Shown: in pieces, positions 1 to 64,000 of the stretch
Layout of the letters: every line of letters begins with the position of its first letter
Numbering within the stretch: position 1 is the stretch's first letter
NCBI GenBank assembly: GCA_904063045.1
Contig: CAJFCJ010000010.1
Location: 372,001 to 436,000, forward strand
DNA from: Dimorphilus gyrociliatus
Taxonomy: Eukaryota > Animalia > Annelida
Reading direction: 5' to 3'
DNA: 64,000 nt
Notes under the pieces: generated by a model
Told to the model about the DNA's origin: nothing
Databases searched by the model: none
What the model saw: only the letters and a program-made list of their open reading frames with translations
Made by a program: the position numbers and the translations under genes

Positions 1-1422
<1,422 letters not shown>

Positions 1423-2593
1423 TTCTTTCTAATCAGTCTAGAAGAATCTAAAATCTGTTGGAAAGAAAGAATTGATATAATATATTGAAACTATTAATAA
1501 AATAGAACGTATTATTAAATATTGATGTATTTATATTTATTAATATATATATAATATGTATATACAAGTCTGAAGTAAGAAAATGAAATTTCTCACAGTC
1601 GGTCTGTTCCACTTAGAGAAATAAATTAGGCCAGATTTTTATAGTAAAGGAGTGCAGGCAGAATGAAATATACCTTCACATGTCTATTGTCGTGAAAGAC
1701 CACAACATGTAAATGAGAATATTAACGATACAACTAATACTGTATACTGTACATGAGTGATAGACATAAAGATCTAACAAAAAAAGCTGAAAGCTATCTT
1801 ATTACTCTTTCGATAGTCTCCTTGAATTTGTTCTAGTTTAGCACTAAATTCTATGTCTTAGTTTAAATTCTATTAAATTGCAGTTTGATTGCTCTACAAA
1901 TTCAAATACGTAGGAATATTTATATAATCCAATATTCACTACGTGGGTGTAGTTACAGTACAAGCTTTCTATTCCCTTTGACTGCTTTAACACACTTTTC
2001 GTTGTATTTACATTATATATTGTACGTAATTTTATAAAATGTCGAATGCTTAGATTGATACTTACTTTTAAAATTCCTTTTTGTATAATTTCCTAGATAA
2101 AAACCTATCAGTCAGCGTAAACGCGAAGCCGGGTAGAGAGCTCTATCATACGAAGAGATCACGTGATTATTTGATCGATTTTCCATCACAATATTAAAAG
2201 CAAATATACTGTTAATTCTTGACGCAATTTCCTACGAGTAACGATTAAAAAATTAAACATTTTTTATTGAATGATAACTGTGGTACTGAGCAATTCAAAG
2301 AGAAATTTATTAAATAATTTGAAAAGTTAATCGAACATTTAGGCATAAACGGGTGGACTGAAGATTTTGCCGTTTTTTCGCGCGCTTTCTCTAGCGTTGC
2401 TTTGTTTTTATTTTTCATTTCAGGCAGCTACGTATAAGAGAAATATAATTTCTTTTTAGTAATATTTTGGACAGAAGACGTATGAAACTCTAATACAGAT
2501 TGAAGAAGTTAGACAACACCGCTCAATTTATCCGACTATTTATATATAGCGATATTTCAGCAACATTCATACTCGTAAACAACGCTTATCGAA

Positions 2594-4824
2594 ATGACAG
2601 TAACATATTCGTCAAAAATTTCTTCTGCAGGATTTGCAACAATTTTTAAACTACTATTAAAGTAAACATAGCTTCGGATTGTTTAATATAATTTCTTGGA
2701 TGTTTTATATAAATCCCAAACTAAAATATTTTTTATGACAGATGGAGAGGAAGTGTATACAAACTGTTGTGGAGAGAGTTTGCTGTCTATGCTGCCACGT
2801 ATCTTACTCTAAGTTTATCATATAGGCTTGCCATGAATGATGAGCAGAGAGAGTATGATATGTCTATATATTAAGCCTATATTGTTATTGATAACTTTCT
2901 CATTTTTCTAGGAAATTTGAATTTATATCCCGCTATTGCAATCGTTACACTGACCATATACCTATTGCATTTGTATTGGGATTCTACGTGACATGTGTCT
3001 GCACTAGATGGTGGAATCAATATAATGCCATTCCATGGCCAGATACTTTAGCATTGCTTGTGACATCAGATATTCAAGGTCCTTGCAAAAGGGCAAGACT
3101 GTTCAGAAGAACAATAATGCGATACATTTGTCTATCATTCACCATGACATTAGCATCTATTAGTTCAACTGTAAAGAAACGTTTCCCAACACTAAATCAT
3201 CTAAACATAGCTGGTTAGAAACACAAAGCTTACAAACTAATTGAATTTTATTGATATAAAAAGCAATCTATTGCAGGTTTCTTACAAGGAAGCGAACAAC
3301 AGATTCTAGAGAGATTGAAAACGCCTCATAATAAATACTTTGTTCCTCTTGTTTGGGCAACTTCGTTAGTTAATCAATCAAGAAGAGAAAAATGGGTTAA
3401 AGACGATCATGCTCTAAAAACTTTAATTGACGTGAGTAGATATATTATAAATAAGAAAGTATATATATAATGTCTTTAAAAATTAGGAAATTACCGCCTT
3501 CAGAAGTAAATGTGGCACTTTGTTCAGTTACGATTGGATCAATATCCCTCTTGTTTATACTCAGGTTAGAATGCCAATAATATCAATATTTTAGATACAT
3601 TATTTGATTATTGTTTATTAGGTTGTCACCGTTGCTGTCTATTCTTATTTCATTGCTTGTTTAATGGGACGACAATTCAGTATAAGCCCCTACAACGGAG
3701 AAATAGATGTAAGTCATTTATAGTGCAAAGGATAAAGAAACAATTAATAAGATTATATTTTTTTGTCGATAGGTTGACCCGTACTTTCCTTTCTTTACAT
3801 TTCTTCAATTTTTTTTCTTTATGGGATGGTTAAAAGTTGCTGAAAGTCTGTTAAATCCGTTTGGGGAAGATGACGATGATTTTGATGTAAATTACTTAAT
3901 TGATAGGAATTTACAAGTATCTTATTTAATCGTTGATGATATGCACTCTGATTATCCTGAATTATTGAGGGATAATCATTGGAATGATATCGATTTTCAA
4001 TTGCCTTATACTCAAGCTTCCAAGAATTTCTATAATGAGCCTTTTGTTGGTTCGACTATGGATTTAAAGTGCGTTTCCTTTATAGATTGCTATTTTGGCT
4101 ATATTTAATCTTATTACTATTTTAAAAGTATTTCTGCGATTGGCGCTGAGCTTACTTTGCCAAATGAAGAAGCACCTGTCATTCATGCTAAAGATGTTCG
4201 TGTTTGTATTAATTCGACAGTGTGCCATCTGGCGTACAAATTTGACAATATATCTGAATTTAATATTTTTTCTATTAACTTATAGCAACCGGATACTCTG
4301 GAAAATGGGGATATTGATAAGAAACTTAAATCCGTTAAGAATCTTCCAATGTTTAGCCGGAAAGTATCGAGAAAATTTCACAAAGCTAGAAACAACGGTT
4401 AGTCTACCATTCCTAAAATATTATTATTGAATGATTCCCCATTAAATTTAATTCTTTCTAAATATTAACAGTTCCTGGAACGGTTTTTATGGCTACGAAT
4501 GCTTCTATGAGCAATGATTCTTCCAATGCACCTAATGACACTTCGATCTTGAGACGTCTCTTTCGTAATTTAAAGAAACGAAAGACAAGGACAAAAACGG
4601 AAGAAAATGGTAATGGTCAAAAAAGAAATTCCCAGCCGAAAGAAGAGACTTTCAATCTTGGAGACATCCCCTTAATAGATGACAGTTGCGTTAATGATTC
4701 CCCTGTAAAGAATGAGGCCAAAGAAGAAGAACCAGACGTAAAAGTGAAGTTGGACAATGACGAAGAGGAGGCGATGGAAAGTAAATTTTTGATGGATACA
4801 GGAATTGCTCACGAAATTGTTTAA
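2594..4824 (+). CDS. BEST: Bestrophin Ca2+-activated chloride channel, multi-exon
   Basis: Exon 1 [23 protein letters not shown], then WRGSVYKL, neck [23 protein letters not shown] (RFP motif) and Ca2+ clasp [19 protein letters not shown]. The low-complexity C-tail ends at TAA 4822-4824. Confidence 0.96.
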
Positions 4825-6533
4825 GTTGTTGTTATTTTGTAGTATACAGTATGATATATAACTTTTATTGATGGAAAACAGTATAAAGTCTATTTTTTAT
4901 AAAGCATCTTCTTGTTTGGGACTTGATTAGCTATTTTATTCTATTTTTAGGTTGTTAGTATTAAAAAAAACCTTTTATTTGTTTCTACTTAACGGGTACC
5001 AAAAATGGTATTATATATACTGTGTATTCGCGTTCAAATATTGTTTATGCAGTAGTTTGCATCTTTTTTTTAAATAATAAACCATATATAGTGGAATATA
5101 AGGCCTCTATAAAATTTGAATTGTCGATCCAGTTATCCTAACAGTTGTATCCTTTCAATCGACCTTTTTTTCAAGTATTTTTAGACAAATGTACTGCACT
5201 CGATTATCTTTCCATTGAAAGCTAATTATAAAACAAGGTGATTTTAGGCCTACATGTGACATGTTCAAAGAGTTACTCAAGCCTTTATCTACATTAAAAG
5301 AGTTAATATTCACGCCTCTAGAGACTTTGAAAAGAGGTAGTTGTTAGCAGAGGAAAAGGAGAAGAGAAGGAAAATGAGAGAGGATGGAAAAATTAATTAA
5401 AAAAAACTGCACTGTTATACAGTAAAGCATGATATGTAAGTGTCGCAATAGTATAAGTTATAGAGGAGAGCGAAAAGAAGAAGAAGAAGAAGAAGAAAAA
5501 AAGAAGCTTTTCATCTATTAGAACATTATTATTGTTAATAAACAAAAATTATACTAATGGCTAGAGCGCACAACAAAATTTTCCAAGTTAAAATTCTAAT
5601 AATTACATATAATGTTGTTATTAATTTACATATTGCATCAGTATAATACTTTTAATTAAGTTAAACATTTAACAAGACAATAACACGTCGTTTGCCTGTT
5701 TTTTTTATTCACTTCTTGTATCATTTCTCATTAGGATAAATAAGTGTAGTTAGATTATGAAGTGCATGCCGTAAATGATTAATGAATATTAACTTTCTTT
5801 TGTCTAAACTTTGTCATTCTTTCACCTGAGAACATTTTGTCATATACATTCTTTCTCTCTCTTTCTTCTCTATCTGTGATAATATTCTCATTAACTTTAT
5901 TCTTTAGAACACTACTCTATCTACTTGATTAATTCCTTTTACTATATAAAAAGTTTTTACAACCACTGCAATAACCATTTCTGCAAACTACTTATATACT
6001 GTAGTCATGCAGTACTCCCGAATAAGACTCTTTCAAATACATTTAAAGGTGTGTTTTTTTTAAAGGAAAATATTTATATATTGTATTAAAAGAGCCATCA
6101 GACACTTTATTCTCTCACCATATATTGCTAATAAGAACGTTTATCAGGTCTAATTAGTTAATTTACTGTGTACTGTATAGTATATCCAATGCCCATTAGG
6201 TGGAAATAATTTGCTCTGAATGAATTATATCCAGGTTATTATGAAATAAGATAGATTTTACAAGGGGAATATAGTAATAAGGAAAATATGCTAGAGTAAG
6301 ATAATATGCAAAATATGCTTTATAATTTATAACAAGCAGTCAGGAAGGAAGATACGAAGGAGAAGAGGAAAAAGATATATATACGTTATATATTTGAAAT
6401 CAAATATAGAACTAATTAGAGATTTTATGTCAGTCTTTTAACGATCCAGAACATCTATTAGTCGGATAGACTGAAAGATGGGAAGAAAAATATTTTAAAA
6501 GTATGAATAAGTTATATAATAAAACTTTCAAAT

Positions 6534-6560
6534 ACAAACAAACAAACAAACAAACAAACA
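6534..6560 (+). repeat. (AAAC)n microsatellite upstream of the tetraspanin
   Basis: Run acaaacaaacaaacaaacaaacaaaca seen directly. Confidence 0.85.
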
Positions 6561-6640
6561 ATACTTTAAAGTTACTAATGAATTTCGAGTTATATTTTAA
6601 CTAAATACGAAGATTGATAATAGGCACCTTTTTGTGATAA

Positions 6641-7858
6641 ATGGATGAGGAAGATATTCCATTCGACCAAATTGATTGGTTTACTCGTTTGATAACCGAA
6701 AGAACGCGGTTGAAACTCTGTCGATATAGCTTAATAGTGGCTCACTTGCTACTTCAATTGTCTATTTTACAGACGATGCTCTCTAGCTATGTACTTCTAT
6801 CTAGCTCAAAATTTGATAGGTTATTAACCCCATTAGATTATTATACTCCTCTATTGGTCGTTATAAGTGGTTTATGGTCTGTTGTTGTTAATTTAATGAA
6901 TTTTTCTCAATCGTTAGCATGTACTAATCCTGAAAGTAGACCAAAACTAGTTAGAATTATGAAACATCATAACGTAGTATCCCTATTAGCTTGCAGTTTT
7001 CATGGATTATTATTTGCTCTGGTTACAAGTCAAATAGGTATAAATGTCAGAGTTGATAATTTTGGTAGAAAACTCGACGATGCTCTTCAAAGTTATAAAA
7101 GTGATCGAAGGACAAAAGAGCAATTCGATGAATTGCAACAATTATACAAATGTTGCGGTTCGAGAACTTATAAAGATTGGTTTATTAAACAATGGATAAA
7201 TCCAAAATATTACAATAGGGATAAAGGGGATAATAGAGAATTTATTAAAGGAGGTCAATACCTTCCACCTTACGTTCCGTTTAGTTGCTGTGATCCTAAA
7301 GTAATGAGACCTTGTATAAGGGAAAATGTAGAATCTAATCATACTAATTATAAACATACTACGCATTTAACTATTTACGACGCCGGATGTTCGCAAATAT
7401 TTAAGAATTCCTATTTGGCTCAATTATCTATTGTAGGTATCCTACTATTCTTTAATCTTGTTGGAGAGTTTATCTTAGCGATAGCATCTCGCTATTTAAG
7501 TTTATCAATTGTACAAAAATCAGACGCTTCAGATACTAGTTCAGTTGTCTGTAATTTCTTTTTTGTCATTGAATCAACGTCTGCGATGAGAAGGCGTCAA
7601 ATAAACGCAAAAGAAATGTATAAAAAGAAACTTCATTTAGAGTCTTCGCAAGTAAAAAAAGCCCAAGGTCAACTTTTCACCCAAATATTTACGGATCTTA
7701 AAAAGTCTAACAAGGATACTCCCAAAAGAAATAAGCGGAATATAAGTAAAAGGAAAAAATTGTTAAAAGGAGATTTTCCTTTACGCGTCTCCTCCCTTTT
7801 TAAAGAGAGATCAAGGCCAAATATTGAAGAATTGTATACTTTGCTACAAGACAAATAA
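6641..7858 (+). CDS. Peripherin-2/ROM1 (RDS)-like tetraspanin, intronless, 405 aa with a long basic C-tail
   Basis: Four hydrophobic segments. The large loop KCCG...DWFIKQWI...VPFSCCDP...RPCI...GC matches the RDS-subfamily pattern (FKCCG..DWFEIQWI..VPFSCC..PRPCI..GC). RYL follows TM4. Confidence 0.88.
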   Translation: MDEEDIPFDQIDWFTRLITERTRLKLCRYSLIVAHLLLQLSILQTMLSSYVLLSSSKFDRLLTPLDYYTPLLVVISGLWSVVVNLMNFSQSLACTNPESRPKLVRIMKHHNVVSLLACSFHGLLFALVTSQIGINVRVDNFGRKLDDALQSYKSDRRTKEQFDELQQLYKCCGSRTYKDWFIKQWINPKYYNRDKGDNREFIKGGQYLPPYVPFSCCDPKVMRPCIRENVESNHTNYKHTTHLTIYDAGCSQIFKNSYLAQLSIVGILLFFNLVGEFILAIASRYLSLSIVQKSDASDTSSVVCNFFFVIESTSAMRRRQINAKEMYKKKLHLESSQVKKAQGQLFTQIFTDLKKSNKDTPKRNKRNISKRKKLLKGDFPLRVSSLFKERSRPNIEELYTLLQDK

Positions 7859-7904
7859 GACTAATTAATTAGAAGCTTATTGTTTTTTGTACATTATGTT
7901 ACAT

Positions 7905-8881
7905 TTAAAGTTCTGTCTCTTTCATTGAAGATTCTAACAATTGACGTCTATTGAAAAATTCCTCGTTCAGTATATAAGGCATATAATTTAGACGTTTAAA
8001 ACGATTATGTAACTTTTCAAAAAGTATTGAGTAGTATTTGTCAATTTCATCTTCTTCTTGTTGATAGAATTTTAGCTCGTGAGCGAATGAATGGATATTT
8101 GTCTCACATCGATTTAATCTCTCTTCTAATGTTGAAAATTCTCTCCGGATACTCTGTAAATCTTCAGCAGAGTTCTTTAATTCCCTTTCTAGGTAGGATG
8201 ACTGATCAAAAACCTTTCCTAAGCTTCTGAAAAATTCGTATGATCTACCATCCAATAATTCTCCTATTAATCTTTCAGATACTTTACTGTTCGATATATA
8301 ATTGTTTAGATTAGTGGTAACGTCCAAAATCCACTTTCTCTTTAGTCTTTCCAATAGCGAAGAAGGTGGCGTCTTAAAATCATTTTGTTCAATTAACTTG
8401 ACTCCCTTTACTAAAGGATCGCAGAGGGCGAGACAGAATGCATCAGATACTCTATTCTCTATACCATGTCCATTGTCTGTTAGATCCGAAGGGAGATGAT
8501 TTATTTTCACCGTACCCTCTTTCTTCTCTTTTATAGTTGTCTCTGAAGCATTACGAATCATACCAAAACTATTCCTGAGTAATTTCCACTAGTATAGTGT
8601 TTTTTGTAAACATTTAATGACGTTCTTTTTAAATGCAATACTCGTTTAATAATCTATTAAACAGGACAATTGAGACTGAAAATTAAATTTAAATAATAAA
8701 GAATATAAATCAAGTTAAATAAGGAGAGAAAGGGAACGCAACCTACTGACGATATGCTTTTAGCAGTGCGAAGAAGCCATAATTGAAGTCGAATGGCGTC
8801 AGCGTTCATTTTGAAGATACTAGCCTTAAAAAGTTTTCTCTTAGAAGAGCTTAATATTTTCTTTTCTGTCATTTTTATCAT
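7905..8881 (-). CDS. Uncharacterised coiled-coil protein, about 272 aa; exons 8881-8747 and 8588-7905
   Basis: A phase-0 donor (gtaggt at 8746) and acceptor (ctag at 8589) join two ORF-track ORFs in frame (..AKSISS|WKLLRNSFGMIRN..). Heptad-like segment LERELKNSAEDLQSIRREFSTLEERLNRCE. Confidence 0.65.
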
Positions 8882-10141
8882 TGTACGAGTTAACTATACG
8901 TTTATTATATAGTCCATTTATTAAAATTTGACATTCAATTTTCAATGTAAATTATATAATCTGTATTATCATACAGAACGAGTTAATTATCACTCTGCTA
9001 TCAGATTGACAAAGTGACAAAAGGGTAAAAAATATCCAATTAACGTTGATTATAACGTAAAAAAAAGACAAAAAAAGAACGATTATAATATATAATCAGA
9101 GAAAAGACTTTTCTTCAGAGAAACTTCTCCTATCTAGTAAAAACATAACTATAATCGTTTTCTCTTTTAACAAATATGAAAGTTTAAAAGGGTATATGAG
9201 TACATAGTGATATAGAGAGATAGATAGATTATAGATAGATAGTTGGGTAGATAGATAAATAGATAAATAGACATACAGATAGGTGAAAGTAGAGTGAAAA
9301 TGAAAAGATGTGCATGTATTTGGGTAAATACACAGTACACTTTTCCATTACAGAAATACTCTTTTAAACAAGAGAATATCTTTCCACTAAGGATTAAAAA
9401 CAAACAGAAAACAAACTAAAAAAAGAACGATAAACGAAAAATAGGATAATGTTATAGATATACGAAAAGAGATAAAGAAACATGATAGATTATTAGAGAA
9501 TTTGAATGTTGTGTAGCAGATGTTAAAATCTTTGTATATTTAAAAATTTTCCTTCTCTAAAATATTAAATTTTAGTACTTGGAGCATATTGAAAAATTTA
9601 TTAGTAAAGAAAAAGCCACTAGAAACTACATTAAACGATTTTTTTTCAAAATAGATTTCTTTTTATGTACAAATTTTCTCTTGTTTTACTTTTTTTGTCT
9701 TTTTTTTTAATTTCTGCAGAAAAAAATATGACATGATACTGAGAAAACCGTTTCCTTTTCTTGTCTCTTTCTTCCTATTCTTTAAGGAACATTAAGAAAA
9801 AAAAATAATAATACTACCGTGTGACAATAGTAGAAAAAAAAAGAAAGAAACTATATAGAAAACCTATGAGGACAAAAAACAAAATTCTACATGACTAGAA
9901 CCGATAGAACCGAAACGGATAAACGAAGACATAATAAAAAAAACGAAGGAGAGGAGAGGAAGAACAGAAAATATGAACGAAAAGAATTTTTACATTGCTA
10001 AAGGAACGTGTCTTTATATATAATTTTCAATGCTGCAGGATAGAAAAAAGAAAACATCATAACTGAGCATATAGTCGAACAATTTTCTGAAAATCCTGAA
10101 GAAAAAATTGTCGAGAAAAAACATTTACGTCCCATCCTTCT

Positions 10142-12014
10142 TTATTCCGTTTTTTTGATTTCCTTTTGTTCAGAAGTAGGGCGCTGAACGATGAGAGGCA
10201 ATGTTCCGTCGGCATTGAGTGTGCTATACCAAAATATAAGAAATATATAAATTTACGTCCAAAAAAAAGTAAAAAAGTAGACATTTTCCTAGAAATAAAA
10301 TCTTTCGCAATATCGAAATATAATAAGTAAAATGAAAGAGAAAGAAGTGATTAATTCAATTTTTATATTTTTTGAGTCTATTTTAAAGTCTTAAAGCTAA
10401 TTATATAACTAAAAAAAAAACAAACAAAAACCCATTTAGAGGACAGGAATTTCAACATTTATAATAAACTATCAAGTCAAAGGTTATGCACGAATAATTC
10501 TTGTTCAATTCCCGCATTGAATAGTGATATTATAATACGAAGACAAAAAAGGAAAAAATAAAAACAAGATATTATTGTGATAATCCTTAGACGTGCAAAT
10601 AGAACCTAGCCAAGTAGAACCTTAAGCACAACGAGAAAAAAGAGAAAATTTCAATAGAATATAATTAACAAAAAATATGAGAGGAATATAGAATTATACA
10701 AGTGCAGCTCCAAAGTGTTTAGTAGAGAAAAAGTTGAAAAAAATACTTTAATTGTTTTAGAGAGAAAAGTTAAATTTTTATTGTATCTTTTCTTTTTTAT
10801 ATAATACTGTTAATCATGAAAATCGATTTTAGAGAGAATATGTGATATTTAAAGAAATCTATATAAAATCTACTTTTATAATCTTGTATGTTAAATTGTG
10901 TTCTCTCTTTTTTAGAAAATCTCACACTTTCCCGACTTACATTTTCTTCAAATTCATCGACTGCCATGAAATCTGCACTGAGAGATTGAAAGTAAAAAAT
11001 AAAAGGTGGGAAAAAAATATGCGACTTAAACTTTCAAACTTTTTTCTAATGTTTTCTCTTTTGACCCCAAAATATATGTCTTTTTTTTAAATAAAAATAA
11101 TAATAATAATAATAAATACTGTGATTCAAAAGAAAAAAGACAATAATAATAATAATAATAATAACAACAAACAATAAAAACTATCCAAATTTGGTTTCGC
11201 ATACGCTTTTCTGTTTGTTTTCTTTAAGTTTTAATTAAAAAAGTTGTAATAAAAACCAAAGAGAAATAAAAAAATACATGACAACGTGAAAGACAAAAAA
11301 AAATGTCCTCTTTTCATATGGTCTATAAACATAAAATACAAAAAAAGATGTATACTGGGTTTACTACGACTTCACTTACCCGTACAACCTCAAACATTTC
11401 CATCATATGGCCGCTAATTAACGGTTTTATTAGTAGATTTAACATAAAATTTTAAAAATTCTTAAAAAATAATAATAGATATTTCTTTTTACTTTTTCTA
11501 TCTATAGTTTCTTTAAATAAGAATTATTAAAGCAACAAATGGAGATAAATAAAGAATATCTTGTTTAAAGACTTAGTATAATTAGCCTAAGGTAGTTGCA
11601 GAGTGAACCTGGTTTTACTGACTGAAGTGAGATTTCTATTATAAAAATATTTTTTTCGTTTATGTTAAATTTATCACAGAGATGTGTCAAATTGACTTAA
11701 TAGACATGTAGAGGTTTGTAATAGTTTTGATCATTAATGCAACTTCATCTTATATGTTATAATAATATAATACTAACCTGTCAAGTACGCCTTTTGTTCG
11801 TTTTTGAATTTCCTGCATTTGTTTCTTTCTCTGATAGTGACTCCTAAAATGGGATAGAGATTACATTAAGTATGGCTTTACAAGGACATAAGAAGAAGAG
11901 AATGACGTACTTGTAATATTATATAAATAAATGAAAATGACTAGAAAAAGTATAAATAAATGCATAGTGTATATCACTATATAAATTTATATATATATAT
12001 ATACATATAAACTT

Positions 12015-12068
<54 letters not shown>

Positions 12069-15000
12069 ATAAATGATTCAATCATTTCCTTTATTATATG
12101 AAATATAAAATATAGTTCATTTGAAACCTACAACCTTTCAATAAAAAACAAAACCATTAAAGACAAAGAGAAATAGATGATTATAAAGTGTAGGGAAGAA
12201 AATGATAAAATACTAAATGATACTTAAAATAATAGTATTCCGTTGAATAAAAGTATTCTATATCCGAATAACCAGAAATAAACTATTATATTACATTTAT
12301 ATTTAGTTATTTAAATATAAATTGACGAAGAATACGATTCTGACGGATTTTTAACAAGATATACTAGTTCTTCGGATATAACTTACTGTAACAAATAAAT
12401 AGAGTAATATTTTTAGAGAAAAATTTGTGCAACTGTACAAACGTTTGCGGAGACTTTAAGTTAATAAGCACAAATTTATCCTTGTATATACTACCAAATC
12501 AACATAAGAGGTATACAGTTTATATTGAAGTATATATCAAGAAAAGATAACATGCGTGTATTATACATTAAACACAATCAGTTTGCCTTTCCAGTTATTG
12601 TAATGGGATACATTTAAAATTAAAAATAATTTACCTGTCGGGTATTTTCCTAAAAGGATAGTAAACACAAAAAAAAACTTAATACACAAATATATATATA
12701 TATATAATATATGTATATATACTGTATATGTCTACTGTATCTCTATAATAATTGTTCCTCTTTGCTGTATATAAATGTATAGTATCTATATATTATAAGT
12801 AAGATAAGTAGAAAGAAATTTACTTTCTATAAAATATCAATAAATAATTTTTAATGATGTAACAATTAAATTATTACCTATTCGACTTAAATTAGATAAC
12901 TAAAGTTAAATTAATGATTAACGAGTAAATCTTGTTTTTTGATTTTACTTCATAATAAATTATTTAGTACACGAACCTGAAACGCTGTTGAATAATCACC
13001 GCGGCATTCCTCGAACGTTTAAACTTCTCATGTTCCTTGTAAGCTCGATACTGATTCTGTATAAGGGTAGCAGCCTCCCTACTCCTTTTATATCGTTTCT
13101 GGGCGTAGTAAGACCGGAATTGACTCTGAATAGTCACTGCGGCTTGTGACATCCTCTTGTAGTAGGCATATTGTTTATACCTCCGGTAATAAGATTGTAT
13201 GAGGACAGCAGCATCAATTTCTCTTTGTCTTTCATGTTGACGATGTTTGTATTTTCTGTAAAAATTCTGTATAATAACGGCTGCTTCGTATAGTTTTCTC
13301 TGCTCATCATCCGAAAGGGTTAATCTTTCCATATCCCTCTCCAAATAAGGAGCATTAAAATATTCACCAAGATCTCTAGTGCTTGGCGGTGGACTATCAA
13401 TTACAGGCATACCCGGGCTTTGAAATAGTTCAATGATTCCAGAATCATCTGTGACAGAACTTGACTCAGAACTTTTTTGACCAGAAGTTAATTTTATGCG
13501 ATCTGGTAGGGCGGCAATTATCTGATTAACCAAATTTACAATCGGTTCTTGACTTCTATCCGAGCAATTTGACGTACTATCGTCACTAAAGAGTTCAGGT
13601 AAAGTATCGGTATCCATAGCAATTAGTTGAGGATCTGAATTGGCAGGTCGGATGTTGAGCGAATGACTGGAGAGGGGGTGATCGGGAAGAACATCGACCG
13701 ATACCCGTTTAACCAAACGTTGATCGGAAACAATCGGTAAACTATCGCTCGATATCCACTCACAAAGAATGGATATTGCTTCTAAATGATTGTTCATACA
13801 AGCAGCAATTATAGGCGTTACCTAAGGGAAAAAAATACTGTATACTATATACCAATACAAAATATAAGATAAACCCATACAATAGCTTTTATGAACTAAG
13901 AATAAAACACGAAAGTCGGGAAAATAACTAAAGATAATGTTAATGAGCATGACATTCAGAAGGGTATAATTATTTATAGAGCTAAAGACCTGGACTATTC
14001 TCTCTTTTTGGACTGTAGAAAGAACTCAGAAAATACAGATATAGAATTATATTTTGTTTCTTCTGCAACCGTCTATTTTTAATTATCTTTCTTTTCTATA
14101 TCACACAACATCAAACAAGCCAAACGGAAAAATATATGATATTCTGCTGGTATCGGGGAAAAAAATGATTAGCTCTTCTTTTGTAATAGGACATACAAGT
14201 ACAAGTTATTTTCAACTACATAAAGATGAAATGTTGATGCTCCCTACTGGATTAAAAAAAAAGCTAAGACATAAAATAAAAAGACAAAACATCTGACGAT
14301 AAAGGATTAAATTTTGCTGCAGAGAAAATAAGCTTGTAATAGCCTTATATATCGAGTACAAGATAAAAAGTATACTTCAAAGATATCATAGTGATGAAGT
14401 TTGCACTATGGCATAACTAAAAAAATTCCTTTGTAAAATACGTCCTCTACACAACTTTATAGCGTTCCTACTAATTTACCTCTGTTCTGTTGCTTTTCAA
14501 ACGATAATTATTTCGACCTACTTTTTTGTCTTGAAATAGTAGAAGAATATATTCTATATAAATATTAACGAAGATATCTATTTAAGAGTAGACTGCGATG
14601 TACAACATAAATTATTAATATCTAATTTTGCACGAAAGCGTTTTAGTGACACAAAATGTTGGGAAGATGAAAAGACAAGGTTACCTCATTCTCATCTCTC
14701 GACCTTACATTGGCTTCATGGCCGACTACGGGTGCTGAGCAACAGTTCGCCCATCTTCGGAGAGTATGCATAACTTGAATGTATCCGAGGGAAGCTGCTA
14801 GAAGCATACAATTCCGATTTCCTAAAACTAAATGAGCAGGTCTTAACCACTTTCGGTTCATGAGACGTTCGCAGGTCGAGACGACTGCCATCTCGTCCCT
14901 GAGTACAAAAACTTCATCAGTAGTTGGGGCATCGACTCGTTCAGCTAAGTGAAAGAGACGTTCAACCAGCATGGCATGAAGTGTTTCTTTTGAAGGCAAA

Positions 15001-18000
15001 ATCGGTAAACGTTGAACGTCGTCCGATCTTTGTCGATAAGTGAAAGTGTATGAATTTGTTATTATATCCCCATCGCAAGCAACTTCCATTTTCACTTGAC
15101 CTGGTAAATGAGGTGGAGCTGAGCAACGTAAAACTCCATTTTGTACAAGCGTTGCTTGTACTTTAATTGAATCGAAATGGACGCTATAAGAGGAAGAGGT
15201 AGAATACCTGAATAGAAAATAACCGATTAATTGATTTGGGTCGGTACTGAAGTGCACTTAGAAGGTATTATTTACCATGGTCCTGTTACGAGTACCTTCT
15301 GACCTCCGTCTGTATATGACCATTCGGGGGCAACATCAGTTATGGATGCAACATAATTCGAAGGTGGTTCTTCAACGTTAAAACTACCAACTAAATCATC
15401 TAATAAATTCAAATCGAGATTATCAGCAGTTGAAACGGCTGGTTGACCGGGCATGTTTGCCGTAAGTGTTCTCTGAAGATCGTCGGCATCACTACACAAT
15501 CCCAAATCTTCTACTTCAGTTTTCAACTCCTTTTTGGACGAATTCTGTTGTAGACTAGACTGGCTTGATAAAATAATAAGACCGGAAGAACTGGGCATTA
15601 AGTAAAGAGGTTGAACTTGTTTTGATTCACAAACTGATTTTGTTGGTGTTCCTTCAGTCGATGATGACGAAGAGGTTGGCTGCCGGCTAATGACTTGTTC
15701 AACTATATTACTAATGATCTGTTGACTATTTTCGAAGCTGTCACAACCTGTTGGGGATTCTGTCGGTTAAAAAATTTATTATTAAAAATTAATATTAAAA
15801 GATGAGCATTTGTCAAATTAGAGAGAATTATAAACAATATATGAATTATGAAACATAGTTGTAATATATACTGCATAATGTATATAATATGTTAGTTATA
15901 ATATAAATTGCATATGGAATAAGTTTAATCTGAGTAAATCCTATTGCTTTCCATCTTAGTTTAGAAATCTGTTAATTAAATTAAACTGATTTCAAAACTT
16001 CTAAAAAAGAAAATTAGAGTCTACATACATAAAATATTCAATATATTTGCTTTTTAATACATCTATTTGCCATAAAAATATATGAAATATCGATGATTTT
16101 GTTCATATAATTATTAAATGAAAGATAGCCTTACCTACAAACATTGGCGTAATTTCCTCTGACAGTTCCTCTCGAGTCCAATTTCTTGTTTCGTTGTAAT
16201 GTTGAAGAACAGAATGAACGACATCTTTGGAATCTCTCTGAGCAGTTGGTACATTTAGATAATGTACTAAGACTACATCCGGATTACTTAGTAACCAATA
16301 CGATCTTCTATGAAAGGTCGGTAGTATAGCCGAATGAACATAACAACCATAAATAAATTCTTCTCCTTGCACTTTTAATTTCATATGATCTTCTCTAGTT
16401 GTGCGTCCATCTCTCCTCTTCTTCCAGCAATAGCCATCTCTTCGGTATCTGTTTTGAAGAGAAAAGTATATTTTACGAAGCTTATTAGATGGCCTTTTGA
16501 CAAATGAAGGCTTTAGATACAACCTCTCATCATCTACTTGATTCACCAACTTAACAATAACACAGAACGACTACTTAGTAAAAGTAAACAATAAGCTAAT
16601 AAATACTTGTCTGATATATATTATATATATATAAATATATATATTATGAATATTTACATATTTTTTACGTTGATTTATTAAAAATTCTGTAAGAAGGATA
16701 AATATAAAAAAGAAAAAATTAGGGTTTTTCAACTTAAAATAAGTGTCTTTTTTTTAACTTAGATTGGGAATATTTTAAATAGGATTTAAAGTATGATTAA
16801 AAATTTTTCACTAACCCTCTAACTGCCTGCCTCGAAAAAAGCAACACAGACCCACTAGATGGTCGAGATCTCACTTCCGTACTTAACCAATTCTCATGCT
16901 TATCAACAGCTAAGAGAATGGAGGCGATTTCCTATTTGGAGAAAAGGATAAAATTTCGTCAGTAGTCATAGCGACATTGTGGAGTCGATTCATCAACGCG
17001 GGTTTTTTTAGAAGTTAATTGATTGCCTTCGATTTTCTGTTTACCTCGTTACTGTTCCATCTGTGTAAAACTAGCGGGAAGTTTTCAGGCGGTGGTGGAA
17101 CCTTCGGTTTATTAAGTCTTTGCGCAGCCCAATTTTCCGGCTTTTGGCGGATTTCACCTAGATTAAAGAAAAGAAAAGATTTTATCATAAATAATTCATA
17201 TAAAACATTTATATTCGAAAAATCCATCTACCACTGTTAACGATTTTCATTAATAAAAAATATTTACTAGGTCCAACCAATCTATTCATCTATTAGGTAG
17301 ATTTAAAATATAATCCACTCAGCGATTTAGCAATGGTACATAATATATTCCTGTTACTCGACTTGGATGATAACATTTGGATATAAATATATTTATATTT
17401 GTATATGTCTATATTGCACTATATATACGGCGTATGCTAATATATATAATTATATGTATTATAATAAAACTGTAGTAGATTTTATAGTAGGATACATCAA
17501 TATAAAAAATACCATAGCAGGAAAATGTGATCTATTATACAAACTTGTCTACTCTTTCGTTTTTAAGTAGGACTATTACATTCTCTTAATGAGAGGCTTA
17601 AATTCCTTTTAAATTTATATGAAATGTTTTGTAAAACATGAGTAATCAATCTTCAAAATAAGATAATTATATCTTCAATGATTAAATTACGCACTTAACA
17701 GAAATTTAACAGTTTTGTGAACAATATAGAAGCTTCGATATAGGGTTTGTAATGACATTTGAATAAAATTTTCAAAGTTATTGAACCAATAAGCTTTATA
17801 GCATGACATTTCAAATGATTATTCGCTCTTTGATGTAAATATTACAAGGAAATTGGGGTTATATAATAGTCAATAATTCCTACGAAAGAGTTACTAGTTA
17901 CTAATAATAATTTTACAAACTATTTAACAGCAGCAACACGGCTTTTTAGAAAGTATATCTGATATATATGTATATAGTCTATATTGAAATTCACTAGTTG

Positions 18001-21000
18001 ATACATATTTATTATCTGTATAAATGGAAATATAAAAACGCCTACGTTGACAGTGTTCAATTAATAAAATCGTAAAAAAAATATCCAATAAAGGAAATGG
18101 AAGGCTTACAATACAATTTCATATCATTATTCACTTTCAGTTCTCTTTTAAGTCATCGAATAACTTCCCTATTAACAAGAATTGTTTAACTAACAAATTA
18201 TAAGTAATTTTATAAGTTGAGTGGATACTAGAAAAAAGTCTAGACAAGAAGAAGGATGAGGAGGGAAAAAGTTGAGATTCTATAAGTCAGATAATATCAT
18301 ATTTGTTGGAAATTCACAAAAGCCAGACAAGCCACGAATGCAAATTAGAAAGTATTGAAGCGTAAAGATTACTCGGAATCGAATTTGGGCGTCAACATCT
18401 CAGGGTGTTGTTGAGAGAAATATAATTTAAAAAAAAAATAGAAAAAGCTTTCGCTTTCTCTCACTTAAATAACTATCGAAATCGCTTTATATTAGCTATA
18501 AATGTATGAAGACTATTTACGAGTGTAGTTGGAAATTTTAAAAATTAATAAAAATGGTTCAATGTCAAAGAAAAGCAACAGCTAAAAAAATTTTATACTG
18601 ACATGATGTAGGGATTAATAAAAGTCTTGTCATATATGTCAACTTATAAGAACATTCGTCGTATAAATAAGGTTAAACTGCCATACTTACTTTAAGCAGG
18701 ATTGTAATTTTCCGCTTTCACAACATGCCAGACAAAAGTATGTAGCTTATTATAAATACTATATACAGCACATATTGTACGGTTTATATAACTATGTCAT
18801 ATCTGTAAACATGTATCATACATAATTCTAGTGAACAAACTACATAAGTATGTTATTTTCTCTTACAGAGGAGATATTTAATATTTATATATATGGACAA
18901 TAGAGTCACGATGATAGTAAATTAATTCATATTTGTCACGATCCTAATTTACAGACCGTCGATGGGAAAATGAGTGTTAAATGTAAGAAAGACACAAAAT
19001 GTTCGAGCTTTTTGTCATTGTCAAAATGTGATTGGCAAGCACTTTGCTTACAATGAGCTTATAGTCGGAGTAACATGAAAATTAGGTCAACAACCTTTTC
19101 AAAGCAAGGGCTAAAGTTGATTAATGATGTAATAATGATTTGAAGTCAATTCTGACGTTCATCTATTTTCATATTGAAATAAATAGTCTTGAACTCTTGG
19201 TATAAATCAGATAGCGAGATAGCGACAAGTAGAGTATTAGGGTTAAATATTGTGTAAACGAATCTAATTTTTTTGGCCTGATTAATGAAATATGTTTTAC
19301 ACGATTCTTGTAGAAAATAGTTCGTTAACCTAAACTACAAAGTACAAGGATATTAGAATATCAAGGTCACTTCACTTAAAGTCAACTTTGAAAAGGATAT
19401 ATAAAAATGAAGTATTATTGATGAAAATCCTAGCAAAGTAGCCCTAATCTGTCATCAAAACATCAATTTCCAATAAATAAGCACTTGATTGGCTTTTGGT
19501 ACGATTTTCCAACTTCTCGTATCGTCTTGCATAAAATAAAAAAGAATTGGCAAAAACGAAGACTTCTTTTTTAGCATAAGGTACAACTCGATTTCGTGTA
19601 TATCGTATAAGTGATATTCCACAATTGCATTTTATACTATACGTGATGTATTTCTATTATTTAACTTATTCCATAAGGCGGGTGAAATCGTGTAGGTGTG
19701 TGAAAAAGTAATTAAGATTGTCTTTGGAAACTCTTGCATAGTTGCAGCACTGGGATAAACAACAATTTCTTGACTACATGAAAAGCACGTTCTCTAAACA
19801 TTTTTCTAAGTAGCTTATTATTCTAGAGAAAAATTCATTTAAATGATAAAAACTATTGCGCTTAAAACTGTATCTAATAATATAAAATATGAAAAAAGAA
19901 AGAAAGTATAAAATTGGTCGCTATGGAAATATATGTAACAAGGACAACTAAGACAGCCTAGATAGAACGAAAGACGTTAATTATCAACCTTAAAAATACA
20001 GTGGTAACGATCTTTCAAATATCTAAAACAGCTTTTATTTATGAACTATGCATCATTTAGTGCAGATTTCAAGAAAACAAAAAGCCTTCTGTAGGATAAT
20101 AAAGTATGATTTTACATCAAACGTTTTGTTTTTTATTCTTTTTTTATTCTTTAGTACATACTCTAACTAATAGAATATCAAAAGCCCATGATTCTCTGTA
20201 CATAATGAATAATTTTATAGAAAAAAGCAAACGAGTATTAGAAATATTGTCAAAGTGAAATATTTAAGTGACTTTTATATCATTCTATTAAATACAAACT
20301 GTTTAAAGCTTTGTAGTAAATGCGAGCGTAAAAAATAAATTACTATTGAAACTTTTAGATTCATTTCTTTGTACTACTCAATCACAAAGTATATAATAAA
20401 TAGGCAAATGAAAGACCTTTACCACAAATGTGAGCATATTAACTTTGTTGGGAAATACAGAAACAGGCGTCTAGGCAGTCAGTTAAATAGCAGCCAATGA
20501 TAAGGTCATTAGATATGATTAAAAAATAGTCTTGTGAAGGTTTAGTTTTGTGTATAATCTTGAAATTAAATAAACTTCGTATTGATTAAAGTTAATTACA
20601 AACAAATAAGGTGCAATAATAGCTTCTTAAACTTCCTCTAATCAAAGAGAGAGAGAGAGAGAGAGGAAGTACTGTTCCATATTATCGACTCTATTATAAA
20701 TGGATGACGGGTAAACAATCTTATATACATAATACTATCTTGCAGTCTGCAGAGATAATTGATTTCCGATGAGGTCGTTCAAGATTGCGCAACTGGTAAA
20801 TAATAGGCTCTTATCATTAGGAAAGCTATTAACAACAGTTCAAAAGTAAAGTAAATAGAGTATCTAGAGTACCGAAATCTAAGCTAAAATTGAAGGGTGT
20901 TAGTTTGAAAGGCAGTGTCCATTAGCCAGTTCTATAAACAGTTGCTGATTGCATTGCGTGACTTCAATTTCAAGATGTCTGCCCATCAACGAGGAAAAGA

Positions 21001-24000
21001 AAAATCAGATATGGGTTCTATGTCTCACGCATGTTTTTTAAATATGACCATTTAATATGAAATGAACTGCATATTTACGCCATATATTAGCTACGTATGG
21101 TTAATTATTATCTTAGATATTTTATTCGTTAAGACAATGTCAAAAGTCTTTAAATGTCATTTATATCTTCAAGACGAAAACTAAATTTAGCTAATGAAAG
21201 TACTAATAGGTCATGTATTGTAAGATACACATGGAATATTCCTTATCTTCATTTGGCTAATATATACTATATATCTCACTATATGAAAAGAATATAAAGA
21301 ATTTTTAGATTAAATCAGATAGAAAAAAAGATCTTCCAAACTAGAATCTTGTTAAGGAAGAAACTCAGAAAAAAAGCGTCATTTGCTGCAACTAACTAAT
21401 TTTTATCTGAAGAATTACTCGATAAACTTCAAAGAGTCGAATGGAATTCTTCTAAAACCTCTAAAAGGTTGGTCATGCTACGCTGAGTAGGCATAGAGCG
21501 TGAGAAAACAATTCTAATCAGTATCTTTCGAAGGATGTATGCAAATATTACAAATAATTTAATAATAATGTTTAGTTTATCTATAAGTTGAATAATGAAT
21601 AAGATGTATATAATATTTAACATTCATTCATTAAGGAAGAAATTCCATTCCTATAAAAAATATTGACAGGAAAAGAGCTATCAACGAAATTTGAAAGAGA
21701 TAAAAAACACTACAAATATAAAATAGATATTAATAATTAATAGGAATTTTTCTAAATTGCATTTTATTTTTATCCTCTTATCTTATTATTTATTACAATA
21801 ATGCGTCTAACTATTTATGCTCATAAATCCACCTTTAAAGATAATTCAAGGTCTAACGATTGCCTAAAAGAGAAATTACCTATTTTTATAAAATACGATT
21901 ATGGATGATAAAACATTTTCCCTCATTTTTCAGATAAAATTACAAAAAAGAAATAAATTTCTTAAAGAGACAACTTGTTCATATCTATAGAAAAAATATA
22001 GTAACAACATTTTGGTCTTTTAAAGATAATTCTCTAATTTCTAACACCCGAATATTGGCTAAATCTTACAAAAGATTTAGATCAATCAAATGTCATTATA
22101 TTCATTTTTATCGTGAAAATGGGAAAATAATTTATTATAGGAATTTCTATGACTTGAATAACTTAAAATACAATCAGAATCAAAATCTATACATATTTCG
22201 GTCACAAATGTTATGAAGTAATAGTAATAAGCAATAATAAACCCCTTTACCGAATCATAGCTCTCACTATAACAGTACAAGGAAATAGACTATTTCAAGG
22301 GGATTGTCGAGAATTGAACTGACAGGAACTCAAAATAAAAATAAGGTCAATAGGAAGTATCCCCTAACAAGAGGAATTTAAGAATTACTTCCTAGAAGGC
22401 TAGCCCAGTCAAGCTTTTAGTCGAGCTGGTCACAAGGGACAATTTTTTGTTCTTAAAAAAAAAAAAAAAAGGAAAATAAATGACCTTACCGTTTGCTTTG
22501 ATGTGGCTCATGGTAGACACAGGCACAGTTCGTTGGCCTACAAAGAAAAGGCATGAAAAATTAATTACATGGGAAAGTTTAATAAATTGCTCCAAATGAT
22601 CGGCATAGATGAATTCGTAAGTCCTTAAATATTCATTATAAACGACAATAACCTCTTTCTCTAGATTTGACCATGGGTAATTTTTAATATGAACACATGG
22701 GCAACAATAAAAATCAGTAGAAAATTTAAATTTCATACGTATTTCATTTCTCTATCGTTTCTTTTACACTACTTTAAATAGAATTGAAATTACATATTAT
22801 CCTGATATTTAGTTAATAAGTTAAATAGTATCATCTCACACAAAGGAGCTAAGTATTTTTCTTATTTTTTATGCCATAAGCAAAGAAAAGAAAGTGCCAG
22901 GAGTCTAAGAATCGATACGTACACGATAAGCGTTATTGGATAGAGCTGAAATCTTTGATCAATAACACGTCTCACATCTTAGGTATAGGTATCCAGGACC
23001 TCAAATTAACTGACATTTCAAAGACGGACATCCGTTTTAAAAGGCTACGTGATTTCTCGCTTACTATTACTGAAGAATAGTAAAAAGCGAAAATTATTTT
23101 TTCGTAGCACGTTTTCACATTAAATTTGGTTTATATCTTTAATAAATAGAATGGCATAACTACTAAAGTAATGGTCACTTTTAGCACTAACAACAATAAT
23201 CGGCTAAACGAAGCGAGATCTAAGAGCCATGTTAAAAAATTGATGAGCAACGTTGTTTACACTCTTTACATTAGGATTAAAGATAATTAAATTTGTCATA
23301 TCATGCAAAAAGCTGGAAATTTAAGATCATAAAAATCAAATTGTCACTTATTGTAGAAGCAAGATTAAATGATATTATCTTCGCAGTAATAATTAATTAC
23401 CTTTTTATCTATTCATTTTAGACTCTGAAAAAAAAATCGAATAGTTCATTTCAGCTATTTCACATAATGGAACTAAAGAGATCGATTGTAGACAAGTCGA
23501 TTTCACTCTAAGTACATTTTTTAACCTATTGCTATTCATTGATTTGGAAAACAAACATTCACCGACTATTTAATAGATTCAACAATTATAAAGACCTCAT
23601 CAAAAGAGGAATTCCTAAAATTTTTGTTATTAATTTAAGAATTTCTACGTTTGGCGAAGAATTCTTATTATTTTTGCTCACTGAAAAGACAAAATACAAT
23701 AATTACTTTTCGTTGCAACTTGCTGTTATATAAAACGAACATTTTAAATAAATAGGGAATCATTCATTAAGCTGCCTTTATTAATCATTTGTAAAAAAAG
23801 AGAAAGAGGTATTAAGGAAAGTTCAAAAAATAATTAAAACTATAAATATCTTATGTTTTATTTATGCTTTCATTATAACTCATAATACTATTGGAGTATA
23901 TTCCCGGAAGCCTTTCTTTATTTTACCTAATAACTATTGACTGCTAACTGTTAATCTGTCATTCTGAAAACTGAAGTATGGATATATACATACATTAGAT

Positions 24001-24390
24001 ATAGTACACATCCTTTTCCAGATTTGATAGGAAATTACCAAATCTTAAGAGACAGGCAAAAAAAAGATAGCTTATAAAGAGGAAAAAAAGGAGAATTTTA
24101 GCGAACAATTGAATGTATCTTATCTATAATTCTTTTGACATTCGATTAATCAAATATATAAGAAAAAGTACAGTCGTGCATATATTTCTTACCATAAATA
24201 GATTTACCATAAAAAACAAATAGTTAAAACAGATTTCTGTTCATAAAAAGAATAAAGATATATATATATATATATGTATATGTTTGTAGCAATTTATGTC
24301 ATATTATTCAAATATAAAAATAAGCGACGCTGCTTCTCTGAATAAAAATAGAAATATTTCTTTTCCTTTCGTCACGCATGTGATACAATC

Positions 24391-24425
<35 letters not shown>

Positions 24426-26338
24426 CTATATATAAACTAATATATATATATATATTACACATACATTAATGCCTCTATGTTAAGGTTAAGAATAGAATGA
24501 AATGAATACCTTTTATATTTTTCCCATGTCATTAAATAATAAATTGAAAATAGTCTTAAAACGACTCTTTCCGTGAATATAAAGTATTTGTATATATTAA
24601 AATATTAAAAGATATAATGCAATTATGGATTTATTTTTTTAAAAAAAAAAGGAGAAAATACGATTTTAAATGATTAATTTCTATTTTTCAACAAAAAATC
24701 CATAGAAATTATTATCGCTTGATCGTAATTCACAGCTGTGAATTTTTTACTCATTTATTGATTTCTTTTTTTCTTAAATAATTATTTTTAATCAGTTGAA
24801 AAAGGATTACAAAGTGCTAATTTCAAAACAAAACAATAAACAAAGCAACAAAAAAATCTCCATTTAATATGTATATATATATTTAATATATATGTAAACT
24901 CGGTCGTAATTAATCAATTTTTTCTTCTTAACATTATTAAAAATAGAAGACTGGTCGTTGTTGGAAATATTTTAGGGAATTAATTATAAATAAAACGGCT
25001 AGTAGAATTAATACAAGGGAAGAAATAAAGAGAAATCTTTTAAATATAGTTAAAAAATAAATAAATGAACAATACTGTCTGGTACAAAGTTAAAGACTGA
25101 AATTATGCATCATATGCTTATTAAAGTTGACTGGCCTTCTAAAAAGTTCTATATTTAAGAATTATAGTTTTTGTAAAATATAAAATATTTTTCACAAGAC
25201 ATCTAGCAAAATTGCAGATAGTTTTACAGGTTAAAAGGTTCTACCTTAGTGCGTTTCATTGTGTTAATGAAAACATCAAGTGTCATATCTATTTTTGTAC
25301 AATTATGCACTAACAAAATATTTGTGTATTTAGGATTATTTTTTGTTAGACTCTTCATTAACAAAACATATAGTGTTTTTTGTATGATTTTTAAAGATAA
25401 AGACGTTTTTACAGATAAATCCGTTACCATATAATTATCAATGTTTCTTTAAATCCTAAGGGAAAGGTTAGAGAGAAAGACGACAGCTGAAGGACTTGGT
25501 AAGAATAGGGTCTAAATGGAAACGTAGGTACAATCGTGTACAGAAAAAGTGCAAACTGATCTTTTCTTTCAGCTGCCAATGAATAAACTAACAAAAGTTT
25601 CTTTCTATATATCTCAGAGCTTCTTTTGTAGAATATTGTCTCTTCTTAGGCTTTAACTTATTGAAATAACTCTTTTCGCATTCTATGTGATTACTAGTAA
25701 GAGAATTATTGATAAAACAAATAATACTTAAAGCATAAATTAATAATACTAAACTATATACTCTAAATTTTCTTCCACTGATAAGAATATTAACAGATGG
25801 TTTATTCACTAATCTTTGGAGAATAGAAAAAAACAGGAAGGAAATCCAATCAGTAGTACTAGAATTAGTTTCGTTAAATCCCTGAGGGTTGTTGGAAATA
25901 CAGAGCTTTTAATTTTTTAATGTTATCTCAATGTCTTTTCTATAGTAGATAAAAGTAGCAGATGATATTCTCAATTTAACAAAAAAAAAGCAAAATATAT
26001 GGAACAATTGAATTGAATTGGGAGGGAACCATTTAAGCATTTCTGCTTTGTATATAGAAACGAAAAGAACAATGTGTACAGTATTTGTATTTGTATATTC
26101 GTATCTTCCTTAATTGTATATCTGTCTAGTTGTATCTCTACTTTGCTCTCTTTTTCACCAATGTATGTTTATATAAGTTTACTCAGAAAGAATTGATACA
26201 AAAAACGTCGCCGCAAGAGATTATACCTTCCGGCTGATAATCATAAGAATTGATTACTTTCTCATTTCTACAGAATTCATCTATGCTTCCGTTCCCTAGT
26301 ACTAATTTCAACCTACCTGAAATTTCCATGGGAATCAT
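10142..26338 (-). CDS. CAMTA: Calmodulin-binding transcription activator (CG-1, TIG, ANK and IQ domains). Core 11778-17157 is secure; first exon (26338-26227/26317), exon 22537-22490 and last exon (10223-10142) are inferred
   Basis: CG-1 domain HRWNSNE|EIASIL...YRRDGYCWKKRRDGRTTREDHMKLKVQG...HSAILPTFHRR. TIG domain ITDVAPEWSYTDGGQKVLVTGPW...GVLRCSAPPH. ANK region LAASLGY...TPIIAACMNNH. Five IQ-like motifs, then exon 11843-11778 RSHYQRKKQ. Terminal exons were chosen by splice consensus and phase only. Confidence 0.93.
12022..12066. repeat. (AT)n microsatellite in a CAMTA 3' intron
   Basis: Uninterrupted TA run seen directly. Confidence 0.9.
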
Positions 26339-26564
26339 TTCTCGCTTTCAGAATGACCATGACTGAGCTATAAAAAAAAGTGATTAGCAGCATAGTAACG
26401 GGATATAAGCCCTATAAAATATCGTCTAAGAGATAATTAGAATGTCCACTCACCAAATACATCATCCTAACTAAACGCAACAAATTATGTTCATCCAACG
26501 ATCTACAAGCGCAAATTGATAGAAATTATGTATCCTAGAAAAATTTACTAGGCCTTTTAGAGTG

Positions 26565-26812
26565 TGCGCATGCGTGGGGGAAGTTAGGCCGCTTTAGCCC
26601 GGTTGGGAGCATGGTATAAAAATCGAACATTTCTTTTTTGACCAGAACAATGTACCAAACTAACAGAGGGGTGCATATTTCAAGTACTATTTTATGCATA
26701 CAAAAACCATTACGTATTATTAACCATACAAATTGGGTTCAGTACTCACAGTTGAAAAATTTGTTGAATTTAGTAAATTGAAACAGTTACCAGTTTTTCA
26801 GGCGCATGCGCA
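26565..26812. promoter_or_regulatory. Bidirectional CAMTA/Tim17 promoter with two NRF1 (alpha-Pal/ewg)-type sites
   Basis: TGCGCATGCG at 26565-26574 and GCGCATGCGCA at 26802-26812, in very AT-rich DNA between two divergent start codons. Confidence 0.7.
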
Positions 26813-26830
26813 TAATATCGACCGATAAAT

Positions 26831-27937
26831 ATGGAAGAATACGCACGTGAGCCTTGGTTTGTATATTTAGTTTAATTTATTGCATGATATACATTCCTTT
26901 CATCAGCTAATATACAATTAAACTACTTAATATCTTTTTCGGTAATGAGCCTTTAAACTAAAGAAATATATGTTCATTAAAAGTCGAACTGTCTTGAAGG
27001 ACATTTGCGTCATTTGAAAAGTTAATGCTGTATTACGTTCTATTAAAGAATATTTAAATTTCCAGTAGTCAATATAACAGATATTCTTTATATTAAATTT
27101 AAGTCATTATATAATTGACAAATCATTTCATCGTATTCGTTTAAGAGCCGTATCTCTTTTTTACGTTTAACATAGGTCATCCTATGTCATGATATGTCAT
27201 GATATATCCATAAACTGATAATCGGTTATCAGACTAGTAGTAATATATTTCGAATAACTCATTCTCAACTGAATAAGACATTCAGACTTAATTTTGGCTT
27301 TAATTATATTCACAGTCCATGGAGAATTGTAGATGACTGCGGAGGGGCGTTCTCCTTAGGTATTATTGGTGGATCTCTTCTGCATGCCTTTAAGGGTTGG
27401 AGAAATGCTCCTAAAGGACAATATAGAAGATTATATGGAAGTTTCGCCACTATAAAACAAAGAGCTCCGATAACTGGAGGGAATTTTGCAGTTTGGGGCT
27501 TTATGTATTCATCCTTCGATTGTTCGTTAGCCTTTATCAGAAAAAAGGAAGACCCTTGGAATTCGATTATGAGTGGAGCATTAACTGGATCGACTTTGGC
27601 AGTTAGAAGTTCGTTAGCTCTTGATATTAGTTTTCTTTTATTTGACATATTTTTATTTGTTCCATAGGTGGCGTTGGAGCAATGGTTGGCGCCGGAGTTT
27701 TAGGAGGTGTCTTACTTGCAATGATTGAAGGAATGACTATTCTAATGACCCGTTTTACTGCCCAACAACTTAATAACCAAAGTAAGTACATTTTATTGAG
27801 TTATTATATTAAATATTCTAATTATGAACAATTTTCTTCAAACAGTGTTGGAGCAAATGAACCAGGCCTCAGATGGACAAAATTCTGGACAACAACCGAA
27901 ACCTCTCTTCTCTTCAAATGAGACTCAATATTCCTAA
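26831..27937 (+). CDS. TIM17: Mitochondrial inner-membrane translocase subunit Tim17; exons 26831-26856, 27316-27608, 27668-27781, 27846-27937
   Basis: MEEYAREPC|[15 protein letters not shown]...GGNFAVWG...[16 protein letters not shown] is the unmistakable Tim17 signature. All intron phases are consistent. Confidence 0.97.
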
Positions 27938-30249
27938 TGAGTTATCTAAATGTATTAGACACTTCATTTTTTCTTTGTATATAGCTTGTTGTAATTTTCT
28001 GTAAAAAAAACAAAATCATCGAATTTGATAAAAATTGTTAAATGAAGTTTTCTTGAAAAGAAAAAGAATAAAGAGGCAAATAATAAGTTAAAAGTCCATA
28101 TTCCTTTTTCGGGTTCATTATATTTCATATGAAAAGGAATTGTAGACGAAAACATGCTGTGCACGTGAAATAAAAAAATAAAAAACCTGAAGGTCATACA
28201 AGAAATACGTAAAAAGATAGTATATGGGCAGCCAACTGGTAAAACGAGTTTACTACAGAGAAAAAAGGACCAAAATTAATAGGAAGATAGACTTCTTGCG
28301 GGGTTTTTATTCATTGCTGCAAAAAAAGTGAAGAAAGAGAAAGTTTTATAAACTTATACAGTACAAAGCGATATATCATATATAAACGACTTACATTTGG
28401 TGAAGATGTAATTAACAATGCACTTGGTAAAGTGGAACCATTTATTTTCACTCTTCTAGTCTATCTATTATAGAAAACTCCTTTCATCTGAGCATTATAA
28501 AAACTTTGATAAATATTCGCAACACTTGTTTTTTGTAAATTATTTGAAAGCCATAATAAATTAGGATTAGGAAGTCGTTAATTTAAAAGTGACAGTGGAA
28601 AACTAAAATCATACAAGTGCTTTATTGCTGAATCTGCAAAAGACAAAACAATAACAATATTTTTAATAAGTTATGGTTATTAAATTTATATAACAGATCT
28701 TAAATATTAATAAAAGAAAGCTTCTTTTTATTCCTTTGCTTAACATCTAAAAAATACAATGAAAAATCGAGAATGCTGTTTAATTAAAATGTTTGTATTA
28801 TTGCGTTGGAAAATCGACAAACTTTAGAATTCATTTTCTAAGAAAAGCAGTTTAAAAAAAATACAGGGCAGCCAGATTTCTCTCTTTTTGTAGCCTGTTT
28901 AACAAATGGAGTTAATTATGTTTGGTGAATATTTTTGAATAATAGAATTAATCTTTTTCATTTTTACTTTTTTAACCTCATTCTAAGGTTAGAATAATTT
29001 TAATTAGAAAATTAATAATAGACCGCTAATTAATTAATGAAATAAACAGATGAATAAATTTATAGTAAAAAATTACTGCTGTTATTCTATTATTTATTAA
29101 CTTTAACAATTACTCACCTAGCATGTTGTTGATTAATTATTTTATTATTTATGATAAAGATGATAAGAATTTATTTCTTAAAAAACAAAAAAATAGCACC
29201 TACTGAAGGTCAAAAGAATTTATTAATGAATAATATACAATTATCTATTTAGGATGTTTAATTTATAGGATTTTGTTGAGCTAATCTAGATATTCTTGTA
29301 GTTTAAGTAGTGAATATCCTTATTCTAATTTTGCTAACTGAAGAAAAGTATCCTATTTACCCACATAAATAAATACTTGACAGGGTTTCTTGCCCTTTTA
29401 GGAAGCATGAACAAATAGAAATAGGTTTGAAGGATTGCTATTGAGGAGTAGTTTGTTTAGTTCTCATCTGAGGGAGCCTCTAGACGCTCATATTTACGTT
29501 TTTTCAAGGGAAATGAAGACATTTGCTACTTTCTCGTTAACTTGGGGAAACGATGTTTTTTTTTAAAGACCAATAATCTCCCGAAGGTTACCTTCTAGGA
29601 AACCGTTTTCAAATTATGGCAGGAAATGAGTAACGAAAAATACGTTATTCGCTAGCCTCCAAAATATTATAAGGCGAAAGAGTATTAAGAGAAAAGTATA
29701 ATTGATAAACATAAATACCCTTAATACCCTTTTCTTTCCTAAGTCTATCGATCTAAATCAATTGAGTTTCTTTTATTCTCATAAATTGAGAGTATACACA
29801 ATTCAAAAGACCGTTGAATCAAGAATTTATTTACAAATACTATATAATTCTTATTCTTTCATCTAAGTATCAAGTTTAGACAGACTCATTACAGTAAAAA
29901 TTTAATAGGAATGAAGCGAAAAACAACTTTCTTTTGATATATACAGTGAATATATAATATTCTTATATGTACATTAAGTAAAAAACTATATATCATATCA
30001 TCAACACTTCAATTACTATAGTAAAGAAATGAATGAGAAAAACATAAGCAAAATAATAGTATTTAATCAAACTCTTATCAACAGGTTGCAATTATTTGAA
30101 GGTCATTAAGAAAAAATCTATTATTTATTTTAATAATCACCTGAAAAAAATTAATCAGAAATAGTTGTTCACCTATTGTCTGTAGATATATATATATATA
30201 TATATCTACAGTATAAGTAAAAATAATAATACACGAATTTCATTGTCTC

Positions 30250-30252
<3 letters not shown>

Positions 30253-30282
<30 letters not shown>
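30253..30282 (+). repeat. (GA)n microsatellite
   Basis: Uninterrupted GA run seen directly. Confidence 0.9.
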
Positions 30283-30284
<2 letters not shown>

Positions 30285-31151
30285 AGGACAGAATAGGAAA
30301 GCTTAGAGATACATAAAAGTATTGTTATTGTTTGTATCTTTGTCTCCTTGAGATGAGAAATCAACCTACTTTATTAAAAAGATTCAAAGTACAAAAGAAA
30401 TAGAATTATAAAGTACATTGGTGTAAAATAGCTTGATCTACTTTTTTTCTCACGTACGCCCTAGACAAAATACAAACAATTTTTTAAACGAACTCAAACA
30501 ATCACTTTCTTTTATCTTTTATTTGCATGTTTAATTGTTCAGTGTATCTATTTATTCCTCTTTTAAAACGAAATCATAAAAGGCCTTATATATCATATAC
30601 TATATTATAGTCATCATTAAATTACATATTTACAGTATATATGCTGTATTCTGTATACTCTATATATATTATTTAACTGTTGTCCATGTAACGTAGCTCC
30701 ATCTAGTGGATATCACAATTCGCCAGACAGATTAACCTTTTATACTGTTGTCAAAGCGATATACTTATAAGGTTTATCAGTTGTTTAGATTGAGTGTGAT
30801 ATAAAGAATTCATCTATCAAGTAGTTGATATGTGATTTTCTTTGCAATAAGCATTTAGGCTATAGAATATTTTATTGTCTAATATTTGTAAATATAATAT
30901 ATTTAATTGTCTTAAATAAAGAGAATTTCAAGTTTTTCAGCATCAAGTATACACAAGCTAATTAGTTGCCTTACTTTTTCTATATAAGGAAATATATAAC
31001 ATTGTTTTTTTCAATTTTTTTTTAAATAAAAGAATCACAGAAAAAAACTATTCAAGGCAAAATTTTTCAAAACAATAACAATGTATAAAAAAACAGGAAA
31101 CAAGGAACTACTATACATCTATATTAATATTAAAATCCTGAGCAGTTTGTT

Positions 31152-32360
31152 CTAATTGACAAGATCCACTTGATAATTTAAACTGTAATTTAATCCGTCA
31201 TTATTATCCCAAAATTCATTTCCATTCGTAGTTTGACATCTAATAGCAAATTCTATGCTATCGCCAATTTTAAAATGAAATGGAAGACGAATATCAAAGT
31301 TAAAGGTATGTGAATTTTCAAATAAACGTTCAGCTTGTACATCTTCGTAACTTTCCCAATTGTCAAAAGTTAAACGTACTGTAACATTGTCTGAATCAGA
31401 TTTGACTGTGCCTTTGAAGCCTTCCTCGTCAGTTATAACATCCACTAGAAACTTAGACATAGAATAAAACTGAGGTTTTAGGCGACGTATTGGTTCCTTA
31501 TCATATATAGATATTAATCTTCCTCCGCGTTCATCAGCAAATGACACTCTTCTCTTTGAAACTTTCTTTTTTTCATTTCTCTTTGGCGAGAGACTACGCC
31601 TTTTAAAGAGTGGTGAGGGCGATCTCGATTCCGTTCGTTCAGAAAATAGGCTGTTCAACGATCGGCAGGGTAGGATGTCTGAAGGCTCGAATTGTTGTAT
31701 GAATTGGGAGTTTATATACGAAAAAGCGTATTTCGGTGGGGTTGAAGGTTGGAGGTAGTCCGACAGAGCCATATCTTCTAATGATCTCGTTCTCGGTCTA
31801 TGGTCGTCTTTAAATAGCGCCACCAAATTTTTTGGCTCTCTGCCAGCAGTCGGTCAGATTAGATGTGGATAAGAGGAAATCTCCAGACTATAAACAAAAA
31901 AGCGACATCGGTAATATTACGTAACAGTTAACCAGAATAATATTAAACTCTAGGCAAGGCTTTTCTATTATTTCAATGTAATCGAAATGCAATAGAATAG
32001 TACAGTCATAGCTTTATAGTATTAATAAATGGTCTTTTTTTTTCATAGCTTTTTTTATCGATATTGAGCTAGTTTCTTTACTTGAAAAGACCTTAACAAG
32101 CCCCTATTAGCAATGAAAGAAAAAACAGAGGAAAAGACGACCTCACCTTTTAAAATACTCGTCCTCTTTTTCCCCTAAGAAAAAACCGACTTAGAGTAGC
32201 AGACGGAAGGAAAAAACATTCGTAAAAGTATATTGTAAAAATTAAGTATAAATGACACAAAGCGCTACAAAAAGGAAATGGGTAGCCGCCTCATGTTAAT
32301 ATTGGAATATGGAGGTAGACACGTTTATATCGAACCGGGTATATGGCAGCACATGCACAT
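31152..32360 (-). CDS. PPP1R3: Protein phosphatase 1 glycogen-targeting regulatory subunit (PPP1R3 family, CBM21). Main exon 31839-31152; small 5' exons 32174-32147 and 32360-32336 are inferred
   Basis: RVxF motif KRRVSFAD and CBM21 motifs VRLTFDNW, IEFAIR and FWDNNDGLNY. The 5' exons rest only on phase-compatible GT/AG sites. Confidence 0.85.
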
Positions 32361-34139
32361 AAGACCGCGTTATTGTACAAACGACAAAAAACAACACAGC
32401 TACATGCACACACTCATATATACTTATATTTGTGCGTATGTCTGTGTGTGTCTGTGCGTATATATGTGTACATCCGCTTATACACATTTATATACAGGAG
32501 TGTAAAAATCGTATGACATACAGCAGAGGTCAAATTTTGGTCAGTTGGTCAAATTCGCAGCTAATTTGCATTAGACACGTCAAAACAATATAGACAAATA
32601 AAAAGAAAAGTCAAAATCGGTCATGTTGAGCTATTAAATAGTAAAAACAAAATATAAGAGAATGCTATCTTTTGATTAAAAATGAGAAGAGTAAAAAGAA
32701 ACTGTGAAAGTTATTGTAAAATGAAGAAAAACACGAACTTTTAGGTTTAAGTATGTTTACTGTCGGCTTCTTTCTTAGGTTTACATTTTACCTGTTTGCT
32801 CGTTATGAATATTTAAATATAAGTTAGTCTTAATACTTATGATAATTTTTTTATATGATTTAAATATTTAAATCAAATAAATATATTAATCACATCTTAC
32901 CTTTATTTATGTATAATTTTGATATTCTCCTTAGTACTTTAATAAATATATGCTATTTATATAAATCTATAAATATCGTTTTTAGCGTTAACCTTTAGCT
33001 AAGCGATTAATGGAAACGAATTGAATAGTTTCTGTCTCTTTAATGTAAGCTTTTGAATAATATCGAAGAAATAGTAGGCTGAGAATTCGATCTCTACGAA
33101 TCGCACGTGCCGAAATAAAGTATTTTAAGGCCGATTTATAGGATATAATCATAATTTCTGATCATTCATACAACACGTGAACAGTCAGGCTGTTTACATG
33201 GTACTGTCTTTTTTTTTTACTTTTGATTGCAAGTGAAATAATGTTAGAACTGGTTCCCGTCAAAATATTTCTAGGACAAAAATGTGCAATATGCATAGGC
33301 CTCTAACTACTTTCGGTTCGTCTTTCCGGATAATTGTAAAATAGCACAGGAGTAGCCTCATTGAAATCGAATAGATATATTATTCTAATACTTTTTATCG
33401 TAGCATCCAGACATAGTATTTGTAAAAACAGCCTGCCATTCGGTGCAAGTCAAACTATTAGGCCTGATTACTATTGTTCCTAATTGGTATTACTATATCA
33501 TTGTAGTTAAAAATAAATTGTTGTTTTCAAAGTTCTGTTAGTAGGCGGTAAAAGATTTCTTTTGGGGCCTTTATTTTAAATAAACTTGAATCTATAGATA
33601 AAAACTTTTAAAATATGCTAAATTTATTTAACATCTGAAGAAAGATCATTTATTACTTTGAACATTGATAATTTAGGAAGATGAATGCCCAATAAAGATG
33701 TCACCCAGTATTTAACAGTTGCTACCATTTACTATTATGTAATCAGACTGTAGCAGAGCAGCCGATGTTACGTATAAAAGCTGGCAGGGGTAAAGTGCGG
33801 GTAAAGGAGACAGGAAAGGATAAAGGGGGGGGTAAAAAAATAAAACGTTACACAAATTCTTAAGTATTGCTAAACATTCCAAAGTAATTGATTTAAAGCA
33901 TTTCATATAACTAAAGGATATTAAAAAAAGTTAATTGAGAATATTTTCAAGCCATACTGACAAACTAAAGTTATTATCCAATTGAATTTGCAATTTTTGG
34001 AAAACTTTTATTAACCTTTTCAATTAATATGATGATTAAACAAAATTGAACATATAAGTGGAAGTTAAGTGTTGTTTGTTCGTTTGGCATTCGCTCAATG
34101 TTTTTATACATTATCCCTGTAATTATATGTATATACAGT

Positions 34140-34172
<33 letters not shown>

Positions 34173-34222
34173 TAATTACGTCTTTTGATAAAACGCGCCA
34201 AAAATAGAACACTTCTTATACG

Positions 34223-37200
34223 TTAGACGTAAATTTCAACAGTTTTTCCATTCAGATAAGAACGTTTCTGCAGGTTAAAACCAATTTCGTATAGCCCTTG
34301 CTGCTTAAGTACGCAGGAGAAGGAGCGAAAGCCTCTTGGACCTCTATACTGGAGGATGTCGATGAGTTTATAAACTCTTAAATTAGCCGGCTGTTTCATC
34401 ACCTCAAACTGGAGGGTTTTTGTAAAGATTTTCAATTTAATTAAGTCTCTTAATGCGGCATTACAATCAAGTTGTTCATATAGGTCACATCGGCTCTCTT
34501 CTAAGGCTTCAATTTCGTTGGGTAAAAGTTCTGTTTTGAAAATAAGCAAAAAAGTATTAAATTTTACAGAATCCACTAGGTGGCGACAACAATAAAAAAT
34601 TTAGGTCTAGAAAAAAATTTTCTGTAGAAAGTTCCACCTACTGGCATATTCAATCATCATTCCTTTCACATAATCAGCACCGAGCGGGCAGGCGTCAAAA
34701 GCGTCATTTCCATCGCTATCCTGAATTGTACAATCAGCACCATTTTCTAACAAAGTTTTAATAGCATTAATATTCGTTTGAGAGCAACCCGAGCAGGCCA
34801 ACATTAGGGATGTTCGACCGTTTTTGTTCTGCCGATTTGCCTCAGCACCATATAGAAGAAGGCCCTTAATGCATTTGACGTTAACTTTCAACGGCTCATA
34901 GAAGCAATAATTCAGAGCTGTATCACCTTGATTATCAGCCAATTCATAATCAGCTCCCAATTTTAGTAGATAACATACACTGGGATAATGACCTCCAAGA
35001 CAGGCAAGCATTAGAGGTGTCCTTCCGGTGCAATCTATCGAGTCTATGTCAACAGATCTATATTGAGGTATTTTTTTAGACCACGTGACGTGATTTTTAA
35101 ACAGAACAGGAATAAAAATAAATGAAAATGGGTTATAATTTATCTCCTTCTTTCGTCTTTGCGTTATGTTTCTTACTTAATGGAAATCTATTAATATTTG
35201 AAATATCTCTCAGATAAGGTTATCAGTCACGTAGCTTTCGTGAAAAATTAAAAAAAAATACCCCAATAGTTGTTGCATCATAAAATGACGACCATGGAGA
35301 GCAGCATGATGTAAGAGTGTCATTCCATTCTTGTCACGATTAGTGGCGTCAAAAGATTTCAGGTAAATAAGTTGATCAAAAGCAGCAAGACGACCAGACT
35401 CTATACAAACAGTTAATAGGCATTTACCATCAGCATCTCTCTGAACAATTGTTTTGTTTAATAAAAATTCCATTAATTCTAACAAGCCTTTCTCAACAGC
35501 GTAGAACAATGCGCTGCGTTTAGATGAATCGACGGCGCTGGGATCAACGATGATTTCTTCTATGAGAAACTTAACAATTTCAAAGGAATACCTAGGAGAT
35601 TTGACTGCCAGAATGAGTGATGTACTGCCTTCGTTATCTCTGTCAGAGTTTGGATCATAGTACTTTGCCACCTGGGATAAAAAAAGGAGCAAATATGTCA
35701 ATTTCAACTTAATACCAATTAGTTAAATTAGCTCATAGTTAGTACCTGTTCCAAGAGAGGAAAGTCTCCTCGATAAACGGCGTGCTGTATTACGGTCCTT
35801 CCTTTATTCTTATCTCGACCATTAACAACTTCCGCCAAATTTGAGTCACATGACAAGATAAGTGACGCTATGTTGTCATTTCCGTCAGCTAGGCTTTGAG
35901 CAAGAACGCTCTCGCCCTCTCTGTTATTCCGGAGAAGGATTTGCGAAGATAAAAGCAATTTGATTATCTCACAGTTCGAAGAGTTGTAGGCAAAGAATAG
36001 AGCGCCATTTCCGTCCTCGTCTTGAGCGTCCAGATCGATTTGTAGGGCGTTTCGATTGTTCAAATACAACTCGACGATATCTCGGCGACCAGCCGAACAG
36101 GCTGTTGAGATAACTGTCCTATTCTTTTCATCCGACTGCGGTTTGATATCATTCTTTATTAAAACGCTTACAATGTCAACGTCACCGCTTTCTGTCCTGA
36201 ATAAATAAAACTATTTATTGTAAATTTGTATTGTATTCTTGTTTTTTATTGTAAGTTTTATCCCGCAAAAGTGAAGGTGTTTTCAACATTAAAAATAACA
36301 CTCTTTACTTTTTGCTCTTTACTATTGAATTTATAAATTGATAATAAGTAAAAGAATGTGTTATTACCCATAGAAAAGAGCGTTTCTTCCTTCGCAGTCA
36401 GTTTGATGAATAGGCAAATTTAACGAATCTTTTTCCCTAAGTAAGTAATGAACCATTTCCAGTTGACCGCAAGATGATGCTTGCATTAGAACTGTTCGAT
36501 TTCTATTATCGCTTTCAACCCTACAAATATGATTTAGAATTTATGGTCTGTATACTATTTCGTTTAACAGCTCGTTTATAGAACTAAAATAGTCGCTTAC
36601 TCACTTAAAGGAACAAAATATATTCGCTGCCACATTTAATATACTATAGCTTTATACTTATTACTTTTATTGAAAAAACGCCAGGTGGCGTGTTGTAAAA
36701 ATTAACGTCTGTGCCTAATATACAAACGTTAACGAACACTGAAACCTCCCCTCTTCCACTGTCTATAGTTATTACTCAAAATTCAATAAAGACTATCCCC
36801 TTGACAACTGTAGTAGCCAAAAACCTACCCCCAATTGCCTAAAACATCACTTTCGACTGTATGATTCTATCTAATGAATACTCATAAATGTTATTTGTTC
36901 TTGCCTAACGAAAACTGCTCCCACTCTCACGTTAACTAGAAACGAAGAAATAACTAATAAGCAAGAATGCAATTACAATCTCTGGCTTATTTTCTTTGCA
37001 GAGTTTGTTTGGCTATCGAAGCGTAAAAAGATTGAGAATCAATGACCATAGGGCTGGTTGTTATCGATATAGTATCGGTGATCATTACCCCAATCATTCA
37101 AATTTATAATAACTGTTATGGTTTATTATTTTCGGATGAAAGAAGACAGGGAACAAAAATCTATAGTCTTTTTTTTAATGGATAAACAGTATAGTGTATA

Positions 37201-40200
37201 TTGTATATAGCATAGTTTTTCGTAGTAAAAATATACAGTTCGGAATTAGTGCTCAGCAACCTTTCTCCTAACCTAGCTTATTAACTTTGGATCCATCATC
37301 TAGCACTTAAAATAACGATTAATGCCTTGGGACGACCAAGACTTTGTCATTATATCGTACGTATTAATATAAACGTCCAGCTGGCAATAAGTTTGCTTAC
37401 TCATACGTACAAACAAAAAACGTAGGATTAAAATATAAAATGCATATGTGGACAAAATAAAGAATAGAACGGAAACAGACGTAGAGTGGAAGGTAAAGAT
37501 GGAAGAAGATAAAATGAATTCGAAAAGAAATGACTATTTCATGTGATAAAGTTAAGAAAGAAGAGAAAAGAAGGAACAGAACGAATGAAACGAGAGAAAG
37601 CAATGAAAAAATTGTTGCAAGCACAAATATTTTCCCACTACGTCAACGCTGACAACTGCAACAAGCTGTAGTGATTTATTACGGTAGACGCTTACCTCGC
37701 ACCAGCATCTAGTAGCGTCTTAAAGATGTGGACGAAGCCGCTGGCAGCGCAGTAGAAGAGGATGTTATTACCGTCGTTATCCTTGTCTGAGATGCTTATC
37801 TTGGAGGAACTGAGTAGGTCGTTGATGAGATCTTCGTGCCCTTTGTCCACTGCTTCCATTAGGATGTTCATTCCATTATTGGCCTTGGAAATTTTGGCTC
37901 CCTGCTTCAACAGGTAGTCAAAAGCTTCCTTATTATTACCTTTAAAGAGAGAGAATGAAATATAGATGGAAAAAGCTTGAAAAGAGAAAGCAGGGAAAGA
38001 GGAAGGAGTAGTAATAACACAATTACATCGGATACAATACGGATATGATGGATAGAATTTTCGGAAACGTATACGCACGCATAATGCTAACAAATTGCTC
38101 TTATGCATTCCGTATTGCATGTATATAATATAATCTATCTTAGTTCTATATATACAGCATATATAACTTATTATGCTACTTTTTTCCTTTTATCGAACGC
38201 GTATATTATTCAATAACCTTTTCCGCCTTACGAATCATAAACTATTATATTCCAAGGCAAAGCAGAATCAGAATCATTTTTACAGCGCATGCGTATTGTC
38301 TTAGGAGAAAGGTATCTTTACAAATTATTAACTAACAATACTGGTCACATGTTGTTAATAAATTATATAAAAACGACGCAAAAGAAGCTTTTTTTTTTAA
38401 TAAACTATTCTACCGTTAAACATATCAAACTACGCCAACAAACAAACGCCTGTATGAAAAATTAATGGCCGGAGCCGGGTGATCGGACTGGAAAGAATCT
38501 CGTTAAATCTCATTTAATTATACGTCACGGAAAGGGGAAACCAAATATATATAAATACATATTTTTATACTGTATGTGTAAAGAAAATTGCCAATTACAT
38601 ATAGTTTTTTTACCTTGAATCGCGTAGAATAAGGCATTCCAACCGTCGGTGTCCACTTGATTTACGAATACGCCAAATTTCTATTAAAAGGGAGAAAAGA
38701 ACAAATGAAAAATTATAAAAGACAAAAGAAACGGAATAAAGAAATACTATTTGTCTTTGTAAATGTTAATTAAAAGTGTTGTTTTTCTTCTTTTATTATT
38801 TAATTGTAGTTAAAAATATTGGCCTACATATGAACTGTTTTTTAACGCATATCAATCAAAAACAAAGAGAATCAATCGATTAGCTTATTGACCGTTTTTG
38901 GAGTGAGAACACGAGAGGGAGAAGGAGGGGCAGAAAGAGAGAATAAGTAAGTGAATGAGTAGAAGAAAGGGGAGGGAAAGAGGGGGAGGGAAAGAAGGAG
39001 AAAATGAATGAGTAGAAGAAAGAAGAGGGAGAGACGGATTATGTACAAACATGTTGGTATATGCTTTGTAGGCTTAGCAAATGAATATAAAACAAAAACG
39101 GTGTTTAAATAAAATAAGAAGGAAGATATTGAGATTTTCTTATAAAAATTAAATGAGATCGACTTTTTTCAAGGAATCATTGATCTAATTAGTCGATAAA
39201 CGATCGAAATACATAAGGGAGAAGAGGAAATAGCAGAGAATGAGAAGGGTTTAGGGTAAAGTTTGTAAAGAGGAGCTTAGGGAAAGAGAAAAGAAGTTAC
39301 AGACAGTTTTTCTGGAAGGAAGTAGAAGATGAAGGGCAAAGGAAAGAAGTACAGAAAAAAATTCGTTCGCGTGAGTACAAAGCAGCTTTTCTAAGCCTTT
39401 TCACACGGCGTTCGTAATTACCTTATTCCAAAAGCGATAAAGCAAAGTTAAAGTAAGTATACGTGTATATATATGAGCTTTGGGAATGAAGATTTCTTCT
39501 GAAGAATATTGTCAATAGTGCGAGGGGAAGGTATAATCGACAAATAATATTAGGATACGTGGAAGAGAAAAGGCAATCGAATCTATATTTGATCCCTGCT
39601 TACCCTGGCCTGCTGCATAATATGCCTTAAAAAGACCACATCGCCCCTGGTAGCCGCCTGCATTAATATACTCCTACCATCCGCTGCCGGCGTCGCTTCA
39701 GCTCCATAATCAACTAGGGTGTCAAATAGTTCAATATCACCGCCGGACACTGAGTAAAGTAATGCGTTCCAACCGTCTTTATCTCGTGAATTAATGTCAA
39801 TACAAAATTCATCGAGTCTATCCAATATAATTTTTGATATTTCAGTTTTGTTTTTAGCAACTGCCTGCATCATAATTGTTATGTCATCGTAGCTCGGTCT
39901 AACTTCTATACCCTCTTCAATAAGATACTCGAAGAGGTCACTGTCACCAGATGATATTACATAGAATAAAGTGTTCCTTCCTTTATGATCCATAGCATTA
40001 ATATTTATACCAAGTCGTTTTGCGTTGATAATCGAATGTCGGAGCATGAGCTGATTGCCCTTCAAAGCGGAAGTCATTAACACCGTACGGCCGTCATTAG
40101 CAGCTTTTGCTGTCAACTTGTTCCTTATAAGTAGTTCGAAAGTTTCGATGCTGCCACCATCACAGGCATAAAACAAAGCATTCCTGCCGGCCTTATCAAT

Positions 40201-41291
40201 GTGGTTGATGGGAGGAAAATCTAGTTCCGCACAAGACGTCACAACGGAATGCTGATGATTAATCAGATAGAAGTTTCTTTTAATTAATAGATAAATTTAA
40301 TAGGATAATTCAAGGATAATTTTTAAGAGAAACTGAAAATTTAATAAATGTTAACTCTGAATTTAGAGGAAAATGAAAGTGAATTTTTCTTTTACGAGAA
40401 AAGTGTTATTTTTTAAAAGAAAAGAAATTAGGGGCCATATGTAGTGACGTCTTGTGCCATACTTGGTTGATTGATTAAATATCGAACAATTGAAATATGA
40501 CCACGTAAAGATGCTTCCATAAGTACACTAACACCAGACGAATCTGAAATGAAATTGGCACCTTTCTCTAACAAAAAGATGACGGTATCTAATTGACCAC
40601 TTGCAACCGCATAAAACAGAACATTCTTTCCATCGTTATCCTTAACATTTAAACTTGCTCCTTTAGAAACAAGATATTTAACAACTTCTACATTATCGGC
40701 GAAAGCCGCTGTCATTAGGCAGGTAACACCGTGCTTGTTAGGCAGTTCGAAGAAAGCATGGTTATCGATTAAGCACTTAACAATGGATAGGTGACCTTCG
40801 AGGGACGCCTCATGCAAAGCCGTATCACCTGTGCTGGTTTGAGCGACTAAATCTGCACCATGTTTAACAAGTATATCTACCATTTCCATTTTTCCCAAAA
40901 GGGAAGCCAGATATAATGCTGTAACACCGTCGTAGACAGTTAGGTCTTCTATTGAGCATTTTTCGTTGATCCCGTATTGTAAGGCTGCGAGATATTCTAC
41001 TATATCCAAATACCATCCACAAACGGCGGTCAACAAAGGTGTTGCGGCTTTTACATGAAGTTCTCTACTACCGGATGGTCTTCGTATGTAGAGTCCTTCT
41101 ATATCTCGACTTTGTAATAGGTCTCGCCGCTCGGAAGTTGAACAGCTTTCCAGTAGGGACCGTATTGTGTCCAAATCGCCCGATTTGATGGCGTAAAAAA
41201 GACTGGAGGCCTTATTGTACATCCTTCTCTACTAATAAAAAAAAGTCCATAGTCAACCTTTCGAACTTTGTACCTGTGGAGCGGTAAACAT
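34223..41291 (-). CDS. Large ankyrin-repeat protein with a FEM1-like N-terminal ANK module and a C-terminal CARD; 10 exons, about 1164 aa
   Basis: Exons 41291-41274, 41228-40463, 40220-39604, 38680-38614, 37939-37696, 36520-36368, 36196-35746, 35671-35262, 35057-34642, 34575-34223. Every junction is GT-AG and in phase. Repeated D..G.NALFY / G..xLMxA ankyrin units; the last exon is death-fold-like (R.DL..QLD...L..L....IF......R..KLIDIL..RGPRGFRSF..VL). Confidence 0.88.
38285..38293. promoter_or_regulatory. NRF1-like GCGCATGCG site inside intron 4 of the ANK-CARD gene; candidate internal promoter
   Basis: Same core as the Tim17 promoter sites. It lies about 47 nt upstream (minus strand) of ATG ATT C|gtaagg at 38238-38232. 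Confidence 0.45.
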
Positions 41292-41365
41292 TCGACGATA
41301 AGGCAACCGTTGACTAATTAAACTGCTGCTTTACAGAGCTCTACAGCGCCAGTTATAGAGCACGT

Positions 41366-41916
41366 ATGAGAGAACCTAGTATTTTGATGTCGGTTGAGGG
41401 GGGGCCGAACGTGAGAGCTAGAATAAGAAAGAGGTGCTGCAAACAAAAACTGTACAAGGTATACTTTCTAAAATGATAATAAAGAGCGTTTCTATCTCTA
41501 GGGTATTAAAATTTTTCATTAATTAAAATCTTATAGGTATTTAGTAAAAATACAAGAGAAAAGAGAGGAGAGAGGAAGGGGGGGGAGGAGGAGCATAATA
41601 TGAATAGTAAAACTGCTGGTTTTATGCATATATTACGGTCCTAATTTAGATGCCTATCTGAGAATTAATTGCAATTAAACATGTATTTTACGTTTTCAAT
41701 GATTCAATTAATTCATTTAGATAGTTTTTTTTTTAAATTAAAAATAACTTGGAAAATTATTTATATTTATTTCATCATATAGAAATATTTAAAAAAAATA
41801 TTCTTCAGTTTATCCCAATATTGACTTTCATATAATCACATTCCAAAAATAGGCTTTATGTATATGAATACTCAAACACACATATATATATACTAATATA
41901 TATACATATATATAGA

Positions 41917-41958
<42 letters not shown>

Positions 41959-43765
41959 GCAGTGGTAGTAGTAGTAATAGTAGTAGTAGTAGTAGTAGTA
42001 TATATGTAAATTACTTCTAATGAAATAAAAGAAAAACAGGCTTATTTGTACTTTAATTTCTGATTTGAGAGTCACATTGTTCTTTTTTTCATGAAATTTT
42101 CGTAAATGAAAAGTCTATACTTACGCCTTTTACCTGATAACCTTCAAGTGTCTGTTTTAGTCAGCTATCTCAAATCCAGGTACAACGATTTACGTCGCTG
42201 GTCCTGCGGATATTGAGACTCTTTCATTGCACAGTAAAGATAACAATTCTCAATCCCAGAACGTAATTCAAAAGTCCGGTCTAAGGTTAATCACAGAAAA
42301 GAAATAAAAAATATTAGAAGGGTAAGGTGAGACAATTGACGATAAAGATGAGAAGAAGATCTGGAAAGTCGAGTTATAAATATGAAATTTTACACACGTA
42401 CTTTGTTTGTGAGATTATATTCTCGGTTGTAGGCTTACTTCAAGTTCAGTTTTATTTTAAGCCTTTAGTCTGATATTGACATGATAACATGTGACAATAT
42501 TGTTGCGGAATTTCAACAGTATTTTACTTTAAACAATCAAGCTGTTGGTAAATGCATTAGAAACATAAGCGTACATCAGACAAGAGAGTCTAATCGGTTT
42601 ACGCTTCGCTAACAAAAAAATTAATTATATACAGAGTTCTATTTTTAAAAGGATAAAAAGCCCTCGACGAACGTTTTGCCATCATTATCCGTAGTATATC
42701 CTACCAGAAATTGAAAGGGACAATAAATAATAGAACCAGAACTTGGAAGGAATTTTTGCCCTCTTCTAATTTATATAGTTACGCCCTTATAGTTAGCCTT
42801 GTCTAAAGGGTTCGACTAGCTAGTTACCTAAAAAAAAGCGATATATTGTCCTCAAATATCATGTTTGAAGCAGAAGCAGGAAGAGTTTTGTATTTTATGT
42901 TTTTCTCATCAAAGAGACCATGCTTTTGAATAAAAGTAAGAAACGGAGTGAGAGATGGAGATAGAGCGAGAGAGAGGGAAGGAGGGAGAGAGAAAGAGAG
43001 ACAGAGACAGAAAGAGAAAAAGAGAGTAGCACTAGTGTAAGTAAAAAAGAAAACGAGAAAAAAACAACAGATTTATATATATATATATATATACTAATAT
43101 ATATAGAAAGAGAGAAAGAGAGATAGAAAAAAAAACTAAAAAGAGGCATATATAAGGGGAAGAGAGTGTCATTCAACCAATTATAACTCGATGCCTGGAT
43201 TATAACGACCGATATAAAAGAATATGAAATAATATCAAAGTTATGCAGAAATACACATAAACGATGTTGGTCTTTTATATAAGTATACTATATGTAAGTA
43301 AAAAAAAATGCTAAAATGTCATCAAATGGATCAACTGTTATCGTATTTTGCTAAAATTCAATTTTCGTATTTTTACAAAATTCAATTTTCCCTATTCCCT
43401 TTTCAATTGTACTCTTAACCCGTGTAATTACATTTATTACGTAGAGGATATAAACCCCTGCTATAAGGTCCTTATGCGAAATTTTCCAGTTGTTAAACAA
43501 CTATAAACAACTTTTCTTTGTTTGCTTATTTTAATTATCAACTCCTAAAGGTATTTATGGAAGAATAATATATAACGTTTATTAGATACTAAGAGTCTAT
43601 TGACCCGTTAGAATCGAATATCATACTAATTTACAAACAAATTATAGATTCGGCAAAGTCTATTTATACTGTCGACTGTATACGGCACGCGAGATCTTCG
43701 GACTCAATTATCTATGGCTAAAACCTTTGAGCGTCTATCAAACGCGTCCTCTTCCTAGATTTCTG
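41366..43765 (+). CDS. Candidate orphan multi-exon gene, 3' end unresolved; exons 41366-41458, 42161-42285, 43648-43765, possibly 43887 onward
   Basis: Three stop-free exons with GT/AG ends chain in phase 0, 0-2, 2-0: MREPSILMSVEGGPNVRARIRKRCCKQKLYK|SAISNPGTTIYVAGPADIETLSLH...GLR|FGKVYLYCRLYTAREIFGLNYLWLKPLSVYQTRPLPRFL. A branch-point-like TACTAAT sits at 43624-43630. No family recognised. Confidence 0.45.
41920..42000 (+). repeat. Compound (AT)n then (TAG)n microsatellite
   Basis: Seen directly. It explains the poly-Tyr and IY ORF at 41893-42075. Confidence 0.85.
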
Positions 43766-45449
43766 GTATAGTACTTGATAATGAGTGCGGGTAAATTATA
43801 AACAAGGCCTATACATATACTTAAACTAATGGAAATGAATTGTATACACATACGCGAATGTCAATTTGATGTTATTATATTTCTAGGAAGAAGCAAGTCT
43901 TAAGCGAGAGTTTCCTTTCTTTTCTATTTAATTTATTGTGTGCAAAATAATGTTAGGTTCTATACAAGAACAGAGAAAGTATAGCATATATTCATATGCC
44001 AAAATATGATATGAATTATTACAGTGCATGCTGTATTGCACTAATATGCAGTATATATATAATAATAATAATATATATATATATACTGTATATACAATAC
44101 AAATGTATATAGCAGAAAAAAGACAAAGGAAAAGTTTGCACTTGTTTTCGTTGTCTATTAACCAGGCATAATAATAAAAAAGAAATACAAACGGAAGAAG
44201 ATAGGTTACTGAGGACATTTAGAAAAAATATTAAAAGAGAGTCTAAAGCATCGTTCGACCAAGTCTTTTTATAGTAGAAAATGTTAACGAGTCCTACTGT
44301 TTTATTAATGGAAAGTTTGCGTATCGGGAGTAGCTTTTTTTGCCAAATTTTTCTACTCGCTTAAATTGATTTGAGAGTTAGGGAATTCGAACGATGGGTA
44401 AATATTATTTTCCGCCATACTCCGTTAGTTATTTCTTTTTTCCCTTTTCTAAGCCTATATTGATTATCATATATAACTATGAAGAAATGACAAAGAGAAA
44501 GAAATAAGATGAATTAAATTTATTGATTGATATATACAGTTGGGAGAAAGAGAGAAGGTTTTTAACCTTTATTTCTATTTTAGGTTATCATTAGAGAGGA
44601 TTAAAATTAAAAAGACGGTGAAAAGAGAAAGCAGAAAGAGGAGAAAGGAAAAAGGAAAGAAAAAAACTCTATTCCTTCTAAAATATCTAAATGTAGCGTT
44701 GAATAGGATTACCGGCGATAATTATTCGTAGTTTATTAAATAGGAAAGAAGACAGAGAAAAGAGGAATAGAAAAGTCACGGAATAAAAAAATAAAAGTTA
44801 ACAGTAGACGTCAATGTGCATTATAAAAGAGTTGGAAATTAGAATAGATTCTTAATTTATAGCAAGAGATTAATTATTATATAAATATGTACTATTTATT
44901 AATTATATGGAATATTACGCCATTCCTTTTGTTTTCGCTGTTGTTTTGTATTTTCCTCATTGTTCCGATAATAAATAACGATTACATAAGTAAAATGTAC
45001 ACTACGAATGCTGACAAAAATTAAAGATCTAGAATACATCTAGGTATAAACCAAATGCGTAATAAATGCTATTTGTGGACTTTGCAGGTATATTTATAGG
45101 CCAATGTATCTATTATGTACATCTTTTATATCTTAATGAGAATGAACGTGTTTTGCACGCGTGACAAAGATGAAAAGTTAAATGGCACTATTTATAGATC
45201 GTCTAATGGCAGCTTTATTTCTCATATCGTTCGGATAAGCTAATTTCAGAGTCACCTGCTCTGAAAATACCATATAAATTACGAAAAAAGAATTTTTTTA
45301 TCGGAAATAGGCCTAAATGTATTATTAAAAATTATGAGTGCTTTTCAGTGTTTATATTAGATATGGATAGGAAAAGAATTGAAAGGGAAGCCTTTTTTCT
45401 CACTGTTATGGTTTGTATTACACAGTTGATTGGTTGATTAGTTTTTCAA

Positions 45450-47142
45450 TTAATAAGTATCGGTAATGAAAAAGTTAACATCGTCACCCTCGAATATAAA
45501 AGGTAGATTTCCATATAATAATAAATCATCTTGCATAATATCATATCTATAAAGCTTATTTTCAGCTAATAAGAACAAATATTCATCCTGAAAGGAGGCT
45601 ATTGCGCAACAATTAGGTAGACTATATAATTTTGAAACTTGTTGAGGACTAATAGATGGATAGAAGGCAAATAATTTCGTGTTGGTTTTCGACGGTGTAC
45701 TGAGGATGTACCAAGTTTCCTTAACTTTTTGCATTCTACCTAGAGGAATTGTCCATTGTAACTCAATCCAGTCACCACTAACGCCATCTTCTGCTTTGTA
45801 TTTAAGTACGCTTGCCTCTTTTAGAGATGTTTCAAAGACGACATATAAATTTGAGTTGAACGAGTATACATATTTAACATTTTCTGTAGGATAATCATTA
45901 GGAAATGCAGGTAAAGACTCCCATTTCAATTGAAAAATATTAAAGCGAGAACATCCTAAAAAGTGGGAATGGCTTCTCTTCCCTCCAACGATATATAAAT
46001 AGTCATATCCGTCCGTTTGCAAATAGCACGACGAATGCTTTCTCTGAATAATATTCATTTGAGCAGATTGCATCATTTGAAAAGGTTGACCAGCTATATC
46101 CGAATTAGTCCTAATATCCACCATCCAAACTTCTGACAACGCTCCATATCTTCCATAACGACCCCCTATATTAATGATACGATTAGTTAACAAAAGAAAA
46201 GTCGAATTAAAAAGTATACGCTCTAGATATACACATGTTATTGATTATATATGATTTAGTATAAGACTGTACATGTTTACAATAACTTAATGACAATATA
46301 AATTTATATAAATTTACTTAAATTTTACATATTAAAATCAATATTAACACCATTGTATACCTGTAACATAAAGATGTCCTTCATCTGTACAAGAAACTGC
46401 AAAATCTACTAAAGGTGTAGAATCTTTATTTGGGAGCTTTATAGCTCTCTTCAAAGTACACCTGCATCATATATACATACACATATATATATATATATAT
46501 ACATATATACACATACTGTATATAATAAATACATCTAAAATATATCTTTCTAACTGAGAATACCGACGAGCGTTCGTCCGCTAAATCTGTTTGTTTGTTT
46601 ATTTGTATGCAAGTATCATATTAAAAAAAATAATTTTCTCTCTAATTAAAAAAAACAGAATAAACGGTAGAAACATAATCTTTCCATCGAAGAGAAAACT
46701 CATTCTAATATTGTTGTATTAAATGTTAAAAGGAAATCAAAATTCTAAAATCTTAGCTCTCCTATAGAAAGAGAAGCACGAAATGATGAAAAATATATAG
46801 AGATTGATTGATTTTATAGTAACAAATAAATAAAATAAAACAATCTTGTTATTAATATAATTAGTTTTATGTTTTTGTTTATCAAATTGGAACGCTTTTT
46901 TCTGTGATATGAAATAATCTCCTTCATTTATTGATATATTATTAAAAATAGAATAGGATTAGACACCTACCTACGTATTTAATTAGGAAATACGTTTTTT
47001 AATTTTACAAATAAACAACTTACTTTTCTAAATCGAATATTAATATGAATTTGTTCGCAGATCCGTCCAAGTATCCGCCCAGAACGACGAAGCTAGGCCT
47101 AAGCTTGACACGTTCGAAAGTTGATACGCATCCAGTTCCCAT
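45450..47142 (-). CDS. Kelch beta-propeller protein without a BTB domain, 311 aa; exons 47142-47024, 46461-46361, 46165-45450
   Basis: Kelch GG motifs FVVLGG, LYVTGG and LYIVGG, with downstream Y/W positions (WESLP, WIEL). The ATG is in gccATGG context with an in-frame TGA three codons upstream. Phases are consistent. Confidence 0.8.
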
Positions 47143-50100
47143 GGCCGATCAGACTAGAATAATTGGCGGTGCTTAATGAATAAAACATTTGAAATAAAAT
47201 ATCGCAACGACACGCGAAAGCTGGTGTGGAAGAATCGATGCGGTCGTCAAACGGCGTCTATTAAACGTTAGCTACTCAATTTGTAGTTCAAGGCCGTCAT
47301 AATTTGAATAGAAAATGGACAGATCGAACAATTAACGAGGTAGTGTTAATTATATGCAGGAGAGAAGGAAGGAGGGGCGGGAGCGGGAGGGTACATGGAA
47401 AGAAGGGAGTGGAGGGAGGGGAGGGGGGAGTATAAAATATAAAGAAAAAGCAAATTAGATTTTTAATTATAATATAATTGTTAAAGATCGATGTCTTAGA
47501 GTAGAGAGTTAAGCTGAATTATTTAGCGCCTTGGTGTACGTTTGGACGCGTTAGACATGTCCCTCGTTTTGAATGAGCCATTCAATAAAACAAACATGTT
47601 ATCAGTATTTATTATGGAATACCTAACATATAATTTTCTATAAAAGTTTAATACAATGCAAACTTTTTCAGCTACTCCTATATACAGTAAACACATATAT
47701 ATATATATATAATTTTTTAGAATCGTTACCTTATTAGATGTGATTTTTTCCTTGTCGTATCAGAAAAAATGGAAGAGAACGAAAAATAATCAATTTACTC
47801 TTTCTTTTTTCACCATACTTGATTCCTTAAAGGAATATATTGTTTAGCACGGTAAAGCTTAATCCCTTATTAATTAATGACATGAAAAAAAATCAATAGA
47901 GCTTGTATTAATAGGTGTGGTTATCTATACGAACAAAAAGAACGGTAATAAAAAGGTTATTATGATAAAAAAATGATTAGTTTTTCTCTATTATTTTCAT
48001 TATTTAAGTAAAGAGTACCATAGAATATATTTAAAATAATTATGAGAACTCTTTTTTCAATTAAAATTGAACTTAAAGCGGTTACTTACTAATATTTAAT
48101 ATGTGTTCTAAATGATAGAAATGTTTTTTCTTTATATTAATTACAGTACTTGATAAAGTTAAAGATAGAAGAAAGAAAAGATCTCCTACATATCGGATGT
48201 GTTTCTTCTTGGTTGCTTTCTTTTTCTGAATAGAAAAAAAAAACAGCAGAAATAAAATAAACTAAATATTCAACGATTGTCGACCCCTGTTGATTTCATA
48301 TATAATCTGTTGAAATCGATACCATTCACACAATGTTACTAGATATTTTCTGCAATTTAATTTGTTTTTCCTTTTAAAAACGGGAATAAAAGAGAGGTGA
48401 GAGGAAAAATAAAAGAAATAGATTATTATTTTTCTTATTTGCGAATATAATATCTATTCTCCTCCTTTTCTTTTCGATCTTTTCATCGTTATTATTATTA
48501 ATTTCTTTGTCTTTCCCTCTCGTAAATGGTCTCTTTCTGATCACGAATACGAGTAAATGTCTAGCTAAATTATTAAAATTCATCATAAAAACAGCATGTA
48601 ACAAAAGAGAAAAACGTTACAATTTTTGTTTTAGCAAAACTCGTAATTATCACAGTCTAAAAAGGGTATAAATCATTTCCTTCCTATAAAAGTATTATGC
48701 AGATGGCGTATGCCAGTAACTCTAATTATGGGAATTTGTAGGACTTTTCCCCTTTGAAAAGTACGCTGTATCTGCAAATGGTATAAAAATATAATAAAGG
48801 GAAAAATATTAAAGAGAAAAGGATGTATAATAGATTATAAATTGAATTAACCCCAACAATTTTATAAAATAACTTTCACTCTGTTTGTCAATACAAAGTT
48901 AATATAGTACATTAGGTTTTTGCGGATAGCCTAATAAAAATACATAAGGGAAATATGAGAATATAAAAGCCTGTAAATACAGTCAGGAAAGGAATATAAC
49001 AGCTATATTCATGAAAGCCATTACCTTAACACTTAATTTACCTTAAAACTTCTTAAATATATTTAAAAGGGCCCATTTTCTCCAAGTTCTAATATGGATA
49101 ATTAGAAATTAAATTACATATCCATTCTAACGGATAAAATCCTCTGTTCTCTTTCCGTTTTTCCTCTTTCTTCTTCCCTCTACATTAAAGGCATATAGGT
49201 ATTAACAGTATATTTATACTGGTGGTACAATATACTCTTCCTCATTTTTGTAATTCTTTACTGTATCTACATTATAATTTTCTGTAAGAGAGTTCTTTAC
49301 CTTTTTTGCACTTTTTGTTAAGTTAACTTCTTAGAGAGTAAAAGAAAAACCAATTAGATATTCTTATTTGAGAGAACTGTCCGATTTATAGGATCATTTT
49401 AATGAGATTTAACCGTGGCGTGACCTAAAATTCTCTTGGAGTAGCACTTTTCTATAATTAATTGTTATTAACTTTTAATAGCGGATAGATCAGGTGATTT
49501 GCCAATATTATTTGAAATTTTATTTATTTTTAGTACTTTTAATAATACTTTAAAAAGCCAGCTATTATAAAAAAATACGTGACGAGCCATGAGAAGTCTT
49601 CATCTAATATGACATTTTACTACGTTAATTTGACAAATTTTCAAATAATTAAAAAATCCTGTGAAACGGCTAGTTATCTAAAATAGAAAAGATATGGTGG
49701 GTAGCTAATGACTAGGATTCGAGAAAGAATAATTTTTTATATGCTATTGTAATTACTTGTATTATTTATCTCTCTCTCTCTCTCTCTCTGTCTATCTATC
49801 TCCCATGCAGTATACCTTCCCTTGTTCTTTCAAAGCTAAACAACACTTTTCCTATTAATTACATCTGAAAAATATAAATCTAGGCCTAATGTTTATGCGA
49901 TCTAATTTCCAATTGCATTTTATTGTTTCCATTCATTTTTCTTTGAAGTTTTTGAATAGCCTTCAAAAATGTTTTATCACTAAAAGGCAATATTCATCAT
50001 GGATGAATCGTTTTCCTATTAATCCCATACAAATGTAATTGAATACTTAAAAATTTTTGGAAAACCGAAATAAACGTTCAACATCAGAATTCAACATATT

Positions 50101-50762
50101 TTGTAAGCCTACATGACTTTTTTGTTTGCTAACTTTATTATTTTAAAAGTATGTTTGGAAAGTAAAAAACTTAATAATTATATTTAGTTTTCCTTTAATT
50201 ATTTTATCAATAAATTGCAGGAAGTAATCAATCTTTACTTTTTTGTTGTTTTCTTTATGCAAATGATAATTAAAGTTAGAAACGCTAACGCCATCTAAAG
50301 TATTATTATAATGTTGTATATTTTTGAATGTATTGTGTTGAAGCCAGTGCTGGACTAATTATTAAAAAGGGGGAAATAGTTTATAGAATAATAGTTAGTA
50401 AATTAATAATAATTAATCAAATAATAATTATTATTAGATTAGATTGTTTTCATTTCTTTTTGTTTTTTCTTTTTAGTATTTTAGGAGAACTGGGAAATGA
50501 ACGAAATAGGGGAAAGATAATGAAAAAGAAAGAGAAGAGAGAGAGAGAGAGATGAAACATATAGACAAAGAGGTATAGGAATGAAAAGAGAAATATAGAA
50601 AACAATTAATATGAATAAATAAATGTTTAAAACAACTTGAATACAAATTTATGAAAAATTTAGTATTATGAGAAAATTTATACTAATTTATGAATATTAA
50701 ATTTTTTCTTTATCCAGCTGACTGTTTATTACTATTAAATAGATCTATAATGAATGTAAAAA

Positions 50763-50770
<8 letters not shown>

Positions 50771-50810
<40 letters not shown>
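50771..50810 (+). repeat. (AG)n microsatellite after an A-run
   Basis: Uninterrupted AG run seen directly. Confidence 0.9.
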
Positions 50811-50821
<11 letters not shown>

Positions 50822-52031
50822 TGAATGAAAAAATGATTTTTCTAATCAAATAAGAATATTTTGAATAAATTTAGTAAAAAAACAGTATTATTTCCCATAT
50901 CAATAAACTATTAAGGAGATATAGTTTTATCTTTTATATTAAAAATAAATAGTATTAATGGAACAATAATCAAAAATATACGTTCATTCTTATTTTCTAA
51001 TTGCTATTTGATTTCTTTGGAATAAATCCAAAAATTCAAAAATTAACAGTTTACAGAATTAAACTTGTTTTCAAATCTATATTTTATTACTAATTACAAA
51101 AAGAAAGTAGAATATTATCGTCTATAATATTTCCTTTAATTGCTTCCTCCTTAATATGTATTATATATACTGAAACTGCAACAAAAAAATAATAATCAAA
51201 AACTACTTTAAAAAAATCAAATAAGTATTTAACAATTTCCTTTCATATTTGTTTTTTTTTTAAATATTGATTCAAGTTATATTTAAAATAAATCTCTTAT
51301 TATTAAGAGTATGCTTAGAGCTTTAGAATGGTCTAATAGAAGGAAAACTTCAATTAATAACTTTAAAATGTATAGACTAAATTTGTATATCTATTGTATA
51401 TACTATATAAACAGTATATATGAATTTATACATTATAAACAATTATATACTGTTAAACAAATAGTATAAGTTTAGAATATCATCTTTAAAAAATTCAACT
51501 AATAGTTTATAAAAAGGGAAATATATATAAATATATAAATAGAATTGTATATTTATATTGAACATGTCATGATTCTCTTTTTCTAGGAAATATTTATTAA
51601 ATATAAAAAATAAATAAGGTTTTCCAAAATAAACATACATAGCACCTTTCCTTTATACATACACACGTATACACGTATCTCTTTTCAAGGATAAGGTCTT
51701 CAAATATAGATGTGATCATTGTTAAAATGCTAAGTATTTTTCTTTTTTTAAGTAACACAAAAAAAATAGTCGAGGTTTCAAAAAGGAAGAGAAAAATACG
51801 ATATCTTGACAGTTTTAAGCGTATTGAAAGAAATAAATAATTACATAAAAAAAAGCTTATTAATTAGTTTAATTTTGTTTTTTTAAAGAAAAAAAATTAA
51901 TATGAAAGAATTTTTTTTTTCAATAGCAAAACACAGCAATTCTAAAAAAAATTTTCAGTAATTATACATATATACTAATATATTTATAATTGCTTTTGTT
52001 GTATTAATTATGCGTTCTTTTGTCTATAAAT

Positions 52032-53409
52032 TTACAATTTCGTTCTCTCTTCTTCGTTTGGAAAAGAGTATCCGGAATTTATTGCTGTTTTGATTTGAAC
52101 GTATTGGGCGGCAACCCCCATCAAAGTGAATATCTGCCATAGAGAAATATTACATTATAATAAATAAAACAGTTTTACTTTAAATCGTAATATATAATAA
52201 TTTCATTAGAAGGTGTACATAATACATTATAATTCTATTACGAACCATTGTAAAAAAGAAACCACCAACGGATGCTAAAGCTATAGCATGAATAACCTCT
52301 AAATTATCGGCCTATTGATAAAAAAAAAAGGAAATTGAAACATTTTTTAAATATTCTTCTCTTTTTGTTATTTTTTTTTTAATTGAATAGATAATTAAGT
52401 AAATTAATTACTGTTTTCATTAGCTCTATCCCTTGAGGCGAATTTAAGAATTTAGTTCCTATATGATACAATATTATATCGCTATTAGTAAAAGTTGATT
52501 AAATAACTAAAGAAGAATTATAAGATATTACCGCCTTGTCCTAGTGTTCCGTTTCTGATCAATGGTTCTCCAGCGATTATCAATAAATAGACCACACCAT
52601 TAAAGAATAATGTACATAACCACATCAATAGGAGAATGAATGTAAAAGTTCCCAACTAGAGTAATTTAATAAGAAATTTAGTTAAATGTTTATAAACAAA
52701 ATTTAAAAAATTATGTTAAATATAGAAATTAAAGGAATCCTTTTTTACCCATATATTAGCAACACGGCCACAAACGTTTTTATTTTTCGTTCCAAATGCA
52801 TTCTGAACTACATTATTCTTTGCAAATCCTGCCATAATTAGGTAAAATGTGATCCATACAGCGGAAAAGAAGAGTAGACAATAAACTGTCAATTTAACAT
52901 ACCCAAATTGCCTATATAGTTAAAAAAGTTAAATATATTACTTGAAAGATATTTAAGAAAATATAAAAGTAGATTGTCGTATAGACCAATTTGCTAATTA
53001 ATTACATACTCAGATGTATAATTCTCAGAATAGATATTCAAATAGGATGACATATTTTGAACGAATTTTTCATAATCACTCAGGCCAATGTGATATACAG
53101 TTACCCAACAGATTAGGCAAACGAATCCAAACATCCATAATATGAATGGCAGAACGGGAATATAGCTTAAGCATATTCCACATCTTCGACAACATTTGTC
53201 TAAATTATAAAAAGAGATATTCAGTTACACGTCTTGTTTTCAATAATGTATAATACAATATTTTGTACATAGTTCTAATTCTATCTATCTACTGTAATTA
53301 ACCATAGCCTTTTCATCATTCTCTGAATATATATATATATAATATATACATTATATAGAATAGACGGTGTTAGTCTAGAAATTGAACAAATTTTATACTA
53401 ACTCGCCAT
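52032..53409 (-). CDS. Divergent PLP/DM20/M6 proteolipid family protein, 4 TM, 232 aa; 7 exons 53409-53403, 53199-53010, 52911-52749, 52655-52532, 52458-52412, 52311-52246, 52133-52032
   Basis: MANKCCRRCGICLSYIP (compare M6 C..CC..CL..IPY), AFGTKNKNVCGR..NIW (compare M6 YGDFK...CGRC.SAW) and TM4 GGFFFTMIFTLMGVAAQYVQIK (compare M6 AMVHYLMVLSANWAYVK). All seven exons are in phase. Not represented in the ORF track. Confidence 0.8.
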
Positions 53410-54220
53410 ATTCCTCAACGGTTTCTCAATGAGTTCGGTTGATATTCTATTTAGTTAATACAAAAGCTGGAGAGTAGTGCTAACGTTTAGGCTTTTCTGT
53501 CTTTATTAGACGTGCAATTAACAGAATTGGTACAATTATGTGTTTATGGACCTTTCGGCCTGCACAGTACCGACAAACATTCCGTTAATACTAAAAAGCT
53601 ATTCGTGATCGAAAGAGGCTGGGCCTACTGAATGAAAAAAAAAGCTTGTTGAAAACAAGTAATGCAATACGATCTTGTGTCAAAATTGTAATTAACGAGG
53701 TTCCCTATCTCTTTGTCTGTTATTTTTTCTCCCAAGATTGAAATTTGCTCTTTCTTATCTCTTTATTTATTATTTATATTAGGTACAGAATTATTTTATG
53801 ATCCTTTATTTTGATACAAAATGGATAAATTTTTCGAAGAGCCTACTTTAACCACTTTGCTCGCTTTTACATCTCCTCGTCCCGCCCTTTCTCCCCTCGC
53901 TCCTGCTATCTCTAATTCTGTAATATTATCTTAACAATTGAGGCTTGTTTTATAATGTAATAGAAGGGTATAGCTTACAGACACGGCTAAGGATAAAAGG
54001 ATATCTGTTTGTGCACTTATGAATATGTAAAATGTTGAAATTATTTTGTCTATGCATTCATCAAAGAAAATGATAAAAATGTAGTTTTGTCTATCCTTAA
54101 TGTTCCAATCGACTTGCTCTCCTTTTTTTGTGAATATAAAGACTTATTGAATTTTTTTTATTTTTTTTGACTAGATTAAAAATATCTCTTTCTCTTTTTT
54201 TTCTCCTTGGATACATTGAT

Positions 54221-56238
54221 CTAAACCTTAAAAACATATTCAATTTGCAATAGTCTTAAAAATAGACATAATAGTTTGTCGTTTAGTTTCGTGTTCTTAA
54301 TAGAAGATTTAACTTCGCTTAGTCGATCAGCTGTCATTTGGACATTAACGATTCGCTTTCTTAAATCGTCTTTTGTTTGATATAATATGTCAATACCAAG
54401 TCGTCGAGTTAAATAATCTGTAATTATCTTCTTATTGGTAAAAGCCGTTTGTTCATTCACAGTAACGGTTGATATCATTAAATTGAGGGCCTCCTCTGCA
54501 ATATGTCCATAAAACGATATGAAACAACCGCAACATTCAATATCATACGAAAAAACTAAATAAAAAACGATTACCTTCTAGCTTTTCCTTTGGTATAAGA
54601 AACGTGTCAAAATTCTTAAAGCGTTTTAAGTTCTTTCTATCAACTTCTGGCGATTCCTGAAATATTAAGTTAAACTTACAAACATAAGGTAAAAGTTCTA
54701 CATACAAATATAATAACTTGTATATGAAATATATAAACTCTAATACTACTTTTAATTTATCTTCACTTAAAAGTCGACGCTTTTTTATAAATGATTCATT
54801 GTCCACCTTGAAATCTAAATCACCATTAACATATGGTCTAATTCTAGCAGATGGTACAGATTTAGCAGATTTTTGGCTTAGTCTAGGCGAATTTTTCACT
54901 ATCGGTGAAAAAGGGCTTGCCGGTACATTTGATGAGCTAAATAAAGAGAATAAATGAGGACGAATGAGTAAGTTGATTAATGTGTCAAAGTCATTAACCA
55001 ATATAGATTAAGTTTCTTTATCGTTGAATTCAAATATGGCCTCAAATTTGAAACGGAAAGAATCTGCGAGGCTGTCGGTCTCAATTCAGCATCCTGGTTC
55101 AGGAGAACGGCTATTAAATCCTCCAAAATAGGGCCAAAGTAACTATGGTAAAAGCATACAAAACAATATTACTAAACAGAACAAACAAACAAATTAACTT
55201 ACGGGGATATTGGTTCATATTCTCCTTTTAATATAGCCATAACAAGGCCCGATAGATTATTACCTTCAAACGGAGGTTTCAAACAGCAAATGTTAAAGAG
55301 AACGCAACCTAAAGACCATATATCGCTGGATTTTCTATACCTTTAAAACATTTATAGCAATGAACTTTTTAATATATTTGAACCAATTATGCAATACTAT
55401 TACGGTAGCTTTTGACAAATTTCTGGACTAAGGAAGTATGGTGTACCAATAGCAGTTATGGCGTAATCTTGATCACTTTCAAGCATTTTAGCTATACCAA
55501 AATCTCCTACTTTAATAACGTTATGTGAAGTAAGGAATATATTATGTGTTTTCAAATCTAAACGATGTAAAGAGAGCATATTATAAGAATAAATCTGTCA
55601 ATAAATCAAAGGAAAAGACCTCTATGAAGAATATTCTTATCATGGATATACTTAATAGCCAAAGTGATTTGAATAAACCAATGGAATATATCCTATGAAT
55701 ATTAATATTTTTACAAGTTTGATTTTAATTATTACTAATACTTACGTTGATATCAAAGAAAATTCCTCTTTGATTATCAATTTTCTGCTGTAAATCTCCT
55801 AGAAAATTACAAACACACATACACCAACACAATAGAAACTAATCATTAGTTATTAAAGTTTTCTAAGCTTATATAGAAAGTAATAAAACCTTCTGTACAG
55901 TATTCCATAATTATGCATAAGTTGCAGTTGTCAACGAAAGCTTGCTTATATCTCACGATGTTGATATTTTTACAAATTGCCATAGCTTTAACTTCTGTTA
56001 TTGCTTGTTCACGTTTTTTTTCACACAACCTACTACAATCCACCTTAAATAAAGTTATTATATTTTTAATATTAATTATGATATCAATTAAGGAGTAGCT
56101 TTTTTGTTTTTTTTTTGTCTCATTTTATTTTCTTACCTGCTTTAAAACATATTTGCGACCAGTAGAATTCCTTGTACATAACCAAGCTTTTCCAAAAGTT
56201 CCCGCGCCGAGTAACAGTTCTTTTGTGAAATCATTCAT
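54221..56238 (-). CDS. NIMA-related (NEK) Ser/Thr kinase with a short linker and a C-terminal helical domain
   Basis: [24 protein letters not shown]|[44 protein letters not shown]. The last exon ([12 protein letters not shown]...LRLLQIE) resembles NEK1-type C-terminal helical domains. Paralogue not resolved. Confidence 0.92.
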
Positions 56239-56576
56239 AATAGAAGGTGAATTTATTCAACTTATTCAAAAAAAAGTTCTTTTGAATATAAATAAAGTAA
56301 TTAAAATTTTTTAAAAGACAGACTTTTATAAATACTAAGTTCTGCTCTATTTACTAGAATATATACATATATAAATAAATATATATATATATATATCTTT
56401 AAAACAATTAAATTTTAATCTAATAAATCAAAATAAGAATATGGCGGAAATAAAAAAAATTATTGCTAATGATATAAACTGGTAGAATTAGAAGCAATAA
56501 CTACAATTTTGCCAAAATATTGTTTTTGCACACTCGTTTACTTTCAATTATTCTTTTAAGTAAAACAATCAACGAA

Positions 56577-57921
56577 ATGTCATCGGATGTGAGTTCTTTG
56601 TATACGTAGTTAAGATAAAAATATTTATTTCAAGATATGTTTTGGATAATTTCACTTGTTTTCATTATTTTATTATCGCTCTTGTCACAGATTGTTGATC
56701 CTAAGGCTGACGGCGATAACTGTTTAAAAAACAAGAAATACATCGAAGCCATGCTTCATTATACAAAAGCTACAAAAATTGATCCGAAAAATGCTAAAAT
56801 ATATAGCAATAGATCCCTTGCTTTCCTACGGGTTAGTCATTGTCTAAAACTCCTCTCTCATTTGTAACTAATCAAAATTCTCACGAAACAGTTAGATCAA
56901 TATTTCTATGCCTTGGAAGATGCCAATAAAGCAATCAAATTAGAGCCAACCTGGGCGAAGGTTGACTGATAAATAAAATAAAACATAGTGCTATTAAATT
57001 ATCATTACAGGGCTACTTTAGAAGAGGTGAAGTCTATTTTTGCACTCAACATTATAAGAAAGCATTACAAAGCTATCAAGTAAGACAAATATAGCTTCTT
57101 TATTATCTTTAGTCGTCAATTATTAAAGTTGCCATGTTTTTTTTTAATTTTCCTAATAGCAAGGCTTAGATTTCGATCCAAATGACAAAACTCTGCTGAA
57201 CGCTAGGCAATTAGCAAGCATAAAATGGGACACTTTAAGGACATGTTAGTCTAAAATACTTCTCCTATTTATATCCTTATCTCTCCCTCTCTCTTTTTCT
57301 CTGTCTAATAAACACTGTTTAATTATTAATTATCTACATTTATAGCTGAAGCAAGGATACCGGTAATTGGCATGATTATCGGAATGATCTTTGGCATAGC
57401 GGTTGTCCTGTTTGACCACTATCTAAATCAACCATCTGTAATACAAGTAATATACATATAAATTTATATATATTAATATATATGATCTTTTAGTATTTTT
57501 GAATAGAGGTAGAATGTAATTTATTAAACTACGATTTCTATCCTACAGAATAGCGTTCTAAAAATGATTATAGCTGCTTCATTTACGGCTCTCGCTTATG
57601 GAGTATCCTTAGCTTATAGGTAAAAAAAAAACACTATGTTTCAATGTCTTACTTTCTAGAATATATCTACCTTCTTATCTATTTCAAATTGACAAAGAGA
57701 ATTTAATTAAAGTTTTTATCTATTTAGAGGTTTCAACCGATCTCAAAGAAGAGGGCTATTGGAATCTCCTGTAGATTTATTTGGTATATTTTAGTTTATT
57801 TCAATTATGATCATGTTTTCATTTTATATAAATCTATTAACAAACAGGTACTGGTGATGAACCACAAGAAAAGCCATCTGTTCCCCCTCCAAATGTTCGG
57901 CCAAAGGCTAAACGATCATAG
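56577..57921 (+). CDS. TPR (3 repeats, Hop/STI1-like) protein with two C-terminal transmembrane helices; 9 exons
   Basis: MSSD|IVDPKADGDNCLKNKKYIEAMLHYTKA...YSNRSLAF|LDQYFYALEDA...WAK|GYFRRG...YQ|QGLDFDP, then hydrophobic PVIGMIIGMIFGIAVVLFD and VLKMIIAASFTALAYGV, ending RPKAKRS*. Confidence 0.85.
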
Positions 57922-57973
57922 TTGAATAGTAAAAAATATTAATTTTCAGCTGACATTTAATATAGTTTTTACT

Positions 57974-58297
57974 TTAATAAACTTCTCCAAAATGATTGCT
58001 CGTCATTTTCCCATCAGCAAATGAGTAGTTCAAATCCCAGCATATTTCACAGGATTCGCATACGTCATTATTAAAGCCAACAAACGATTTTATTTCGGGA
58101 AATCTACAATTCACTTTATTGTATTTTAAACACCTTAACAGAGGACATCCAAGCTTTCCTTCATTCTTAAAATAATGATCCTAAAAGCAATATTAACGAT
58201 AGTAATGTTGGAATATACATATACTGCATGATCTCACCTTGTCAGCAAATGATAAGAGTACCAAAGAAAGAAAACATAGGGCAAAGAGCTTAATCAT
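57974..58297 (-). CDS. Small secreted six-cysteine peptide, 88 aa; exons 58297-58238 and 58180-57974
   Basis: Exon 1 is essentially a signal peptide, MIKLFALCFLSLVLLSFA-DK, ending in AAG|gtgaga. A 57-nt intron follows, then a stop-free exon 2 DHYFKNEGKLGCPLLRCLKYNKVNCRFPEIKSFVGFNNDVCESCEICWDLNYSFADGKMTSNHFGEVY*. Confidence 0.72.
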
Positions 58298-58379
58298 GAT
58301 ATATTCTTTAATGCGTATCAGCTGAATGTGGAAATTTGAACAAAATATTTGGCAGTAGTACGTTTTGTTAATCCGCTGT

Positions 58380-61272
58380 CTAATTTATAACGGATAAATC
58401 ATTTTTTATAATTCTTTTTGACCTGCTTAATTCTTCCCAAACTTGTTCGCTTTCGTTTGTAAAAAATTTTATGGATCTATCGATTTCGTTCCATTCCTCA
58501 GCTGGCGTCGGCCAATTAATTTTAATTTTCCAATCCCTCTTTTTAGTTTCATTTGTAATTTTTTGTAATTTATTACCTTTTTCAACATTACTGCTCACAT
58601 TTTTTGGTTTGTGTAGACGCCAGTCTTTATTTCCTAACTTATCGACTAGAAATTTTTGATTCTTTGTTAATCTATCCCATATTTCTTTTCTATTGGACAT
58701 AACCGATGGAAGATGCGCTAAATTTTGAGCAAATCTATACCAAGTTGGCTAAATTTGAAAAGAAAAACAGTATTTATATTAAATTTGTGATTAATAAATT
58801 ATAGACAAAAAGTACTTTCTCATCCAGAATACGAGCTTCTGTCAATTTCTCATTAATAATAGCTGTTCTAGATCGGACAAAGTTATGCTGTAAATTCTGC
58901 TCGCTTATCTTCTCCCATTCTTTCTCGTTAAAAGAAGAATCCAATTTCTTAAATTGATTCAATTATATAAATGTATATACTTTCAATTTCAATTGAACGT
59001 ACTTTTGACAATCTTGTTATTGAATGATCCAACTTTACTTTCGCTATAAGCCGACTGGGTAGAGATAGTGAACTTGGACGAAGTATAGGCTGTTTCCTTA
59101 TAGCTATAAAACGATAAACAGTAAAAAAAAGTAAAAAACAGTTTTAATTTTGATCGATAATAGACCGCTTTTATGCGCCATTGACCTTTGGAGTTAACCA
59201 AAAGCTGTGTGAAAACTGATTTTGCTCCTGTCAACTATTTGAGCTATGAAATTAATTATAGACACAGACGCTGGATGCGATGACGCGGCGGCCATCCTAT
59301 TAGCACTTTCACACAAGGATGTCGAAATTGTTGCAATTACTACTGTACATGGAAACACCAATGCAAGACAAGTTGGAAAAAACGTATTGAGAATCCTAGA
59401 TCTCGCAAATAGATTGGATATTCCTGTATATTCTGGTTGCGAAAATTCTCTTATAGGCGATAATGTACATGCAGCTTCTTATCATGGTAAAGATGGTCTT
59501 GGTGATGTTCCAGACGAAAATCAAGTTCCTGAAACCCTTTTGAAAGATAAGCATGCTTCAGTCGCCTTGGTTGAATATGCTAAGAAATATGCTGGAGAAA
59601 TAAGCCTGATTTGTATGGCTCCCCTAACCAATATTGCTGTGGCAATGAACTTGAGCCCCAACTTTGACAAAAATATTAAAGACGTTTTCATTATGGGTGG
59701 TAATATCTATGGTCAGGGTAATGCTACGATTATGGGAGAATTTAACTTCGTAGCAGATCCAGAAGCGGCATATACCGTTCTAAATGGGCTTAATCGACAT
59801 AATTTGACAATTTGTCCTTGGGAATTATGCCTGAAAAGTTATCTATCATGGGTTAGTATTTTTTTCATTATTTTTAAGAAATATCAATCTTTTTTAAAGA
59901 CCCGAGCTTGTTTTGTCATTAGGACTGGTATCGTAAGTATTCCGAAAAGGGAACAAAGAAATCTGCCTTTATGAAAAAAGTGGAGAAAGTAGGGATTTCT
60001 AACGATCCAGAAGAAACCAATTTTAAGGGATATGTGACTGCAGATCAAACTATAATGGCAGTTGCTTTAAATCCAAAAGTTGTAAAAAAAGATGCTTTTG
60101 CCCATTGCTCTATTGAACTTTCGGGCAAGTACTGCCGAGGTCAAATGATAGTGGATTGGAGAAATGTTCAAGGCAAAACTAATCCGAAATTTCGAATAAT
60201 AGAAGAGTTAGATTTAGATATTTTTTCCGATATGCTAGAGGCAAGCGTATTGTAATTTTCATGAATGATTTTAAGTTTACCTGCAGGCTTTTCAGCTTGC
60301 TCTGAGTTCCTCCTTAAGCGTTCTAATAAGATTTCAGTTTCTTCTAATTCTAAAGATGATCAAAAAGATTAAAATACAATGTATAAAACAGTAAACAACC
60401 ATAGTAAACAAAATGTCTTACTCAAATCAGTTCGTTTCTTTCTCCTTGGAATAATTGAAGGTTTTGTTTCTTTAACCCTCTCTTTCTTTATTTTCCCTTT
60501 TAACATTTCCAGTTTACTACGAACATAATCTTCAAGTTGTTTTTCTTCATCTTCTTGAGCCTTAAAGTTATTGAAAAATTATTAAAGAAGGAAAAAGTAT
60601 TTCGTGTTTATAAGTACCTTATCTATAAATGTACCTTCGCTATATTCAAGTAAGTCTTCGAAATCTTTAATATTTTCCCCTCTTTCACTAGAATCTGTTA
60701 GTTCTTCTTCATTAAATACCTCTGTTCCTGTTTCAAAATCTTCAGTATACAAATATCCAGTTGTTGGTGCTGATGTTCGCGATATACTAATTTCAGAAGG
60801 TTTTCGCCTGAAATTTCAGTAAAGTTCATACTTGTTACAAGTAGATGATCTACTACTACCGTCTAGGGGAATATGCAGAGGATATAGCCGTCTCAAAGTC
60901 ACTTTTATATAGCTGATAAATTTGACTATCATCTGTCGTGGTTGGATCACTTCCATTTTCCTCTGAAGAATTAAAGCTGTTGAAGGTTGTAGTATAGCTA
61001 TAAGTTTTTGATTTTCTAGGTGTTGGTATTGGGGATCGGGTGCTGTAAGTTGGGGAAGAAACAAAGGAGCTTGTGCTATTCGAACTAGAGTAGGATGATT
61101 CGGTATCTGTAAAATCCTTTTCATTTGTTTTTGATAAGTCTATGGCAGTGGATTCACTTGTTACGGTAGAATAGCTGCTGGTCTATTGTAGATTAATTCT
61201 GATTAGAGAAATAAATATCATTTTCTTTCAGTTATATACCTCTATATCTGAAGAAGTTTCTGTTGAAGTCAT
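58380..61272 (-). CDS. Uncharacterised Ser/Thr-rich and coiled-coil protein, about 451 aa, 8 exons; hosts the nested nucleoside hydrolase in intron 5 (60280-59104)
   Basis: Exons 61272-61240, 61182-60860, 60807-60618, 60560-60422, 60349-60281, 59103-59003, 58947-58816, 58748-58380. All GT-AG and in phase; the junction across the large intron reads ..EKPA|AIRKQPILRP.. Confidence 0.65.
59246..60255 (+). CDS. Inosine-uridine preferring nucleoside hydrolase family protein; exons 59246-59851 and 59923-60255
   Basis: N-terminal DTDAGCDDA (DxDxxxDD Ca2+-binding motif), HGNT, HGKDGLGD, PLTNIA, IMGG, EFNFVADPEAA, and C-terminal RGQMIVDW. Confidence 0.95.
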
Positions 61273-61756
61273 TATATTTTCTTTTCAAGAATATTTTAGT
61301 TTCTTTCGTGTTCAAACAGAACTCTTCTAATTCTCCCTATCATCGCTCAATTAAATTCTTTTGGCCTTTGAAAAATAATTGATAGGCTTATTTTTACGTT
61401 TTAAAAAGATTTTTATGTTATAAATTTTTATTTCTATCTTCAATAATGATATGCTTAAAATATAAATTCTCTAATTATGCACTAAATTCAAAATGTTTGA
61501 TATTCCACAATAATAACGCCATCTATAATCTAAGAATTTTATCATTTTCGATGATACCTCTAATACAATATTCAATTGCTATTCTATAGAGCAAAATTGA
61601 GAGAACATAAAATACAAACAAGAATATAAAAATGTAAATATTAGTTTATTACAAAAATTAAAGCAAAGGCCTAGAAAGTCTTTTTTTTTAAATAAAGAAA
61701 TCATTAATAAACATGTATCATATTAGATCACGCATACTTGAGAAAAAAAAACACCA

Positions 61757-64000
61757 CTATATCTTTTGGTCTTCAAATTTGAAAGCAGGATTGGTTGAAC
61801 AGCTTTCTTTGTAGTCTCTCTCCACAAGTTCTCTTTCCTCTCTATACTCGTCTCTATAGGGTCCCCATTCAGAGGTTGAAGAAACAGCAATTGTTATAGC
61901 CTAAACAATAAATAAACCATCCGTTAGAAAATTCACAATAAATTTTAAATGGTGAAGACTAATAAACTCCTTTACCTTTTGAAAAGAGCCACTGCTTTTA
62001 TAGGCTTTAAATAGTTCTATTAGTGCTAATAATGGTATAACAAAAAGAGCTGCAGCAACCATTAGCCATCCCAAACCATTAGCCCAATCCGGATATACGT
62101 ACCCACCATACTTGAACTTTTGATAATTACGTATGGAAAATCCCAAGATAAACTATATGCGTTAAAAAATAGAGAAAATATAATTTGCACCGATTAGAAT
62201 ACTTAATCAAACGTACTAAAATTAAAGCAGGTGTGCAAAAAATCCACATTGCCAACCAATAATAGTCAGGTTTAAAGCCAAGCATACATTTAATATCTCT
62301 GGAAAATCTTCTAAAATCTAATTGATTTGTTTGAAGAATATTCATTACTTGCAAACTATTATAATAATATCAATTGTTTTTTACCATATATCCATGCAAT
62401 AGCAATTAGTTCCAGGAGGGATACAATCATCAAAGCATAGCTTGCTGAATAATTATCGAATAGTTGCATAACATAAATTCCTCCTCTCGAGCATTGTGGC
62501 AAACCGATTAAAAAGAATAAAGAGCATATGAATGCGGTAAAAATAATTTTGTATTTTCTTAAAGTTTTAAATTCATCGGATATTGCAGTTATAACCGTTT
62601 CCATCATGGTAAATTGACTGTCCAATCCTAAGGTTAGCAACATGATAAAAAATAATATAGACCAAAAAGTGGATACAGGCATCATTGCTATTCCCTCAGG
62701 ATAGACTATAAATACTAGACCAGGGCCTAAGGAATTATTTAAATATTACTCAGTAATTAGCATAAATGCTACTTATCAAAATAGATATACCTCCATCTAC
62801 TACATCTTCTATAGGCAATCCCGATCTATGAGACATATGACCAATCAGAGCAAAGACAGCAAATCCAGCTATAATTTTATTAATTAGTGAATTCATAGTA
62901 AAAAGATACTTTAAGTTACCCAATATACTCGTGAAGCAGTTGAGAATAGCCACAAAGATAGCATCCCTATAAACATTATTTTTGAATTTATTATAGCTAG
63001 CCATCGTTTCCAAACCACCAAAGGCGACGCCCAAAGAATAGAATATTTGTGTAGCCGCATCATGCCAAGGCTATTTATGCAGAAATCTTTTTTTAATGCA
63101 AATTGTATGTGAAAAATTCTTGCCTTACCTTGGAATCTTTCAGATTTTCCCATTTAGGTATAACGTAATATTCTATACCATCTTTCGCTCCATCGAGTAG
63201 AGATCCCCGAATCAACAGAATGATTATAACAATGTATGGGAAAACAGCTGTAAAATATACGACTTTTCCAGACGATTTTATTCCCTTTATTAAACAAAGG
63301 AAAACAACAATCCACGATAAAAGAAGGCATAAGACCAAGTACCATTTGAACTCGGAAGTTGCATCATCAATGCCTCCGGATATGTCTAAAACTTCTCTCC
63401 TAATAAGGAAAACGTGTGTAATTTGTAGACAAAAAGAGATTTGATCCTATTCAATACTTACTCCCAATAGATTTGAGCAGGAGAAACAGGATTACACATC
63501 AACCCATAGTTCGATCCAATTGGCAAAGTACCATTGTCGCATTGTGCTCCTTAATTTTATTAAAGATGAAAGTCACAAATATTTATACATAGGATTAATA
63601 TATCATCAATCTCTTACTGATTTCTTCCCTCCTAATTGTCGCATTTTCTCCAAGATCTCTCAAACTACAATTGTACTTTGTTATCCACTCATCTTTGCAC
63701 TCTGACCACGGTACGTCAGATCGAAATGATGCAAAGAGGTAGTAAAAACCGTACGCAATTATCATATTGTAGTAAATACAAACAAGTGCCGATATTATCA
63801 CCATAGCATATCCAAGTCCTTTAAACAACGGCATTGCTGCCCAAACTGATATTGGTCCCAAAGAACCGTATTGACCAAATGCCATTTCAAGAAAAAAGAG
63901 TGGCAATCCAGCGAATATCAACATAATAACATAAGGAATAAGGAAAGAGGCTGTTCGTAATTAAAAATAAAAAAATTGAGCCTATAATCTTAAAATTGTT
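61757..64000 (-). CDS. SLC6 Na+/Cl- dependent transporter, amino-acid (GlyT/PROT-like) branch; 5' end outside the window
   Basis: GLPLFFLEMAFGQY, YYNMIIAY, KSSGKVVYFTAVFPY, AATQIFYSLGVAFGG...SYNKF, NCFTS, LGLDSQF, YVYPDWANGLGW; tail SEWGP...DQKI* with stop at 61759-61757. Confidence 0.95.

Follow-up and report, generated by a model that had tools for sequence, protein, structure and literature searches.

An expressed annelid gene that joins a FEM1-like ankyrin module and a long ankyrin array to a C-terminal CARD

A minus-strand gene in the 64,000-nucleotide stretch of Dimorphilus gyrociliatus DNA analysed here (the window) is expressed and encodes a protein of 1141 amino acids, in which approximately 30 ankyrin (ANK) repeats precede a C-terminal CARD. 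Most probably, its first exon is related to the FEM1 proteins, and the product serves as an adaptor in cell death or innate immunity rather than as a reader of C-degrons. Proteins that couple a CARD to a recognition module determine the point at which caspases or immune adaptors come into play. The gene belongs to a family of annelids and nemerteans that has not been studied. Its architecture matches no gene that has been named or studied, and orthologs are already present in databases.

Gene structure and expression

The coding sequence (3423 nt) is divided among nine exons between positions 41222 and 34226. Phases agree across all nine, and there are no in-frame stops in any of them. Searches and folding were run exon by exon, and the joined reading frame was used to count stops. 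The features of the gene, all on the minus strand, are as follows.

5′ leader, 41223..41370, minus strand: highly conserved; contains a 12-codon uORF, from an ATG at 41291 to a stop at 41253
Exon 1, 40463..41222, minus strand: ATG at 41222; 253 codons and one further base; FEM1-type ANK1-7; Pfam Ank; donor CCAA/GTATGG
Exon 2, 39604..40220, minus strand: six ANK repeats, paired as N-A-L-F-Y / T-V-L-M; Pfam Ank
Exon 3, 38614..38680, minus strand: 67 nt, in which one ANK repeat begins; splice sites kept in L001, a contig of a related species
Exon 4, 37696..37939, minus strand: ANK repeats; Pfam Ank; 96% amino acid identity in L001
Exon 5, 36368..36520, minus strand: ANK repeats; GT/AG kept in L001
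Exon 6, 35746..36196, minus strand: ANK repeats; Pfam Ank; a single 3-nt indel relative to L001
Exon 7, 35262..35671, minus strand: ANK repeats; Pfam Ank
Exon 8, 34642..35057, minus strand: final ANK repeats and a capping half-repeat (D-A-F-D-x-C-P ... Y-V-K); Pfam Ank
Exon 9, 34223..34530, minus strand: CARD, 101 whole codons at 34528-34226; stop codon at 34225-34223

All junctions from exon 2 to exon 9 are present in spliced RNA contigs from the public runs X6, X9 and X8. Specifically, the exon 2/3 joint (39604/38680) and both joints of exon 3 occur in contigs of all three runs, as do the exon 6/7 joint (35746/35671) and the joints of exon 7, the second of which is 35262/35057. The joints that flank exon 4 (38614/37939 and 37696/36520) are likewise found in RNA contigs, and those of exon 5 are found in X9 and X8, with the exon 5/6 joint (36368/36196) in X9. 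The joint between exons 1 and 2 (40463/40220) is confirmed by RNA contigs of X7 and X8, whose loose ends, at 40220, include the 3′ end of exon 1.

A single RNA contig of 2735 nt spans exons 2 through 9 and so links the ankyrin exons 2 through 8 to the CARD exon, and a second contig of 1388 nt spans exons 6 through 9. The ankyrin and CARD exons are therefore transcribed together as one gene, in agreement with the earlier note made from the sequence alone. That note had described a phase-consistent, multi-exon reading frame with an ankyrin array followed by a death fold, which is correct, although its count of 10 exons and ~1164 amino acids is too high. Its last junction (34642/34575) had the right donor and the wrong acceptor. 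The 111-nt intron at 34531-34641 (GT..AG) is spliced out in X6, X9 and X8, and because three runs skip this segment, exon 9 starts at 34530 and the protein is 15 amino acids shorter. A start of exon 9 at 34531 was also considered and discarded, since it breaks the frame and the RNA places the start one position further on. A tblastn search with all exons found no paralog of the gene elsewhere within the window.

Conservation and family

Comparison with the related species' contig L001 reveals strong purifying selection on the gene. The GT and AG dinucleotides are kept at all eight introns, the exons are 82-95% identical with indels solely in multiples of 3, and the heavily gapped introns reach 57-78% identity. 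The amino acid identity of exon 1 is 91%. The dN/dS ratio is 0.066 overall and 0.063 for exon 1. In the CARD exon, the part of the gene under the tightest constraint, it is 0.016.

ANK repeats and a CARD lie within one open reading frame in two relatives (P0101 and P0084), and in L004 an ankyrin reading frame is followed by an intron at the same place and then by a CARD exon. P0188, P0190 and P0193 match the gene collinearly, exon by exon. Exon 8 is the best-conserved ankyrin block in the family, with 39-45% identity to P0187, P0189, P0101 and P0188.

Two orthologs were located in databases: the Capitella teleta 'hypothetical protein CAPTEDRAFT_220592' (UniRef 'CARD domain-containing protein') and the Tubulanus polymorphus 'uncharacterized protein LOC141910276'. 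The Capitella ortholog is collinear with exons 4 through 9, and its model lacks the N-terminal third; the Tubulanus ortholog is collinear with exons 1 and 2 and with later exons, and its model begins inside the FEM1-like module. Both carry the same C-terminal CARD subfamily as the window protein, and neither has been characterised. The Capitella ortholog, like P0101, ends in the hydrophobic tail that is found across this CARD subfamily (E-[IF]-[YF]-[VWFC]).

The ankyrin array

Pfam identifies Ank repeats in exon 1, exon 2 and exons 4 through 8. In total there are ~29-30 repeats, seven in exon 1 and then ~22-23, in good agreement with the roughly 20 more repeats in paired units that had been estimated by eye. 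Over residues 167-610 the repeats switch strictly back and forth between two types, N-x-L-F-Y and T/S-x-L-M. The array after exon 1 appears to resemble an iterated two-repeat unit of the kind formed by FEM1 ANK6-7. A recent expansion of the array was considered and is ruled out by the collinear, exon-by-exon match of the orthologs.

The C-terminal CARD

The Pfam CARD profile (PF00619) matches exon 9 at 21.2-21.7 bits (E 2e-4), just short of its gathering cutoff of 23.9. Among 1.84 billion representatives, 16 homologs of exon 9 were recovered, and six of the ten that were scanned pass the Pfam cutoff (24.4-39.5 bits; found at E 1e-15 to 1e-7); the CARD of the Tubulanus ortholog scores 52.8 bits. 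The best sequence match in the PDB is the CARD of cIAP1, and all ten of the nearest Pfam-bearing clusters in the ESM Atlas belong to the CARD family.

The AF2 model of exon 9 (pLDDT 85.5) is a six-helix bundle with a kinked helix 1 (helices at 3-11/13-19, 22-31, 37-44, 48-62, 64-76 and 80-97). When this model is searched with Foldseek, the CARD of Apaf-1 ranks first (TM 0.81-0.86, rmsd 1.4 Å over 90 residues), the top 50 matches are nearly all CARDs, and the top PDB matches are the CARDs of Apaf-1, caspase-9, caspase-1, CARMA1, CARD8, RIP2 and NOD1. As modelled, exon 9 has the CARD fold, as had been proposed from the sequence. Among CARDs of the Apaf-1/CED-4 kind, that of Apaf-1 gives the best superposition with the window protein, yet the sequence identity is only 16-19%. 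Moreover, Apaf-1 has an NB-ARC ATPase, WD40 repeats and an N-terminal CARD, whereas the window protein has neither of the first two and carries its CARD at the C-terminus. It contains no oligomerisation domain of the NACHT or NB-ARC sort.

Relationship of exon 1 to FEM1

FEM1A, FEM1B and FEM1C are substrate receptors of Cullin-2 RING ligases, and their VHL box, composed of a BC box and a Cul2 box, serves Elongin B/C and CUL2. Exon 1 is similar from end to end to the ANK1-7 domain of these proteins, as the earlier note had recognised for the first ~250 residues. Residues 1-253 align to FEM1C 2-237 and to FEM1B 1-242 at 30-34% identity, the value for FEM1C being 33-34%. In a search of PDB sequences, residues 58-253 match FEM1C 40-237 in one collinear stretch (127 bits), and the top 19 PDB matches of the exon 1 model in Foldseek are all FEM1C or FEM1B. 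VIA-align superposes residues 3-253 of the model onto FEM1C 2-237 with a Z-score of 18.6 and 34% identity. The end of exon 1 aligns with FEM1C residue 237, a region that marks the start of the loop that links ANK7 with TPR1 (PMC12580893).

The gene could instead encode a generic ankyrin array with a CARD, in which the likeness to FEM1 reflects the consensus common to ankyrin repeats, or convergence, rather than descent. Three observations are consistent with this explanation. The VIA-align Z-scores of designed or unrelated ankyrin proteins (DARPins, Nas6 and EHMT1) fall within 1-2 units of those of FEM1, and the identity of exon 1 to FEM1 (28-34%) is only a few points above its identity to DARPins (24-31%). 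Its feature neighbours in the ESM Atlas are generic ankyrin clusters. In other searches, exon 1 recovered a single close ortholog among proteins of 145-462 amino acids, the remaining matches in that size range being generic ankyrin proteins without any FEM1, and sub-pieces of exon 1 yield PDB matches that are off-register fragments or are dominated by DARPins and ankyrin-1.

Nevertheless, we consider a generic origin unlikely. FEM1 occupies all 19 leading Foldseek ranks and also the top atlas row for exon 1, and the alignment starts at residue 2-3 and runs as a single collinear path until precisely where FEM1 ANK7 ends, the two lengths differing by only two residues. With a family profile FEM1C scores 185 bits instead of 127, and the orthologs are closer to FEM1 than the window protein is in ANK4-5 (A-C-F-E-G-H ... 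T-C-L-M-I). As a control, a PDB search with exon 2 at E 1e-8 brings up no match to FEM1. This ranking against solved structures suggests that exon 1 descends from the substrate-binding module of FEM1, or shares a specific ancestor with it.

The window protein and FEM1 share the N-terminal ANK1-7 in register, and in both the opening repeats have a non-canonical spacing. Beyond this point the two diverge: FEM1 continues with TPRs, the C-terminal ANK8-10 and a VHL/BC box, all three of which are missing from the window protein, which instead carries ~22 more ANK repeats and the CARD. No TPR is found in exons 2 through 8, where Pfam detects only Ank families and a repeat-by-repeat listing gives ANK throughout. 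The last 101 residues fold as a CARD directly after the capping repeat of exon 8, which leaves no C-terminal segment for a VHL box. The earlier expectation that a VHL box would be missing is thus upheld, and the parts that make FEM1 a Cullin-2 receptor (TPR, C-terminal ANKs and VHL box) appear to have been lost from the exon 1-type module. The gene would then be a clear case of module reuse, with the complete FEM1 ANK1-7 unit placed in a single exon outside a ubiquitin-ligase context.

Proposed function

From its domain content, we infer that the ANK-CARD protein acts as an adaptor. It would be a cytosolic scaffold that engages at least one partner protein through its long ankyrin solenoid, while its C-terminal CARD makes homotypic CARD-CARD contacts with the CARD-caspases of this lineage or with other CARD adaptors. 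The protein could thereby provide a platform in cell-death or innate-immune signalling that is analogous to Caiap, and would have no role as a ubiquitin-ligase receptor or C-degron reader.

Our literature search returned nothing on a spiralian ANK+CARD family, and Caiap was the sole ANK+CARD precedent that it turned up. In Caiap a CARD at the N-terminus precedes 16 ANK repeats at the C-terminus, and the protein has been reported solely in lineages from cartilaginous fish to marsupials (PMC5662874). Both proteins are made solely of one CARD and a long ankyrin array, and the same scaffold logic is presumed for both. Caiap is thus the closest known architecture, with the order of domains reversed: its description places the CARD before the ANK repeats, whereas in the window protein ~30 ANK repeats come before the CARD. 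The window protein also differs in its FEM1-type N-terminal module, its spiralian lineage and a repeat number that is about double. The earlier remark that the architecture was unrecognised is only partly right: no named gene matches it, but it has collinear database orthologs and a vertebrate counterpart in the opposite order.

The precedent also offers a different division of labour, in which the ankyrin array directly binds and stabilises an active caspase and the CARD serves only for self-oligomerisation. This mechanism has been reported for zebrafish Caiap, the only ANK+CARD protein that has been studied (PMC5662874), and designed ankyrin proteins are capable of caspase binding (cited in PMC11463336). 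We regard it as quite improbable for the window protein, given the reversed domain order and doubled repeat number, and given that the authors of the Caiap study found no invertebrate ortholog (PMC5662874). An adaptor that engages its partners through CARD-CARD contacts is the reading we prefer.

The earlier note had gone further, proposing that a degron-reading module was wired to the CARD, such that the protein would still read free protein C-termini (protease products, for example) and signal to caspases or immune adaptors. Exon 1 does align over the whole of FEM1 ANK1-7, including ANK3-4, which house the C-degron pocket. In FEM1B, Ser122, Arg126 and Phe130 hold the substrate C-terminus through hydrogen bonds to the terminal carboxylate and packing on the last side chain (PMC11053023); the counterparts in FEM1C are Ser117, Arg121 and Phe125. 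When mapped through a FEM1C fragment aligned to exon 1 residues 134-153, these positions are Asp133, His137 and Leu141 in the window protein, and Asn or Asp, Phe and Phe in the orthologs. Aspartate in place of serine and the loss of the arginine speak against carboxylate binding. Because the trio is replaced and there is neither a TPR nor a VHL box, degron sensing is unsupported, and we judge it very unlikely. Separately, His137 matches the plain ankyrin consensus (T-x-L-H).

Apaf-1 has been reported as lost in annelids, molluscs and brachiopods, and annelids and molluscs are reported to keep CARD-caspases (PMC11463336). The gene is an expressed and strongly constrained candidate for bringing such caspases together in lineages reported to lack Apaf-1, and it is also present in Capitella and in a nemertean. 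Its significance is bounded by the loss of the degron pocket, by the prior presence of its orthologs in databases and by the vertebrate precedent for ANK+CARD. More speculatively, the ANK-CARD protein might replace Apaf-1 as the platform for CARD-caspases, with the FEM1-derived module and the solenoid as sensor and the hydrophobic tail perhaps acting as an autoinhibitory pseudo-ligand on the ankyrin groove, a scheme that we offer as a long shot.

The 5′ leader

The 5′ leader aligns nearly identically between the window and L001. The earlier note had begun the protein with an 18-nt mini-exon at ATG 41291, a reading that requires an acceptor AG at 41230-41229. This candidate is disfavoured, since the acceptor is not conserved in the related species, where the site reads TTG in L001. 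The start and the stop of the uORF are conserved in L001, as is one synonymous change, and the segment that begins at ATG 41291 is more likely, judging from this comparison, to be a conserved 12-codon uORF than a coding mini-exon.

Expression and constraint of the ANK-CARD gene

The gene is real, expressed and constrained. ORF listing and Pfam scans reveal a single gene in the region, on the minus strand: seven ORF pieces score for ankyrin (ANK) repeats, and the last piece matches CARD weakly. From GT/AG sites and codon phase, we built a coding model of nine exons (E1 through E9), totaling 3423 nt or 1141 codons, with no in-frame stop in any of them. No paralog of the gene was found elsewhere in the window.

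Coding exons of the gene (GT/AG and codon phase model)
41222-40463, minus strand, E1
40220-39604, minus strand, E2
38680-38614, minus strand, E3
37939-37696, minus strand, E4
36520-36368, minus strand, E5
36196-35746, minus strand, E6
35671-35262, minus strand, E7
35057-34642, minus strand, E8
34530-34226, plus stop, minus strand, E9

Contigs from four public RNA runs (X6 through X9) map across 34226-40225. All E2-E9 junctions are present in spliced form, with GT..AG ends, in X6, X9 and X8 contigs. Specifically, a 2735-nt contig from X9, a relative that is 90-95% alike, spans E2 through the CARD exon, and one 1388-nt X6 contig (95-99% alike) joins E6-E9. The E1/E2 junction is fixed by X7 (99% alike) and X8, whose loose contig ends at 40220 carry the final bases of E1. 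An earlier note on this DNA had placed a junction at 34642/34575. The RNA contigs use that donor, but the acceptor is 34531/34530 rather than 34576/34575, and therefore the protein lacks 15 residues previously assigned there.

Two introns also carry RNA matches. In intron 4 (1175 nt), a 232-nt X9 contig covers 36615-36845 at a depth of 7.6, versus 146 for the spliced contig, and could stem from unspliced RNA, from carried-over DNA or from a small transcript of its own. In intron 2, short X6 metatranscriptome contigs lie on low-complexity, pyrimidine-rich sequence (38709-38875 and 39324-39358) and continue beyond it into unlike sequence; these contigs probably match by chance and come from other organisms.

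A search with E1 yielded a 91%-identical ORF (P0001) in a Logan contig from a related species. This 13.1 kb contig, L001, is collinear with the entire gene and retains GT and AG at 8 of 8 introns. Across exons, identity between the two is 82-95% and every indel is a multiple of three; the introns contain many gaps and are 57-78% identical. Overall dS is 0.63 and dN/dS is 0.066. The most constrained exon is that for the CARD (dN/dS 0.016, 2 changes in 101 residues).

A FEM1-type first exon in a protein that is not a FEM1

Domain, homology and fold searches were run exon by exon. FEM1C is the sole natural protein of solved structure whose match to E1 forms a single collinear stretch (58-253 to 40-237, 127 bits), whereas the best single stretch of ankyrin-1 scores about 61-62 bits. 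A profile of E1 and its orthologs lifts the FEM1C score to 185 bits, and a single ortholog of E1 matches FEM1C at 137 bits and FEM1B at 98 bits, in register. Foldseek ranks 1-19 for the AlphaFold model of E1 (pLDDT 79.9) are FEM1C and FEM1B, and the first ESM-Atlas row is 'Protein fem-1 homolog A'. VIA-align superimposes model residues 3-253 on FEM1C 2-237 (Z 18.6, rmsd 3.0 Å, 34% identity). Because the alignment ends at FEM1C 237, the start of the ANK7-TPR1 loop (PMC12580893), E1 corresponds to the FEM1 ANK1-7 unit. As a control, E2 of the same protein, with six repeats, returned no FEM1 among 46 PDB matches. Generic ankyrin likeness is the competing explanation: ESM-feature neighbours of E1 are generic ANK only, and the VIA-align Z scores of DARPins, Nas6 and EHMT1 come within 1-2 units of FEM1. 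Ranked against solved structures, with those Z scores close behind, E1 is specifically FEM1-like, as the earlier note had proposed.

The resemblance ends there. Past E1 we found about 22-23 more ANK repeats, close to the roughly 20 paired repeats estimated previously, and then the CARD; two repeat types alternate strictly from residue 167 to 610. Neither a TPR nor a VHL box was found after E1, the latter as predicted. FEM1 is a C-degron receptor of CRL2. In FEM1B, Ser122 and Arg126 hold the terminal carboxylate of the substrate, and Tyr84, Trp93 and Phe130 form the packing surface for its last side chain (PMC11053023). The FEM1C segment N-S-T-P-L-R-A-A-C-F-D-G-H aligns to E1 134-153, which puts Asp133, His137 and Leu141 at the positions of the pocket Ser, Arg and Phe; in orthologs these positions hold Asn or Asp, Phe and Phe. 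The product is not a FEM1, and the comparison at the Ser, Arg and Phe positions suggests that it is probably not a degron reader either.

The last exon encodes a CARD

The terminal CARD described earlier is upheld, even though E9 itself scores 21.7 bits against Pfam CARD, just under the cutoff of 23.9. An HMMER scan covering all 1.84 billion representatives found 16 relatives of E9 in total, and 6 of the 10 scanned pass that cutoff. The top PDB sequence match is the cIAP1 CARD, and of the nearest ESM-feature clusters with a Pfam assignment, 10 of 10 are assigned to the CARD family. With the relatives as alignment, AlphaFold predicts a bundle of six helices, the first of them broken (pLDDT 85.5). 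Nearly all Foldseek matches to this model are CARDs, the first being that of Apaf-1 (TM 0.81-0.86, rmsd 1.4 Å).

Almost all members of the CARD subfamily (alignment A1) end in a hydrophobic tail, E-[IF]-[YF]-[VWFC]. In this gene the tail lies at 34226-34243 (minus strand) and is disordered in the model (residues 96-101, pLDDT below 50). It could serve as a PDZ-type or intramolecular ligand.

An uncharacterised family and its likely role

Searches with the CARD, and follow-up searches, found ANK and CARD within single ORFs in P0084 (434 aa) and P0101 (666 aa), and on a metagenome scaffold (L004) an ANK ORF and a CARD exon are separated by an intron at the matching position. With P0101 as query, we recovered CAPTEDRAFT_220592 of Capitella teleta (675 aa; UniRef 'CARD domain-containing protein') and LOC141910276 of Tubulanus polymorphus (1089 aa; CARD 52.8 bits). 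These annelid and nemertean matches agree with a spiralian origin. Exon-by-exon BLAST is collinear with the homologs P0188, P0190 and P0193, and the FEM1-like N-terminal module recurs in P0193 and P0191 at 39-40% identity. Because such ORFs and exon-collinear orthologs exist, the architecture is, judged by sequence, of long standing and fixed across at least annelids and nemerteans, where it is uncharacterised. The earlier note had not recognized the architecture from any named gene; the family is indeed uncharacterised, but the Capitella and Tubulanus orthologs were already in databases.

The product is a scaffold of the form ANK(~30)-CARD whose first exon is of FEM1 type. The only studied protein combining ANK repeats and a CARD is vertebrate Caiap, whose ANK part binds active caspase and whose CARD self-oligomerises (PMC5662874). 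Caiap carries its CARD at the N terminus, followed by 16 ANK repeats (PMC5662874), whereas here the ~30 repeats precede a C-terminal CARD. Apaf-1 has reportedly been lost in annelids, molluscs and brachiopods, in which CARD-caspases remain (PMC11463336). The proposal that the protein senses degrons is unlikely given its altered pocket. Most likely, the product would act through its CARD as an adaptor in signalling for cell death or immunity.

The 5′ leader and flanking repeats

The protein had previously been started in an 18-nt first exon (ATG 41291), but this exon is not supported: the AG required by its mini-intron is TTG in L001. That ATG and an in-frame stop 39 nt downstream are conserved between the window and L001, with one synonymous difference, and the leader (41223-41370, minus strand) is almost invariant, exceeding the coding exons in conservation. 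The stretch from ATG 41291 to the stop at 41253 fits a conserved 12-codon uORF. A second leader ATG (41250) opens a frame overlapping the main start. Simple repeats flank the gene: a (TA)n microsatellite about 30 nt past the stop codon (about 34140-34195), and an upstream (TAT)n / (TA)n tract (about 41893-42075) that reads as a poly-Tyr ORF.
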